A stretch of DNA of 64,000 nucleotides from an uncultured Actinomycetes bacterium (GTDB taxonomy: Bacteria > Actinomycetota > Acidimicrobiia > IMCC26256 > JANYLB01): assembly GCA_963829475.1 (NCBI GenBank), contig CAWHIU010000001.1, forward strand, positions 11,790 through 75,789, written 5' to 3'. The notes below the pieces were generated by a model that was not told the DNA's origin, did not search any database, and saw only the letters and a program-made list of their open reading frames with translations. Shown here one piece after another: positions 1 to 64,000 of the stretch. How positions within the stretch are numbered: position 1 is the first letter of the stretch; each line of letters opens with the position of its first letter. The position numbers and the translations under genes are program-made.

Positions 1-2544
1 GCTCACCTCGAGCGGGCTCATCGCCCAGCACGGCTTCAGCGCGGTGAGCATGTCGGGCGCTTCCTTGAACAGGCGCCGCAGCGGGATGTGCTTGCGCGCC
101 TTGGCGGCCTCGCGGGCGATGAGCGCGCTCTGCTCGGGGAACTCGTCTCGGGTCTGCACGATCCACTCGGCGACCGCCCGACGCACGCGGGCCGCGCCGG
201 AGTCGACGTGCTGCTCGTCGGCCCGGCGGAACTCGTTGACGAGCTCGTCGTGGAACTCGGCCGCCAGCGACACGACCTCGGGCTCGCCGATCAGCTCGTG
301 CTCGTAGATCGAGCTGAGCCAGCAGAACCGGAACGCCGCCTCGACCTCGGGGCCGGGCACGCCCGCGTCGACGCACGCGCGGTAGCAGTCGTCGACATGC
401 GAGCGCGCTCGACCAGCTGCATGACCCGGTGCAGCTCCGGCGCACTCATGGCGACGGCGCGCGCGTCGGCCAGGGCGTGGATCTGCGCGGCGAGATCGTC
501 GAGCGGGAGCTGGGTCCACGCGACGTTCGGCATCCAGCGGGCGAGCTCGGTGAGCGCGTCGGTGACCGACCCGGTCGCGAGCACGAGCGGGTCGACACCG
601 ACGAGCGCGCGAGGCCACCCGTTGTCGACCCGTCGCTCGACCCAGGCCGCGACCTGGTCACGCGCCGCGGTGACTGTTTCGAGCAGCTGCTTCGGTGACG
701 GCGACGAGACGCCCTGCTTCCAGTATGCGGTGGCTTCCTTGCGCGCGGCGCGGTAGTCGCCCGAGAAGAGTCGGGCCAACGGGGCCTTGTCGAGGGCGGC
801 GGCGAGCGCGTCGAGATCGCGTTGGTACAGCTGCGGGTCGATGGTGGCGAGGAGCTGCTGCACACCGACGACGAGCGCGATGGTGTCGCGCGCCTCGTCG
901 ATCGTGGCCGGGTGGCGCAGACCGGCCGCGTCGGTGAGCTCCTGCAGCACCGGACGCCACGCGGGGATGGCGGACTCGAGGGTGGCGACCGCTCCCAGCG
1001 CGGCGCGCACGTCGTCGGGCGTCTGCATGGTGTTCGCAGCCCACGGCGCACCGGTCGCGGGGAGACCACCGAGGCCGGCGAGGTCGCGCAGGGATTGCTG
1101 ACGCCTCGGCGGCGGCGTCACGGTCGAGCTGGGTGAGCACGGCCGGAGGGAAGCGGTAGGCGATGCGGGCCGACGGTGGGGTCTCGGGCAGGGCGCGCAG
1201 GATCGTGAAGAGGCTCTCGCCCCACGGGTCACGGGGGCGGTGCAGCGCCTCGGTGTAGCGGTTGAGGCGATCACGGCGGGCGACGAGGCCGGCCTGCTGG
1301 GTGGCGAGGTCGACGGCCGGGGTGGTGGCCGACGCCTGGAACGCGGCTTGAAGGTCTTGCGCGATGAGCCGACGGGACTGGGCCCGGTGGTGGAGGTCCA
1401 TCACGAGGTGACCGAGGTCTTCGGCGTCGAGCCGCTTGAGCACCGCGTCGATCGCGGCGCGCTTCTCGGCCACGAACAACACCCGCTGGCGGTGGGCGGC
1501 GAGCGTGGCGATGAGGTTCGCGATCGTCTGGCTCTTGCCGGTGCCGGGCGGGCCCTTCACGACGAGGTTGCTGCCCGCGAGCACCGCGTTGATCGCGGTG
1601 CTCTGGGTGCCGTCGGCATCGACGACGAGGAACTCGCTCGCCGGAGGTTGCAGATCGGGCAGCGCGGGGTCGACGTCGATCGCGCCGTCGCGCTGCGAGA
1701 CCGCGGCGCGCGCGGCTTCGTCGCCCGCGATCGCCGCGACGAGATCGTGCGCGATGAGCTGCGGCTCGCACGCCTCGAGGTCCTTGACCATCGGGAGCTT
1801 GTGGTACGAGAAGTTCGCGACCACGATGCGTTCGCTGACGGTGAAGCCGGGAACCTTGCCGGCCGTCTCCTTCTCGAGCCGTTCGAGCACCTCGGCGATC
1901 GGCCAGCCCGCGTCGCCGGCGGGCGCGACGCCGCCGAGGAGCAGATCGTCGAGCTCGGCCGCGTTCAGCTGGAGACCGAAGTCGGTGGCGAGCTTCTCGA
2001 TCAGCGTGGGGCTCACCTGCGGATCGCCGACCGTCTTGACGTCGAAGTCTTCCGCGGCGGCACCGCGGGGGGTGATGTCGAGCGGGAACAGCACGATCGG
2101 CGCCGCGGGCTGCGCGGCCGAGGTGGTCTCGGTCCAGTGCGCCATGCCGACGGCGAGGAACAACGTGCGGATGCCGCGCTCCTCGAACATCTCGTCGGCC
2201 TTGCCCGCGATCGGTGCGGGCGCGCCGCGCCTGTCGGGCGAGGCCGTCGGCGGTCGGGGGCTCGGCGGTCGGCGTGGTGCGCTCCGCCGCGGCGGCTCGG
2301 CCGGGCGGAAGAGCTGCGAGAGGGTGACGGTGCTGCCCGCGAGCAGGTGGTCGACGGCGACGGGATCGGCGGGCGCGGCCGGGGCACCGAGGTCGATGGT
2401 GCCGAGCTGCTGGTCGCGGTAGTAGAGGAGCCGGTTGCGGCCGCTCAGATCGACGAGCTGACGCTGCCAGACGTCGGACGCTCGACGAACGGCTGCGGCC
2501 CGCGGCCCGCCCGCGGTCTCGGGGGAAGCCCCGGCCTCGTCCAT
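1..2544 (-). CDS. DUF4011-domain superfamily I helicase (Hhe-like architecture), 3' end runs off the window, frameshifted near ~1100 and ~380
   Basis: WQRQLVDLSGRNRLLYYR and EERGIRTLFLAVG (DUF4011-type motifs); Walker A GPPGTGKSQTIANLIA; VLFVAEKRAAIDAV; window start translates to LKPCWAMSPLEVS, typical of this family. Confidence 0.85.
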
Positions 2545-2619
2545 CGAACGAGGATGTCACACGGGTGGGTCAGCAACGGGGTGCCCGTCGCTTCACCCGG
2601 GCGGTATCAGCGCGCGAGA

Positions 2620-3218
2620 CCGGTGATCGCGGTGAGCACGGCAAAGCCGGCGATCATCGTCCTTCGGAGTTCAGCGGGGTGTGATGGTGGCGAGTAGATC
2701 CCAGTTCGGTCGGCCGCAGTAGAGCAGGACGCGGGTCCGGTAGTGGTCGAAGCGCCGGAACCCGAACCCGATGCGTTTGATCCGTTTGATGAGGTTGTTG
2801 GTCGCTTCGGTCGGCCCGTTCGACACTCGGGCTTGGTGCCAGGCGAGGATCTGGTCTCGCCAGGCGCGCAGAGTCCGGCTGAGGGAACGGACCTCGGCTG
2901 GATGGTCGTCGTCGGCGCAGTCGTCGATGAGTTCGTCGAGGTAGCTCTCGGCGGCTTCGGGGGTTTCGACGTCGTAGAACCCGCGGAGCGTCTCCTTCGC
3001 ATGCCAGGTCATGCGAACCTCGCCGCGGGGGTCGCCGGCTTCGAGTAAGCCCATGAGCTTCGTCGTTGCCTGTGTCGTCGAGTCGTTCGTGTCCCTTCGT
3101 CAACAGTCGCCGCGACCGGTAGAGCGGGTCGTCTTTGCGGCCACGATGCCCGAGCGTGTCGTTCTGCACGCGCGTGCCGGTGATCGCGGTGAGCACGGCG
3201 AAGCCGGCGATCATCGTC
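2620..3218. repeat. 42-bp direct repeat (2620-2661 and 3177-3218, 1 mismatch) flanking the ISL3 fragment
   Basis: ccggtgatcgcggtgagcacggc(a/g)aagccggcgatcatcgtc read directly at both positions. Confidence 0.95.
2662..3176 (-). mobile_element. ISL3-family transposase 3' fragment (5'-truncated) with probable partial right end
   Basis: RVQNDTLGHRGRKDDPLYRSRRLL ... SNGPTEATNNLIKRIKRIGFGFRRFDHYRTRVLLYCG are ISL3 transposase motifs; there is no N-terminal half. Confidence 0.85.
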
Positions 3219-3292
3219 GTGATGGTCCACATCATGTTGACGCGCATGCCGCGCTCCATCGACGTCCGGAGATCGGCCATCTCGATGTGCAG

Positions 3293-3491
3293 GCCCGAGC
3301 CCAGCTCTGTCATCTCGACACGCAGGGCAGTGAAGAGCGGGCCGACCCCAGCTCTGCCATCTCGACGCGGAGGGCCGACCCCAGCTCTGTCATCTCGACG
3401 CGGAGCCCGGAGCCCAGCTCGGCGATTTCCGATCGCAGCTCGGCTCGGACACCGGCAATCTCGGCCCGGACACCGGCAATCTCGGCCCGGA
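3293..3491. repeat. Coding tandem repeats: ~3.5 x 33 bp (LRVEMxELGSx) and 2 x 21 bp (RAEIAGV)
   Basis: cccagctctg(t/c)catctcgac recurs near 3300, 3347 and 3380; cggacaccggcaatctcggcc occurs at 3446 and 3467. Confidence 0.9.
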
Positions 3492-3808
3492 GCTCCTTGC
3501 CCAACACGGCGACGTCAGCTTTCACCGCGACGATGTCGGACTTGGTTGCGACCTCGGCCCATCCGCCCGGCGGAAGCATCTCCATCAGCGTCCCTGCGAT
3601 ATCGGGGCCCCAGGACTCCCTGGCCGCCTCGTGCAACGCGATTCGGTTTCGTTCGTCGATACTCACACTTCCTCCTCCTGACGTGATCGATGCAGAGGGG
3701 GAAGCTCTGCGCAGAGGCTACCGCAGGGGTGTCGCAGGCTCACTCGGGGACGACTGCTCGTTGGTGGTGAGGCGGGCGTAGTTGTCCGACCCTGTCGGTG
3801 ACCGGTGC

Positions 3809-4318
3809 ATGGCGGCATGGACGAACATCGGACTCACGGACGACGCCGCAACCCTGCTCACGACCCAGGTCGTCGACGACACGGTCGCGACCGGCCACCT
3901 CGGCTGGCGCGAGTCGATCGAGCCGAAGACCTGGGTCCGCAACCGCGAAGAGGGGCTGTCGATCGTCGCCGCGGCCCGCACGCGCGTGCCCGTCGGCGTC
4001 GATCTCGTCGTGCTGCTCGACACCGAAGGGGGTTGGATCGATGCGTTCCAGATGGAACCCGGGACACCGCTTCCGGAGATCATCGAGGTGTGCGCGAGCC
4101 GCATGGTTCCGGGCGCGGCGATCCTCGTCGTCAGCAACCGCACCGGCGAGGTCCCGACCGACCGGCCCGACGACGAGCTCGTCTGGGAAGAGATCGCCGG
4201 GATTGCCGCGAGCTACGGCGTCACCCTGCTCGACTGGTTCGTGTTCTCCGGCCCGTGGAGCTTCTCGGTCACGGAGTTCTCACCATCCGGTGACGGGTGG
4301 GCGAACTTCGGCCCGTAG
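3809..4318 (+). CDS. Hypothetical protein, degenerate RadC/JAB-like fold (start may be 3782)
   Basis: LVVLLD...AAILVVSNRTGEVPTDRPDDELVWEEIAGIAASYGVTLLDWFVF parallels the RadC C-terminus, but the HxH metal ligands are absent. Confidence 0.5.
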   Translation: MAAWTNIGLTDDAATLLTTQVVDDTVATGHLGWRESIEPKTWVRNREEGLSIVAAARTRVPVGVDLVVLLDTEGGWIDAFQMEPGTPLPEIIEVCASRMVPGAAILVVSNRTGEVPTDRPDDELVWEEIAGIAASYGVTLLDWFVFSGPWSFSVTEFSPSGDGWANFGP

Positions 4319-4339
4319 CCGAGCTAGATGTTGCGCGGA

Positions 4340-4919
4340 TCAGTCGATGATTCGGAACGTGAGGTTGACGCGTGGGTCGACTGCGCGTGCCGTCTTGGGG
4401 ATCTGGTGCTTCCAGCATCGCTGCGTCGGGCCGCGCATCACGAGCAAGCTGCCGTGCGTCAGCTCGAGATCGACGCGCCGGGCCGCGTCGACCTGGTGAC
4501 GCAACTGGAACTTCCTCGTCGCGCCGAAGCTCACCGACGCGATCAACGGTTCGGGACCGAGCTCGGGTTCGTCGTCGCTGTGCCACGCGACGCTGTCGTC
4601 GCCGTCTCGATAGAGGTTGAGCAAGACGCTGTTGAACGCGCCCGCCGTGTGCTTCTCGACCGCGGCCTTGATCTCGAGGAGCGGCGCGGTCCACGGCTCG
4701 GGTTGCATCGCGATCCGCGGAGTACGTGTAGGCCTTGCCCGGATCGCCGTGCCAGGCGGTGAGGCGCGGCACCGCCATCGATCGGCCGTACATCGTGACG
4801 TGTTCCTGCCGCCATGTGGTCGTCTCGTCGAGGGCCGCGAACAGACGGTCGCTGTCGGACGGCGAGAAGAGCTGCGGGACCAGGACGATGTCGGCGTCGG
4901 GCAGGTCGAACCGTTGCAC
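4340..4919 (-). CDS. alkB: AlkB-family 2OG-Fe(II) dioxygenase (ALKBH2/3-like), frameshift ~4715
   Basis: VPRLTAWHGD; FNSVLLNLYRDGDDSVAWHSDDE (HxD); IASVSFGATRKF; WKHQIPK; RVNLTFR. Confidence 0.9.
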
Positions 4920-4966
4920 GGTCGCGAGTATGTACGGATGGTCGGCGTGGCGCCGGTACGCGGGTG

Positions 4967-7763
4967 TCAGTGAGACTGATCGAGGCGCAGCGCGGAGATC
5001 CGATTCCGCCGGGACCGGGCGAAGGCGACGAGGACGAGTCCGACCACGAGCAGCAGCACGCCGTCGCGCACGAGCGTCGTCGGCGAGCTCGCGCCGGTGC
5101 GGGGAAGGGTTCCCGAGGTGACACCGGTGCTCGCCGGATCATCGGGCGTGGTCCCACCCGCGGTCGGCGAGTCGGTCGAGGCCAACGTCGCACCTGAGGA
5201 TTCGGAGGTGGCGAGGATCGAGCCACCGGAGTCGGCCGACACCCAGCAGGCGTAGCGCGCGCCCGAGGTCAGCCCCGTCACCGTGAGCGGCGAACCGGGA
5301 CCGCTCGCGGTACCCGAGGCACCACCACTCGGCGATGTGCACGTGACGGTGTAGGCAACCGGGGCGGGTGCCGCGGCGGCGCTCGAGACACCCGAAGCAC
5401 CCAGTCCGGTGAAGTCGGGAGTGCTGAACGCGACGGTGAGCGAGTTCGGGCCCGGGGTGATCGACGTGATCGCGATCGACCCGCATCCGAAGCAGGTGTT
5501 GTATCCGGTGAGGGTCGCGCCGGGAGTCACCGTCACCAGGTTCGCACCCTGCGCGATCGGGTCGGGCCCACCCTGACCGTCACCGGTGATGCTCAAGGGG
5601 ACGTTGTGCCACCAGACCCCGGGGTAGTTCACGCCCGCGACGGTGGGATCGGGCACGAGCGGCTGGGGGTTGCCACCCGTGCACCCGAGGAACGCGAGCG
5701 CGTACGTGCCCGACGGCACGTTCGGGATCGTGTACGAACCGTCGGGCTGCACGGCACCGAAGAGCGCGAACTGGTTCGGGAGGTACGCGATGACACAGCC
5801 GCTCGTCATCGCGGCACCGCGCGCGTTGACGACAGTGCCCGAGATGGAACCCGCAGCGCCGCGCGCGAGCGATGCGTCGATGCCCGACACCGTCGCGCCG
5901 GTCGCGACGTGCACGAGGTCTCGCGGTGGCCGGGGTCGACCGGCCGTTCCACCACTGGCCGGCGTAGGTGGGTGAGCCGCTGCAGTCGACGAACTGGACC
6001 TTGTAGTTGCCTGGTTTCGCGAGGACGATCGTGTAGCGACCGCTCGAGTCAGTGGTCGAGAGACCTCCGACGAACGTGCCGGTCGTCGCCTGGGCGCAGA
6101 TCCCCTGCAGCGGGTGACCACCTCTGTCGGTGACGGTGCCGGTGATCGACCCGGCCGCTGCGAGTTGCGCGTTGACGCCGGTGCGGGCATCACCCGGCGC
6201 GAGCACGATGGCGTTCGCCGTCGACGACGTGGCCTGGTTCTTCCACCACTCCTGGACGTACGGGCCGACCGCGTTGCAGTCGCGGAACACGACCTTCACG
6301 TTCGTGGCCGGGAGACCGGTGATCGTGTACGTGCCGTCGGACGCGGTCGACGTGCCCGCGATGCCCTCGACCCCGCCGTCGCTCGAGTCGACCGCGGCGG
6401 AGACGCAGATGTTGCCGACCGGGAGACCGGTCGGACCGGTGACGCGTCCGGCGACGCTCGCGCCGACGGCGAGCGTCGCGTCGATGCCACCGTGGACGGG
6501 GCCGTCGCCCGAGGAGAGGGTCAACGTGTCGCTGTCGATGCGGGTCAACTTGCCGCTCCAGTACTGGCCCGCGAAGGACGGCGTGCCCTGGAACTGGACC
6601 TCGTAGGTACCGGGCGGAAGCGCATTGGTCGTGTAGTGGCCGGAGGGGTCGGTCTGGGCCCACGCCGATGAGCCGGAGCCGGTGGGGTTCACGTTGACGC
6701 TCACGTTCGGGATCGGGTTGCCACCCGAGTCGGTGACCGTTCCGCTCACCTCGATCCCGGTGGCGAGGTGTGCATCGACACCCGTCTGGACCGCGCCCGC
6801 GGTGAGCACGAGCGGAGTCGAGCTGTTGAAGTCGGCCTGGCCGCTGTACCACTGGTCGATGTGCGGACCGCTGCTGCAGTCGCGGAAGTGGATGCGGACG
6901 TCGGTCGGCGGCAGCCCGCCGAGCGTGTACGTGCCGTCACCCGCCGTCTGCGTGCCGTTGATCCCGGACCAGCCGTTCCCGTTGCCGTTCGAGATGTTGG
7001 CGTCGACGCAGACCGACGAGAGTGGCGTTCCCCCCGCGTCGGTGACCGTGCCCTGGATCGTCGCGGCGGTCGCCAGCTGCGCGTCGACTCCGCCGTGGAC
7101 GGGGCCGGCCGCGGTGTCGAGCACCAGGGAGTCGGCCGTGTTCCATGTCACCTGGTTGTTCCAGTACTCAGCCGCGAACGTCGGATCGGTCGGGGAGAAC
7201 TGCACCTTGTAGCTGCCGGGTGCGATCGGGGCGGTCGCGTAGGTGCCGTCGGGCGCGGTCTGCGCGTAGCCCGACGGCCCCGAGCCATTCGAGTTCACGT
7301 TGACGTTCACGTTCGGAATCGGGTTGCCACCGGAGTCGGTGATCGTGCCGGTCACCGAGACGCCGGCGGTCATCGACACGTCGGACAACGGGGTGTCGAC
7401 GAGGTCGACGACGTTCACCGGGTCGGCGCTGCCCTGGTCGGTACGGCCGAGGTACCACTGGGTGACGTACGCCGGGCTCGCGTTGCAGTCGCTGTACTGG
7501 ACCACGTACGAGCCGGCGGCGAGGCCGGTCAAGGAGTACACGCCCGACGAGTCCGTGACCGTCGATGCCCCTCCGGGGACGCCCACGCAGATCCCCTGGA
7601 GTGGAACCAGGCCGGGCGCGACGACGCGTCCGGAGATCGAGCCGCCACCTCCCGGAGGCGCCGAACCCGCGGGGACGGCGGAGAGACCGACCGTGCCGAT
7701 TGTGATCAGTGCCACCGCGACGGCCGCGAGGGCACGAGCTGCACAACTCTTGCCCAATTCCAT
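4967..7763 (-). CDS. Large secreted surface protein with repeated carboxypeptidase-regulatory-like (Ig-type) domains and LPXTG sortase anchor, frameshift ~5915-5945
   Basis: Signal peptide; about 7 repeats of SISGTVTD.GG.P..xCV...T..DG.Y...GLP.G.Y.V.F.DC...Y..QW; C-terminal LPRTG, hydrophobic helix and RSRRNR basic tail. Confidence 0.8.
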
Positions 7764-7883
7764 GTAGAAGTTGTCGGCCGCGATCGTCGTTTCTTGAGCG
7801 CGCAGCCATCGGCGCGCGGCACATCTCGCGGTATGCGCCGGTTCGTCGCACCCGATTGTGGTGGAACCGCGAAGTTCGCCCGA

Positions 7884-8162
7884 CTAGACGACGAAGGGTT
7901 CGAGACCGAGACGGGCGCGGACCTCGGGGCGACGCAGCGGCGGCACCGACTTGGGCGGCTGACGCCGCTTGGGGACGTCGGCCAGCACCGCCTGCGTGAC
8001 GGCCGCCACCTCCATCGCCGCGAGTTCGAGCCGCTCGGCCAGCACCGGGTTCGGCTTGGTGACGCCGGTGACCTTGCGGATGTACTGACGGGCCGCCGCT
8101 TCGATCTCTTCGACCGTCGCAGCGGGTTCCAGACCACGGAGCTCAGTGATGTTCCTGCACAT
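7884..8162 (-). CDS. DUF2277 family protein
   Basis: MCRNITELRGLEPAATVEEIEAAARQYIRKVTG is the characteristic N-terminus. Confidence 0.85.
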   Translation of the reverse strand: MCRNITELRGLEPAATVEEIEAAARQYIRKVTGVTKPNPVLAERLELAAMEVAAVTQAVLADVPKRRQPPKSVPPLRRPEVRARLGLEPFVV

Positions 8163-8186
8163 GCGGCAATCGTAAATGACGAGGGG

Positions 8187-8231
8187 TTGACAATCTCCGC
8201 GTCCCTTGCCAGAATACGAACATATGTTCGA
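8187..8231 (+). promoter_or_regulatory. SigA-type promoter with a LexA (SOS) box over the start codon
   Basis: TTGACA 8187-8192, 17-bp spacer, CAGAAT 8210-8215; perfect palindrome CGAACATATGTTCG 8217-8230 matches the actinobacterial GAAC-N4-GTTC box. Confidence 0.85.
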
Positions 8232-9393
8232 TCCGCTGGAGCACATGGATGCGCTTCGTGAGGCGCCCACGTTCGTCTTGGAAGACGTGCACGCGCAGCT
8301 CGACGTGCTCGAGAGCATGGTTCGGGCGCACCGGCTCCTCGTGCTGGCACTGCTCGACGAGCGCGACATCGGCACCGACAACGGCGCGGCCGACACCGTC
8401 ACCTGGTTGCAGCGCGTCGGTCGTACCAGCCTGTCCGACGCCCGCGCCCAGGTCTCGACGGCGCGTGCGCTCGCTCTCCTCCCGGCGGTGGCCGCGGTGG
8501 CGTGCGAGGGCCAACTCGGGCGGGAGCAGCTCCGTGAGACCGCGCTCGGTGCCACACCCGAGACCGACGAGGCGTGGGCGAACAACGCACCGGGTTGGAC
8601 GCCGTCGATGTTGTCGCGCGCGCGTCGCAGCGACGAGGTGGTCACGAGTGAAGACGCGATCGAGCGTCATCAGCGCCGCTTCGTGTCGTGGCAGGTCGAC
8701 GCGAAGCACGGAATGGTGCACGGCCGTTTCGCGCTTGCCGACACCGACGGCGCGACGCTGGTGAAGGCGCTGGAACGTATGGCCGAGAAGGTCGGCAAGG
8801 GTCCCGACGGCTGGGAGCCGGTCGGGGCCCGCTACGCCGATGCGCTCGTCTCGCTCGCGAGTCACGAGATCGCGCAAGACGCTGATCCTGACCGGGCCAC
8901 CATCGTCATCCACACGCCGTCATCCGCTCTGCGTGAGAACAGCGAGGTCGGTGGCGCGACGCTCGAAGACGGCGACATCACGATCGCGAACGCCACCGTC
9001 CGCCGGTACTGCTGCGACGCGCGGCTCCAGATCCTCGAGGTCTCCGACAACGACATCCCGCTCCGGCTGTTCCGGGTGCAACACACGATCCCGCCGTACA
9101 TGCGCCGCCTCCTCCGTCGGCGCGATCAGACCTGCCGATGGCCGGGCTGTGAGAAGACTCGGGCATTGCGTGGCCACCATCTCCAGTTCTGGGAAGACGG
9201 CGGCGAAACGAACATGGAGAACCTGGCGATGCTCTGCACGATGCACCATCGCACGGTCCACGAGCACGGGTGGGCGATACGCGGGGATCCGAACGAGGTC
9301 GACGGCCTCGAGGTGTTCCGGCCCGATGGCTCCGTGCTCGAGACGCGACCACCACCGCTCGACGACCACCTTCGCAAACGATTCGTCGCCTGA
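8224..9393 (+). CDS. DUF222 + HNH endonuclease (13E12-repeat-like)
   Basis: ARYADALVSLA; RRYCCDA; RRDQTCRWPGC...HHLQFWEDGGETNMENLAMLCTMHHRTVH. Confidence 0.9.
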   Translation: MFDPLEHMDALREAPTFVLEDVHAQLDVLESMVRAHRLLVLALLDERDIGTDNGAADTVTWLQRVGRTSLSDARAQVSTARALALLPAVAAVACEGQLGREQLRETALGATPETDEAWANNAPGWTPSMLSRARRSDEVVTSEDAIERHQRRFVSWQVDAKHGMVHGRFALADTDGATLVKALERMAEKVGKGPDGWEPVGARYADALVSLASHEIAQDADPDRATIVIHTPSSALRENSEVGGATLEDGDITIANATVRRYCCDARLQILEVSDNDIPLRLFRVQHTIPPYMRRLLRRRDQTCRWPGCEKTRALRGHHLQFWEDGGETNMENLAMLCTMHHRTVHEHGWAIRGDPNEVDGLEVFRPDGSVLETRPPPLDDHLRKRFVA

Positions 9394-9442
9394 AGATGTC
9401 GCGGCGCGGCATGTGACAGGGCCGCGTGGGTAGGTTGGCGCC

Positions 9443-10009
9443 ATGATCCGAGAACTTCGCGTTGCGCTCGACCGTACGGCGGAGATCGTCGCGGCAATCC
9501 CCGAGGACCGCTCCGGCGATCCGACGCCCTGCCCGGAGCTCGACGTGCGCGGGTTGACGAACCACCTCGTCGCGGGGAACATCAGCTTCGCCGGTGCCGC
9601 GAACGGTGACGGGTTCGACTTCAGCCTCTTCCAGCAGGATCATCTCGGCGACGACCCGGCCGGCGCCTTCCGCCAGTCGGCTGAGATGGCGATCGCGGCC
9701 TGGCAGCGGCCGGGTGTGCTCGACGAGAAGCTCGGCATGGGCGACATGCCGGGGTCGGCCGTGATCCGGATGCATCTCGCCGAGGAGCTCGTCCACGGAT
9801 GGGATCTCGCCGTCGCGACCGACCAGTCGCGGGAGATCGACGCCACGCTCGCCGCGATCGCGCTCGAGATGCTGCGGGCCGTGCCCGAAGCGATGCTGCG
9901 GGGACCGGCGTTCGGACCCGAAGTCGAGCTCGCGGCCGACGCGTCGACCGGCGACGCGCTCGTCGCGTTCCTCGGGCGGGATCCCGCCTCGCCGATCGGC
10001 GAGCGGTGA
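9443..10009 (+). CDS. TIGR03086 family metal-binding protein (MDMPI/DinB superfamily)
   Basis: PTPCPELDVRGLTNHLV; EELVHGWDLAVAT; LVAFLGRDP. Confidence 0.9.
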   Translation: MIRELRVALDRTAEIVAAIPEDRSGDPTPCPELDVRGLTNHLVAGNISFAGAANGDGFDFSLFQQDHLGDDPAGAFRQSAEMAIAAWQRPGVLDEKLGMGDMPGSAVIRMHLAEELVHGWDLAVATDQSREIDATLAAIALEMLRAVPEAMLRGPAFGPEVELAADASTGDALVAFLGRDPASPIGER

Positions 10010-10564
10010 TCAGCCGGCGGTGATCGTCGCGTACATGCCGTGCTGGAAGTGGTTGAGCACGGTGCCGTCGGGAAGCGCCGTGTCGATGTTGCAGATCATC
10101 ACGTAGGTACCGGGCGTGAGGGTGATCGCCTTCGTGACGGTCTTCCCCGGCTGCACCGAGGCTTCACCCGGCAGATCAGCTTGGGGAATCGCTTCTTCGT
10201 CGACATCTCCGACCGCGCGGTCGGCCGTCGCGACGGTCACGCGAGGCAGCGACGCGGCGTCGGGCGCCTTCACGAGCACCATCTCGTGCTCGATCGATCC
10301 GACGTTCTTGACCACGAAGGTGACCTTGCCCGCCTTGACCGAGGTGGGCACCGCGGCCATCGAGTACTCCTCGAGCCGCACGTTCACCTTGGTGCCCAAC
10401 AGCCCACCGGCGGCCAGCGCCTGGACCTTGTCCTTCGCATCGTTGCTGCGGGACCACGCCTGCCCGGCGACCACGACGGCCACGAACGCGAGCATCAAGG
10501 CCAGGAGCGAGAAGATCAGACTCCCGACGTGGAACACATCGCGGTCACCCTTGGAGAGCGGCAC
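10010..10564 (-). CDS. Membrane-anchored cupredoxin (type I copper protein)
   Basis: N-terminal TM helix; VKNVGSIEHEMV and PGTYVMICNI...NHFQHGM supply His/Cys/His/Met ligands. Confidence 0.8.
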   Translation of the reverse strand: MPLSKGDRDVFHVGSLIFSLLALMLAFVAVVVAGQAWSRSNDAKDKVQALAAGGLLGTKVNVRLEEYSMAAVPTSVKAGKVTFVVKNVGSIEHEMVLVKAPDAASLPRVTVATADRAVGDVDEEAIPQADLPGEASVQPGKTVTKAITLTPGTYVMICNIDTALPDGTVLNHFQHGMYATITAG

Positions 10565-10608
10565 GCCTCACCTCCCCGGCAGTTGCACACGACACCCTGT
10601 CGACGACC

Positions 10609-12159
10609 CTACCGGAGCCCGTCGATGTGGGCCTCGGAGGCGGCCATCTCGTCGTCGGAGCGGCGCGCTTCGAGCCACGCTTGCAGGAGAAGGAGTGACT
10701 CGCAGTCTTCGCGGTTGTAGTCGGCGATCTCGACGAGACGGTTCGGCGCGGGGTCGGCGAGATAGTCGGCGTACGCGACCATGCTCGCCCCGGCGTCGAG
10801 CACCGCGCCGCAGCGCTCGGGCTGGTACAACCGCTCGACGGCCTTCAGCCCGTACGACTCGCTCGAGAGCAGGAACGACCGCTTCACGATCTGGTAGAGG
10901 TCGACGAACACGCCCTCGCGCACGAGCGCTTCGACCTCGGCCGCGCGGGTTGCGTGCTGCTTCGCGAGCCGCGCGAACGCGCCGGTCTCGTAGCCGGCGT
11001 AGTGGTAGACGTGCATCGCCGGCGATGCGGCGCGGCGCGCCACGATGAAGTCGACTGCGGCCTCGAACGCGAACCGCTCCTCGCCTCGGCTGTGGGCCCA
11101 GAACGGACGGTAGGCGCGCGTACCGTCGAGCAGCTCGACGAAGCCGAAGAGGTACTCGAGGCCGCCCTCCAGGGCCATCGAATCACCCTCGAGGTCGAGG
11201 AAGAGATCATCGGGCGACGGGGGCGGGAGTGCGCCGAGGCCGCCAGGACCGGCGTCGAGGAGCTCGAACAACGGTCGCGGAGCTCCTGCACCTCGTACGT
11301 GGAGCGCGGCCTGACGCCGCAGCCGTTCGTAGACGGCAGGCGCGATCTTCGGAGTCGGTGAGTCGGGCGGGCCGTCGGCGAGCGCGCGTCGGGTGCAGAT
11401 GCCCGCGTCGGTGAGCGAGGTGATCTGGTCGATGCGGATGCCCGCGACGAACCCGAGGTGATCGTCGGCGCGGCGGCGTTCGTCGCACACGCTCACCCAC
11501 CGGCACACCTTGCAGTGGCCGACCTTGTCGGGGTACGTGTCGACTCGGCCGGCGCGCACAGTGGCGCAGAAGTCGGCCTTGAGCACGCGGTGCTTCTCGG
11601 CGATGTCGGCGAGCGGCAGCGCATGCCGTGCGCCGTCGCCCGTGATCACGACGACGAGCTCCGGCGCGACACCCTGGATGCGCGTGATGTGTTCCGAGTA
11701 GTCGGCGAGTTGGAGCAACGCGGCGGACTTGACCCGTTGCGCGAGCTTGGCGTCGACCGCTTGGTACGACCAGCTCCCGAGATCGCTCGGGGTGTCGTCG
11801 ACGCGCTCCACGAAGTCGGCATGGCCGACCCAACCTTCGTCGAAGAAGGTCGCCTGGTAGATGACGGAGACGCCGGCACGCATCGCGGCGACGGTCTCGG
11901 CCGCGGCGGCATCGAGGCCGTCGCGGGTGCGAGCGTCGACGGAGATCAACTCGACGCCCGTCGTGTCGTAGCCGGCGAGAACCTCTTGCTCGTGGGCATC
12001 GCCACGGCGGGCGAGCAGGTCGACGAAGGCGTCGGCGCGCTTCGGGCGCTCGATCTCGCCGCGTACCGCCGCGAGCTCGAGCTGGGTGAGGTGCCGGCAA
12101 GCGGCAAAGCCGACGAGGTCGGTCGCGCTGCAGATCAGCTCACCCCCGAGGTCGCGCAC
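10609..12159 (-). CDS. TM0106 family RecB/Cas4-like nuclease with RNase H-like C-terminal domain
   Basis: VIYQATF...GHADFVERV...VDAKLA...LLQL; HCKVCRWVSVC; FLDLEGD, VYHYAGYE, FVDLYQ, YNREDC. Confidence 0.9.
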   Translation of the reverse strand: MRDLGGELICSATDLVGFAACRHLTQLELAAVRGEIERPKRADAFVDLLARRGDAHEQEVLAGYDTTGVELISVDARTRDGLDAAAAETVAAMRAGVSVIYQATFFDEGWVGHADFVERVDDTPSDLGSWSYQAVDAKLAQRVKSAALLQLADYSEHITRIQGVAPELVVVITGDGARHALPLADIAEKHRVLKADFCATVRAGRVDTYPDKVGHCKVCRWVSVCDERRRADDHLGFVAGIRIDQITSLTDAGICTRRALADGPPDSPTPKIAPAVYERLRRQAALHVRGAGAPRPLFELLDAGPGGLGALPPPSPDDLFLDLEGDSMALEGGLEYLFGFVELLDGTRAYRPFWAHSRGEERFAFEAAVDFIVARRAASPAMHVYHYAGYETGAFARLAKQHATRAAEVEALVREGVFVDLYQIVKRSFLLSSESYGLKAVERLYQPERCGAVLDAGASMVAYADYLADPAPNRLVEIADYNREDCESLLLLQAWLEARRSDDEMAASEAHIDGLR

Positions 12160-12274
12160 ACGCCCAGTATCGACGAGAGGTGGGACACCCGGCGAGGGCG
12201 CGATCGGCGAAATGGGCGGGATCGGTCATCGCCGGGTCGGGGGAAGGTGGACAGCGTCCGGTAAGATGGACCTG

Positions 12275-12556
12275 ATGACAACGATCAGCGAACCCGAAGC
12301 CGAGAACTGTCGCCACGATCTCGCCGCCGGGACCTGCTCGATCTGCAAGTTCGAGAAGCCCGATTCACGGCCACCGGTGTTCACGACCGCCGGTCGCCGG
12401 GCGTATCACGCGAGCCGTGACTGCAAGATCCTCGCCAAGAACCAGGCCAAGCTCCTCGAAGACACCGGCAAGGTCGGCGTGATCCGCACGGTCAGCGTCG
12501 CGGAGGTCCTCGAAGCGGGCCGTCCGCCGTGCCCCACCTGCGTCGTCGCTGAGTAG
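12275..12556 (+). CDS. Small Cys/His-rich zinc-finger protein (Ada-like C-terminal motif)
   Basis: CRHDLAAGTCSIC and YHASRDC...RPPCPTC; TAAGAT lies 7 nt upstream of ATG 12275. Confidence 0.65.
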   Translation: MTTISEPEAENCRHDLAAGTCSICKFEKPDSRPPVFTTAGRRAYHASRDCKILAKNQAKLLEDTGKVGVIRTVSVAEVLEAGRPPCPTCVVAE

Positions 12557-12573
12557 CCGCATCCGCTCAGCGG

Positions 12574-12610
12574 ACGACTCCGATCAACGCACGACTCCGA
12601 TCAACGCACG
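12574..12610. repeat. 17-bp perfect tandem duplication spanning the VOC gene stop codon
   Basis: acgactccgatcaacgc x2 (12574-12607). Confidence 0.9.
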
Positions 12611-13023
12611 GCGCGCGGGTTGTCGGGGTCGGTGAACGCGGCGTCGAGCGCGTTCGGGCGATCCTGGCGGAGCAGCGCGACCTGGTTGCCGCTCGGGTCA
12701 CGGAAGACGTGCACCGGCCCGTCGGGGGTTCCGGCGGTCTCGCCGTTCGGCTCGAAGCCCGATGCCCGCAGCCGCTCGATCGCCTGGTCGAGATCGGCGA
12801 CGGCCCAGATCGGCAGGCAACTGGGTGCGTCGCGGTGCTCGGCGAGCAGCACCAGCGGACCGGGTCCGAGCCGCACGGCCGCGACCTCGGTCGCGAACGC
12901 CTCGAAGCGCCACACCAGCACAGCCCCGAGTGAGCGGCAGTAGAAGTCGAGATCTCGGGCGACGTCGTCGGTTCCGACGTAGAGATAGACGAGCTCGCCG
13001 ATGCCGCTCGGATCGCTGCTCAC
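12601..13023 (-). CDS. VOC/glyoxalase family protein
   Basis: YLYVGTDDVARDLDFY; AVADLDQAIERLRASG; FRDPSGNQVAL. Confidence 0.85.
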   Translation of the reverse strand: MSSDPSGIGELVYLYVGTDDVARDLDFYCRSLGAVLVWRFEAFATEVAAVRLGPGPLVLLAEHRDAPSCLPIWAVADLDQAIERLRASGFEPNGETAGTPDGPVHVFRDPSGNQVALLRQDRPNALDAAFTDPDNPRAVR

Positions 13024-13154
13024 GGGTCGAGCTTCGCGCGATCGGCAGGCGCTGGATCGGCGGATCGGGAACCGGGGCGGGCCCACCGTCGTTGTGGAGG
13101 CGTGAACGGTCTCCGCACGGGGGCCGGTTTCGCCTGCTCAGGAGGACACCACCC

Positions 13155-13883
13155 ATGGCCGTCATGCTGCGAGAGCGTTCCCCGCGGGAGCTTGCCCGCC
13201 GGCGCGGGCCCAGCCTCGGTGGTGTCGTGCTCGGCGTCATCGCGATCGCGATGGCGGCGATCATGGTCGTCGGGTTCGGACTCGTGACCGGGTTGTTGCA
13301 CATCGGCAACCCGTTCTCGACCCAGGCCGTCGACCACACGCCGCCGCCGGTGCTGCATCGCCTCGAGTCGCTTTCGAGCTACCGCGGAGCATCAGCCAAC
13401 TTCGAGGTGAACGTCGACCTCGAGAAGAAGCACCGCTTCATCCCGGCGGTCATCGCCGGCGAGCGGACGGTGTTCCTGGCGGTCGGAAGTGTCGACGCGG
13501 TGGTCGACTTCGGACGCGTGGAGGCGAGCCGGGTGGTGGCGACCAACGGTGGGCCCGACCGGGTCGTCGTGACGCTCCCCCACGCCCGGACGTTGCGGGC
13601 CGTCGTCGACCCGAACGCGAGCCACGTCGCGACCAGGAGCCGCGGCTTGGCCGACCGGATCGGATCGGTGTTCACCGACAGCCCGACGAGCGAGCAGCCG
13701 CTGTATCGACTCGCGGTGCAGAAGATGGACACGGCCGCGCGTCACAGCGGAGTGACGGCACGCGCCGAACGCAACACCACGAAGATGCTGCAGGGATTGC
13801 TCGGCAAGCTCGGCTACGAACAGGTGACCGTGCACTACGTGGACGCCGCGACGAACGTCGAGCCGAAGGGTGCCAGCGCGTAG
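13155..13883 (+). CDS. DUF4230 domain membrane protein
   Basis: AGGAGG RBS; N-terminal TM; GSVDAVVDF, VVVTLPHA, ARAERNTTKMLQGLLGKLGY. Confidence 0.8.
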   Translation: MAVMLRERSPRELARRRGPSLGGVVLGVIAIAMAAIMVVGFGLVTGLLHIGNPFSTQAVDHTPPPVLHRLESLSSYRGASANFEVNVDLEKKHRFIPAVIAGERTVFLAVGSVDAVVDFGRVEASRVVATNGGPDRVVVTLPHARTLRAVVDPNASHVATRSRGLADRIGSVFTDSPTSEQPLYRLAVQKMDTAARHSGVTARAERNTTKMLQGLLGKLGYEQVTVHYVDAATNVEPKGASA

Positions 13884-13892
13884 CCTCGACGC

Positions 13893-15497
13893 ATGCCCGC
13901 TCGGCCCAACGCCATCAGCCTTCTCGTCGTTTCGGATCTGCACTTCGGCGAACCGCACAGCGTTCTGACCGAGCGCGATGACGACGGTCGCCTCGTCGCC
14001 AACGCGGTGATGGACGAAGTGACCGCGGCGATGGTGCGGATCGCGGCGACGTCGACGACTCCGCCGACCCTGGTGTTCAACGGCGACGCGCTCGAGCTCG
14101 CGATGGCGCCGACACACGTCGCGCTCGACGTGTTCGACCAGTTCGTGAAGCGGCTGTTCCCGCCGGGAGCCCCCGCCGCGTTGGGCCCGCGCATCGTCGT
14201 GCTGCCGGGCAACCACGATCACGACGTGTGGCGCATGTCGCGCGACGAGATCGAAGCCCGTGGAGTCGAGTCGGTGGCGGCCGATGCGCCGGTCCCGGCC
14301 GCCCAACCCGTCACCCCGATCTTCGGCGCACTCTCGGCCGGTGGCGCCCCGGTGCCGTCCGACCTGCTCACCCGGGTGTTGCGGCACCGCAACCCGACGC
14401 ACCCCGACCTCGAGGTCGTGATCGCATCACCCAACGCGGCGGTGCGGGTCGGCACGCGGATGCTCGCGCTCCACCACGGCCAGTTCACCGAGGGCATCTA
14501 CGTCGCGATGACTCGGCTGGCGCACACCGTGTTCGGCGCGCCCGCCGACGAGCTCGGTCCGGGGGACCTCGAACGTGACAACGGGGCGTGGATCGACTTC
14601 GTGTGGTCGAGTCTCGGCCGCGAAGGCGGTGTGGGCGAGAGCATCCGCCGGGCCTACGACCTCCTGAACACCGACCCCGGACGCGCGTTGCTCGCGACGA
14701 AGTTGGCCGCGGCGGCGCAGGGTCGCGGTGGCCCGAAGATCGTGCGCCAGATCCGACGCGCGCTCGCCGGCGTCGTCGCACTGCGGATGCTCGACGGCCT
14801 GAAGGAAGACGAGCTCCGCGCGAACGCACCCGATGCCCCCGAAGCCGCGTCGGGAGTCATGGCCTACATCGACGGACCGCTCGCGAAGAGCCTCGAGGCC
14901 GGACCCACCGATCCCGACCCGGTCTCACCCGAGGAGCTGGTGTTCCTCTACGGCCACACCCACAAGCCGTTTGCGTCGCGGGCCGATTCGACCCGCTACG
15001 AGCGAGGCGTGCACGTCTACAACTCGGGTGGCTGGGTGGTCGACAGCCCCGACGCGAGACCCGGTACCGGCGGCGCGGTGCTCGTGGTCGACGACACGCT
15101 CGACACCGCACTCGTGCACCTCGGCGACCAGTCACTGGATCCCGGCGCGATCGTCGGCACGGTCGACCACGCTGACGGGCCCGAGACGACCTCGCCGCTC
15201 GTCGCGACGTTGCGCGACCTGATCGCGAGCGATCCGCTGCCCTGGCGCGCGCTCGCCGACGCGACGCGCGAGACGGTGATCCGAAGACGCGGCGAGCACG
15301 CTCGCAACCTGGAGCGCGAGCTCTCGACGACGCGCACCGAGCCCGGGGCGCGCGCCACGTTGCGCCAGATGCAGCACCTGTTGCGTCGTCAGCAGCGGGT
15401 CGAGCGGCGGGAGGAGTCGCGCATGCGTCCTCACGAAGCTCGGGCGTGGCTCGCCGCCGGATCGCGCTCGGCGCGCGACTTCTTCGCCGGGAGATAG
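13893..15497 (+). CDS. Calcineurin-like metallophosphoesterase
   Basis: SDLHFG, NGD, PGNHD, HHG and GHTH motifs in order. Confidence 0.85.
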   Translation: MPARPNAISLLVVSDLHFGEPHSVLTERDDDGRLVANAVMDEVTAAMVRIAATSTTPPTLVFNGDALELAMAPTHVALDVFDQFVKRLFPPGAPAALGPRIVVLPGNHDHDVWRMSRDEIEARGVESVAADAPVPAAQPVTPIFGALSAGGAPVPSDLLTRVLRHRNPTHPDLEVVIASPNAAVRVGTRMLALHHGQFTEGIYVAMTRLAHTVFGAPADELGPGDLERDNGAWIDFVWSSLGREGGVGESIRRAYDLLNTDPGRALLATKLAAAAQGRGGPKIVRQIRRALAGVVALRMLDGLKEDELRANAPDAPEAASGVMAYIDGPLAKSLEAGPTDPDPVSPEELVFLYGHTHKPFASRADSTRYERGVHVYNSGGWVVDSPDARPGTGGAVLVVDDTLDTALVHLGDQSLDPGAIVGTVDHADGPETTSPLVATLRDLIASDPLPWRALADATRETVIRRRGEHARNLERELSTTRTEPGARATLRQMQHLLRRQQRVERREESRMRPHEARAWLAAGSRSARDFFAGR

Positions 15498-15590
15498 CCC
15501 CGGCATCCACGGCCGGACCTGAACACTCGGCGAATTGTTCGAATGTTGGGGTGAAATCGCCAACGACCGCGGCTTATCGTGCAGGTTCGA

Positions 15591-15618
15591 CACGGATGTC
15601 ACTTCACGGATGTCACTT
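15591..15618 (+). repeat. 14-bp perfect tandem repeat upstream of the CAP gene, possible operator
   Basis: cacggatgtcactt x2. Confidence 0.8.
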
Positions 15619-15637
15619 CTCGCAAGGACGCTTGCTC

Positions 15638-16129
15638 ATGCCTCGCCTGCTCTGCCTGCTCCGTCGGCCGACGATGGTCGCCGCCCTCGTCGCGCTGGTC
15701 GCCGTCGGGTTGATGGGTTGCGCTCCGCCGCAAGCGACGTCGCAGTCGTCGATGATCTTCCAGGTCAACGTGCAACGCGCCGGCTCAGGTCTTCCTCCGC
15801 TTGCCTGGTGTCCCGCGCTCGGGCGTGCCTCGATCGCACATTCCGACGACCAGGCCGTGCACAACACGATGACGCACACGGGCTCCGACGGATCCGACCT
15901 CTCGACCCGGATGGCGCGGGCCGGGTACAACGGTTGGAACACGATCGGCGAGAACGTTGCCGCGGGATACCCGTCCGACAGCGCAGTGCTGTACGCGTGG
16001 ATGATGTCACCGGGCCACGCGGCCAACATCTTGAACCCGAGCTACACGCACATGGGCTCCGGCTATGCGTACAGCCGCGACGGCACCCGGTACTGGACGC
16101 AGGACTTCGGCAGCGGCGGCACCTGCTGA
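15638..16129 (+). CDS. CAP (SCP/YkwD) domain lipoprotein
   Basis: Lipobox LMGC; HTGSDGS; GENVAAG; WMMSPGHAANIL; YWTQDFG. Confidence 0.9.
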   Translation: MPRLLCLLRRPTMVAALVALVAVGLMGCAPPQATSQSSMIFQVNVQRAGSGLPPLAWCPALGRASIAHSDDQAVHNTMTHTGSDGSDLSTRMARAGYNGWNTIGENVAAGYPSDSAVLYAWMMSPGHAANILNPSYTHMGSGYAYSRDGTRYWTQDFGSGGTC

Positions 16130-16165
16130 CGCTCCACCTCGGTGGTGCCTACCCGCCCGTCGGGA

Positions 16166-16988
16166 TCACCGGCTGAGGAAGCGCGACGCGAACGGCTCGA
16201 TCTCGGCGCGGCCACCCGCCGGCCACCCGCACACGAGGTACGCGAAGCCCAGATCCTCCCACGCGTCGATGTTCGCGGCGATCGTGTCGAGGTCGTCTTC
16301 GAGCGAGAGTGACGTCGCGCGGCGAATGGTCGACGGGTCGCGGCCGGCCGCTTCGGCGTGCGCGCTGATGCGATCCGACTTCGGCCCGAGCACCGCGGTC
16401 GGACCGAAGCAATGCCACACGTCGGCATACTTCGCCGCGATCGGCATCATGCGCTGCTCACCCGACGCGCCGATCCAGATCGGTGGGTGGGGTTGCTGTA
16501 CCGGACGCGGCAGCAGGGTCGCGTCGTGCACCGAGAAGTGCTCACCCTCGAACGTGAAGTGGTCGGTGGTGAGGAGGCCGCGCACGACCTGCACCGCTTC
16601 TTCGAACGCATCGACGCGTTGCTTCACGGGCGGGAACGGGATGCCGAGCTCGCGCGTGCTCCCCTTCGAACCACGCCGCGCCGATGGCGAGCTCGAGCCG
16701 GCCGGCCGACGCGTGGTCGATCGTCATCGCCTCGGCCGCGAACACGGCCGGATGCCGGTAGGTCATTCCGGTGACGAGCAGGCCGAGGCGGACGCGCTCG
16801 GTGATGCCGCTCCAGGCCGCGAGGGTGGTGTTGCCCTCGAAGCACTCCCCCGGGCCGTCGCCGTACATGGGTTGGAAGTGGTCGAAGCCCCAGATGCCGT
16901 CGAAGCCGAGGGCGTCGGCGAAGCGGGCGCGGTCGGCGACCTCGCTCCAGGGCATGCGTTGCTGGGCGATGTCGAGTCCGAACTGCAT
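16166..16988 (-). CDS. LLM-class (probably F420-dependent) oxidoreductase, frameshift ~16655
   Basis: GFDGIWGFDHF; LVTGMTYRHPAVFA; GRLELAIGAAW; PRPVQQPHPPIWIG. Confidence 0.9.
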
Positions 16989-17101
16989 GAGGTCTCCGGT
17001 TCGTGATCAGCGTCGGGGCACGCCCTCACTTTCCCACGGCCGCGACGTCGGGCCGGAAGAGGGGTTGGGCTGGAAAAGGGGTTGCGGTCGGACCAATACT
17101 T

Positions 17102-17118
17102 AGTTAGTATAGCTAAAT
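17102..17118 (+). promoter_or_regulatory. Probable MarR operator overlapping -10 and start codon
   Basis: AT-rich TTAG-N5-CTAA (17104-17116); TAGTAT lies 6 nt before ATG 17117. Confidence 0.65.
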
Positions 17119-17560
17119 GGTTGACGTCAACACCGGCGAGGAGGCGCGGCGGCTGCGGTACTCGGTGACGCGGCTGGCGCGGCAGCTCCGCCGGCAGGCC
17201 GGCACCGACCTCACCCCGACGCAGTCGGCGGCCCTCGTCAGCATCGAGAAGCACGGGCCCATCACCATCGGCGACCTCGCGACCCACGAGCAGGTGAGCG
17301 CCCCCACCGCGACGAACGTGGTGTCGAAGCTCGAAGCCGGCGGCCTGGTCCGGCGCCTGCGTGACGACGCCGACCGTCGGGTGTGCCGGGTCGAGCTCAC
17401 TCCCCGAGGACACCGCGAGCTCCAGGAGGTGCGGAGCCGCAAGACCGAGTGGCTCGCGGCGCGTCTGCGCGACCTGCCTCCCGAGGATCTCGCCAAGCTG
17501 ACCGCTGCGCTCGACGTGCTCGAGCACCTCACCGACGCGACCGCCGAGAACCGGTTGTGA
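17117..17560 (+). CDS. MarR family transcriptional regulator
   Basis: LTPTQSAAL...GPITIGDLA..EQVSAPT...LEAGGLVRR..DDADRR...VELT. Confidence 0.95.
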   Translation: MVDVNTGEEARRLRYSVTRLARQLRRQAGTDLTPTQSAALVSIEKHGPITIGDLATHEQVSAPTATNVVSKLEAGGLVRRLRDDADRRVCRVELTPRGHRELQEVRSRKTEWLAARLRDLPPEDLAKLTAALDVLEHLTDATAENRL

Positions 17561-18840
17561 AGCTCAAGTTCTTCGGTGCCGCGGAGCAGACCTTCGGGTC
17601 GTTGCGCATCCGCAACTTCCGGCTGTTCTTCGTCGGCCAGGGCGTGTCGCAGATCGGGAACTGGCTGACCCTCGTCGCGCAGACGTTGCTCGTCCTGAAG
17701 CTGGGCGGGAACGGGATCGCGATCGGCGTGCTGACCGCGTGCCAGTTCCTGCCCGTGCTCCTCTTCGCCGCGTGGGCCGGAGTGATCGCCGACCGCTCCG
17801 ACAAGCGCAAGCTGCTCATGATCGTGCAGGTCTTCGCGATGGCGCAGACGTTCGCGATGGCCGGCCTCGCGTTCACCGGCAACCCTCCCCTCGTGGCCGT
17901 CTACGCGGTCGCGATGGCGGGTGGCTTCGCGATGGCCTTCGACAACCCGGCCCGACGGTCGTTCGTGGTCGAGATGGTGCCGCTCGAGAACGTGCAGAAC
18001 GCGGTCAGCCTGAACAGCGCGCTCATGACCAGCTCGCGCATCATCGGCCCTGCACTCGCGGGCCTGCTCATCACGACGGTCGGGTTCCCGTGGGCATTCC
18101 TGACCGACGGCGTCTCGTACATCGCGGTGATCGTCGCGCTCGCCATGATGCGCACGTCGGAGCTCCGACCGTCGCCGGTGGCCGCGCGGGCAAAGGGTCA
18201 GATCCGCGAAGGCCTCCGCTACGTGCGTCGGGTACCCGAGCTGTGGATCCCGCTGGTGATGATGGCGGTCGTCGGCACGCTTGCGTACAACTTCACCGTG
18301 GTGTTCCCGCTGATGGTCACCGAGGCGTTCCATTCGAGCACCGCCATGTTCACGGTCCTGTTCTCCGTGACGAGCATCGGGGCGTTGACCGGTGCGCTCT
18401 ACTCCGCACACCGCCGCACGATCGACGTGCGCGACGTCGCGTACGCCTCGCTCTTGTTCGGAGTCGCGATGCTGGCGTTTGCCGCCGTCCCGAGCCTGGC
18501 GTGGGCGTTCCCCGCGGGCTTCCTGGTCGGGGTGGGAAGCATCGCGTTCCTCACCACCTCGACCGCGATCGTGCAACTGAAGGCCGCGCCCGAGATGAGG
18601 GGCCGGGTGCTCGCGCTGCAGGCGATCCTGTTTCTCGGCACCACGCCGATCGGTGGTCCGATCATCGGCTACATCAGCGACGTGTTCGGGCCCCGGGTGG
18701 GCGTGCTCGTCGGTGGCATCGGCGGATGCGCCGCCGCGGCGTGGGGGCTCTGGGCCTACAAGCGGGTGCGCGGCTCGTTCGCCGCCGACGTCCCGCTCCC
18801 CGAGCCGGTCGACGTGGTGTTCCCCGAACCCGTCGCCTGA
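17557..18840 (+). CDS. MFS transporter
   Basis: RNFRLFFVGQGVSQIGNW; GVIADRSDKRKLL; ~12 TM; GTGA overlap with marR. Confidence 0.9.
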   Translation: MKLKFFGAAEQTFGSLRIRNFRLFFVGQGVSQIGNWLTLVAQTLLVLKLGGNGIAIGVLTACQFLPVLLFAAWAGVIADRSDKRKLLMIVQVFAMAQTFAMAGLAFTGNPPLVAVYAVAMAGGFAMAFDNPARRSFVVEMVPLENVQNAVSLNSALMTSSRIIGPALAGLLITTVGFPWAFLTDGVSYIAVIVALAMMRTSELRPSPVAARAKGQIREGLRYVRRVPELWIPLVMMAVVGTLAYNFTVVFPLMVTEAFHSSTAMFTVLFSVTSIGALTGALYSAHRRTIDVRDVAYASLLFGVAMLAFAAVPSLAWAFPAGFLVGVGSIAFLTTSTAIVQLKAAPEMRGRVLALQAILFLGTTPIGGPIIGYISDVFGPRVGVLVGGIGGCAAAAWGLWAYKRVRGSFAADVPLPEPVDVVFPEPVA

Positions 18841-18852
18841 TCTACTGACCCG

Positions 18853-19770
18853 ATGCTCCGACAGCTGGTTCTCCGCGCGCGGTCGTTTCCCGCCGCCCAC
18901 CTCGCGGTGGCCACCGCGGCGATCCTGTTCGGAGCGACGTACGTGCCCGGCCAACGCGCCCTCGAACACCTCTCCACCGCCGGGTTCGTCACGATCCGGT
19001 TCGCGGTCTCGGCGATCGTCGTTGCCCCGTTCGTCGTCCGTCGATCGGCGACGGCATCGGAACCGGCGCGCGCGCTCCGACCGGGCCCGTACCTCGTCGG
19101 CGGCGCGATCGGAGGCGCGTGCCTGTTCACGCTGCTCATGCTCCAGTCGGCCGCGCTCGCGACCACCACCGCGGCGAACGTCGCCTTCCTCGGCAGTCTT
19201 GCCGTGGTGCTCGTCCCCCTGATCACCGCGGTCGTGACCCGACGCGTGCCTTCGGGATTCGTCATCGCGGGCACACTGCTCGCCGTCGTCGGTGCGTGCT
19301 TCCTCACCGGAGCGACCCTCTCCATCAGTCGTGGCGACGCGCTCGCGCTCGTCAGCGCGCTCGCGGTCGCGCTCCACATCATGTCGATGAGCTACTTCTC
19401 ACCGCGCCTCTCGGTGGCGCGGTACAGCTTCGTGCAGTTCCTCACCGTCACCATGGCTGCGGCCCTCGTCGCGATGATCGGCGGGTTCGGGAACGTCACC
19501 ACCGGAGCCGTCGCGATGACGGCGGCCTGTGGGGTGCTCCAAGCCGTCGGGATCGCCTTGCAGGTGACCGGTCAGCGCCGGATCAGCGCGACGAGCAGCG
19601 CGCTGATCCTCATGCTGATCCCGCTCACCGGGGCCGCGCTCGACGTGGCGGTCAACGACGTGACGCTCAGCCCGCTCGCCACCGTCGGTGCCGCACTGGT
19701 GCTCGGATCGGTGATCGTCGGGGAGTTGCTCCCCGGACGGATCAGGCCGGCGGGCCGGACCCCAGCTTGA
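18853..19770 (+). CDS. DMT/EamA family transporter
   Basis: About 10 hydrophobic helices in two EamA-like repeats. Confidence 0.85.
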   Translation: MLRQLVLRARSFPAAHLAVATAAILFGATYVPGQRALEHLSTAGFVTIRFAVSAIVVAPFVVRRSATASEPARALRPGPYLVGGAIGGACLFTLLMLQSAALATTTAANVAFLGSLAVVLVPLITAVVTRRVPSGFVIAGTLLAVVGACFLTGATLSISRGDALALVSALAVALHIMSMSYFSPRLSVARYSFVQFLTVTMAAALVAMIGGFGNVTTGAVAMTAACGVLQAVGIALQVTGQRRISATSSALILMLIPLTGAALDVAVNDVTLSPLATVGAALVLGSVIVGELLPGRIRPAGRTPA

Positions 19771-20995
19771 CGGAGGCGTGCCGGGTGGCGCCGGAGGAGT
19801 CGATCCAGGTGATCCGCACCGAGTCGCCGGGGTGGTTGACCCGGAGTGCGGTGCGGAGCTCGGTCGACGAAGAGACGGTCGTTCCGTCGACCGACACGAT
19901 GGTGTCGCCGACGGTGATCCCCGCCGAGTCGGCGGCGCTTCCCGATTCGACCTGAGCGACCGCAGCACCCGCCGAGTCGTCGGCTTCGAGACCGACGCCG
20001 AGCATCGCCCGCTGCGAACCGACGTAGACGCCGTTCGACTCGTCGTTCGACTCGATCTGGTTCGCGATCTTCAGTGCCCGCTCGATCGGAATCGCGTACC
20101 CGACGCCGGTGGTCGACTCGGAGTAGGAGCTGGGACCGAAGCCGAACTGCGAGCCACCCGTGCTCTCGGCCGCGCTGTTGATGCCGATGACCTGACCCTG
20201 GGCGTTGAGGAGCGGCCCACCGGAGTCCCCGGGCTGGATGTCGGCCTGCACCTCGATCATGTCGCGCAGCGTCTCGGCGTTGCTGCCATCCCGGTCGCCC
20301 GCGGTGATCGTCTTCGAGGTGTCGGACACCACACCGCTCACGACGGTCGGCGTGCCGAACGTGCCCTGCGCGTTGCCGATCGCGACGACGGCGTCGTTCA
20401 CGTTGACGTTCGAGCTGCTCCCGACGGTGATGGTCTTCATGTTCGACGCGTTCTGGAGCTGCAGCAACGCGACGTCGTCGGCAACGTCGTAGCCGACCAC
20501 CGTCGCGCTGTAGGTCTTGCCGGTCACACCGATCTGGACGCGAATCTTCTCGGCACCGTCGATCACGTGGTTGTTGGTGACGACCTTGCCCGACTTGGTG
20601 ATCACCATGCCGGTGCCGGCGGCTTCACCGTCGGCGAGCGTCGTCTGGATGTTGACGATCGCCGGGTTCGCGGAGTTGGCGATCCCGTTGACATCGATCG
20701 AGGACGAGCTGTTCCCCGACGAGCTCCCCGACGAGTTGTCGGACTGGCCGAGGGTCGAGTCGGCGGCGCGGAACGGCGCTTGCGCCGTGGACGTCGATGC
20801 CGCGTCGCCTCCCCACTGCGACTCCGCGGCACTGCCGAGCGCGGCGGAGCCGGCGATGATGACGACGCCGGCGACCACGAGCGCGAGCCAGCGCATCGGC
20901 GAGGGGCGGGTCGGCCGAGGTGAGGTGGGTGGTGGCCACCCGGCACTCGGGGGAACCGGGGGTGCAGGGGGAATCGAGGACCCGTCGTACGACAT
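19742..20995 (-). CDS. HtrA/DegP-like serine protease with PDZ domain
   Basis: VVTNNHVI; DVALLQL; IQPGDSGGPL; C-terminal PDZ; N-terminal TM. Confidence 0.95.
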   Translation of the reverse strand: MSYDGSSIPPAPPVPPSAGWPPPTSPRPTRPSPMRWLALVVAGVVIIAGSAALGSAAESQWGGDAASTSTAQAPFRAADSTLGQSDNSSGSSSGNSSSSIDVNGIANSANPAIVNIQTTLADGEAAGTGMVITKSGKVVTNNHVIDGAEKIRVQIGVTGKTYSATVVGYDVADDVALLQLQNASNMKTITVGSSSNVNVNDAVVAIGNAQGTFGTPTVVSGVVSDTSKTITAGDRDGSNAETLRDMIEVQADIQPGDSGGPLLNAQGQVIGINSAAESTGGSQFGFGPSSYSESTTGVGYAIPIERALKIANQIESNDESNGVYVGSQRAMLGVGLEADDSAGAAVAQVESGSAADSAGITVGDTIVSVDGTTVSSSTELRTALRVNHPGDSVRITWIDSSGATRHASVKLGSGPPA

Positions 20996-21130
20996 GCAGG
21001 TCAGTGTGGCTGATCGACCCATGACCCGTCTGCACGCGCCATGAGAGGTTTCTGAGAAGCCGGGCCCGCCACCTACGATGCGGACGACCCGGCCCGGGGT
21101 CGGCCACCTCCGAAACGGCGAGCGGAGCTC

Positions 21131-24100
21131 ATGGACAGCGAGACCGTCGCGACGACGGTGCTACGACCGTATCTGCCGCGCCTCGTGCTCGAGTGGGTCG
21201 TCGACGATCCCACCGTGCGGTGGAAGGCGATCGAGGGCACGTTCGTCTTCGCCGACCTGTCGGGCTTCACCAAGATGTCGGAACGACTCGCGCGCCTCGG
21301 TCGGCTCGGCGCCGAGGAAGTCACCGAATCGATCGGTACGTGCTTCACGGAGCTGCTCCAGATCGCTTACAACGACGGTGGCGGTCTCATCAAGTTCGGT
21401 GGCGATGCGCTCTTCCTCTTCTTCGACGGGCCCGATCACGTCGTCCGTGCGACCAGGAGCGCGGCCGGGATGCGCAGCCGACTCCGGACCGCGGGCAGGT
21501 TCGTCACGTCGGCCGGCAACGTCACCCTTCGGATGTCGCTCGGCGTGCACACCGACACGTTCCACTGCTTCCTGGTCGGTGGGTCGAGTCGGGAGTTGAT
21601 CGTCGCAGGCGCGGCCGCGAGCACCGCCGTTGCGATGGAGGGCGCCGCGACCGCCGGCCGGATCGTGATCAGCCCCGAGACCGCCGCTGCGCTCCCCGAC
21701 CGCGCGCACGGTGCCGGCCTCGGGCCCGGAGTGCTGCTCGCCCGGGCTCCCACCGGCGCGCCCCCGGCGGGGTTCCCCCAGATTCCTCCGCTCGAAGGCG
21801 TCGATCTCACCGGGTACGTGCCGACCGACGTGCGGACCCACGCAGTCGGCGGAGGCCAGGACGCCGAACACCGGACGGTGACGGTCGCGTTCGTCCACTT
21901 CGACGGTGTCGACGGGTTCCTTGCGCGCGAGGGACCCGACCGGACGGCCGACGCGCTCGAGGAGGTCGTCGTCGCGGTCCAGGACGCGTGTGAGCAGAAC
22001 GGCATCGCGTTGCTTGCCACCGATGTCGACGCCGACGGCGGCAAGTTGATGCTCGCGTCCGGTGCACCGCGGGCGCGTGGCCAGGCCGAGGAGCGCATGC
22101 TGGCGGCGACCCGGCGCATCGTCGAGGCGAACACCGAGCTTGGCGTGCGGATCGGAGTGCACCGTGGGCCGGTGTTCGCCGGCGACGTCGGACCGCCGTA
22201 CCGGCGCACGTACACCGTGATGGGCGACACGGTGAACCTCGCGGCCCGGTTGATGGGCGCGGCGCAGCCGGGCCAGATCGTCACGACCGCCGACGTCCTC
22301 GACCGGTCGCCCACATTCGGCGGCGACGCCCTGCCACCGATGCGCGTGAAGGGCAAACGGGCCCCGGTCCATGCCTTCGCCGTGGCCGGATCCCGCCGGG
22401 CGCGCGCGGGCAGAAGCCCCGGATCCGAGCTCCCGTTCGTCGGCCGCGACACCGAGCTCCACACCCTCGAGGGAATGCTGGCCGCCGCACGCGGCGGAGC
22501 CGGCACCGTCGTCGAGATCGTCGGCCCACCGGGGATCGGCAAGTCGCGTCTGGTCGCCGAGCTCGAAGCGAGTGCCCCCGATTTCCGATCACTCGTCGTC
22601 ACGTGCGAGCCCTATGAGTCGAGCACTCCCTATGCCGCGCTGTGGTGGCTGCTCCACCGCGTCCTCGACGTCGCCCCGGACACTCCGCCCGATCCGCTCA
22701 TCCGTCGACTCGCCGCGGCAGTCGAGACCGACTCACCTCACCTCGCACCGTGGCTCCCGCTCATCGGCACCGTCCTCGACCTCGACCTCCCCGACACCGA
22801 CGAGACCGCCGCACTCGCACCGCGCTTTCGCCGCGAGCGCACCGCGGAAGCGACAGCCGCGTTCCTCGACGCGCAGCTCACCGGGCCGACCGTGCTCGTC
22901 TTCGAAGACACCCAGTGGCTCGACGACGCATCACGCGAGCTCGTCGAGCTCCTCGTGACGAAGGCGGAAGGGGTGCCATGGATGATCGCCTGCACCCGGG
23001 TCCCCGACGCGTCGCCGATCGGTCAGACCTCGACGGCGGGCGACGCGTCGATCCTCGACCTCGTGCCGCTCACCCGCGACGCGAGCACCGCGGCGCTGCT
23101 CCGCGCGACCGAGGACTCGCCGCTGCTCCCGCATCAGCTCGATGCGCTCACCACCCGCGCCGAGGGCAACCCGCTGTTCCTCACCGAGCTGCTCCGCGTC
23201 GTCCTTGACTCCGAGTCGACCGGCATTGCGAACGACGCCGCGCTCCCCGACACCATCGACGCGCTGGTCACCGCGCAGATCGACCGTCTTCCGCCTGCTC
23301 GGCGCCGGCTGCTGCGCTACGCCGCGGTTCTCGGTCGGACCTTCTCACTGCGCGATCTGGAGGCCCTGCTGGCGGACGACCTCGCGCCGCCCGATGCGAG
23401 CGTGTGGGTCGAGCTCACCGACTTCGTCGAGCTGCAGACCGGGGGCGGGCACGGTTCCGACACGCGCTGATTCGCGACACCGCGTACGAGGAGCTGTCGT
23501 ACCGACGCCGAAGGGAGCTGCACGGTCGCGCCGCTCAGATGCTGGAGCAAGCGGTCGGCGAGCACGTCGAGACCGAGGCCGAGCTCCTCTCGATGCACTT
23601 CTTCGCCGCGCAGGAGCATCACGACGCTTGGCGCTATGCGTGCCTGGCCGGCCGGCGAGCCGACGACAAGTACGCCAACGTCGACGCCGCCGCGCTCTTC
23701 GAACGGGCGCTCGCCGCGGCTCGGCGACTCCCCGATCTCGCCGGTGCGGCGGTCGCCGACGTGTGGGAAGCACTGGGCGACGTCCGCGAACGCACGGGCA
23801 ACTACGACGCCGCGCTCACGGCCTACCGGACGGCGCGACAGCTCATCCGCGACGACCCCGTCGGGGAGTCGGGCCTGTTGCTCAAGACGGCGAAGATCCA
23901 GGAGCGGACCGGGCGCTACTCCGGAGCGATCCGGTGGATCCGCAAGGGCCTCGCGGTGCTCGACGGGGTCCCCGGCCCGGCGGCGGCTCAGCGACGCGCC
24001 CGGCTCGCGTCGTGGTTCGGAGTGATCCGGCTGGCCCAGGGCCGCGCCAAGGAGGCCGTCGAATGGTGCGGGCGGGCGATCGACGCGGCTGTCGCCGCCG

Positions 24101-24966
24101 GCGACCGGGAAGGCGAAGCCCACGCCTGCCAGACCCTCGACTGGGCCTACGTGAGCCTCGGCCGACGAGACCAGGCGGTCTACTCGGCGCGTGCGCTCGA
24201 GCTCTTCGAAGCCCTCGACGACCTGAGCGGCCAGGCCGGGGTCCTGAACAACCTCGGCGTGTTCGCCTACTACGTGGGTGAGTGGGACAAGGCCGTCGAC
24301 TACTACGAGCAGGCCGGCGCGCTGGAGCTCCGCACCGGGAACGCGGTGCATGCAGCCGTTGCGGCGGTGAATGTCGGTGAGGTGCTCGCCGACCAGGGTC
24401 ACCTCGACGCAGCCGAGGAGATGGTGCGCGACGCCCTCCGGGTCTTCCGCGCCGCACGGTACGGCTACAACATCGGATTCTCGACGAGCATCCTCGGCCG
24501 GATCGCCGCTCGAAGGGGTCACTACGACGAAGCCCTCGAGCATCTCGGGCGCGCCCACGAGGAGCTCGTGAACGCGGAGCTCGCCGCCGACGTGCTGGTC
24601 GCCGACGCCTGGACCGCTGAGGCCGTCGCGCTGTCGGGTGACGCGGTGCGCGCGCTGGAGCTCGCGGACTCGGCGCTGGCGCGGGTCACCGACGACGATG
24701 CGGCGGCGGAGGGGCCGGTGACCCTGCTCCGTGTACGGGGCGCGGCCCTCGCCCAGCTCGGTGACCGCGATGCAGCCATCGCGACGCTGCGCGCCAGCAT
24801 CGCGGCCGCGCGCGAGCACGCAGTCGACTACGAGGTCGCGCTGGGGCTCGAGCTCCTCGGCCGACTCACCGACGACGCCGAAGCCTCGGCCGAGTGTGCC
24901 GTGATCTTCGAACGTCTCGGCGTGCGGCGGGTCCCGGAGTTCCCGCTCGCACGCCGGACGTCGTGA
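21131..24966 (+). CDS. Adenylate/guanylate cyclase (two class III domains) + AAA/STAND ATPase + TPR repeats, frameshift ~23445
   Basis: FADLSGFT, KFGGDA, YTVMGDTVNLAARLM; GPPGIGKSRL; FEDTQWLD; EGNPLF; FRHALIRDTAY; TPR-like LNNLG repeats. Confidence 0.9.
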
Positions 24967-24986
24967 GTCTTCTCGTTCGCCCGGTG

Positions 24987-27050
24987 CTACCGCCGCTTCG
25001 ACGGATCGCCGGAGAGGAACAGGGTGGTGTACCGAAGGTCACCGTTGCCGAGCTGCTCCTTCACGTCGGAGCAGGGTGACGGTGATGCGATCCCGGTGTG
25101 ACCACCGGTCACCAGGCCGACCAGGAACCGGGCGAGCGCGAGATCCTTCTTCTCACCGGGCTTCGAGCACGGCAGGATGGCCTCGTACTTGGTCTTGCCG
25201 TCCTTGAGCACGAACTCCGGCTGCAGCAGCCCGAGACCGGCCACCGACTTGTCGTAGATGGTGACGACCTTGATGGGCTTGGTCGGGTCGCTGTACCCGG
25301 GGAACGGGTTCCAGGTGACCGTCTTGCCGAGACAGGTGCCCGATGCGCACGGAGCCGACGTGATCGTGACGACTGCGCCGGGACCGTTGTTCGGGAGCGT
25401 GAGCGACGACACGGTGTTGTCGCCGGTCGTCGCATCCGCGCCGGTGGTGAGCGTCCCGCCCGGTGGGATGAAGCCGGTCGCCGTTCCCGGGGTGGCAGCC
25501 GCGACCGTCGTCGTCGAGACGGCCGGACCGGCCGACCCGCCACCCGACGAGGCGGTCGTGGCCGAGGTGGAGAAGGTTCCCCCCACCGGAACGGCAGCCG
25601 GGGCCTGGAGGACGAACTTCACGTTCGCGCTCCCGCCGGCGATGACGGTACCGAGGGTGCAGGTGACCGCACCCGAGACGACAGCACCACAGGAGCCCTG
25701 ACTCGGGGCGGCGCTGACGAGCGTGACCCCGGCCGGAACGGTCATGGCCACCGAGACCCCGGTCGCCGAGGCTCCCCCGGTGTTGGAGACGGTCACCGTC
25801 CGGGTCGCGTCGGCGCCGGCCGTCACCGTTGCCGGTTGACCGTCGGACGTGACCGCGAGCACCGAGATCGACGTGACCGTGACCGGCGCGGTGTCGCCGG
25901 TCGGCACGACCGTATAGCCGGGGGCGGTTGCGGTCGCGTTGTTGCTGTAGGTGCCGGCCGCACCGGAGACGGTGACACCAAAGTGCAGCGAGACGCTCCC
26001 GTCGCCCGCGACCGAGAACGGGCCGCTCCACGACAGCGAACCGTCGATCGACGGGTCCGCGGTGGTTGCGCCGGTGGTGCTCCCCGAGATGTAGGAGAAC
26101 CCAGCCGGGAGCGAGTCGGCGATCGAGCTCAGGCTCACCGCGTTGACGTTCGGGTTGTGGATCGTGATCGTGTAGCCGTTGGTTCCACCGGCCGGAGTCG
26201 TGGCCGCGTCGGCGGTCTTGGTGACCGTGAGCGGCACGATGCCGAGTGGGGAGAAGGTGAGGATCGACGAGATGGTGGTGGTCGCGCCGGCCGCGAGGCC
26301 GACATCCCAGCTCAGGCCCGCGCCGTTGTCGATGTTGCTCCCGCAGACGCAGGTGTTCGGGAACGCCGACTGCGCGGTGATCGTCGACCAGACGGTGGCG
26401 AAACCGGATTCGAGGTACGCACTACCGGGCGTGACGGGAAGGAACTGTTCGATGCGATCCGAGCCCTCCGCCGCGCTCGTGCACGCCACCGCACCGCTCG
26501 ATGCCTCGACGGCGCCGAATCCGGAGTCGGAGTCCTGGAGGTAGCAGTCGCCGGCACGGTAGAGCCGCACGCTGGTGGCGGCCTCCCCGGTGTTGGCGAT
26601 CGCGACGTCGGTCCGGTACGACTCGGAGCCCACGACGTAGGTGTCGGTCTGGGTGAGACGCACACCCGTCGCTCCGGCGTCGACGACCGTGACGACGCGG
26701 TAGGGACTCTCGGTGGTACCGGATCCGGTCGGACCGACCTGCGAAACGGGCGTCCAGGGCGTGCCCGGTTGGCCGGCGGGAATCGCGGCGGGGCTGTACA
26801 TCACTCCACCGATGACCGCGAACGTGCCGCACGCGGTGGCGCCGTAGAACTCGCCGTGCGTGTCACCCGTGTGATCGACCGCGCAGTTCAGGTCGGGGGA
26901 TGTCGTGACACCGGTCAGCGGTCCCCCCGACGCGATGGTCGACGCGCCGGCCGGCTCGGACGCGAGGACGACCGCCGGGACCGCGCCGATCAATCCCCCA
27001 CATATCGCCAGAACCATCACAAGTGCGAATGCACGGACTCTTCCGATCAT
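24987..27050 (-). CDS. Secreted DUF11-repeat beta-sandwich protein
   Basis: Signal peptide; LTVTKTAD...YTITIHN...DSLPAGFSYISGST; second unit TVSNTGGASATGV...PSQGSC. Confidence 0.75.
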   Translation of the reverse strand: MIGRVRAFALVMVLAICGGLIGAVPAVVLASEPAGASTIASGGPLTGVTTSPDLNCAVDHTGDTHGEFYGATACGTFAVIGGVMYSPAAIPAGQPGTPWTPVSQVGPTGSGTTESPYRVVTVVDAGATGVRLTQTDTYVVGSESYRTDVAIANTGEAATSVRLYRAGDCYLQDSDSGFGAVEASSGAVACTSAAEGSDRIEQFLPVTPGSAYLESGFATVWSTITAQSAFPNTCVCGSNIDNGAGLSWDVGLAAGATTTISSILTFSPLGIVPLTVTKTADAATTPAGGTNGYTITIHNPNVNAVSLSSIADSLPAGFSYISGSTTGATTADPSIDGSLSWSGPFSVAGDGSVSLHFGVTVSGAAGTYSNNATATAPGYTVVPTGDTAPVTVTSISVLAVTSDGQPATVTAGADATRTVTVSNTGGASATGVSVAMTVPAGVTLVSAAPSQGSCGAVVSGAVTCTLGTVIAGGSANVKFVLQAPAAVPVGGTFSTSATTASSGGGSAGPAVSTTTVAAATPGTATGFIPPGGTLTTGADATTGDNTVSSLTLPNNGPGAVVTITSAPCASGTCLGKTVTWNPFPGYSDPTKPIKVVTIYDKSVAGLGLLQPEFVLKDGKTKYEAILPCSKPGEKKDLALARFLVGLVTGGHTGIASPSPCSDVKEQLGNGDLRYTTLFLSGDPSKRR

Positions 27051-27269
27051 CGGTCCTGCCTCCCTGCTCGACGCCCGATTCGGCCGGACAGTAGGGGCCG
27101 GACACCCGGACCTGCCACTTGCTGTGAGCGCTGTTGCCGCATTTCACGCGATGCTCACGCAAGGAGCACGCCGGGTGACCTTGGAGAGGCTCACCGCGCG
27201 ATTCGAACGGACCCGGCCGCGCTGGGAGCACCCCGCGGCATGCACCATCATGGTGGGGTGCAGCGACCC

Positions 27270-28178
27270 GTGACCGCACCGAGTGCCGAGACCGACGCGC
27301 CGACGGCATGGCCGCTGCCGCCACGGCGGAGTCGGTTCGCCGGCGGCGCGGCGGCCACCCGAGCCGCCACCCGGAAGGGCGCGGCGGCAACCCGTTCGGC
27401 CACCCGCTCGGCGACGCAACGGGGCGCGACGGTGTCGCGCAACGCGGCGAGGCTCGCGAGCGAATTCGCCCGGACGCGAGGCGTGCAGATCACTGCGCAG
27501 AGCCGGGAGGCTGCGGCCCAGATCATGCGCGAACACGGACCCGAGCTGCGCGACTCCCTCTGGCGACTCCGGAAGGTGCGCACACCCCAGGGCGCGCTGC
27601 AGGCGCTGGAGTCGGAGATCGAGCACTTGCTCTTTGCTGTCGCGCCGACGCTCGTCGAGCACCCGCTGCCCGTCCGACGAGCCACCTCGGCGCGGGTCCT
27701 CGTCGGTGGGACCGCGGCCGCCGTCGCGATCGGGGAGGGCCTCGACGAGGTGGCGGCCCTGTTCTCATCGGGGACCTCGATCGCGCCGTCGCTGCCCGTG
27801 CTCGTCGCCGCCGCGTTCCTGTCGGTCGCGGTCGAGGCGACCGTGGCGACATCGCTACGGGTCAACGACCTCCGCGCCGCGGGAGTGGTCGTCTCGCCCG
27901 ACGCCGTGTCGCGCGACGTGATCTTCGCAATGGCGGGCGGACGTGGCGCCGCCCACGGAGCAGTCACCCGTCAGCTCCTGAACAAGGTCGCGGCGCGCAC
28001 GCTCGCGCGTTGGGGCGCCGGGCTGGTTCCGATCATGGGCGCGGTGTACTGCGCGTGGGACGCGCAGCAGACCATCGGCGCGGTGCGTCGCCTCCCAGCG
28101 CCGTTCCACACCGGGAGCGCGCCGATCATCGTCCGCAGTCACACCACCACCGCAGTGCCCCCCGTCGCACCCGCGTAG
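27270..28178 (+). CDS. Hypothetical membrane-associated protein, EcsC-like C-terminus
   Basis: 3' part of ORF 25098-28178; LARWGAGLVPIMGAVYCAWD. Confidence 0.55.
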   Translation: MTAPSAETDAPTAWPLPPRRSRFAGGAAATRAATRKGAAATRSATRSATQRGATVSRNAARLASEFARTRGVQITAQSREAAAQIMREHGPELRDSLWRLRKVRTPQGALQALESEIEHLLFAVAPTLVEHPLPVRRATSARVLVGGTAAAVAIGEGLDEVAALFSSGTSIAPSLPVLVAAAFLSVAVEATVATSLRVNDLRAAGVVVSPDAVSRDVIFAMAGGRGAAHGAVTRQLLNKVAARTLARWGAGLVPIMGAVYCAWDAQQTIGAVRRLPAPFHTGSAPIIVRSHTTTAVPPVAPA

Positions 28179-28201
28179 CCTGCAGGGTGTGTGGGACGAA
28201 C

Positions 28202-29831
28202 GTGGCGAGTGATTGGAGCTTTGCGGCGGTCTGGAGCGCGATCGCGGCCGCAGCGCCCGATCGCGAGGCCATCGTGTGCGGAACGCAGCGACGCACCTGG
28301 TCCGACTTCGACGACCGGGCCAGTCGGCTGGCGAGCCACTTCTGGGCCGAGGGCCTCCGCCCCGGCGACAAGGTCGCGATCGATCTCCTGAACCGGCCCG
28401 AGTATCTCGAGACCTTCGCCGCGGCGCTCCTCCTCGGGTGCGTGCCGGTCAACGTCAACTACCGGTACGGCCCCACCGAGACCGGCGACGTCATCGACGA
28501 CTCCGACGCGAAGATCGTGATCCACGAGCCCGACCTCGCCTCGACGGTGAAGAAGGGCATCGCCAAGATCGGGAAGAAGTGGCGGCCGTCGATGCTCGCA
28601 CGGGGCGCCGACTACGAGGCGGCCGATCGCCGCGGCATCACCCGACGGTCCGTGGCGCGACCGCCCGCCCGCCGGCGACGACCTCGTCTTCTTGTACACG
28701 GGCGGGACCACCGGCACGCCGAAGGGCGTGATGTGGCGGAGCGACGACCTCTACGTCGCGCTGTGGGAGATGGCGCGTCCCGGCACCGAACCGACTGATC
28801 CCGTCGCTGCGATCACCGCCGGCAAGCGCGCCGCGACGGCGCTCCCCGCGTGTCCGCTCATGCACGGGACCGGACTGTTCATGGCCCTCTCGACGCTGTC
28901 GGGCGGGGGGACCGTCGTGCTCGTCGACTCGATGCAACTCGATCCTGAGCGCATCTGGGGCGAGGTCGAGCGCAACGCGGTGCAGGTCCTCACGATCGTC
29001 GGCGACGCGTTCGCCCGGCCGTTGCTCGATGCGCTCGACGCCGAACCCGCACCGGTGGGACCTCTCGAGCCTCCGGGCCATCACCAGCTCGGGCGTCACC
29101 TGGAGCCCGGCGGTCAAGCGGGGCCTGCTCGGCCACCTCCCGAGGGTCACCATGCTCGACTCGCTCGGCGCGTCGGAGGGATTGATGACCCGGGCCGCCG
29201 CGAAGGCGAGCGACTCCGAGATCGCCCCGGCCCGCTTCGCGGTCAACGACCGGGTGCGGGTGCTGCGCGAGGTCGACGACGCCGACGTGACACCCGGCAC
29301 CGACGAGGTCGGCATGGTCGCGGTCGGCGGTCGGATCCCGCTCGGCTACTACCAGGATCCCGAGAAGACCGCGAAGACGTTCCGGGTCGTCGACGGCAAG
29401 CGGTACTCGATCCCCGGCGACTACGCGACGGTCGAGGCCGACGGCACGATCCGGCTGCTCGGCCGAGGCTCGGCCACGGTGAACACCGGTGGCGAGAAGG
29501 TCTACACCGGAGGAGATCGAGCGTACTGCTCAAGAAGAACGCCGCGTGTGTACGACTGCGTGGTCGTCGGCGTCCCCGACGACCGCTTCGGCGAGCGGGT
29601 CGTCGCGCTCGTCCAGGTCGACCGACGGCTACTACACCGACGAAGTGGAGCTGACCGCCGTGTGCCGCTCCAAGCAGCTCGCCGGCTACAAGATCCCGAA
29701 GCGGTTCCTGTTCGTCGACTCGCTTGAACCGGGCTCCGAACGGCAAGGCCGACTACAACCTCCTCAAGGAGATGGCCGCCGACCTCCTCGAGATCGAATC
29801 CGGCGGAACCACGACTGGGAGCAGCTCGTAG
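28202..29831 (+). CDS. Acyl-CoA synthetase (FadD19-like AMP-binding), several frameshifts
   Basis: YTGGTTGTPKGVMW; VNVNYRY; PLMHGTG; PLGYYQDPEKTAKTF; IPGDYA; NTGGEKVY; GKADY. Confidence 0.9.
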
Positions 29832-31080
29832 ATGGCCTCGCAACATTTCGTCGTCGACGGATCGAACATCGCAACCGAAGGGCGGACGACGCCGAGCCTC
29901 GCCCAGCTGCAGGAGGCGATGCGCGCCTTCCGTGAGGAGTACCCCGAGGGATCCATCACCGTCGTCGTCGACGCGAGCTTCGCCCACCGCATCGACGAGG
30001 CGGAGCGGGTCGCGTTCGAGCGGGCCGAAGCGCGCGGCGAGCTCGTGTCGCCACCGGCGGGTGCGATCGGTCGAGGCGACGGCTTCCTGCTCCAGATCGC
30101 CGACCGCACGAACGCGACGGTGCTGTCGAACGACTCGTTCCAGGAGTTCCACGGCGAGTACACCTGGCTGTTCGACGTGAGCCGACTGGTCGGCGGCAAG
30201 CCGGTCCCCGGCGTCGGTTGGATCTTCTCGCTGCGCACCCCGGTGCGCGGCGCGAAGAGCCGCATGGCCACGCGGGCAAAGGCGAAGCCCGCACCGGATC
30301 CGGCCACCGAGGCGAAGCCGCCCGCGCGCCCGTCGAAGAAGGTGACCGCGGCGATCGCGGCCGCGACGGCCGAGGCGCTGTCGCCGGCCAAGCGGCGCCC
30401 GCGGCGTCGCAAGGGTCCGTCGCCGGAAGCGGTGAACGAGCCGGCCACGTTCCTCCAGTTCCTCATCGACCACCGGCTCGGGAGCGAGGTCGAGGGGACC
30501 GTCGAGGAGTTCGCGTCGCACGGCGCGTTCGTCGCGGCCGACGGCGTGCGCGCCTACCTGCCGCTCGCGGCGATGGGCGATCCGCCGCCGACCCGGGCGC
30601 GCGACGTGCTCGAGAAGGGCGAGCGCCGCCCGTTCATCGTGCAGGCGGTCGACGCACCGCGTCGCGCCATCGAAGTCGGCCTCCCGGGATTCGCGCACCT
30701 CACCGGCGCCCCGAGCGACGAGATGGTCGAAGAGGTGACCCGGCGACGGACGCGCGAAGAGCACCGGCAAGCCCGCGAAGAAGGCTGCCGCGAACAAGGC
30801 CGGCCCGGCGAAGAAGCGAGTCGCGAAGAAGGGAAGCCCCGTCAAGAAGGCCGACCCGACCAAGAAGGCAGTCGCGAAGAAGGCCGGCCCGGCGAAGAAG
30901 ACGGTCGCCAAGAAGCGCGTCGCGAAGAAGGCTGCGCCCGCGAAGGTGATCACGAAGAAGACGGGCGCGAAGACGGCGAAGGCAGCCGCGAAGAAGACCA
31001 CGGCCAAGCCCGCCGCCGCGAAGGCTGCGAAGCCGGCGAAGAAGACCGTGAAGAAGACGACGAGGAAGAAGGGCGCATAG
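29832..31080 (+). CDS. NYN/PIN (Zc3h12a-like) ribonuclease + S1 RNA-binding domain + Lys/Ala-rich histone-H1-like tail, frameshift ~30750
   Basis: VVDGSNIA, VVVDASF, VLSNDSFQEF; S1-like VEGTVEEFASHGAFV; shifted frame gives PAKKAAA...KKTVKKTTRKKGA* ending at 31080. Confidence 0.8.
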
Positions 31081-31082
31081 CC

Positions 31083-31415
31083 ATGGCCGAGATCCCCGAG
31101 ATCGGTGCGGAAGAAGCCGAGGAGCTCACCGACGCGTTTCTGCTCGACGTGCGCGAAGCCGACGAGTGGTCCGCCGGCCACGCGCCGACCGCGATCTGGA
31201 TTCCGATGGGCGACCTCCAGGCACGTGTCGACGAGCTCCCCCGCGATCGGCAGATCCTCGCGATCTGCCGGTCCGGGAGCCGGTCGGGCGCGGTCGTCGG
31301 GGCGTTGAACGGGGCCGGGTACGACGCCGTGAACGTCGTTGGTGGGATGCAGTCGTGGGCCCGTGCCGGCCTCGACGTGGTCGCTGACGACGGCGCGATC
31401 GGCACCGTCATCTGA
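31083..31415 (+). CDS. Rhodanese-like protein
   Basis: LLDVREADEWSAGH; ICRSGSRS; VVGGMQSW. Confidence 0.9.
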   Translation: MAEIPEIGAEEAEELTDAFLLDVREADEWSAGHAPTAIWIPMGDLQARVDELPRDRQILAICRSGSRSGAVVGALNGAGYDAVNVVGGMQSWARAGLDVVADDGAIGTVI

Positions 31416-31512
31416 GCCGAGGCGCGGCGGAGCTGAGCACCGGCTGAGGATCCTGCCGGCCTTCTGGGGTCACGTTCACCCGACTCTTACGTTCATCGTC
31501 GACCATGGGTCG

Positions 31513-31860
31513 ATGCAGGAACGCCCCGACCCCGCGATCCGGCGCCGTCGGATCACCCGTGGCCGCGTGATCGCGGCCACGTTGAGCGTCAGCAGCGCGG
31601 TGGCGATCACCGCCGCGATCGCGGTGACAGACGATGCTGCTGCCTCCTCGCCGGCGAAGTCGTCGGGCGGGTCGGACCGGACCACCGACAACCAGTACCG
31701 CAGCCCGTCGTCGAACGCACCGTCGTACGGCGACGGCACCCCGTCGTACGGTGGCCCGTCACAGGCCGATCCGTACTCGAACGGCGACGACAGCGGGTTC
31801 TCCGACCCGTCGGTCGCGCCCGATCCGTCTTCCCCGCACACGTCGTCTCGTGGAAGCTGA
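31513..31860 (+). CDS. Small exported low-complexity protein, coupled to apbE
   Basis: Arg-rich N-terminus plus hydrophobic helix; Ser/Gly/Pro-rich body; ends PHTSSRGS; overlaps the apbE start. Confidence 0.6.
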   Translation: MQERPDPAIRRRRITRGRVIAATLSVSSAVAITAAIAVTDDAAASSPAKSSGGSDRTTDNQYRSPSSNAPSYGDGTPSYGGPSQADPYSNGDDSGFSDPSVAPDPSSPHTSSRGS

Positions 31861-32792
31861 ACGCGTCTTCCCGGCGATGGGCACGAGTGCCCACGTCATC
31901 GTGGTCGCCGCCCGCGACCCCGAGGCACTGGCGCGCGCCGCGCAGCTGCGTCTCGCCGAGCTCGAGGCCCGGTGGACGCGCTTCGAGACGACCAGCGACA
32001 TCAGCCGCCTCAACGCGCTCAACGAGGCCGGCTCGGTCCCCCTGATCGTCGCACCCGAGACCTTCGCGCTCGTCGAGCTCGCGCTCGAAGGGTGGCGCCT
32101 CACCGGCGGTCGCTTCGATCCCACCGTCCTCCCGTCATTGACGGCCGCGGGATACGACCGGACCTTCGAGCAGGTGCGGGCGGGGGGTGGCGTCCCCCCG
32201 ACATCTCCCGCCCGCGCCCTCGAACCATCGCCGGGATGCGCAGGGGTCATCACTGATCCGATCGTCGGCTCGGTGCGACTCGGAGCCGGGATCGCGTTCG
32301 ATCCCGGCGGGATCGGCAAGGGCCTCGCGGCCGACCTCGTCGCGCAGGAGCTGCTCGACGCCGGTGCCGACGGCGTGTGCATCAACGTCGGGGGCGACCT
32401 CCGCGTCGGTGGGCGACGCTCCGGGAGGCGCCGGTTGGCTCGTCGAGGTGGAGCACCCCATCGCCGGTCACGCCCCGCTGGCTCGGGTCCGGCTGCGCGC
32501 GGGGTCCGTCGCGTCGAGCTGGCGGACGAAACGCACGTGGGACGGCCCCGACGGCAACGCCCGGCACCACCTCTTCGATCCCGCGACCGGTACGCCCGCG
32601 GACACCGGGCTGAGTGGGGTGTGCGTGATCGCCGGGCCCGCGTGGCTCGCCGAGGTGCTGGCCAAGGGCGCGTTCGTGGGCGGCCTCGAAGCCGGCCACA
32701 CGTTGCTCACCGATCAGGGCGTCGCCGGTTGGCTCGTCGACGACGAAGGGGGCGTGCACCCCGTCGGCGCGCCCGAACGGTTCGCGGCGTGA
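31850..32792 (+). CDS. apbE: FAD:protein FMN transferase, frameshift ~32415
   Basis: FPAMGT; SDISRLN; TGGRFDPTV; DPGGIGKGLAAD; NVGGDL; HHLFDPATG. Confidence 0.9.
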
Positions 32793-33367
32793 GCCGACTG
32801 CCGTGGTACGTGACGCGCGCGTCGGGGATGACCGCGTGGGCACTCGTGTTGATCTCGATCGTGTGGGGCCTCGCGATGGCGCTGCCCAAGTTCGGCTTCA
32901 CGCGCAAGGCCGGGCCGGCCTGGACGCTCGCGTTGCACCGCTGGATCGGCGCCCTCGCGCTCGCGTTCATCGCCGTGCACGTCGGTTCGCTCCTCGTCGA
33001 CGATTTCGTGCACTTCTCCCCCGTCGACGTCCTGGTGCCGTTCGCATCGGGATGGAACCCGGGTGCAGTCGCGTGGGGAATCGTCGCGATGTATCTGCTC
33101 GTCGCGGTCGAGATCACGTCGCTGATCCGCAAGCGGCTCCCGGCGAAGGTGTGGCGCCAGCTCCATCTGCTCGCCTACGCGGCCTTCGGCCTCTCGACTC
33201 TCCACATGCTCACAGCCGGCACCGACACCACCGCGCTCATGGACGAGGTCGTCGCGATCGCGCTGGGGACGCTCGTGATGTTCGGGGCGACGATCATCTG
33301 GGCCTGGCGGACCGAACCGGCGTCGCGGCGGGCCGCGTCGACGCTCGAGCGGAGCCTTCCCGGCTGA
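32789..33367 (+). CDS. Ferric-reductase-like transmembrane (heme b) protein
   Basis: WYVTRASG; LHRW...AVHV; WRQLHLLAY...LH, giving four TM His. Confidence 0.85.
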   Translation: MSRLPWYVTRASGMTAWALVLISIVWGLAMALPKFGFTRKAGPAWTLALHRWIGALALAFIAVHVGSLLVDDFVHFSPVDVLVPFASGWNPGAVAWGIVAMYLLVAVEITSLIRKRLPAKVWRQLHLLAYAAFGLSTLHMLTAGTDTTALMDEVVAIALGTLVMFGATIIWAWRTEPASRRAASTLERSLPG

Positions 33368-33425
33368 TCCGCACCACCCGAATGGGTGACGGGCAATTCG
33401 TCGGTTTTGCCCGTAATCTGGCGCG

Positions 33426-34274
33426 ATGCGGAGACTTTCGCGCTTCATCGGGGCCGGCCTGCTGGTCGGGGCCGGCGTGGTCCTCGGGTCGGGTTCGATC
33501 CCATCGGGCGGCGGCTCCGAGGTCGACGCGTCGACGAGCCCGGCCGGGGCCCGGGTCCAGATCAGCGTCGACGGCTCGTACCACGAGGTGGGCGAACCCG
33601 GAGGCAGTGGATCGACCGGGGGGAGCGGTTCGGGCGGGGGCTGTACTCGGCGGTGGGAGCCCACGAAGGCGTTCGATGGCGAAAGCGCCTACTTCCTCAA
33701 TTTCCTGCTCGGACCGCCGCCGTCTCCCGAGCACGTTCCGTACGGCGTGTTCTGCGGCAACGAGTTCCTCGGCGCGGTCTGGCTCCTCCCTTCGGACTTC
33801 ACCGTGGTTGCCGCCACGCCCACCGCGGCCGAGATCGCAGCGGAGATCGCGAAGGATCTCCCGTACCCGGTCGTGACGATCGGCGCGAACCCGGGCGGAC
33901 GCGGCCTCACCGGTCTCGCCTCGGCGTTCTGGGTCGACGGGTACGGGGGCGAGCCGATCGTCGACGCGGTCGACGGACTCGGGACCACGGTCGAGGTCGA
34001 GGCGCGCGCGAGCTCGGCGACGTGGGACTTCGGCGACGACAGCAACACCGTCGAGTCGGTGGTCGGAGGGAGCCGGTCGTCTCCCTCGGTGAGCCACGTG
34101 TACGAGACCCGGTCGGTGGGCCGCCCCTACACGGTGACGGCGACGTTCGCGTTCTCGGTGCGGTACCGGGTGGACGGCGGCGATTGGGTCGACCTGCCAC
34201 CCGTCGAACGAGACGCGCAACGGACCTACGACGTCGTCGAATCCCGTGGTCAGCTGGTGCCGAGCGAGCCGTAG
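33426..34274 (+). CDS. Secreted hypothetical protein with PKD-like C-terminus
   Basis: Signal peptide; GLTGLASAFWV; TWDFGD; SHVYE. Confidence 0.65.
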   Translation: MRRLSRFIGAGLLVGAGVVLGSGSIPSGGGSEVDASTSPAGARVQISVDGSYHEVGEPGGSGSTGGSGSGGGCTRRWEPTKAFDGESAYFLNFLLGPPPSPEHVPYGVFCGNEFLGAVWLLPSDFTVVAATPTAAEIAAEIAKDLPYPVVTIGANPGGRGLTGLASAFWVDGYGGEPIVDAVDGLGTTVEVEARASSATWDFGDDSNTVESVVGGSRSSPSVSHVYETRSVGRPYTVTATFAFSVRYRVDGGDWVDLPPVERDAQRTYDVVESRGQLVPSEP

Positions 34275-34314
34275 CCCGGGTTCGATCCACGAAGCCGCCG
34301 GTTAGCCTCTCGCG

Positions 34315-35974
34315 ATGTCCCAGACCCCGAGCGGGGCCTTCCAACGTGCCGATGCACTCGCCCGATTGGGTTCGGAACCGTTCGACGTCCTGGTGATCGG
34401 CGGTGGCATCACCGGCGCCGGGGTCGCGCTGGATGCGGCGAGCCGCGGGCTACGCACCGCGCTCGTCGAGCGCGACGACTTCGCGTCGGGCACGTCGTCG
34501 AAGAGCTCCAAGCTCGTGCACGGTGGGCTGCGGTACCTGCAGCAGAAGGAGTTCCGGCTCGTCTACGAGAACCTCCACGAGCGCCAGATCATCTTGCGCA
34601 ACGCGCCGCACCTCGTGCGGGTGCTCCCGTTCCTCATCCCCGTGCTCGCGCGCGACGGCCTCGTCAATCCGAAGGTTGCACGCGCGCTGGGCTGGGCCCT
34701 GTGGCTCTACGACCTCACGGGCGGTGCGCGCGTCGGCAAGCTGCACCAGCGCATCAGCAAGGAGCAAGCGCTGGCTCACATGCCGACGATGCCGACCGAC
34801 AAGCTCGCCGGTGCGTACCTCTACTACGACGCACAATCCGACGACGCCCGACTCACGCTCACGATCGCCCGCACCGCGGCCGCGCACGGCGCCGTTCTCG
34901 CCAACCGCGCCGGGGTGACCGGCCTCCGCAAGGACGCGACGGGCCGGGTCCGTGGCGCGACGGTCACCGCCGACGGCAACGAGATCGACGTGCAGGCGCG
35001 CGTCGTCGTGAACGCGACCGGCGTCTGGGCCGACGACGTGCGCGCGCTCGACGAAGGCACGCACCCGGACTCGATCCGTCCGGCGAAAGGCATCCACATC
35101 ACGGTGCCGTGGGGAAAGGTCCGCAACGACATCGCCGCCATCGTGCCGGTGCCGAAGGACAAGCGCTCGATCTTCGTGGTCCCATGGGGCGACTTCACCT
35201 ACATCGGCACGACCGACACCGACTACGACGGTCCGATCGACGACCCCCAGTGCACCCCCGACGACATCGCCTACCTGATCGACGCGATGAACCTCGTGCT
35301 CAGCGAGCCGATCTCCACTGCCGACATCGTCGGTACGTGGGCCGGTTTGCGCCCACTGGTGAAGGGCGGACAGCGTCGGTGAGAAGACCGCGGATCTGTC
35401 GCGGCGGCACAAGATCCAGACGTCGGACAGCGGCATGTTGTCGATCACGGGCGGCAAGCTCACCACCTACCGCCGCATGGCTGCCGACACCGTCGACAGG
35501 GTCGCAACGGAGATCGACCGTGGTGGCGGGAGCAAGACCAAGCGGCTCCGGCTGCTCGGCGCCGAGGGTTCCGCACCCGCCGACGAGCACCTGGCCCGTC
35601 GGTACGGCAGCCTCGCGGCCGATGTGCTGGCCCTCATCGAAGCCGACGCGTCACTCGGCGCGCTGCTCGTCCCGGGTCTCCCGTACCGCAAGGCCGAAGC
35701 GGTCTACGCCGCGCGCCACGAGATGGCCACCACGGTCGACGATGTGCTCTCGCGCCGCACACGGGCCCGGCTGTTGGCGCGCGACGCGTCGGCCGACGCG
35801 GCCGAAGACGTCGCCCGGCTCCTGGCGCGCGAGCTGGGGTGGGACGACTCCGAGATCCGTCGCCAGGTCGACGCGTACCGGACCTCGATCGACACCGAGC
35901 GTGCGAGTGCCGGACTGGTGGCAGATGCCGGTGAACCCACCGATGACGCGCTCGACGCCACATTCGGTTCGTGA
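34315..35974 (+). CDS. glpD: Glycerol-3-phosphate dehydrogenase/oxidase, frameshift ~35370
   Basis: VIGGGITGAGVALDAASRGL; GTSSKSSKLVHGGLRYL; WAGLRPL; GGKLTTYRRMA. Confidence 0.9.
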
Positions 35975-35986
35975 CAACCTCCCCGC

Positions 35987-37531
35987 GTGACCAGACGCGT
36001 GACCAGCAGCCGTAGCGGGAACGCCACCGGGGCACCCACGGCACCGATCGCGTTCGACGTCGATCCGGCCGACGTGCAGTCGCACCTCACCACCGCGGTC
36101 GTCGACGTCGACGACGCGTTGCTCGTTCGCCTGCGCGACGCGTGTGCATCGGTCGATGTCGAGGCGGCCGACATCTCCGAGGCAAGTCGCGACTGGTGGC
36201 CGCTCGCGATGATCTGGGCCCTCGACGGTCAGGTGGCCGCCCGAGCCGCGGCGATCGCCCGGCCCACGTCCCCGGCCCAGGTCGCCGCGGTGCTCCAGAT
36301 CTGCAACGAGGCACGCGTGCCGGTGACCGCGGCAGCCGGTCGGAGCGGGGTGTGCGGAGCGAGCGTCCCCGTCCACGGCGGCGTGCTGCTCGACATGTGC
36401 GGCCTCGCCGGGATCGTCGACGTCGACGACACCTCGCTCGTCGCTCGACGTGCGGGCGGGCACGTTCGGTACGTGGCTCGAAGACACGCTGCGCGCCGAT
36501 CACGGCGTGACGATCGGTCACTGGCCACAGTCGATCGACCTCTCGACGGTGGGCGGATGGCTCGCGTGTCGCGGCGCCGGTCAACTCTCGACGCGCTACG
36601 GAAAGATCGAAGACATGGTCGTCGGCCTCGACGTGACCCTCGCCGACGGGACGCGGATCCACACCGGCGGAACCGCCCGCGCCGCGGTCGGCCCCGATCT
36701 CGATCAGGTGTTCGTCGGATCCGAGGGGACGCTCGGCATCATCACCGGCGCCCGGCTCCGTCTGCACCCGACGCCCGCCGTCGACCGGCGCGCGGCCTAC
36801 GCCTGGACGACCTTCGAGGAGGGACTCGACGCGTGTCGCCGCATCCTGCGGCGGGGTGCGACCCCCGCGGTGCTGCGCCTGTACGACGCGATCGAAGGCG
36901 ACCGGAACTTCGGCACGGGCGCGGCGAACCCATTGCTGGTGCTCGACGAAGGCGATCCCGCCCTCGTCGACGCGACGCTGGCCATCGTCGCCGACGAGTG
37001 TCGCGACGCCGAGGTGCTCGACTCCGGCCTGCTCGACACGTGGCTCACGCACCGCAACGACGTGAGTGCCCTCGAGCGACTCATTCGTCGCGGGTTGGTG
37101 GTCGACACGATGGAGATCACCGTGCCGTGGTCCGCAGCCGGCCGGGTGTACGAACGCGCGACGGCTGCGATCATGGCCGTCGAGCACACCCTCACGGCAT
37201 CGGCGCACCAGTCGCACGCGTACACCGACGGCGCGTGCCTCTACTTCACGTTCGCGGGCACACCGGCTCCCGAACACCGCGAGGCCTACTACCGAGCCGC
37301 CTGGGACGCCGGGACGCGCGCGGTGCTCGCCGAGGGTGGTGCCCTCAGCCACCACCACGGGGTCGGGATCAACCGGGCCCGGTTCGTGCGCGAGGCGCTC
37401 GGTGAGAGCTTCGCGGTGCTCGAGGCCATGAAGACCGCGCTCGACCCGAACGGCATCCTCAACCCGGGCAAGCTCGGACTCCCCGACCCCTGGGCCGACA
37501 CCGACACCCCCGCCTGGCCGGCCGGCCGTGA
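35987..37531 (+). CDS. FAD-binding oxidoreductase, alkyl-DHAP-synthase-like (VAO/PCMH fold), frameshifted
   Basis: GHWPQSIDLSTVGGWLACRGAGQLSTRYGKIED; GSEGTLGII; SHHHGVG; DPNGILNPGKL. Confidence 0.85.
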
Positions 37532-38973
37532 GCGTGTTGGTGGTCGACGTGGGGACGAGCTCGGTGCGGAGCGCGATCGTGCGCGACGACGCGACAGTCG
37601 CGCACGAGCACCCGCGGTCGCTGCTCCCCGACTCCCCGGCGCCGGGGCTCGTCGAGTTCGACGCCGCGGGCGATGGCGAACGCGGCGCTCGATTCGGCGC
37701 GCGCCGCACTGGCCGGAGGCGGGCCCGTCGCCGGGGTGGGGATCGCGAACCAGCGGGGCTCGGCGATCGTGTGGGACCGGGCCACCGGTGAGCCGGTCGG
37801 ACCGGGGATCGGATGGCAGGACCTCCGCACCATCGGTCGTTGCCTGGAGCTCCAGGCGTCGGGATACCGGCTGGCGCCGAACGTCGCCGCGACGAAGCTC
37901 GAGGCGCTGCTCGACTCGGCCGACCCCGACCGGACGCGCGACCTCTGCTGCGGCACGGTCGACTCGTGGATCACGTGGGTCCTCTCCGACGGCACCGCGC
38001 ACGTCATCGACGCGAGCAACGCGGGAATCACCGGGCTGCTCGCGGCCGACCACCGATCCTGGGACGAAGAGCTGCTCGCGGTGCTCCGCATCCCGATCGA
38101 GTCGCTCCCCCGTCTGGTCGACACCATCGGCGTCGTCGGCGAAGCCCGCGCGCTCGTCGGAGCGCCCGCCGCTCGCGGCCCGGGCCGGGGATCAACAAGC
38201 CTCGCTCGTCGGGCAGGGGTGCGTGCGGCCCGGACTCGCGAAGATCACCTTCGGCACCGGCGGGATGCTCGACGTCTGCCTCGGACCCGACAAGCCGGCA
38301 TTCGAGACTCGGGGCGCCGCGGGGACCTTCCCGATCATCGCCTGGCGCAACGCGGGTCACGACACGTGGGGCGTCGAGGCCGTCATGCTCTCGGCCGGAA
38401 CAAACGTCGAGTGGTTGCGCGACGACCTCGGCGTGCTCACGACCGCGGCGGAGTCGCACGAGGTCGCGCAGCAGTGCACCGACACCGGTGGCGTCGTCTA
38501 CGTCCCTGCGCTCCTCGGTCTCGGCACACCGAACTGGGACTACGGCGCGCGCGGCACACTCCTCGGGTTGACGCGCGGCAGCGGTCGACCTGAGCTCGTT
38601 CGGGCCGTGCTCGAGGGCATCGCACAGCGCGGCGCCGACCTCGTCGACGCGGCGGAAGCCGACGCACGGCTGCTGATCCCGACCCTGCGGGTCGACGGCG
38701 GCATGACCGCCAACCCGACCTTCGTGCAGGCACTGGCCGACGCGACCCAGAAGCCGGTCGAGATCTCACCGGCCCAGGAGGCAACCACCGTCGGCGCCGG
38801 GTTCCTCGCCGGCCTCGCGATCGGGACCTGGTCGACGTGAAGACGACCTCGCGGCCACCTGGACCCCGCGCGCCCGCATCGAACCCGGGGAGCCCCTCGA
38901 CCGCGATCGCTGGCGAGAGGCGGTCCGGCGAGCCGCGGAGTGGCTGCCCGATCTCTCTGCCATCGAGTTCTGA
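37528..38973 (+). CDS. FGGY-family kinase (glycerol kinase-like), frameshifted
   Basis: VVDVGTSSVR; GIANQR; WQDLRT; GDQQASLVGQ; KITFGTG; LRVDGGM. Confidence 0.9.
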
Positions 38974-39072
38974 TCGGTCGGCATCTCGGCCAGACTGGTG
39001 CCGGGAATCTCGGATCGGAACCCGAGGTTGCCAGCAAGACCAGTGGAACGCTCGGAAGTGGGGTGATCGCTC

Positions 39073-40335
39073 GTGCCCATCGCCGACCTCGTCGAACTGA
39101 TCGTCGGGACCGACCTGCCGGTGGCCGTCGAGGCCTACGACGGCAGTCGCAGCGGTCCGGAGCATCCCCCCGCCACGATCGTCGTGCGGTCGCCCGATGC
39201 CATCAGACGGATCGTCACCGCACCGGGCGAGCTCGGCGTCGGCCGGGCCTACGTCGCCGGTGACCTCGACGTCGAAGGCGACGTCTTCGCCGCGCTCGAG
39301 CTGCGCAAACAGCTTTCGTCGCTCCGCATCTCGCCTCCGCCAGTGGCGGGCCGCGCTCGAGCTGGTGGGTTGGAACGGTCTGCGGCCGTTGCCGGCGCCG
39401 CCGGAGGAGGCGCACCTGCATGGCCGGCGCCACTCGCGCGAGCGCGACGCGGCGGCCATCGCGCACCACTACGACGTGTCGAACGCGTTCTACCGCATCG
39501 TGCTCGGACCGTCGATGACCTACTCCTGTGCGGTGTGGGGCTCGCCCGACATCACGCTCGAGGCCGCGCAGGCCGAGAAGTACGAGGTGATCTGCCGCAA
39601 GCTCGGGCTCGAGCCCGGGATGCGCCTCCTCGACGTCGGGTGCGGGTGGGGCGGGATGGTCATGCACGCGGCGCGCCACCACGGTGCACGCGCAGTCGGG
39701 GTGACGGTGTCACGCCGACAGGCGGAGCTACGCGGCGAAGCGCGTCGCCGAAGCCGGGCTCGACGACTCCGTCGAGATCCGGCTCCAGGACTACCGCGAC
39801 GTCCATGGACGAGCGCTTCGACGCGATCAGCTCGATCGGCATGTTCGAGCACGTCGGACTGGCGCAGCTCCGCGCCGTACTTCGACCACCTGTTCGCGCT
39901 CCTCGCGCCACGAGGGCGGCTTCTCAACCACGCGATCGGGCGTCCGGCGCCGACGCGCGCCCAGCGCCTGCGACCGACGAGCACCCGCTTCTCCCGACGT
40001 GGGTTCATCGACCGCTACGTCTTCCCCGACGGCGAGCTGCACGAGCTCGGCACCGTGATCTCGCGCGCTGCAGCGGGCCGGGTTCGAGGCCCGGCACATG
40101 GAGAGCCTGCGCGAGCACTACGCCCTCACGCTGCGGGCGTGGGTCCGCAACCTCGAGCGGGGTTGGGACGCGGCCGTCGCCGAGGTCGGCGATCCCCGCG
40201 CGCGCATCTGGCGGCTCTACATGGCAGGTTCAGCCGTGAACTTCGAGGACGGCACCATCCAGGTGCACCAGGTCGCTCGCGGTGAAGCCCGACCGCGGCG
40301 TCAGCAACATCCCGCTGCGCCCGGGGTTCGGCTGA
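39073..40335 (+). CDS. cfa: Cyclopropane-fatty-acyl-phospholipid synthase family methyltransferase, frameshifted
   Basis: AHHYDVSNAFY; MTYSCA; LLDVGCGWG; SIGMFEHV; FIDRYVFPDGEL; RIWRLYM. Confidence 0.85.
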
Positions 40336-40344
40336 TCGCCGTAG

Positions 40345-41023
40345 TCAGCTGATCTCCAGCCCGAGCTCGAGGTACTCCGACCAGCCGAGGGGCTCGGTCG
40401 ACAGGGTGCGCTCCAGCCGTGCCCCCCGACCGAGCGGCACGATCGCCGACGGCGCGCGCTCGACGTCGGGATCGATCCCCACCCATGCGCGCCGCCGGGG
40501 CGCGGTCGACCAGTCGGTGGCGGCATCGGTGTGCTCGAAGGTGCCGGTACCGTCGAACACGATCCGATCCCGGCCGACGAGGATCTCACCCCGAACGTCG
40601 CCCACCCCCGGCTCTGGCGCCGGACCCGCTTCGATCTCCGGGCCCGCTGCGATCTCCCACTCGATGTCGAGCCCGACCGCCACCCGCTCACCGATCTCAC
40701 CACCGGGTGCGAGCGCGACGGCCGGGTGATCGAGGCGGAGCCCGAACGCCTCGAGCCCGAAGCTCCAGTGCTCGTCGCGGCGTCTCGCAGAGCAGCTCGG
40801 CCCACAACCCGTCGGCCCGGATCTCGAGGCCCGCGCGCGGCAGCGGAACCTCGTGGTCGCGCACGACGACCAGGCCGATTCCCGGGCCGACGAGGTACGC
40901 CCAGTACCAGGCGATGTTCTCCGCCGGTCGCAGCTCGAGGCGCACGAAGCCGCCGACGCCGTCGGCGCGGGCGAAGTCGAGCGCAGTGGCTTCACCGCGC
41001 GCCGTGTGCGATACACCACTCAC
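40345..41023 (-). CDS. Conserved hypothetical protein, frameshift ~40780
   Basis: Two overlapping frames join as GGFVRLEL...GLWAELLCET / EHWSFGLEAFGL; host-like codon usage. Confidence 0.55.
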
Positions 41024-41036
41024 CCGGACCCCTCCT

Positions 41037-41086
41037 GCTTCGGCGTCGCGAACCCCTCAGATCTGATGGGTTTGCGACGCCAAAGC
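41037..41086. repeat. 50-bp imperfect palindrome between divergent genes (REP-like)
   Basis: gcttcggcgtcgcgaacccctcag-at-ctgatgggtttgcgacgccaaagc. Confidence 0.8.
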
Positions 41087-41178
41087 GTAGAGGTGTCCGG
41101 TGACGGGGACAGGCCAGTTCATCGAACTGACTCACGACCGAACAGCCCTGATTCACCGGCCCCGCTATCGTCGTCGTG

Positions 41179-42108
41179 ATGCCCGCATGGACGCGCACTC
41201 GCACCGGAACGCACCGACTGGCCCTGTCGGCGGTCGGTATTGCGCTCCTGATCAGCTCGGTGGGGATCGCCTGCGGTCCGCCCGGCCAAGGTGGAACGCC
41301 GCCCTGCGCGCAACGGGCCGTGCCGGTGCACTACCGCCACGTCATCTGGATCTGGATGGAGAACCACCGCTACTCCGAGGTGATCGGATCGTCGGCCGCG
41401 CCCTACCTGACCAAGCTCGCGACGCAATGCGGATCGGCCACCGCGGAGGCCGTCGTCGGTTCACCGTCGCTGCCCAACTACATCGGCGCGACGGCCGGCC
41501 AGACTGCGGGCATCAACGACGACGACGACCCGTCGTCGCATCCGATCTCGGCGAACAACATCTTCCGACAGGTGCGTTCCGCGAGAGGGACCGCGCGCTC
41601 GTACGAGGAGTCGATGCCCGGCCGCTGCAGGCTCACGGAGCGCGGCCAGTACGCGGTGCGACACAACCCGGCGGCCTACTACAGCTCGGCTGCCGACCGC
41701 GCGGCCTGCAAGCACGACAACCTGCCGATGGGCTCGACGACGCGTGGTCCGTTGGCGCATGCCCTCAAGGCCGACAAGGTCCCGACCCTGGCGTTCGTGA
41801 CCCCGAACCTCTGCAACGACACCCACGACTGCTCGGTCAACGTGGGCGACCGCTGGCTCGCGAAGTGGATCCCGAAGATCACGTCGAGCAAGGCATACGC
41901 GCGGGGCGACACCGCAGTCGTGGTCACCTACGACGAGGAATCCCCGGTTCCGAACGTGTGGATCTCACCGTCGGTGAAGCCCGGAGCCCGGATGACCACC
42001 AAGACGAATCACTACGCGGCGCTGCGCACCGTCGAGGAGATGCTCGGGCTCCCCCTGCTCGGCGGGGCGTCCACGGCCGCGAGCTACCGCGCCTCGTTCC
42101 ACCTCTGA
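41179..42108 (+). CDS. Phosphoesterase / acid phosphatase (alkaline phosphatase superfamily) lipoprotein
   Basis: HVIWIWMENH; PSLPNY; RHNPAAY; TPNLCNDTHDC; TYDE; lipobox GIAC. Confidence 0.85.
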   Translation: MPAWTRTRTGTHRLALSAVGIALLISSVGIACGPPGQGGTPPCAQRAVPVHYRHVIWIWMENHRYSEVIGSSAAPYLTKLATQCGSATAEAVVGSPSLPNYIGATAGQTAGINDDDDPSSHPISANNIFRQVRSARGTARSYEESMPGRCRLTERGQYAVRHNPAAYYSSAADRAACKHDNLPMGSTTRGPLAHALKADKVPTLAFVTPNLCNDTHDCSVNVGDRWLAKWIPKITSSKAYARGDTAVVVTYDEESPVPNVWISPSVKPGARMTTKTNHYAALRTVEEMLGLPLLGGASTAASYRASFHL

Positions 42109-42118
42109 CGCGAGGCCG

Positions 42119-42739
42119 CTACATCTCGTAGACGCTGCCGTACTTGCGCATCGTGAACAGCCGCACCGGGACCACGAGCAGCCAGAAGTACTTCGCGACA
42201 TCGGCGCTCCAGAAGTACGCGACCGGTATCGACGCGAGGAAGATGACGGGGGCCGTCAGTGCCCGGAAGAGCGTGTGCAAGCGGAAGCCGTCGGGCATGT
42301 CGCGCACCAGCCGGTTCTCGGCTGCCGCATACCACCAGACCGCCGATGACGCGATGCCGGTCGCGGCCACCGCGAACGCGTAGATGACGGTGGCCTGGAT
42401 GGTCTCGCCGTAGTCGCCGAGCAGGTCGGTGGGGAACGGCATGATCGCCACGAAGCTCAACAGCACCATGTTCAGGGCGATGAACCGGGTGTCGACCTTG
42501 TGGATGAAGTGCCACATCCGGTGGTGGGCGAACCAGTACACACCGATCACGTAGAACGACAGGAAGTAGGTGAGCACCGGCCTCCAGAGGCCGTCGATGA
42601 CCTCGTCGATGTGTGCGTCACCGTGGAACTTCGGGAAGTCGAGCGTCAGCACCAGCACGGTGATCGCGATCGCGAACACACCGTCGCTGAACGCGGAGAC
42701 CCGGTCGAGGTCGCGGCCCTGCTCGATCTCGTCGGTCAT
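42119..42739 (-). CDS. TMEM175 family potassium channel
   Basis: RVSAFSDGVFAIAITVLVL; YWFAHHR. Confidence 0.9.
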   Translation of the reverse strand: MTDEIEQGRDLDRVSAFSDGVFAIAITVLVLTLDFPKFHGDAHIDEVIDGLWRPVLTYFLSFYVIGVYWFAHHRMWHFIHKVDTRFIALNMVLLSFVAIMPFPTDLLGDYGETIQATVIYAFAVAATGIASSAVWWYAAAENRLVRDMPDGFRLHTLFRALTAPVIFLASIPVAYFWSADVAKYFWLLVVPVRLFTMRKYGSVYEM

Positions 42740-42752
42740 GCCCCCCAGGAAA

Positions 42753-43748
42753 TCAGGGAATGAGGCCGAGCGCGCGGACCTCATCGCGCTCGCCGACCAG
42801 CTCCTCGGTCGTCACGCGGATCTTGTCCTGCGCGAAGGCGTCGTGCTCGATGCCGGGAACGACCTCCCAGGCGCTGCCCGTGCTGCGGACCGGGAACCCG
42901 AACTGGAGACCCTCGGGTGCGCCGTACTCACCGGAGCTCGCGACCGCGAGCGAGTGGAAGTCGCCGTCGGGCGTCGGGCGCCAGACGCTGTTGACCGAAT
43001 CGATCGCCGCGTGCGCGGCCGACGCGGCCGACGACGAACCGCGCGCCTCGATGACCGCCGCGCCGCGCTTCTGCACCGTCTCGATGAACGGACCTTGCAG
43101 CCACGCGTCGTCGCCGATCACGTCGGGTGCCGGCTTCCCGCTGATCTTCGCGTGCGCGAAGTCGGGGAACTGCGTGGCCGAGTGGTTGCCCCAGATCGCG
43201 AGGTTGGTCACCTCACGCACCGGGACGCCGGCCTTGTTCGCGAGCTGGGTCTTGGCCCGGTTCTCGTCGAGACGGGTCATCGCGAACCAGCGGTCGGCGG
43301 GGACGTCGGGTGCGTTGCTGCGGGCGATGAGGCAGTTCGTGTTGCACGGGTTGCCGACCACGAGCACGCGCACGTCGCTCGCCGCGTTCGCGTTGATCGC
43401 CTCACCCTGGGGCTTGAAGATCCCCCCGTTCACGTTGAGCAGGTCGCCGCGTTCCATCCCCGCCTTGCGCGGGATCGACCCCACGAGGAGCGCCCACGAC
43501 GTGCCGTCGAACGCGGTCTTCAGGTCCGACGTTGCCTCGATGCCGTCGAGCAGCGGGTGGGCACCGTCTTCGATCTCCATGACGACGCCTTCGAGCGTCT
43601 TCATCGCGGGCTCGATCTCGAGCAGCCGGAGCACGACGGGCTGGTCGGGTCCGAGGAGCTGGCCGGAGGCGATCCGGTGGACGAGCGCGTAGCCGATCTG
43701 GCCGGCCGCGCCGGTGACGGTGACGTGGAGGGGCTTCGTGGTGGGCAT
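42753..43748 (-). CDS. mdh: Malate dehydrogenase
   Basis: [10 protein letters not shown]; VGNPCNTN; MTRLDENRA; IWGNHS. Confidence 0.97.
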
Positions 43749-43757
43749 GGGCCGAGA

Positions 43758-44591
43758 CTACGCGGGAGCGGCCGCTTCGGTCTCACCCGGGGCCATCGCG
43801 GCCAACGAATCGAGCAGCAGCTCGCGGGCTTCGCGCAGCTCGGCGATCCGCTCGGCCGCACCCCGCGACGTACCGCCCTGATCCGGATGGGCGACTCGGA
43901 GCAGGCGCCGGAACCGGCGCTGCACGTCGGTGCGCTCGACCTCGGTGTCGGCATGCAAGCCGAGCACCTCCATCGCCCAGCGCCGCTCGGCCGGGACGTT
44001 GCGCCACACCTCGGGATCGAATCCGTCGTGTCCACCGAAGGCGTCGTCGGCACCGGCCCGGTACGAACCTGCCGCGTACGAACCGAGTGGTGGCGGCGCC
44101 GCTCCGGGCATGCCCTGGAGGAGACGACGGATCTCCACACCTTCCGGCATCTCCCCCGGCCGGGCGAGCGCCGCGTCGATCGCCCGGAACGCGATCGACC
44201 GTGAGGTGGCGCCCATCGCGGCCGCAGCCATGAGCGCGCCGATCACCTGGGGTGCGGAGCGTCCGTGGACGTCGAGCTCGATGACCACGCGCCCGGGTTC
44301 GGCGAGGAACCGGTGTCGGGAACGGTCGAGCCCGTGGATGTCGGTCTGGAGCCGGTACCGGAGCGCGATGCGCGGCACACCGAGGGCGCCTTTGCGGGCG
44401 TCGCGCACGAAGCGCGGTAGGAGCTCCTGCTGCTCCTCGTCGAGCCCGTCGAAGAACTCCGACATGACTGCACCGAGCAGCACCGCGCCGTACGCGCTCC
44501 CGTTGGTGGGCAGGTACCCCGGATCGATCGCGACGCGCCGCGTCGGCTGGTGCCGCCGGGTATGACGAACATTCAACTCGGAGAGAACCAA
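43758..44591 (-). CDS. Protein with C-terminal J-domain
   Basis: EVLGL...VQRRFRRLLRVAHPDQGG...IAELREARELL. Confidence 0.8.
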   Translation of the reverse strand: MVLSELNVRHTRRHQPTRRVAIDPGYLPTNGSAYGAVLLGAVMSEFFDGLDEEQQELLPRFVRDARKGALGVPRIALRYRLQTDIHGLDRSRHRFLAEPGRVVIELDVHGRSAPQVIGALMAAAAMGATSRSIAFRAIDAALARPGEMPEGVEIRRLLQGMPGAAPPPLGSYAAGSYRAGADDAFGGHDGFDPEVWRNVPAERRWAMEVLGLHADTEVERTDVQRRFRRLLRVAHPDQGGTSRGAAERIAELREARELLLDSLAAMAPGETEAAAPA

Positions 44592-44613
44592 CCCGACCCC
44601 AGGGTGTCGCGGG

Positions 44614-45819
44614 TTACAGCCTGTCTACGATCGCCGAGGCGAACTCGGATGTCTTCACCTCGGTGGCGCCGTCCATGAGGCGGGCGAAGTCGTAGGTGAC
44701 GATCTTGTCGGCGATCGTGGCCTCGAGCGCGCGCACGATGTCGTCGGCTGCTTCCTGCCAACCCAGGTGCTCGAGCATCATCACGCCGCTCAACAACACC
44801 GAGCCGGGGTTGACCTTGTCCTGCCCCGCGTACTTCGGTGCAGTGCCGTGCGTCGCCTCGAAGATGCCGTGACCGGTGACGTAGTTGATGTTGCCGCCCG
44901 GTGCGATGCCGATGCCGCCGACCTGGGCCGCGAGCGCGTCCGACAGGTAGTCGCCGTTCAGGTTCAGCGTCGCGATCACGTCGAACTCGTCGGGACGCGT
45001 GAGCACCTGCTGCAAGGTGATGTCGGCGATGGCGTCCTTCACGAGGATCTTGTCGCCGGGCTTGCCGTCGCAATCGTCCCATCCGACGGCGACGTCGGAG
45101 AACTCGTCGCGCGTGAGCTCGTAGCCCCAGTTGCGGAACGCGCCCTCGGTGAACTTCATGATGTTGCCCTTGTGCACGAGCGTGACCGACTTCCGGTCAC
45201 GCTTCACCGCGTAGTTGATCGCGGCGCGGATGAGGCGCTTCGAACCACTCTCGGACACCGGCTTGATGCCCACGCCGGAGTCGGGCTTGATGTCCCACCC
45301 GAAGTTGTCCTTCAGGAGACCGATGAGCTTCTTCGCATCGGGCGTGCCCTCCTCGGCTTCGAGCCCCGCGTAGATGTCTTCGGTGTTCTCACGGAAGATC
45401 ACCATGTCGACGAGCTCCGGGTGCTTGACCGGGCTGGGGACACCGGCGAAGTAGCGCACCGGGCGCAGACACACGTACAGGTCGAGGATCTGGCGCAGCG
45501 CGACGTTCAGGGAACGGATGCCGCCACCGATCGGGGTGGTGAGCGGACCCTTGATCCCGATCAGGTACTCGCGGAACGTGTCGACGGTCGCCTGGGGCAA
45601 CCAGTCGCCGGTCTCGTCGAAGGCCTTCTGGCCCGCGAGGACCTCGAGCCACTCGATCCGACGCTCACCGCCGTAGCGCTTGGCGACCGTGGCGTCGATG
45701 ACCAGCTTGGCCGCCGGCCAGATGTCGACGCCGGTGCCGTCGCCTTCGATGAACGGGATGATGGGCTCGGCGGGCACGTCGAGCACGCCATCGGTGAGGG
45801 AGATCTTCTCGGGGGACAT
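44614..45819 (-). CDS. icd: NADP-dependent isocitrate dehydrogenase
   Basis: [10 protein letters not shown]; IKGPLTTP; RENTEDIY; [12 protein letters not shown]; [11 protein letters not shown]. Confidence 0.97.
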
Positions 45820-45902
45820 GGCTCGCATGTTATCGACGGGCCCCCTGCCGCTCCCCAACGGCCGTCAGTGCGCTCCACGACGGTCATGCAGGGCGGCGAC
45901 GG

Positions 45903-46127
45903 TCAATGCAGGGCGACGACCAGGATCAGGACCACGACGTAGATCGCGACGAGGCCGCCCAGCGTCGCCCACAACGCGGGCCGGGAGAACGGGCTCGGGC
46001 TCTCGGGCCCGATGCCGACGACCATGCCGCACATCCGGCACCGCTCGGGGTCGACGGTGAGCGGCGTGCCGCAGAGCGCACACACGCCGGCGTCGGACGG
46101 CGGCAGGCTGGCCTCGGGGAGACTCAT
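45903..46127 (-). CDS. Small zinc-ribbon membrane protein
   Basis: CALC...CRMC plus C-terminal TM; ATGA overlap with folD. Confidence 0.65.
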   Translation of the reverse strand: MSLPEASLPPSDAGVCALCGTPLTVDPERCRMCGMVVGIGPESPSPFSRPALWATLGGLVAIYVVVLILVVALH

Positions 46128-46991
46128 CGGCTCACTCCCGCGCGGCGCTCGGCCGCATCGACGAGATTCCGGAACAGCATCGCGATCGTGGTCGGCCCGA
46201 CGCCGCCGACGCGGGGCGTGATCGCCCCCGCGACCGCTTCGCAGCGCTCGTCGACGTCGGGAAGGAGCCTGCGGCCCTCGTAGCGCACTCCCCCGCCCAC
46301 GACGACCGCACCGGGGGAGATGTGCTCGGGTTGCAGGATCCCGGGCACGCCGGCGGCCGCGATCACGATCCCGGCCCGGCGGGTGTACGTCGGCCAGTCG
46401 GGGATGCCCGTGTGCACGACGGTGACCGCGGCGTTCGCGGTCGGACGCTTCTGCGACAGCAGCAGCGCGAGCGGACGGCCGAGGGTCATGCCCCGGCCGA
46501 GGATGCACACCTCGTGGCCGGCGACGGGGATCTCGTAGAACGCGAGCAGCGCCTCGATCCCGGCCGGCGTGCACGGAACCGGGACCGGGCACCATCAGCG
46601 CCAGGCGACCCATGTTGACCGGGTGCAGGCCGTCGACGTCCTTGTCGGGATCGAGCTCGAGCAGCGCGGCCTCGTAGTCGATCTGCGGCGGTGCGGGATG
46701 CTGGAAGAGGACGCCGTCGATGTCGGGATCGTCGTTCAGCTCGTGGATCGCGGCGAGCACCGTCGCCTGCGTCGTGTCGGCGGGCAGGTGGATGTGGGGC
46801 GAGCGGCATCCGAGCTCGGCCGCCTTCGCCTGCTTCATCCCGATGTAGCGCGCGCTGGCGTCGTCGTCGCCGACGAGGAGCGTGCCGAGGCCCGGCGTGT
46901 GGCCGTTCTCCCGGAGCTTCTCGATCCTCGGGATCAGATCGGCGAACACCGCCTCGGCGACCGGAGTCCCGGGCATCAATGTGGCGTTCAT
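46124..46991 (-). CDS. folD: Methylene-THF dehydrogenase/cyclohydrolase, frameshift ~46580
   Basis: [10 protein letters not shown]; [16 protein letters not shown]. Confidence 0.92.
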
Positions 46992-47001
46992 CGGGTCGCG
47001 C

Positions 47002-48506
47002 TCAATGCAGGAAGTGCCTCTCGCCGGTGAAGACCATCGCGAGACCGAGCTCGTCGGCCCGTTCGATGTTCACATCATCCCGCATCGCTCCGCCCGGTTG
47101 GATGACCACCGCGACGCCCGCGGCGGCGGCGGCATCGATGCCGTCGGGGAAGGGGTAGAACGCGTCGCTCGCGCCGGCGCCGCCCTCGGCCCGGCCGTCG
47201 GCCTTCTTGGCCGCGATCTCGCCCGATTCGACCCGGTTCTGCTGGCCGGCGCCGATGCCGACGGCCTGACCGTCCTTCACCAGCACGATCGCGTTCGACT
47301 TCACGTGCCCGCAGACCCGCCACGCGAGCTCGGCGTCGGCCCACTGCTCGGCGGTCGGCTGCACCTTCGTGACCACCCGCCAGTCGTCGCGTGCCGCGGC
47401 GAAGTGGTGGGCCTCCTGCACCAGGAAGCCCGCCGGAGAGCTGGCGGTAGTCGCGACCCGAGCGGCTCGGGCCGGGCGGGCGCCTCGAGCAGGCGGGTGT
47501 TCTTGCGCTTGGCCCGGAGCGCGTCGAGCGCGCCGGGCGCGTAGCCGGGCGCGATCACGACGTCGGCCTGCGGCCCGTCGACCATCAGCGCGACGGTGGC
47601 GGCGTCGAGTGGTCGGTTCACCGCGACGATGCCACCGAACGCGGAGCGTTCGTCGCACTCGAGCGCGCGGCGGTACGCGGTGGCGAGGTCGGCAGCGACG
47701 GCGACGCCGCACGGGTTCGCGTGCTTGATGATGGCGCACGTCGGCTGGTCCCCGAGATCGTGCACGAGGCGCCACGCGGCATCGGTGTCGTAGAAGTTGA
47801 GGTACGAGAGCGCGAGGCCGCTGTGTTGCTCGACTGCGTCCCACCAGCTCTCGCTCCCGGCGAGTCGGTAGCGCGCCGCGGCCTGGTGCGGGTTCTCGCC
47901 GTAGCGGAGCGGCTCGTCGGTCTGTTCGAGCGCGAGGACGACGTGCTTCGGGAGGACCTCGTCGGCCTGCATCCACTCGACGATCGCCGCGTCGTAGGCG
48001 GCCGTGCGCGCGAACGCCTCGAGCGCGAGCGCGCGGCGGGTCTCGGCGCTGAGCGCGCCATCGGCCCGCAACTCGGCGAGCACGGCGTCGTACTGATCCG
48101 GGCTGGTGACGATCGCGACCGACGCGTGGTTCTTCGCCGCCGCGCGCGTCATCGCGGGACCGCCGATGTCGATGAGATCCACCGACGGGTCGGTGTGGAA
48201 CGGGTAGAGGTTCGACACGACGAGGTCGAACGGCTGGATGTCGTACTCGGCCATGTCGGCCCGGTGGGTCGCACTCGTCGGATCGGCGAGCAGCCCGCCG
48301 TGGATCTTCGGGTGCAGCGTGACGACCCGGTGATCGAGGATCGGCGGGAAGCCGGTGATCTCGGCGACGTCGGTCACGGGGAGTCCGGCCTCGGTGAGCG
48401 CCTGAGCCGTGCTGCGGCTCGACACGAGCTCCCAGCCGAGATCGTGCAGGCCGCGGGCGAGGTCGGCCACACCGGCCTTGTCGTACACGGAGAGCAGGGC
48501 ACGCAT
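47002..48506 (-). CDS. purH: Bifunctional AICAR transformylase/IMP cyclohydrolase, frameshifted ~47450
   Basis: RALLSVYDK; IDIGGP; RYGENPHQ; SDAFYPF; FTGERHFLH. Confidence 0.95.
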
Positions 48507-49063
48507 CAGTCGTCCTCTTCGATGAGTTGGCGGAGCACCGCGGGGTAGATCCGGCGTTCGACGGCCTTGATCCGCTCGTGCAGGGTTTCGGGCGTGTCCT
48601 CGGCGAAGACAGGGACCGCCTCCTGGGCGAGGATCGGCCCGTCGTCGACCTCGAGCCGGGCGATGTGGACCGTGCAGCCGGTGACCTTCACGCCGGCCGC
48701 GAGCGCGTCGTCGACCGCGTGCCAGCCCTTGAACGCGGGCAGCAGCGCCGGATGGGTGTTGATGATCCGGTCGGGGAAGGCATCGTGGGCCGGCGGGTCG
48801 AGGATCGTGCCGAAGCCGGCCATCGCGACGAGATCCACCCGGTGGCGTTCGAGCGCGTCGACGACCCGTTCGGTGTAGGCGAGGCGGTCGAAGTCGTCGC
48901 CGAAGCTCTCCCGGGCCACCAACTCGTTCGGCAGACCGGCCGCAACCGCCCGCTCGAGCGCCCCGCACGGCCGGTCGGCCAACACGAGCGCGATCGGGAG
49001 GCCCTCCTCGAGCATGGCCTGCAGGATGGTTCCACTTCCGGACGCGAGCACCGCCAAGCGCAT
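48506..49063 (-). CDS. purN: Phosphoribosylglycinamide formyltransferase
   Basis: VLASGSGT; [12 protein letters not shown]; [10 protein letters not shown]; DDGPI. Confidence 0.95.
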
Positions 49064-49105
49064 CGCGCTCAAGCTAGCTCGCGCCGCCGTCGATCCTGAG
49101 ATGCG

Positions 49106-49600
49106 ATGGATGCGAACCAGCCCGGTCGGGCCGCGAGAGCCAGGATGACCGTCGGAGAGTGGGTCGTCGTCGCGGCGACGGTCGCGCTCGTCGTGGGGTC
49201 GTTCCTGCCCTGGTACACGCTTCCGACGAAGGTGGTGCTCGCCCCGGGCGTCAATCGGACCTTCACTGCATGGTCGACCGGATTCGCCCCGACGACACTG
49301 CTCCCCCTCCTGTTCGCGCTCGCGATCGCAGTCCCGACCGTGCTCGAGCGCGTCGCCGACCTGCACATGCCGGAACGCATCGTCGGGATCCGTCGCACGC
49401 AGCTGCGGCTGATCCTCGCTGGAGGAGGGCTGCTGCTCGTCGTCGCCGAAGTCGCGACGACTCGCGAGTACGGCCCGGTGGCACTGGTTCGCAGCCTCGG
49501 GCTGTGGCTGACGCTCCTCGGCGCCACCGCGCTCCTCGTGGGCGTGGTCCTCGACCACACTCGTTCCGGCGTCGTCAACGCGCCGAAAACGGCGCGCTGA
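49106..49600 (+). CDS. Hypothetical 4-TM membrane protein
   Basis: GSFLPWY plus four hydrophobic segments. Confidence 0.65.
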   Translation: MDANQPGRAARARMTVGEWVVVAATVALVVGSFLPWYTLPTKVVLAPGVNRTFTAWSTGFAPTTLLPLLFALAIAVPTVLERVADLHMPERIVGIRRTQLRLILAGGGLLLVVAEVATTREYGPVALVRSLGLWLTLLGATALLVGVVLDHTRSGVVNAPKTAR

Positions 49601-49623
49601 CGACGCTGGTTCGGAGTTCGGGG

Positions 49624-50517
49624 CTACGCGAGGCCCAGGTCCTTGACCACACCGGCCATGAGCTCGCCGGCCTCGGTCGGGTTGAGACCGACCAACACGC
49701 CGGCTTCGCGCAGCGCGTCCATCTTCGCCTGCGCAGTGCCCTTCGAGCCCGAGATGATGGCGCCCGCGTGGCCCATCTTCTTTCCGGGCGGCGCGGTCAC
49801 GCCGGCCACGTACGACACCACCGGCTTCGACACACTCGAAGCGATGAATGCTGCCGCCTCTTCTTCGGCCGATCCGCCGATCTCGCCGATCATCATCACG
49901 GCCTTGGTCTCGTCGTCGGCCTCGAACGCCCGCAGACAGTCGATGAAGCTCGTGCCGGGTACGGGGTCGCCGCCGATGCCGACGCAGGTGGTCACGCCGA
50001 TGTCTTTCTGCTGGAGCTCGTAGAGCGCCTGGTACGTGAGCGTGCCCGAACGGCTCACGATGCCCACCGGGCCACCAGCCTTCGCGATGTGACCGGCGGT
50101 GATGCCGATGTTCGCCTTGCCGGGGCTGATGATCCCGGGGCAGTTCGGACCGAGCAGCTGCACGTTCGGGAACTCACGCTTCAGGTCGTTGTAGAACCAC
50201 GCTTCGTCGTGCGCGGGCACGCCCTCGGTGATCACCACGATGAACTCCACGCCGCCGCGCGCCGCGTCGAGCACGGCGTCTTTCACGCCCGGCGCGGGGA
50301 TGAACACGCACGACGCGGTCGCGCCCGTCTCCTGCACCGCGTCGCCGACGCTGGCGAAGATCGGGATGCCTTCGACGTCGGTGCCGGCCTTCTTCGGGTT
50401 CGTGCCCGCGACGACCTGCGTGCCGTACTCCTTGTTCAACAGGCCGTAGAAGCGCCCCTGTGAACCGGTCAGGCCCTGGTACACGACCTTGGTGTTCTCG
50501 TCGACGAAGATGCTCAC
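49624..50517 (-). CDS. sucD: Succinyl-CoA ligase alpha subunit
   Basis: GPNCPG; SRSGTLTY; GIGGDP; KMGHAGA. Confidence 0.97.
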   Translation of the reverse strand: MSIFVDENTKVVYQGLTGSQGRFYGLLNKEYGTQVVAGTNPKKAGTDVEGIPIFASVGDAVQETGATASCVFIPAPGVKDAVLDAARGGVEFIVVITEGVPAHDEAWFYNDLKREFPNVQLLGPNCPGIISPGKANIGITAGHIAKAGGPVGIVSRSGTLTYQALYELQQKDIGVTTCVGIGGDPVPGTSFIDCLRAFEADDETKAVMMIGEIGGSAEEEAAAFIASSVSKPVVSYVAGVTAPPGKKMGHAGAIISGSKGTAQAKMDALREAGVLVGLNPTEAGELMAGVVKDLGLA

Positions 50518-51666
50518 GCTCGTGCTCCTCCAGCGAGCTCGACGGCACTGCGGGCCGCATCGAGCATGGTGGGCTGCAGTTGCAGCCGGTCGGACAGATG
50601 GGGTTCCAGGATCGCCCGGCCCTCGTCGGCGTTGGTGCCGTCGAGGCGGATCACGATCGGCGAGTCGATCTTCACCCGCTCGAGCGCCTGCACGATGCCG
50701 TTCGCGACTTCCTCGCCCTTGGTGATCCCACCGAAGATGTTGATGAAGATCGATCGGACGTTGGGGTCGTTGTTGATGACCTCGAGCGCGCCTGCCATCA
50801 CGTCGGCGTTCGCACCGCCGCCGATGTCGAGGAAGTTCGCGGGCTTGCCACCCACCTGGTTCACGATGTCGACGGTGCTCATGGCGAGCCCGGCGCCGTT
50901 GGCGATCACGCCGACGAAGCCGTCGAGGCCGACGTACTGCAGACCCTTGTCGTGCGCGGCCTGTTCGCGCTCGTCGCGCACCTGGATCGCGTCGTACTGC
51001 TCGTAGTCGGGGTGACGGAACACCGCGTTGTCGTCGAGCGTCACCTTGGCGTCGAGCGCGTGCACGCGCCCGTCGGGCGTGAGGATCAAGGGGTTGATCT
51101 CGCACGAGGTCGGCGTCGCCGTCGGTGTACGCCTCGTAGAGCTTCAGCAGGATGTCGACCGCTCCGTCGGTGGCGGCGGGATTGAGCTGCGCCGCCTCGA
51201 CCCACGCGCGACAGTCGGCCTCGGAGAGCCCGTCGACGGGGTTCACGTGGATGCGCGCGATGGCATCGGGGTTCTCGTCGGCGACCTGCTCGATCTCGAC
51301 ACCACCCTGAGCCGAGAGCATCCCGAGGTGCAGCTTCGCGGCGCGGTCGAGCGTGAACGACGCGTAGTACTCCTCGGCGATGTCGCTCGCCTTCTCGATC
51401 CACACCACGTCGACGCGGTGACCCTTGATGTCCATCCCGAGGATGTTCGACGCGTGGGTGCGGACCTCGTCGACGTCGGACGCGAGCTTGACTCCCCCGG
51501 CCTTCCCTCGACCCCCCACGAGCACCTGGGCCTTCACGACGACGGGGTAGCCCACGTCTTCCGCGACGGCAACGGCTTCGTCGACGGTCGTGACCGGCGC
51601 GCCGGCCGAGACCGGGATGCCGTAGCGCGCGAACAGTTGCTTGCCTTGGTACTCGAGTAGATCCAC
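50514..51666 (-). CDS. sucC: Succinyl-CoA ligase beta subunit, frameshift ~51105
   Basis: LLEYQGK; KAQVLVGGRGKAGGV; NGAGLAM; ANFLDIGGG. Confidence 0.95.
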
Positions 51667-51707
51667 GGTGCTCCTGGGTCGAGTGGTTCGAGATTCAGAC
51701 GAAAGAA

Positions 51708-52124
51708 CTAGCGCGCCGGCAGCGCCTCCCGGGCATCGAGCGCCGCGGCGAGCCAATCGGAGATGATCCGGAACGGGGTCTCCGGCGCGAAGAGGCGGGC
51801 GACCCCGGCCTCGGTGAGCGGCCCGATGTCGGCCTCGGGGATGGTCCCGCCACCGAACACGATCACGTCGTCGAGGCCCTGCTCGGCCAGGAGCTCGACC
51901 ACGCCGGGGAAGAGCGTCGTGGGCGCGCCGGAGGGCAGTGAGATCCCCACCGCGTCGGCATCCTCTTCCAGGGCCGAGGTTGCGATGTGTTCCGGCGTCT
52001 GGAAGAGACCGGTGTAGATCACCTCGAAGCCACCGTCGCGCAACGCCCGGGCGAGCACCGTGGCGCCGCGATCGTGCGCTTCGAGACCGGGCTCGGCGAT
52101 GACGACGCGGTAACGCCGCTCCAT
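51708..52124 (-). CDS. Cobalamin B12-binding domain protein (methylmalonyl-CoA mutase C-terminal-like), degenerate motif
   Basis: [13 protein letters not shown]...[18 protein letters not shown]; VFGGGTIP. Confidence 0.8.
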
Positions 52125-52262
52125 GGGCGGGCTGCTCTCGTGATCGGGGTGTGCGGGTCGGCGGCTGCGGTTCGGAGGTGGGCGCCGGGGCCCGCCTACG
52201 CTCGGACCGGCGCGCGAACGATAGTCATGCTGGTCAGCACGCGAGAAATGCCGGAAGGGCCG

Positions 52263-52709
52263 ATGACCGCCACGTCGAAAACCTCCACCACCACCCTGCT
52301 GATCATCACCGGCGCCCTCGCGATCGGCGTCGGGCTCATCGTCGCCGCGCTCCTCCTCGTCTCGACCGGCCAGAGCGGCAACGCCCCCAAGGGGCCCTTC
52401 CTCCTCGGGTCGGCCGCCGGATTGCGCGACGAGGTGAAACAGAGCCCCGTCTACATCGCGGACCCGACGGGTGGTGACGGGCTCTGGCTCGACCGCCTCG
52501 GCAAAGGGTTCGTCGCGTTCTCGGTGATCCCACCCGGCCGCTCCGCCAACTGCTCGATCCGTTGGCGCGACTCGATCAAGGCGTACCAAGACTGCAAGAG
52601 CCGGCGGTACCACTCCGATCAGCTCGCCACCTACCCGCTCGATCTCCGAAAGGGCTTGCTCTACGTCGACACGCGCCGCACGGTCGGGCCGACGGCGAGC
52701 ACCGGCTAG
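52263..52709 (+). CDS. Membrane-anchored hypothetical protein, possible Rieske-fold remnant
   Basis: N-terminal TM; FVAFSV...NCSIRW...YQDC...[16 protein letters not shown]. Confidence 0.55.
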
Positions 52710-55028
52710 AGCTTCTTCAACGGAGCCCACGCGAGGAGCAGACGCTTCTCGCCGACGTCGCGGAACCGCACGATGGCCTCGGCCTTGTCGCCCTGGCCGA
52801 TCACGTCGGTGATCACACCTTCGCCGAACTTCTCGTGCCCGACGTCGTCGCCGACCCGCAAGCCGAGTTGCTCCGCCCCTCGTCCACCGACGGGCTGCGA
52901 CGCCTGACGCACCGCCGCGTTCACGACCGCGTCGCGATGACCCCCGAGACCGGAGCGACTCGCGCGTCGCTCCTCACCGATCGAGCGCACGAGCTCCTCG
53001 GGGATCTCGCGCAGGAACCGACTGGGTGGGTAGTACTCGGTCGCGCCGAACAGGCTGCGGCACCACGCGTGGCAGAGGTACAGCCGTTCCCGGGCCCGGG
53101 TGATCCCGACGTAGCAGAGCCGACGTTCCTCCTCGAGCTCGTCGGGCTCGCCGAGGCTGCGCGAGTGCGGGAAGACGCCGTCTTCCATGCCGGTGAGGAA
53201 CACCACCGGGAACTCCAGACCCTTCGCGGTGTGGAGCGTCATCAGCGTGACCGCAGAGTTGTCGGCACCTTCGGCGCCATCGAGATCGGTCACGAGCGAG
53301 ATGCCTTCGAGGAAGGCCTGGATCCGGGTGACACCGGTCGGGGGCTCGACGTCGGCGGCGTCGGTCCCGGCGATGGCTGCGAGCCCCGCCGCGGGAATGG
53401 AAGCGCGTTGCTGCTCCTCGAGCTGCTCGTCGAACTGGGTCGCCACCCCGACGAGCTCCAGCAGGTTCTCGATCCGGCCCTGGGCCTCGATCGACCGCTC
53501 CACCTCGAGCTCGGCGAGGTATCCGGTGCGCTGCAGCATCGCGTCGAGCGTTGCTCCGACCCCCTGGTCGGCGTCGGCCTCGAGCCCCGACGACCACCTC
53601 GAGCAGCTCCCGGATGCCACCGAGCGCCTTGCCGTTGACGCCGGCTGCCGCGGCCGACGCGAGCGCATCGCGGAACGGAACGCTCGCGCCCTGCGCGTAC
53701 GCGTCGATCTTGCGCACCGAGGTGTCGCCGACACCGCGACGCGGCGTGTTGACGATGCGCTTCCAACTCACCTCGTCGTCGGGATTCACGATCGCTCGTA
53801 GGTACGCCAGCGCGTCCTTGATCTCGCGACGGTCGTAGAACTTCGTTCCGCCGATGACGCGGTACGGCGTACCCGCGCGCACGAGCGCTTCTTCGATCAC
53901 GCGACTCTGCGCGTTGGTCCGGTAGAAGACGGCCACGTCGTCGAAGCGATGGCCCTCGCTGTCGGTGAGCCGGTCGATCTCGTGCACGATGAACGCGGCT
54001 TCGTCGTGCTCGTCTTCGGCCTGGTAGCGGGTGAGCAGCTCACCACCGATCTGATCGGTCCACAGGTGCTTCGGGCGCCGAGCCGCGTTGTTCGCGATCA
54101 CCGCGTTGGCGGCATCGAGGATGCGTTGCGTGGAGCGGTAGTTCTGCTCCATCACGATCACACTCGCCTCGGGGAACGCCTCCTCGAACCGCATCAGGTT
54201 GCGAAAGTCAGCACCGCGGAACCTGTAGACCGACTGATCGGCGTCTCCAACGACCATGACGTTGCGGTGCTCGGCGGTGAGCATCCGCACGATCTCCCAC
54301 TGCGCCATGTTCGTGTCCTGGAACTCGTCGACGAGCACGTACTCAAAACGGTGTTGCCACCGGGCGAGCACGTCGGGGTGCTCCCGGAAGAGGCGCACGA
54401 CGAGGAGGAGCAGGTCGTCGAAGTCGGCCGCCGACGCGTCGTGAAGACGCTTCTGGTACTCGGTGTAGATCTCGGCGATCTTGCGTTCGAACGGCCCGAC
54501 CGCGCGGTCGAACGCCTCGGCCGGGCTCACGAGCTCGTTCTTCATGGCCGAGATCAGGCCCTGGGTCCGCCGGGCCGGGAAGCGCTTCGGGTCGAGGTCG
54601 AGGTCGCGCCGGACGTAGTCGGTGAGGCGGACGGCGTCGGCCTGGTCGTAGATCGTGAACGACGACCGGTAGCCGAGACGTTCGATGTCGCGGCGCAGGA
54701 TCCGCGCGCACGCCGAGTGGAACGTCGACACCCACATGCGGCGAGCGACCGGACCGACGAGGGCTTCGACGCGTTCCTTCATCTCGCCCGCGGCCTTGTT
54801 GGTGAACGTGATCGCGAGGATCTGGAACGGTGAGAGGTTCCGTTCACCGACGAGGTAGGCCACGCGGTGGGTGAGCACGCTGGTCTTGCCCGAGCCCGCG
54901 CCCGCGACCACGAGGATCGGACCGTCGGGCGCGCTCGCAGCCTCGCGTTGCACCGGGTTGAGCCCGGCGAGGAGGTCGGCCGTCGCGTCGCGTGGGGAGG
55001 AGTTGGTCGGAGGCGCGGCGTCGCTCAT
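52706..55028 (-). CDS. pcrA: ATP-dependent DNA helicase PcrA/UvrD, frameshift ~53590
   Basis: AGAGSGKT; DEFQDTN; [14 protein letters not shown]; QNYRS; [10 protein letters not shown]; [13 protein letters not shown]; C-terminal HEKFGEG. Confidence 0.96.
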
Positions 55029-55037
55029 CGACGACAA

Positions 55038-55053
55038 CCGTACAGGTGTTCGA
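55038..55053 (-). promoter_or_regulatory. Probable LexA box overlapping the pcrA -10
   Basis: Minus strand TCGAACACCTGTACGG (2 mismatches to TCGAAC-N4-GTTCGA); TACGGT lies 8 nt before ATG 55028. Confidence 0.6.
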
Positions 55054-55095
55054 TCGGCGCGCCTCGCACGTGCGCGTCGCGATCAGGCGAACCGA

Positions 55096-55407
55096 TCAGG
55101 GTTCGACGTGACCTTCGGCCGTCTCGAGTCGCAATTCGGCGGTCGCCTCGGAGGGCGGTGGTGGCGCGACCAGGTCGACGGACACGCTCGGGTCGACGTC
55201 GTCTCGGTAGGAACGCAGGAGTCGCGTGCGCTCGGGGTTCAACGCGACCGTGAACGAACCGTCGTCGTCGACCTCGAGCGCGTAGTACGACTCCCAATCT
55301 CCGTCGAACGAGGGCGCGGTGGGGTCTGCGCCGCGCGGCATGCGCCGGAAACGCATCCGCTCCGTGTCGAAGAGCCAGATGCTGTGAGAGGTGTCGATGC
55401 GCTCCAT
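55096..55407 (-). CDS. Hypothetical protein
   Basis: 103-aa ORF with host-like codon usage filling the gap. Confidence 0.6.
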   Translation of the reverse strand: MERIDTSHSIWLFDTERMRFRRMPRGADPTAPSFDGDWESYYALEVDDDGSFTVALNPERTRLLRSYRDDVDPSVSVDLVAPPPPSEATAELRLETAEGHVEP

Positions 55408-55566
55408 GGGGAAGCGTTCAGGGTAGCCGCGAAGAGGCCGGGTTCAACCAGCGAGGTCAAGACCCGATCCCACCGGGAGCGCCGGTCCCGGCAAGAGCTG
55501 CTGACACTCCGCGCAGAGAGTGACGGGCAGGCCACCGGGCCATGGATGAGCCTGCGGCCACCCTGC

Positions 55567-56595
55567 TCAGCGGCCGGCGTTCTCCATGTCGGATGCGTAG
55601 CGTCCCCGCCGCGCTTCGCTGTTGAGTCGGGCCCGATGCGCGAACGCGGCACGGGCGTCGTCGGCGTTGCCGGCCTCGCCCTTCCACGCCTTCAGAGCCG
55701 CCGACTGCAGCGCCCGGCCGTAGGAGAAGCTGAGCTCCCACGGCACGACCTCGCCTTCGGCCTTGCGCTTGTTCATCGCGTCGAGGTTCGCGGTGGCGGC
55801 CTGATCCGACTGGCCGCCCGAGAGGAACACGATCCCCGGCACCGCGGCGGGGACGGTCCAACGGAAGCAACGCAGCGTCGCCGCCGCGATCTCGTCGGGC
55901 GATGCCTGCACCGCGCAGTCGGCGCCAGGGACGACCATGTTCGGCTTCAGCAACATCCCCTCGAGCTCGACCCGCTGCTCGAAGAGCTGACCGAACACCG
56001 CTTGGAGCACCGAGGCGGTCACGCCTTCGCAGTGCTCGATCGGGTGGTCACCCTCCATCAGCACCTCTGGCTCGACGATCGGGACGAGCCCCGCTTCCTG
56101 GCAGAGCGCCGCGTACCGGGCAAGCGCGTGCGCGTTCACGTCGATGCAGTACTGGGACGGCGTCCCCGGTGCGATCGAGTACGTGGCCCGCCACTTCGCG
56201 AACCGAGCACCGAGGCGCGCGTAGTCGTCGAAGCGCTCGCGCAGTCCGTCGAGACCCTCGGTGACGGTCTCGCCCGGAGCGAACGCCAACGCCTTCGCGC
56301 CGGCGTCGACCTTGATCCCCGGAATGATCCCCTGGCGTTCGAGCACCTGTACGAGCGGAGTTCCGTCGGCGGCCCGTTGATGGATCGTCTCGTCGAACAG
56401 GATCACACCGCTGATGTACTCGGCGACCTTCGGAGTGGTGAAGAGCAACTCCCGGTAGTCGCGGCGCGAGTCGTCGGTCGAAGCGGTGCCGATCGAATCG
56501 AACCGCTTGGCGATGGTTCCCGTGCTCTCGTCGGCGGCCAGGATCCCCTTGCCCGGCGCGACGAGCGCTCTGGCGGTGGTGGCGAGATCACCCAT
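55567..56595 (-). CDS. Fructose-bisphosphate aldolase class I (eukaryote-like glycolytic family)
   Basis: GKGILAADES; PGIKVD; FAKWR; PIVEPEVL; LLKPNMV; FLSGGQS; SFSYGRALQ. Confidence 0.95.
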   Translation of the reverse strand: MGDLATTARALVAPGKGILAADESTGTIAKRFDSIGTASTDDSRRDYRELLFTTPKVAEYISGVILFDETIHQRAADGTPLVQVLERQGIIPGIKVDAGAKALAFAPGETVTEGLDGLRERFDDYARLGARFAKWRATYSIAPGTPSQYCIDVNAHALARYAALCQEAGLVPIVEPEVLMEGDHPIEHCEGVTASVLQAVFGQLFEQRVELEGMLLKPNMVVPGADCAVQASPDEIAAATLRCFRWTVPAAVPGIVFLSGGQSDQAATANLDAMNKRKAEGEVVPWELSFSYGRALQSAALKAWKGEAGNADDARAAFAHRARLNSEARRGRYASDMENAGR

Positions 56596-56639
56596 GGAAC
56601 ATCCCCCGTCCTGCGCCGTTCAGGAGTGCGGCGCCCGAT

Positions 56640-58193
<1,554 letters not shown>

Positions 58194-58199
58194 CGCCCC

Positions 58200-58238
58200 G
58201 TCACGATCGAAGCAGTCACGATCGAAGCAGTCACGATC
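58200..58238. repeat. 15-bp tandem repeat (2.6 copies) between guaB3 and guaA
   Basis: gtcacgatcgaagca x2 + gtcacgatc. Confidence 0.9.
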
Positions 58239-59403
58239 AGCGGCCCATGCCGATGTTCTGCGCGCGCTGCAACGACTTGCCCTCGGTGAGCAACGACGGC
58301 GCGATCATGACTTCGGCCTTCTGGAACTCCTTGACCGTCTCGTACCCGGTCGTCGCCATCGAGGTGCGGAGCGCACCGAACAGGTTCAGCGTTCCGTCGT
58401 TGTCGTGCGCGGGCCCGACGAGGATCTCCTCGAGCGTGCCGTGCTGGCCGGCCTGCACCCGCGCGCCGCGCGGCAACGTGGGGTGGAACGTGGCCATGCC
58501 CCAGTGGTAGCCGCGACCGGGAGCTTCGTAGGCGCCGGCGAGCGGGGAACCGAGCATGACGGCGTCGGCACCGCACGCGATGGCCTTGGCGACGTCGCCA
58601 CCGGTGCGCATCCCGCCGTCGGCGATCACGTGTACGTAGACGCCGGTCTCGTCGAGGTGGCGGATGCGTGCGCCAGCCGCGTCGGCGATGGCCGTCGCCT
58701 GAGGTACGCCGATGCCGAGCACGCCGCGGCTGGTGCACGCGTGACCCGGTCCGACGCCGACGAGCACGCCGACCGCGCCGGTGCGCATGAGGTGCAGCGC
58801 GGTGGAGTACGACGCGCAGCCGCCGACGATCACCGGGATGTCGTACTCACGGATGAACTTCTTCAGGTTGAGCGGCTGACGCGACGGGTCCTTCGACACG
58901 TGCTCGGCCGACACGACCGTGCCCTGGATGACGAGCACGTCGAGCTCGGCTTCGAGGATGTGCTTCGAGTACTGCTCGACGCGCTGCGGCGTGAGCGACG
59001 CGCACGAGGTGACGCCGGCGGCCTTGATCTCCTCGATGCGCCGACCGATCAGCTCGGCCTTGATCGGCTCCTCGTAGATCTCCTGCATGCGCCGCGTCGC
59101 CTTCTCGGGCTCGAGCGTCGCGATCTCGCTGAAGATCGGTTCGAGGTCGTCGTACCGGGTCCAGAGCCCCTCGAGGTTGAGACAGCCCAGCCCGCCGAGC
59201 CGCCCGACCTCGATCGCCGTCGCCGGCGACACGACTCCGTCCATCGCGGCGGCGATGAGCGGGAGCTCGAAGTTGAAGGCGTCGAGCTCCCAGGTGATGT
59301 CGACGTCTTCGGGGTCGCGCGTGCGTCGGCTGGGCACGATCGCGATGTCGTCGAACCCGTAGGCCCGTCGCCCGCTCTTGCCGATACCGATCTCGACTTC
59401 CAC
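58237..59403 (-). CDS. guaB3: GuaB3-family IMP dehydrogenase-related protein
   Basis: [28 protein letters not shown]; [11 protein letters not shown]; IADGG. Confidence 0.92.
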
Positions 59404-59447
59404 GGTGGCTCCCCTGCGCGGTCGTGCACTCCTGTGAGGGGTTGAGT

Positions 59448-59915
59448 CTACTTGCCGCTCTGCGCTTCGCAGACCTGGGCCCCGTATGCGCTGATCTTGT
59501 CGCTCGCATGCTGCGCGGCATCGTCCGAGAAACGGTTCCGGTCGGCCTGGGGGACGTTCGCGATGACGCAGCCGACACGCTCGAGCGCCGGGGTGAGGCC
59601 CTCGATTCGCGCCCGAAGCAACGTCAACGAGGCCTTGATCTCACCCGGCGCCGCGCCCTCGAGCTGCTGGACCCCTTTGGTCAGCGACGCCCACCGCGTC
59701 TTCAGCTCGTCCGGCGTGCCGGGCGAGACGACGCTGGCGTAGGTCGAGCTGAAGGACTTCAGCTGCGGGCAGAACGCTGCGCTGCCGTCGCCCGAGAACG
59801 TGAACGTCGTGGTGGTGGTCCCGTTCTTCGCCGACTTCCCGGAAGAGGAGCTCCCGCACGACGCCAGGCCCACCGTGACCACGAGGAGCGCGCAGCAGAG
59901 CGCGATGCGAGACAA
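59448..59915 (-). CDS. Lipoprotein of unknown function (start uncertain)
   Basis: Lipobox LASC, Ser/Thr linker, AFC...C helical domain. Confidence 0.65.
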   Translation of the reverse strand: MSRIALCCALLVVTVGLASCGSSSSGKSAKNGTTTTTFTFSGDGSAAFCPQLKSFSSTYASVVSPGTPDELKTRWASLTKGVQQLEGAAPGEIKASLTLLRARIEGLTPALERVGCVIANVPQADRNRFSDDAAQHASDKISAYGAQVCEAQSGK

Positions 59916-59922
59916 CGGAAAC

Positions 59923-60682
59923 CTAGACCTCTTCACGTCGATCCCTCTCATATGCGTACATCTCTCCCTCGACGCCGAGCAGTCCGGCGAGAAAGCTCCG
60001 GAGGATGCGCGCGGTCGCCCCCCACACGGTCTCACCCTCGAGCTCGAAGAACACGACATCCAGCTCCGTCGACGGGCGCGCGTCCGATGCCGGGAAGCTC
60101 CAGTGCTCCTCGCGGTAGGTCGCATCGTCGAGCAGCTCGCTGAGCGCGACGTCGAACACACGCGCCACCTCGCGCGGATCGGCGCGCAGCTCGGGAGGCT
60201 CGGCGATCAGCCCGACGAACGGGTTGATCAGGAAGTGCGAGCCCACCGTGCCCAGCCGGTCGAGCGCCGCGACCACCTCGACCCGCGCCGGATCGAGGCC
60301 GATCTCCTCGTGGGCTTCGCGCAGGGCGGTGTCGAACGGCGAGGTGTCGACCCCCGGATCGATCGTTCCGCCGGGGAACGCGATCTCGCCCTGGTGCGAC
60401 GGCATCGTCTCGGGCCGTTTCGTCAGCACGACGCGGACTTCGCCCGTCGGCCTCGAAGAGCGGGACGAGCACCGCCGCGTTGCGGCTCTCGCTCACGCGG
60501 ACGGTCTCGTCGCGGGCCGGCCGGAAGGTCTTGCAGCGGTCCCGCACGGCATCGAGCGACAGTCGTCGTTCCGCCGGTGGGACCACGGACCACGGCGCGG
60601 GGCCGCCGATCCGGTGAGTCGCCGGGCGGGGGATGTGCTGGCGTCCGCCACGCGGTTGGGCGGGTTGCGCAGGCGCGGCCAT
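59923..60682 (-). CDS. CoA pyrophosphatase (Nudix), frameshift ~60440
   Basis: AAVLVPL; LTKR...HQGEIAFPGG; ALREAHEEIGL; VWGATA. Confidence 0.9.
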
Positions 60683-60741
60683 CCCGTGCAGGTTACGCGG
60701 CACTCTCAGCCCCGTTCGCCGATCCGATCGACACCGGGCGG

Positions 60742-61530
60742 GTGATCGAGGTGCGGAGCGCACGGACGCGCCTGCGATGGTCCGGTTGGACGGATCTGCG
60801 ATGTCACCCGATCGCCGTGCTTCTCGCGGCCGCGGTGGTCGGTACCACCGCGCTCGCAGTCTGGGCCGGTCTCGTCTGGCGCCCCCTCGGCGGCCCCGGA
60901 TTCACCCTTGTACTCCCCGCGTCGGTCGCTCCTCGCGACCCTTGTCGGTTGGAACCAGCTCGGCTGGTCGACCACCGACCTCCGGATCTGGCGGGAGACC
61001 CTCCTGGTCATCGGTGGCCTGCTCGTGCTCGCCGGAGTGCTGTTCCTCACCGGACCCGGCTCACCGCGCGAGCTGCCTCGCGTTCGGCGTCGGTTCCCTC
61101 GAGGAGGAGCTGGTGTTCCGCTTCGCTGCGCCCCTCGCTCTCGGTGGACTCACCGCGTGGGTGCTCGGCCGGCCCGCGGGTGACGTGCGCGCGTGGGGCA
61201 ACGGGCCGTGCGCGGTGGCCGTCGTCGGAAGCGCCGTCGCGTTCACGTGCATGCCGGGGCACCTCGCCCAGGTGCACGGTCCGCTGCAGCTCGTCCCGTT
61301 CCTCGCGATCGCGATGCTGCTTCACCTACACCGTGCTCCGCACCGGCGCGCTGGTGCCCGGCATCGCGGTGCACACGCTGCTCAACATCGCGACGGTGGC
61401 ATACCTCGCCGGAGCGATGACGAACCCGGTCTGGGCCGGCTTCGTCATCGTCGGCCTCGGTGCCTACGCATGGGGCGCCGAACGCGCCGGCCGCCGCCTC
61501 GGCCGCATGACCCCCGCCACCACCGCCTGA
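60742..61530 (+). CDS. CPBP (CAAX/Abi) intramembrane glutamic protease, several frameshifts
   Basis: EEELVFR and HTLLN motifs, multiple TM segments across frames. Confidence 0.7.
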   Translation: MIEVRSARTRLRWSGWTDLRCHPIAVLLAAAVVGTTALAVWAGLVWRPLGGPGFTLVLPASVAPRDPCRLEPARLVDHRPPDLAGDPPGHRWPARARRSAVPHRTRLTARAASRSASVPSRRSWCSASLRPSLSVDSPRGCSAGPRVTCARGATGRARWPSSEAPSRSRACRGTSPRCTVRCSSSRSSRSRCCFTYTVLRTGALVPGIAVHTLLNIATVAYLAGAMTNPVWAGFVIVGLGAYAWGAERAGRRLGRMTPATTA

Positions 61531-61576
61531 CCGCACTCCCGCCCACCGACCTCACCCGCCGCCGCCGACCTCACCG

Positions 61577-61629
61577 CCGACGTTTGTCGATTTCGTCGCG
61601 CCGAGCGCGACGGGAGCTACAAACCTCGG
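61577..61629. repeat. 53-bp imperfect palindrome A, containing the DUF559 gene stop codon
   Basis: ccgacgtttgt-cgattt-cgtcgcgc-cga-gcgcgacg-ggagct-acaaacctcgg. Confidence 0.9.
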
Positions 61630-62539
61630 GCGTGGAGAGTCTGGATGACGTTCTCCACGACCGAGCTCGGTCGCTCGACGAGATCGCGCCACGAGAAGTG
61701 GAGGACCAGCCAGCCCGCGGCCGCGAGCTTCGTGCGTCGGGCGAGATCGCGCTCCCACATCGAGCGGCCACCGTGCCACCGGTAGCTGTCGGCCTCGATC
61801 GCGATCTTGAGGTCCGGGTACGCGAGGTCGGGGCGGGCGATCGACTCGTCGGCGTTCACGCACCTCGAACTGGGCAACCGGCTCCACCAGCCCGGCGCGT
61901 ACCAGCATCCGTGAGAGCCGTCGTTCGAAACGGTTCGCGTGCGGACGCACACCGCCGAGCCTTGCTTCGAGCACCGCGGCCAACTCACCGGCGTTCCGAC
62001 GACCGCGACGGCCGAGCTGGAGGAGCTTCGCGAGGACGCGGTCCGCCCGGGTGAGACCTTGGACCAAGGCGCTGTCGACCACGTCGGGGATCACCTGCGC
62101 GGGCAGCACCGAGACGACGGCGATGATGGTCGCCTCGATGCGGGTGACCGGTATCGCGTCGATCTCGGTGCGGTCCGCGGGATCGACCGAGACCGACCGA
62201 TGCACGATGACGCCTCGGCGCTTCGGTGGGAAGCCGAGTGGGACCGTCAGCTCGATCACGTCGTGGCCGAACCCATCGAGCTGCCAGAGCGCCGACGGCC
62301 GACCGATGCGAGGCAACGGCATCGTCCCCGGCAGACAAGACCGCGGCGAGCAGGTCGCCGCGCCACGTGACCGGCGCGCCCGCCGCTCGCAGGACGCCGG
62401 GGTGGCACGGGACGAGCAGGCCGACCGTGGTGCGCCGGTGAAGATCAGAACGGGTGAGCCCGGCCGCGAGCACCTGGTCACGGCGCACGATCCCGTGTTG
62501 TCCTGCCGCCTGCCGCGCGACATCCGTGTCCTTGCGCAT
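61617..62539 (-). CDS. AbiEi-like N-terminal HTH + DUF559 (Vsr-like) endonuclease, frameshifts ~62300 and ~61860
   Basis: QHGIVRRDQVLAAGL...ASHRSA; VIVHRS; IPVT; FERRL...ARPDLAYPDLKIAIEADSYRWH...DLARRTKLAAAGWLVLHF. Confidence 0.85.
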
Positions 62540-62594
62540 GCCGACGAGTCAATCAACCGGGTGTGACACTCTCCGCTCGCCGCCCGATCCACCA

Positions 62595-62647
62595 CCGACG
62601 TTTGTAGCTCCCGTCGCGCTCGACGCGACAAGACCTACAAACCTCGA
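62595..62647. repeat. 53-bp imperfect palindrome B, inverted copy of A
   Basis: ccgacgtttgt-agctcc-cgtcgcgc-tcg-acgcgaca-agacct-acaaacctcga; 45/53 identical to the reverse complement of A by manual alignment. Confidence 0.9.
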
Positions 62648-62703
62648 GACCGGCCGGGCGGCGAGGCGGCGGTGGCGGGCGTGCGGGACGCGGGCGGTGG
62701 GGG

Positions 62704-63813
62704 CTAGGACGCCAGGGGCTGTTGGCGTTGGAGCCAGGCGGCGTGGTCGGCGGGCTGGCGGATCTCCTTGGGGAAGACCGAGTGCGCGACGGCCTCGTCG
62801 TAGGAGATGACGCCGGCGGCGACGAGCTCGGAGAGCGAGCTCTCGAGCGTCTTCATGCCGTCCTTCATCCCGGTGGCGACGACGTTGCGGATCTGGTGGG
62901 TCTTGCCCTCCCGGATCAGGTTCCGCATCGCGTTGTTCGCCATGAGCACCTCGAACGCGGCGACCATGCCCACGTCGGTCTTCGGGATGAGGCGCTGCGA
63001 CACGACGCCGGCGAGACACGCGGCGAGCTGCACCCGGATCTGCTCCTGACGGTCGGCGGGGAACACGTCGGAGATGCGATCGATGGCCTGCGCCGCGTCG
63101 TTCGTGTGCAACGTCGCGAACACGAGGTGACCGGTCTCGGCGATGGTCAGCGCGAACTGGATGGTCTCGAGGTCGCGCATCTCACCGACGAGGATGACGT
63201 CGGGGTCTTCCCGGAGCGCGGCCCGCAGCGCGTGCTGGAACGAATCGGTGTCGGTGCCGACCTCGCGCTGGTCGACGGCCGACTTCTTGTGGCTGTGCAC
63301 GTATTCGATCGGGTCCTCGATGGTGAGGATGTGACACGCGCGGTTCTCGTTGATGTGGTCGATGATCGACGCGAGCGTCGTCGACTTCCCGGAACCGGTC
63401 GGACCGGTCACGAGCACGAGCCCCTGCGGCAGCCCCGCGAACTGGGTGATGCCCGACGGGAGTCGGAGCTCGTCGAAGGTCGGGATGTGGTACGGGATGA
63501 CCCGGAGGCTCATCGCGAGCTCGCCCCGGCGGTGGTACACGTTGCCGCGGAAGCGACCGTTGTCGCGCCATGGGAACGAGAAGTCGACCTCCTTCTTGTC
63601 GCGCACCTCGTCGGCGAGGTCGGTCCCGATGGTCGAGAGGATCAGCTCCGTCGCGTCGGTGTCGGTGTAGTGCGGCGTGTTGTCGATCTCGACGAGGTGG
63701 CCGTCGACGCGCACGCGTGCGCGGCTCCCGCCGGTGATCAGCAGGTCGGTCGCGCCGTGATCCCACAGCACGTCGAGGTACTCGTCGATCAGGCTGATGT
63801 CGATGGCGTTCAT
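62704..63813 (-). CDS. pilT: Type IV pilus retraction ATPase
   Basis: GPTGSGKSTT; TIEDPIE; LREDPDVILVGEMRD; AETGHLVFATLHT; AMRNLIRE. Confidence 0.93.
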   Translation of the reverse strand: MNAIDISLIDEYLDVLWDHGATDLLITGGSRARVRVDGHLVEIDNTPHYTDTDATELILSTIGTDLADEVRDKKEVDFSFPWRDNGRFRGNVYHRRGELAMSLRVIPYHIPTFDELRLPSGITQFAGLPQGLVLVTGPTGSGKSTTLASIIDHINENRACHILTIEDPIEYVHSHKKSAVDQREVGTDTDSFQHALRAALREDPDVILVGEMRDLETIQFALTIAETGHLVFATLHTNDAAQAIDRISDVFPADRQEQIRVQLAACLAGVVSQRLIPKTDVGMVAAFEVLMANNAMRNLIREGKTHQIRNVVATGMKDGMKTLESSLSELVAAGVISYDEAVAHSVFPKEIRQPADHAAWLQRQQPLAS

Positions 63814-63839
63814 GTCATGCTCCGTTTGGTCGAGACGAA

Positions 63840-64000
63840 CTAGTCGACGGTCCATTTGGTGACCGTTGCCGGGAACAGGTTCGTGGACGGATCCACGGAG
63901 GCCGCGAACGTGACCCACGCGGTGACACGGGTCGTCCAGCCACCGGTCGAACAGCTCACCGGCACCGCGCCGGTGCCGACGCACGCCTCGAGTCGCACGT
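63840..64000 (-). CDS. 3' end of an upstream gene (partial), possibly pilus-associated
   Basis: Open frame VRLEACVGTG...VTFAASVD...TVTKWTVD* ends just before pilT. Confidence 0.45.
   Translation of the reverse strand, partial: VRLEACVGTGAVPVSCSTGGWTTRVTAWVTFAASVDPSTNLFPATVTKWTVD

What the first reader, a model, noticed from the sequence alone, without database searches (positions are those of the whole stretch)
61577..62647. DUF559 endonuclease gene bracketed by inverted 53-bp palindromes: a REPtron-like cassette without a RAYT
Seen: two hairpin-forming elements of identical length (61577-61629 and 62595-62647) sit at the two ends of one AbiEi-like/DUF559 gene. Their gene-facing arms are a perfect 23-bp inverted repeat (61602-61624 vs 62600-62622, gtttgtagctcccgtcgcgctcg). 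The stop codon lies inside hairpin A. The cassette sits between unrelated genes (CPBP protease, pilT). Known: REP palindromes flanking their cognate enzyme gene define REPtrons, where the enzyme is an HUH tyrosine transposase (RAYT); DUF559 is a Vsr-like PD-(D/E)xK nuclease usually annotated as a TA component or unknown. Inference: this may be a selfish element in which an HTH-nuclease recognises and cuts its own bulged hairpins and spreads the gene and/or the palindromes.
Basis: partly seen in the sequence, partly recalled or inferred. Interest (0 to 1): 0.85.

Follow-up and report, generated by a model that had tools for sequence, protein, structure and literature searches.

The report
Nuclease gene bracketed by cognate hairpins
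A small DNA-binding nuclease gene sits between two copies of a hairpin repeat that is also scattered through the genome, and the same gene-plus-own-hairpin arrangement recurs in many related bacteria, pointing to a repeat-and-enzyme partnership like the known REP/RAYT one but built on an unrelated enzyme.

Summary
Two 53-nt hairpins (61577-61629, 62595-62647) bracket one AbiEi-wHTH/Vsr-like (DUF559) nuclease gene. Their inner arms are a perfect 23-nt inverted repeat, and the stop codon lies in hairpin A.

The pattern is general:
- All 5 paralogs in this genome are bracketed, each by its own hairpin family (5-20 mostly extragenic copies per family).
- Three of the four hairpin families found de novo map to one paralog each.
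- In 28 of 58 homologous loci from other genomes (24 of 38 Actinomycetota), and in 11 of 13 further paralogs from sister genomes, the two flanks are each other's best match.
- Hairpin sequences follow the protein tree.

Three cassettes have empty sites at the orthologous position in congeners. A fourth is syntenic and intact across two genera. No RAYT was found in 5 of 5 genomes. The AlphaFold model is a full AbiEi fold plus a nuclease domain closest to the homing endonuclease I-Bth0305I.

Best reading: a REPtron-like partnership between a repeat family and a non-HUH nuclease. Binding, cutting and copying are inferred, not shown. My ten full-text searches found no prior description. The gene is read in three frames here, probably through assembly indels.

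The parts
61551..61576 (.). 26-nt C-rich stretch left of hairpin A. Together with the hairpin it forms a 78-nt direct repeat with 62569-62646 (73% identity).
   Evidence: family D1
61577..61629 (.). Hairpin A, family H1. This is the copy downstream of the gene, and its right arm holds the last codons and the stop codon.
61617..61619 (-). Stop codon TAG of the nuclease gene, inside hairpin A.
61620..61844 (-). C-terminal piece of the gene (residues about 233-307 of the G004 ortholog): Vsr-like / DUF559 / MTES_1575 nuclease domain.
61864..62289 (-). Middle piece of the gene (residues about 85-226), in a second frame. It corresponds to the C-terminal half of the AbiEi-like module. Frame breaks lie near 61841 and 62291.
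62297..62539 (-). N-terminal piece of the gene with the AbiEi_4 winged helix-turn-helix, in a third frame. The start ATG is at 62537-62539.
62562..62568 (-). Leader motif (TGTCACA on the coding strand) about 25-30 nt upstream of the ATG. I also saw it by eye upstream of the H2 and H3 paralogs.
   Evidence: read by eye, not tested statistically
62595..62647 (.). Hairpin B, family H1. This is the copy upstream of the gene, 55 nt from the ATG.
62704..63984 (-). Right neighbour: PilT-type (T2SSE) ATPase gene. It is not part of the cassette and marks the conserved flank used to find empty sites.
60908..61530 (+). Left neighbour: membrane-protein gene read in two frames. It is the conserved flank used to find empty sites.

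Best explanation
The locus is one member of a widespread system in Actinomycetota. It is a single-copy gene of about 310 aa. The protein is a full AbiEi-like DNA-binding module (winged HTH plus second domain) fused to a Vsr-like PD-(D/E)xK nuclease domain.

The gene is bracketed by two copies of a cognate 37-55-nt palindromic element. One copy lies 30-90 nt upstream of the start. The other overlaps or directly follows the stop. Further solo copies of the same element are scattered through mostly extragenic DNA of the same genome.

Shown:
- The architecture.
- The one-gene-one-hairpin-family specificity, with several families side by side in one genome.
- Co-divergence of protein and hairpin.
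- Invariant 10-14-bp outer arms within a family.
- Compensatory arm changes between orthologs.
- Presence/absence of whole cassettes at orthologous sites.
- Long vertical persistence of at least one cassette.
- Absence of a RAYT.

Inferred:
- The AbiEi-like module, probably as a dimer, recognises the two arms of its own palindrome. Known AbiEi proteins bind inverted repeats in their promoters, so the upstream copy probably also gives autoregulation.
- The nuclease domain nicks or cuts at or near the element.

Speculative: repair of such breaks, using other copies as template, maintains and occasionally multiplies the hairpins and moves the cassette.

Functionally this is an analogue of a REPtron / REPIN-RAYT partnership, built on an unrelated, non-HUH enzyme.
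For: Window pair and fold.

G000 paralogs and families:
- tblastn finds 5 paralogs. All 5 are bracketed by their own family: H1 (window), H3, X1, X2 and H5.
- A de novo scan for hairpin words gives 4 families with at least 4 loci. Three of them (X1, H3, X2) map to one paralog each.
- Family sizes with both arms present: H1 6 (5 verified), H3 16, X1 20 (1 false), X2 11, X3 7.
- H3 has 28 exact half-sites against 1 for the reversed control.
- 13 of 60 hairpin loci lie inside a coding-like ORF, against 382 of 600 random windows.
- Of the 17 solo hairpins I could classify, 8 lie in convergent, 7 in tandem and 2 in divergent spacers. Control gaps were 131, 451 and 97.

Specificity across genus genomes:
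- H2 half-sites: 51 in G002 and 22 in G003, which carry the H2-type gene. G000 has 7, against 5 for the control.
- H1 at 0-1 mismatch occurs only in G000 and G004, the two genomes with the H1-type gene.
- Solo hairpins found in 'empty' spacers match a gene in the same genome.

Survey of other genomes:
- In 28 of 58 usable loci the two flanks are each other's best match, with 0 of about 40-120 control windows as good.
- 24 of 38 Actinomycetota loci are positive.
- The matching stretches are lineage-specific hairpins.
- 11 of 13 further paralogs from G001-G005 are positive.
- On the tree the label needs 11 changes against 18.9 in shuffles (0 of 500 as low), and clades share stem words.

Mobility and persistence:
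- The H1 site is empty in G002, G003 and G026 and occupied in G004.
- The H3 site is empty in G001, G002, G003 and G005.
- The X1 site is empty in G001-G005, while X1-type genes sit elsewhere in those genomes.
- The X2 cassette is syntenic in G001, G002, G003 and G005. Its ORF is intact in G001, G003 and G005. In G005 the arm changes are compensated on both sides.

Protein:
- AlphaFold2 mean pLDDT 93.6.
- Foldseek: AbiEi 6y8q and Rv2827c 1zel for the N-terminal part. For the C-terminal part, I-Bth0305I 3r3p (TM 0.78 normalised by target length, rmsd 2.9), then Vsr and 3hrl.
- PADLOC AbiEi E 1e-28 over residues 8-185.
- T138, D238, E249 and H256 are invariant in 56 sequences.

No Y1_Tnp was found in 0 of 5 genomes, while the control search hit 6 of 14 reference genomes.

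Literature: AbiEi and Rv2827c bind inverted repeats (PMC7319586, abstract read). I-Bth0305I is a homodimer with a footprint of about 60 bp and a pseudopalindromic core (PMC3239194, abstract read).
Against: - No binding, cleavage or transposition was observed. No RNA or read data could be obtained.
- 30 of 58 homologous loci show no flank pair by my test. This includes 15 of 18 Myxococcota loci. L121 and L128 are also negative. The link is therefore not universal, or my windows miss some pairs.
- The X2 cassette has stayed in place across two genera, so at least some cassettes are not currently mobile.
- No target-site duplication or base-exact boundary could be read from occupied against empty sites. 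The whole spacer differs.
- A PD-(D/E)xK nuclease has no known strand-transfer chemistry, so the copying step needs host repair and is undocumented.
- Family X3 (7 loci) has no gene in this 73%-complete genome.
- Hairpin pairs also flank ordinary resident genes: an LLM-type oxidoreductase and a sigma/anti-sigma-like pair.
- Family sizes of 5-20 are far below classical REP numbers.
- Within a family the outer arms never vary, so there is no within-family covariation evidence for a folded hairpin as opposed to a duplex palindrome bound by a dimer.
- The orientation of the two flanking copies is mixed: direct in 23 of 29 loci and in 5 of 11.
Confidence: 0.6

Rival explanations
1. Regulator reading. 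The protein is mainly an autoregulated AbiEi-type DNA-binding protein, possibly a fused single-chain toxin-antitoxin or defence gene in which the nuclease replaces AbiEii. The upstream palindrome is its operator, the downstream one a terminator or second operator (looping), and the solo copies are further binding sites (a regulon or decoys). Nothing is mobile. Cassettes come and go by ordinary insertion and deletion.
For: - The N-terminal 180-200 aa are a full AbiEi homolog.
- AbiEi and Rv2827c autoregulate through inverted repeats in their promoters (PMC7319586, abstract).
- The upstream copy sits 30-90 nt before the start.
- The X2 cassette is vertically stable.
- Outer arms are invariant, like protein-binding half-sites.
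Against: - Classifiable solo copies favour convergent gene ends (8 of 17) and are rare in divergent, promoter-bearing spacers (2 of 17).
- Whole cassettes, hairpins included, are present or absent at three orthologous sites.
- Five specificities coexist in one small genome, each with its own dispersed family.
- The nuclease residues are invariant.
- There is no AbiEii partner inside the roughly 1.05-kb cassette.
- This reading does not explain how 5-20 near-identical 37-53-nt elements arise at unrelated sites.
Confidence: 0.2
2. Parasite-of-hairpins reading. The hairpin families exist and spread by some other means. The nuclease gene is a free-standing homing-type endonuclease gene that targets a given hairpin family and copies itself into or next to a hairpin, duplicating it. 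The gene would then be the parasite and not the propagator.
For: - The closest nuclease structure is a homing endonuclease catalytic domain.
- The gene is always bounded by two copies of the target-like element.
- The same spacer holds a solo hairpin in one genome and a cassette in another: trpB-side spacer, solo in G005 and cassette in G000.
- An orphan family, X3, has no gene.
Against: - Empty orthologous sites in the nearest genomes mostly hold no hairpin at all. The X1 site has 17-29-bp spacers in G001, G003 and G004. The H1 site in G003 and G026 also holds no hairpin. So hairpins and gene seem to arrive or leave together there.
- The gene is single-copy per family although 5-20 potential targets exist.
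- No other candidate hairpin-moving enzyme was found, and no RAYT.
Confidence: 0.15
3. Chance or artefact. Two unrelated terminator-like hairpins happen to flank a gene, or the arrangement results from an assembly error.
For: G000 is a 4-contig assembly at 73% completeness with frame breaks in several genes.
Against: - Only 5 family copies exist in 2.88 Mb.
- The same architecture occurs in the independently assembled G004 ortholog.
- It recurs in dozens of other assemblies, including cultured Microbacterium genomes.
Confidence: 0.02

Closest known systems
REPtrons / REPIN-RAYT systems (REP palindromes with a single-copy Y1 HUH transposase; PMC3333891, PMC8266576 and bioRxiv 10.1101/2022.05.22.493013, abstracts read)
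   Same: - A single-copy enzyme gene is flanked by its cognate palindromic repeats.
- The repeats are dispersed and mostly extragenic.
- Several enzyme-repeat families coexist in one genome.
- Enzyme and repeat co-diverge.
- At least one lineage is inherited vertically over a long time.
   Different: - The enzyme is an AbiEi-wHTH plus Vsr-like PD-(D/E)xK nuclease, not an HUH tyrosine transposase. No Y1_Tnp was found in 0 of 5 genomes.
- There is no unpaired GTAG tag.
- Elements are longer (37-55 nt), with invariant 10-14-bp outer arms.
- Families are small (5-20 copies).
- The host phylum is Actinomycetota.
- Whole cassettes are polymorphic between congeners.
I-Bth0305I and the 'EDxHD' Vsr-like homing endonucleases (PMC3239194, abstract read)
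   Same: It is the best structural match of the nuclease domain. It is multidomain, with a DNA-binding part plus a C-terminal Vsr-like nuclease. The described enzyme is a homodimer with a footprint of about 60 bp and a pseudopalindromic core, similar in size to the hairpin elements here.
   Different: I-Bth0305I sits in a group I intron of a phage recA gene and homes into an intron-less allele. Here the gene is free-standing, chromosomal and flanked by repeats that also occur as solo copies. tblastn found no phage or plasmid copy.
AbiEi antitoxins of type IV AbiE toxin-antitoxin/abortive-infection systems (6y8q, Rv2827c 1zel; PMC7319586, abstract read)
   Same: The N-terminal roughly 200 aa have the AbiEi fold and sequence family. 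AbiEi proteins bind inverted repeats upstream of their own gene.
   Different: There is no AbiEii (DUF1814) toxin gene in the cassette. The partner is a fused nuclease domain. The inverted repeats occur on both sides of the gene and as dispersed solo copies.
CGTC-tagged REPs that 'lack a dedicated transposase' (PMC3733652; abstract, section 'CGTC families' and found passages read)
   Same: They are palindromic extragenic repeat families that no RAYT gene flanks, mostly downstream of genes.
   Different: Those have 8-9-bp stems and 4-5-nt loops, and are mostly in Alphaproteobacteria. That paper has 0 mentions of Actinobacteria. Any link to DUF559 genes is untested.
IS200/IS605 elements and MITEs
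   Same: These are short elements with terminal or subterminal palindromes. Non-autonomous copies depend on one protein-coding copy.
   Different: There is no Y1, DDE or serine transposase. I recognised no target-site duplication. The coding copy is bounded by two complete elements, not by element halves.

Membership tests
REPtron / REP-RAYT | Dispersed, mostly extragenic palindromic repeat family | tested here: met
   Family counts. 13 of 60 hairpin loci lie in a coding-like ORF against 382 of 600 random windows.
REPtron / REP-RAYT | Single-copy enzyme gene flanked by its cognate repeats | tested here: met
   5 of 5 paralogs in G000. 28 of 58 and 11 of 13 loci elsewhere.
REPtron / REP-RAYT | The enzyme is a Y1 HUH tyrosine transposase (RAYT, Pfam Y1_Tnp) | tested here: not met
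   Pfam and fold give AbiEi plus a Vsr-like nuclease. PF01797 was found in 0 of 5 genus genomes, and the control search hit 6 of 14 reference genomes.
REPtron / REP-RAYT | Unpaired GTAG (or CGTC) tag at one end of the REP | tested here: not met
   The arms begin CGACGTTTGT, GAACTTGTCGCG, TTCCGGCGTCG or CGTTGGTGCGAT and are paired to the end. The definition of the tag is taken from PMC3733652.
AbiE type IV toxin-antitoxin | AbiEi-type two-domain antitoxin fold | tested here: met
   AbiEi_4 E 2.9e-9. PADLOC AbiEi E 1e-28. Foldseek 6y8q and 1zel.
AbiE type IV toxin-antitoxin | Bicistronic operon with an AbiEii (DUF1814 nucleotidyltransferase) toxin gene | tested here: not met
   Only one ORF lies between the two hairpins (about 1.05 kb). 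The neighbours are a T2SSE ATPase and a membrane protein. The same one-gene layout holds in the other cassettes. I did not scan the whole genome for DUF1814.
Vsr-like / DUF559 PD-(D/E)xK nucleases | Vsr-type nuclease fold with conserved acidic and His residues | tested here: met
   Foldseek 3r3p (TM 0.78 by target length), 1cw0, 1vsr and 3hrl. D238, E249 and H256 are invariant, and D251 and D265 are at least 90% conserved in 56 sequences. Their catalytic role is by analogy only. The Pfam DUF559 score reaches the cut-off for the window piece (22.6 against 20.6) but not for G004 (19.4).
Homing endonuclease genes | Presence/absence polymorphism of the gene at an otherwise conserved site | tested here: met
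   H1, H3 and X1 sites.
Homing endonuclease genes | The enzyme cleaves the empty allele and the gene is copied in by repair | not testable with these tools
   This needs biochemistry or genetics.
Transposons / MITEs | Target-site duplication and a recognised transposase | tested here: inconclusive
   No duplication is readable in occupied against empty sites, but the spacers are too diverged to be sure. No transposase domain is present in the protein.
Integron gene cassettes | attC hairpin at the 3' end of each cassette together with an IntI integrase and attI | not tested
   Only the position of a hairpin at the ORF end resembles attC. I made no integrase search. Here the two flanking hairpins are cognate copies, unlike neighbouring attC sites (recalled).

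The most novel reading that the evidence does not exclude
A previously unrecognised class of intragenomic replicators. In Actinomycetota, palindromic repeat families would be recognised, cut and thereby propagated by dedicated single-copy AbiEi-wHTH/Vsr-like nucleases through break- or nick-induced copying. This would be a mechanistically new, non-HUH counterpart of REPIN-RAYT. It would give a function to a very large uncharacterised protein family. It may also point to the missing enzymes of REP families that have no RAYT.
Probability: 0.4. Interest if true: 0.92.

Novelty: new variant of a known kind. Interest (0 to 1): 0.86.

Why it matters
REP-type repeats are known to partner with only one kind of enzyme, the HUH tyrosine transposase RAYT. 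Whole repeat super-families are described as lacking a dedicated enzyme (PMC3733652). This locus and its relatives show the same logic of one gene with its own repeats, built on an unrelated DNA-binding nuclease and in a phylum that paper does not mention.

The protein family is very large. Of 1.84 billion cluster representatives, 16,800 match at E <= 1e-30 and 48,870 at E <= 1e-10. Its members are annotated only as AbiEi-like or DUF559.

The architecture makes a function directly testable, because each protein comes with its presumed DNA ligand written on both sides of its gene. Five specificities sit in one genome, and cultured Microbacterium strains carry about 12-59 half-sites of the hairpin arm read beside one such gene. 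A set of natural, orthogonal nucleases each specific for a roughly 50-bp palindrome would also be of practical interest.

Tried and rejected
- Perfect inner-arm repeat as a general feature (gene looped out by a long-range stem): rejected. The G004 ortholog lacks it. Across 25 loci the inner arms were better than the outer in 12 and worse in 13 (the arm splitting was noisy).
- Within-family covariation: uninformative, because the outer arms never vary.
- Hairpin pairs as carriers of passenger genes. The X2 pair around an LLM-type oxidoreductase and the H3 pair around a sigma/anti-sigma-like operon flank resident genes. The oxidoreductase is present in relatives without that arrangement. Not followed further.
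- Base-exact insertion boundaries or target duplications from occupied against empty sites: not readable.
- Sequence search of the PDB with the profile: only E 0.47 to 3hrl. Fold search was needed.
- Rfam: only two tRNAs in 5 loci, nothing on the hairpins.
- tblastn against plasmids and phages: no match.
- The look-up of sequencing runs: no run was listed and no RNA holder was listed. The two frame breaks in the window could therefore not be checked in reads, and read laying was not used.
- Recent mobility of solo copies in Microbacterium, using a 14-kb query against 8 relatives. The relatives were too diverged (65-84% identity) and rearranged to score presence or absence.
- Pfam on the two pieces of the left neighbour: 0 families.
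I replaced it with BLAST and exact patterns.
- Literature. Ten full-text searches found no paper linking DUF559, AbiEi-nuclease or Vsr-like genes to flanking or dispersed palindromes. Subscription journals and supplementary files were not searchable, so prior description elsewhere cannot be excluded.
Full report
**1. The observation**

- Hairpins. Window 61577-61629 and 62595-62647 are two 53-nt imperfect palindromes. As single-stranded DNA they fold at -17.6 and -14.7 kcal/mol, z -3.7 and -4.7.
- Inner arms. Their gene-facing arms are the same 23-mer in opposite orientation, 0 mismatches, the only two matches in the window. No match occurred in 100 shuffles.
- Pair similarity. The repeat finder reports the pair as inverted (59 nt, 85%) and as direct (78 nt, 73%).
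- The gene. It lies on the minus strand between them and ends with a TAG inside hairpin A. It carries AbiEi_4 at the N terminus and MTES_1575/DUF559 at the C terminus.
- Frames. The gene is not one open frame here. tblastn with the intact ortholog matches three pieces in three frames. The alignment with G004 shows two single-base insertions in G000.
- Assembly quality. G000 is a 4-contig assembly scored 73% complete. For another paralog, the two 4-contig assemblies (G000, G002) are frame-broken while G001, G003 and G005 are intact. I therefore think these are assembly indels, but I could not check reads because no run was listed.
- Neighbours. The right one is a T2SSE/PilT-type ATPase. The left one gave no Pfam hit.

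**2. Not chance**

The whole genome (2.88 Mb) holds five verified copies of this hairpin family, H1. Two flank the gene. The other three are solo copies just after stop codons of other genes. With five copies, about 0.007 pairs within 1.1 kb are expected (my arithmetic).

**3. The same layout in every paralog of this genome**

tblastn finds five paralogs in G000. Each is bracketed by two copies of a different element:

| Paralog | Flanking family |
|---|---|
| Window gene | H1 |
| C2:504562-505503 | H3, 49 nt, 12-bp arms around an asymmetric 25-nt core |
| C2:1005180-1006055 | X1 |
| C2:1333559-1334348 | X2 |
| C2:413280-414146 | a pair of related ~73-nt repeats (H5) |

- An independent de novo scan looked for 10-mers with their reverse complement nearby. 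It returned four families with at least four loci: X1, H3, X2 and X3. Three of these are the ones that flank a paralog.
- Loci with both arms present: H1 6 (one not inspected), H3 16, X1 20 (one false), X2 11, X3 7.
- X3 has no gene that I could find.
- The elements are mostly extragenic: 13 of 60 lie inside a coding-like ORF, against 382 of 600 random windows.
- Of the 17 solo copies I could classify, 8 sit between convergent genes, 7 between tandem genes and 2 between divergent genes. Control gaps were 131, 451 and 97. A further 33 could not be classified.
- Within a family the outer 10-14 bp of both arms are invariant, the inner part varies, and the asymmetric cores occur in both orientations.

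**4. Specificity between genomes**

- Paralogs in sister genomes G002, G003 and G004 (57-63% identical to the H1-type protein) are flanked by another family, H2.
- H2 half-sites number 51 in G002 and 22 in G003. They are at background in G000, which lacks that gene (7 against 5 for the reversed control).
- H1 at 0-1 mismatch is found only in G000 and G004, the two genomes with the H1-type gene.
- Solo hairpins that I met in other genomes' spacers belong to families whose gene is present in that same genome.
- No Y1 transposase domain was found in 0 of 5 genus genomes (completeness 59-89%). The same search hit 6 of 14 control genomes.

**5. Generality**

- A scan of one genome per species gave 80 homologous loci. 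58 were near full length with enough flank.
- In 28 of these 58 the upstream window (-220..+10 of the start) and the downstream window (-70..+130 of the stop) were each other's best match in the locus. No control window scored as high.
- By the record titles this is 24 of 38 Actinomycetota, 3 of 18 Myxococcota and 1 of 2 loci labelled Acidobacteria.
- The matching stretches are 45-55-nt hairpins with lineage-specific sequence. They end 30-90 nt before the start, and overlap or closely follow the stop. L039 is a direct repeat without a hairpin, and L060 is only a 12-nt match.
- Thirteen further paralogs from G001-G005 gave 11 positives. One of the 13 is the same locus as L022.
- On a protein tree the label 'pair' needs 11 changes against 18.9 in shuffles (0 of 500 as low). 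Clades share stem words, for example four proteins with CGAGTG-type stems, and the Acidimicrobiia clade is 6 of 6 positive. Relatedness inflates such counts, so this is descriptive.
- In four cultured Microbacterium genomes the arm word read beside one homolog occurs 56, 59, 12 and 26 times, against 0, 0, 1 and 1 for the control. Many occur as pairs 50 nt apart and some as arrays.
- The two flanking copies are more alike in direct orientation in 23 of 29 loci and in 5 of 11. Orientation is therefore not fixed.

**6. Coming, going and staying**

- H1 site. The spacer between the same two neighbours is 75-81 bp and lacks the cassette in G002, G003 and G026. G004 has the cassette at about 79% identity, with an intact 309-aa ORF and diverged hairpins. 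G002's spacer holds a solo H2 hairpin instead.
- H3 cassette, between an L27-like gene and an obg-like gene. It is missing in G001, G002, G003 and G005. G001 keeps a stretch that looks like a cassette leader, and G005 has a solo hairpin of its own family.
- X1 cassette. It is missing at its site in G001-G005, with spacers of 17-89 bp, three of them too short to hold a hairpin. X1-type genes (70-73% nt identity) sit elsewhere in those genomes, flanked by a co-diverged arm: CTTTGGCGTC against TTCCGGCGTCG.
- X2 cassette. It is collinear over 3.6 kb in G001, G002, G003 and G005 (78-84% identity). Its ORF is intact in three of them and its arms are identical in G000-G003. In G005 it has perfect 21-22-bp stems whose differences are compensated on both arms.
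- H5-type gene. It is shared at its site by G003 and G004.
- So whole cassettes are gained or lost, and some persist for a long time.
- I could not read exact boundaries or target duplications.

**7. The protein**

- AlphaFold2 with 56 homologs gives mean pLDDT 93.6.
- Foldseek aligns the first ~200 residues with AbiEi (6y8q) and Rv2827c (1zel). It aligns the last ~100 with the catalytic domain of the homing endonuclease I-Bth0305I (3r3p, TM 0.78 by target, rmsd 2.9), then with Vsr and the DUF559 structure 3hrl.
- PADLOC's AbiEi models match residues 8-185 at E 1e-28.
- T138, D238, E249 and H256 are invariant. D251, D265 and R268 are at least 90% conserved.
- The family is very large: 16,800 representatives at E <= 1e-30.
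- tblastn found no copy on plasmids or phages.

**8. How it most likely works**

- Shown: the architecture, the specificity, the co-divergence, the polymorphism and the persistence.
- Inferred from the families. AbiEi and Rv2827c bind inverted repeats in their own promoters (PMC7319586, abstract). I-Bth0305I is a homodimer that covers about 60 bp around a pseudopalindrome (PMC3239194, abstract). The AbiEi-like module therefore probably reads the two invariant arms of its own element. The upstream copy probably gives autoregulation. The nuclease probably nicks or cuts there.
- Speculative: break repair templated by other copies maintains, homogenises and sometimes multiplies the elements, and moves the cassette.
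- Open question: whether the substrate is a duplex palindrome, a single-stranded hairpin or a cruciform.

**9. Comparison and novelty**

- The logic is that of a REPtron or REPIN-RAYT system (PMC3333891, PMC8266576 and bioRxiv 10.1101/2022.05.22.493013, abstracts). The defining enzyme class is not met, so this is not a member of that family. It works like one, at the level of genome architecture.
- It is also not an AbiE toxin-antitoxin pair, because there is no AbiEii. Nor is it a classical intron- or intein-borne homing endonuclease.
- Ten full-text searches found no description of DUF559, AbiEi-nuclease or Vsr-like genes with cognate flanking or dispersed palindromes. The REP survey PMC3733652 states that CGTC REPs lack a dedicated transposase and does not mention Actinobacteria.
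- The library omits most subscription journals, and supplements were closed.

**10. Verdict**

The finding generalises well beyond the window. The mechanism is unproven.

Noticed in passing
window 60908-61530 (+); also G000 generally: The left neighbour gene is read in two frames (switch near 61320). G000 is a 4-contig assembly at 73% completeness. For one conserved paralog the two 4-contig assemblies (G000, G002) are frame-broken, while G001, G003 and G005 are intact. This suggests indel errors in the assembly rather than pseudogenes.
   Followed up: partly
G000:C2:793901-794975 (L102 1302-2376): Two X2 hairpins that share a private inner sequence bracket a luciferase-like (LLM-type) oxidoreductase gene of about 1 kb. 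The gene itself is resident in relatives, so the hairpins came to its two sides.
   Followed up: partly
G000:C2:527779-529372 (L097 780-2373): Two H3 elements bracket what reads like an ECF sigma factor plus anti-sigma gene pair, between a lepA-like and a hemW-like gene. The labels are from reading the translations and were not tested.
   Followed up: no
G000: C1:196117, C2:720242, C2:755874, C2:765093, C2:992694, C3:55787, C3:70175: Orphan hairpin family X3: 37 nt, arms GGTGCACTTCGCGG, and a 9-nt asymmetric loop found in both orientations. No cognate nuclease gene was detected in this incomplete genome.
   Followed up: partly
L110 (G001:C26:62770-63190), spacer between the L27-like and obg-like genes: The 'empty' site of the H3 cassette in G001 keeps a stretch resembling the start codon and 5' leader of such cassettes. 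It looks like the remnant of a deleted cassette.
   Followed up: no
window 62562-68; L013-L016 upstream regions: A short motif (TGTCACA, or TGTCCCA in H3, followed by GCC or CCC) lies about 25-30 nt upstream of the ATG in the H1, H2 and H3 genes, between the upstream hairpin and the start. It may be a promoter or operator element.
   Followed up: no
G042:C1:138892-139153; G041:C19:62113-62475; G042:C6:97266-97724: In Microbacterium testaceum genomes the cognate hairpins also form short tandem arrays with a period of about 100 nt.
   Followed up: no
G001:C7:38556-39023; G002:C1:52355-52825: Open frames of 1365 and 1410 aa end in a domain matching only the nuclease part of the profile (positions ~158-305). 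They are probably large multidomain proteins with a C-terminal DUF559-like domain.
   Followed up: no
L101 2364-2437 and 3469-3542 (G000:C2): The H5-flanked paralog lies directly beside a tRNA gene, and a second tRNA gene is 1.1 kb further on.
   Followed up: no
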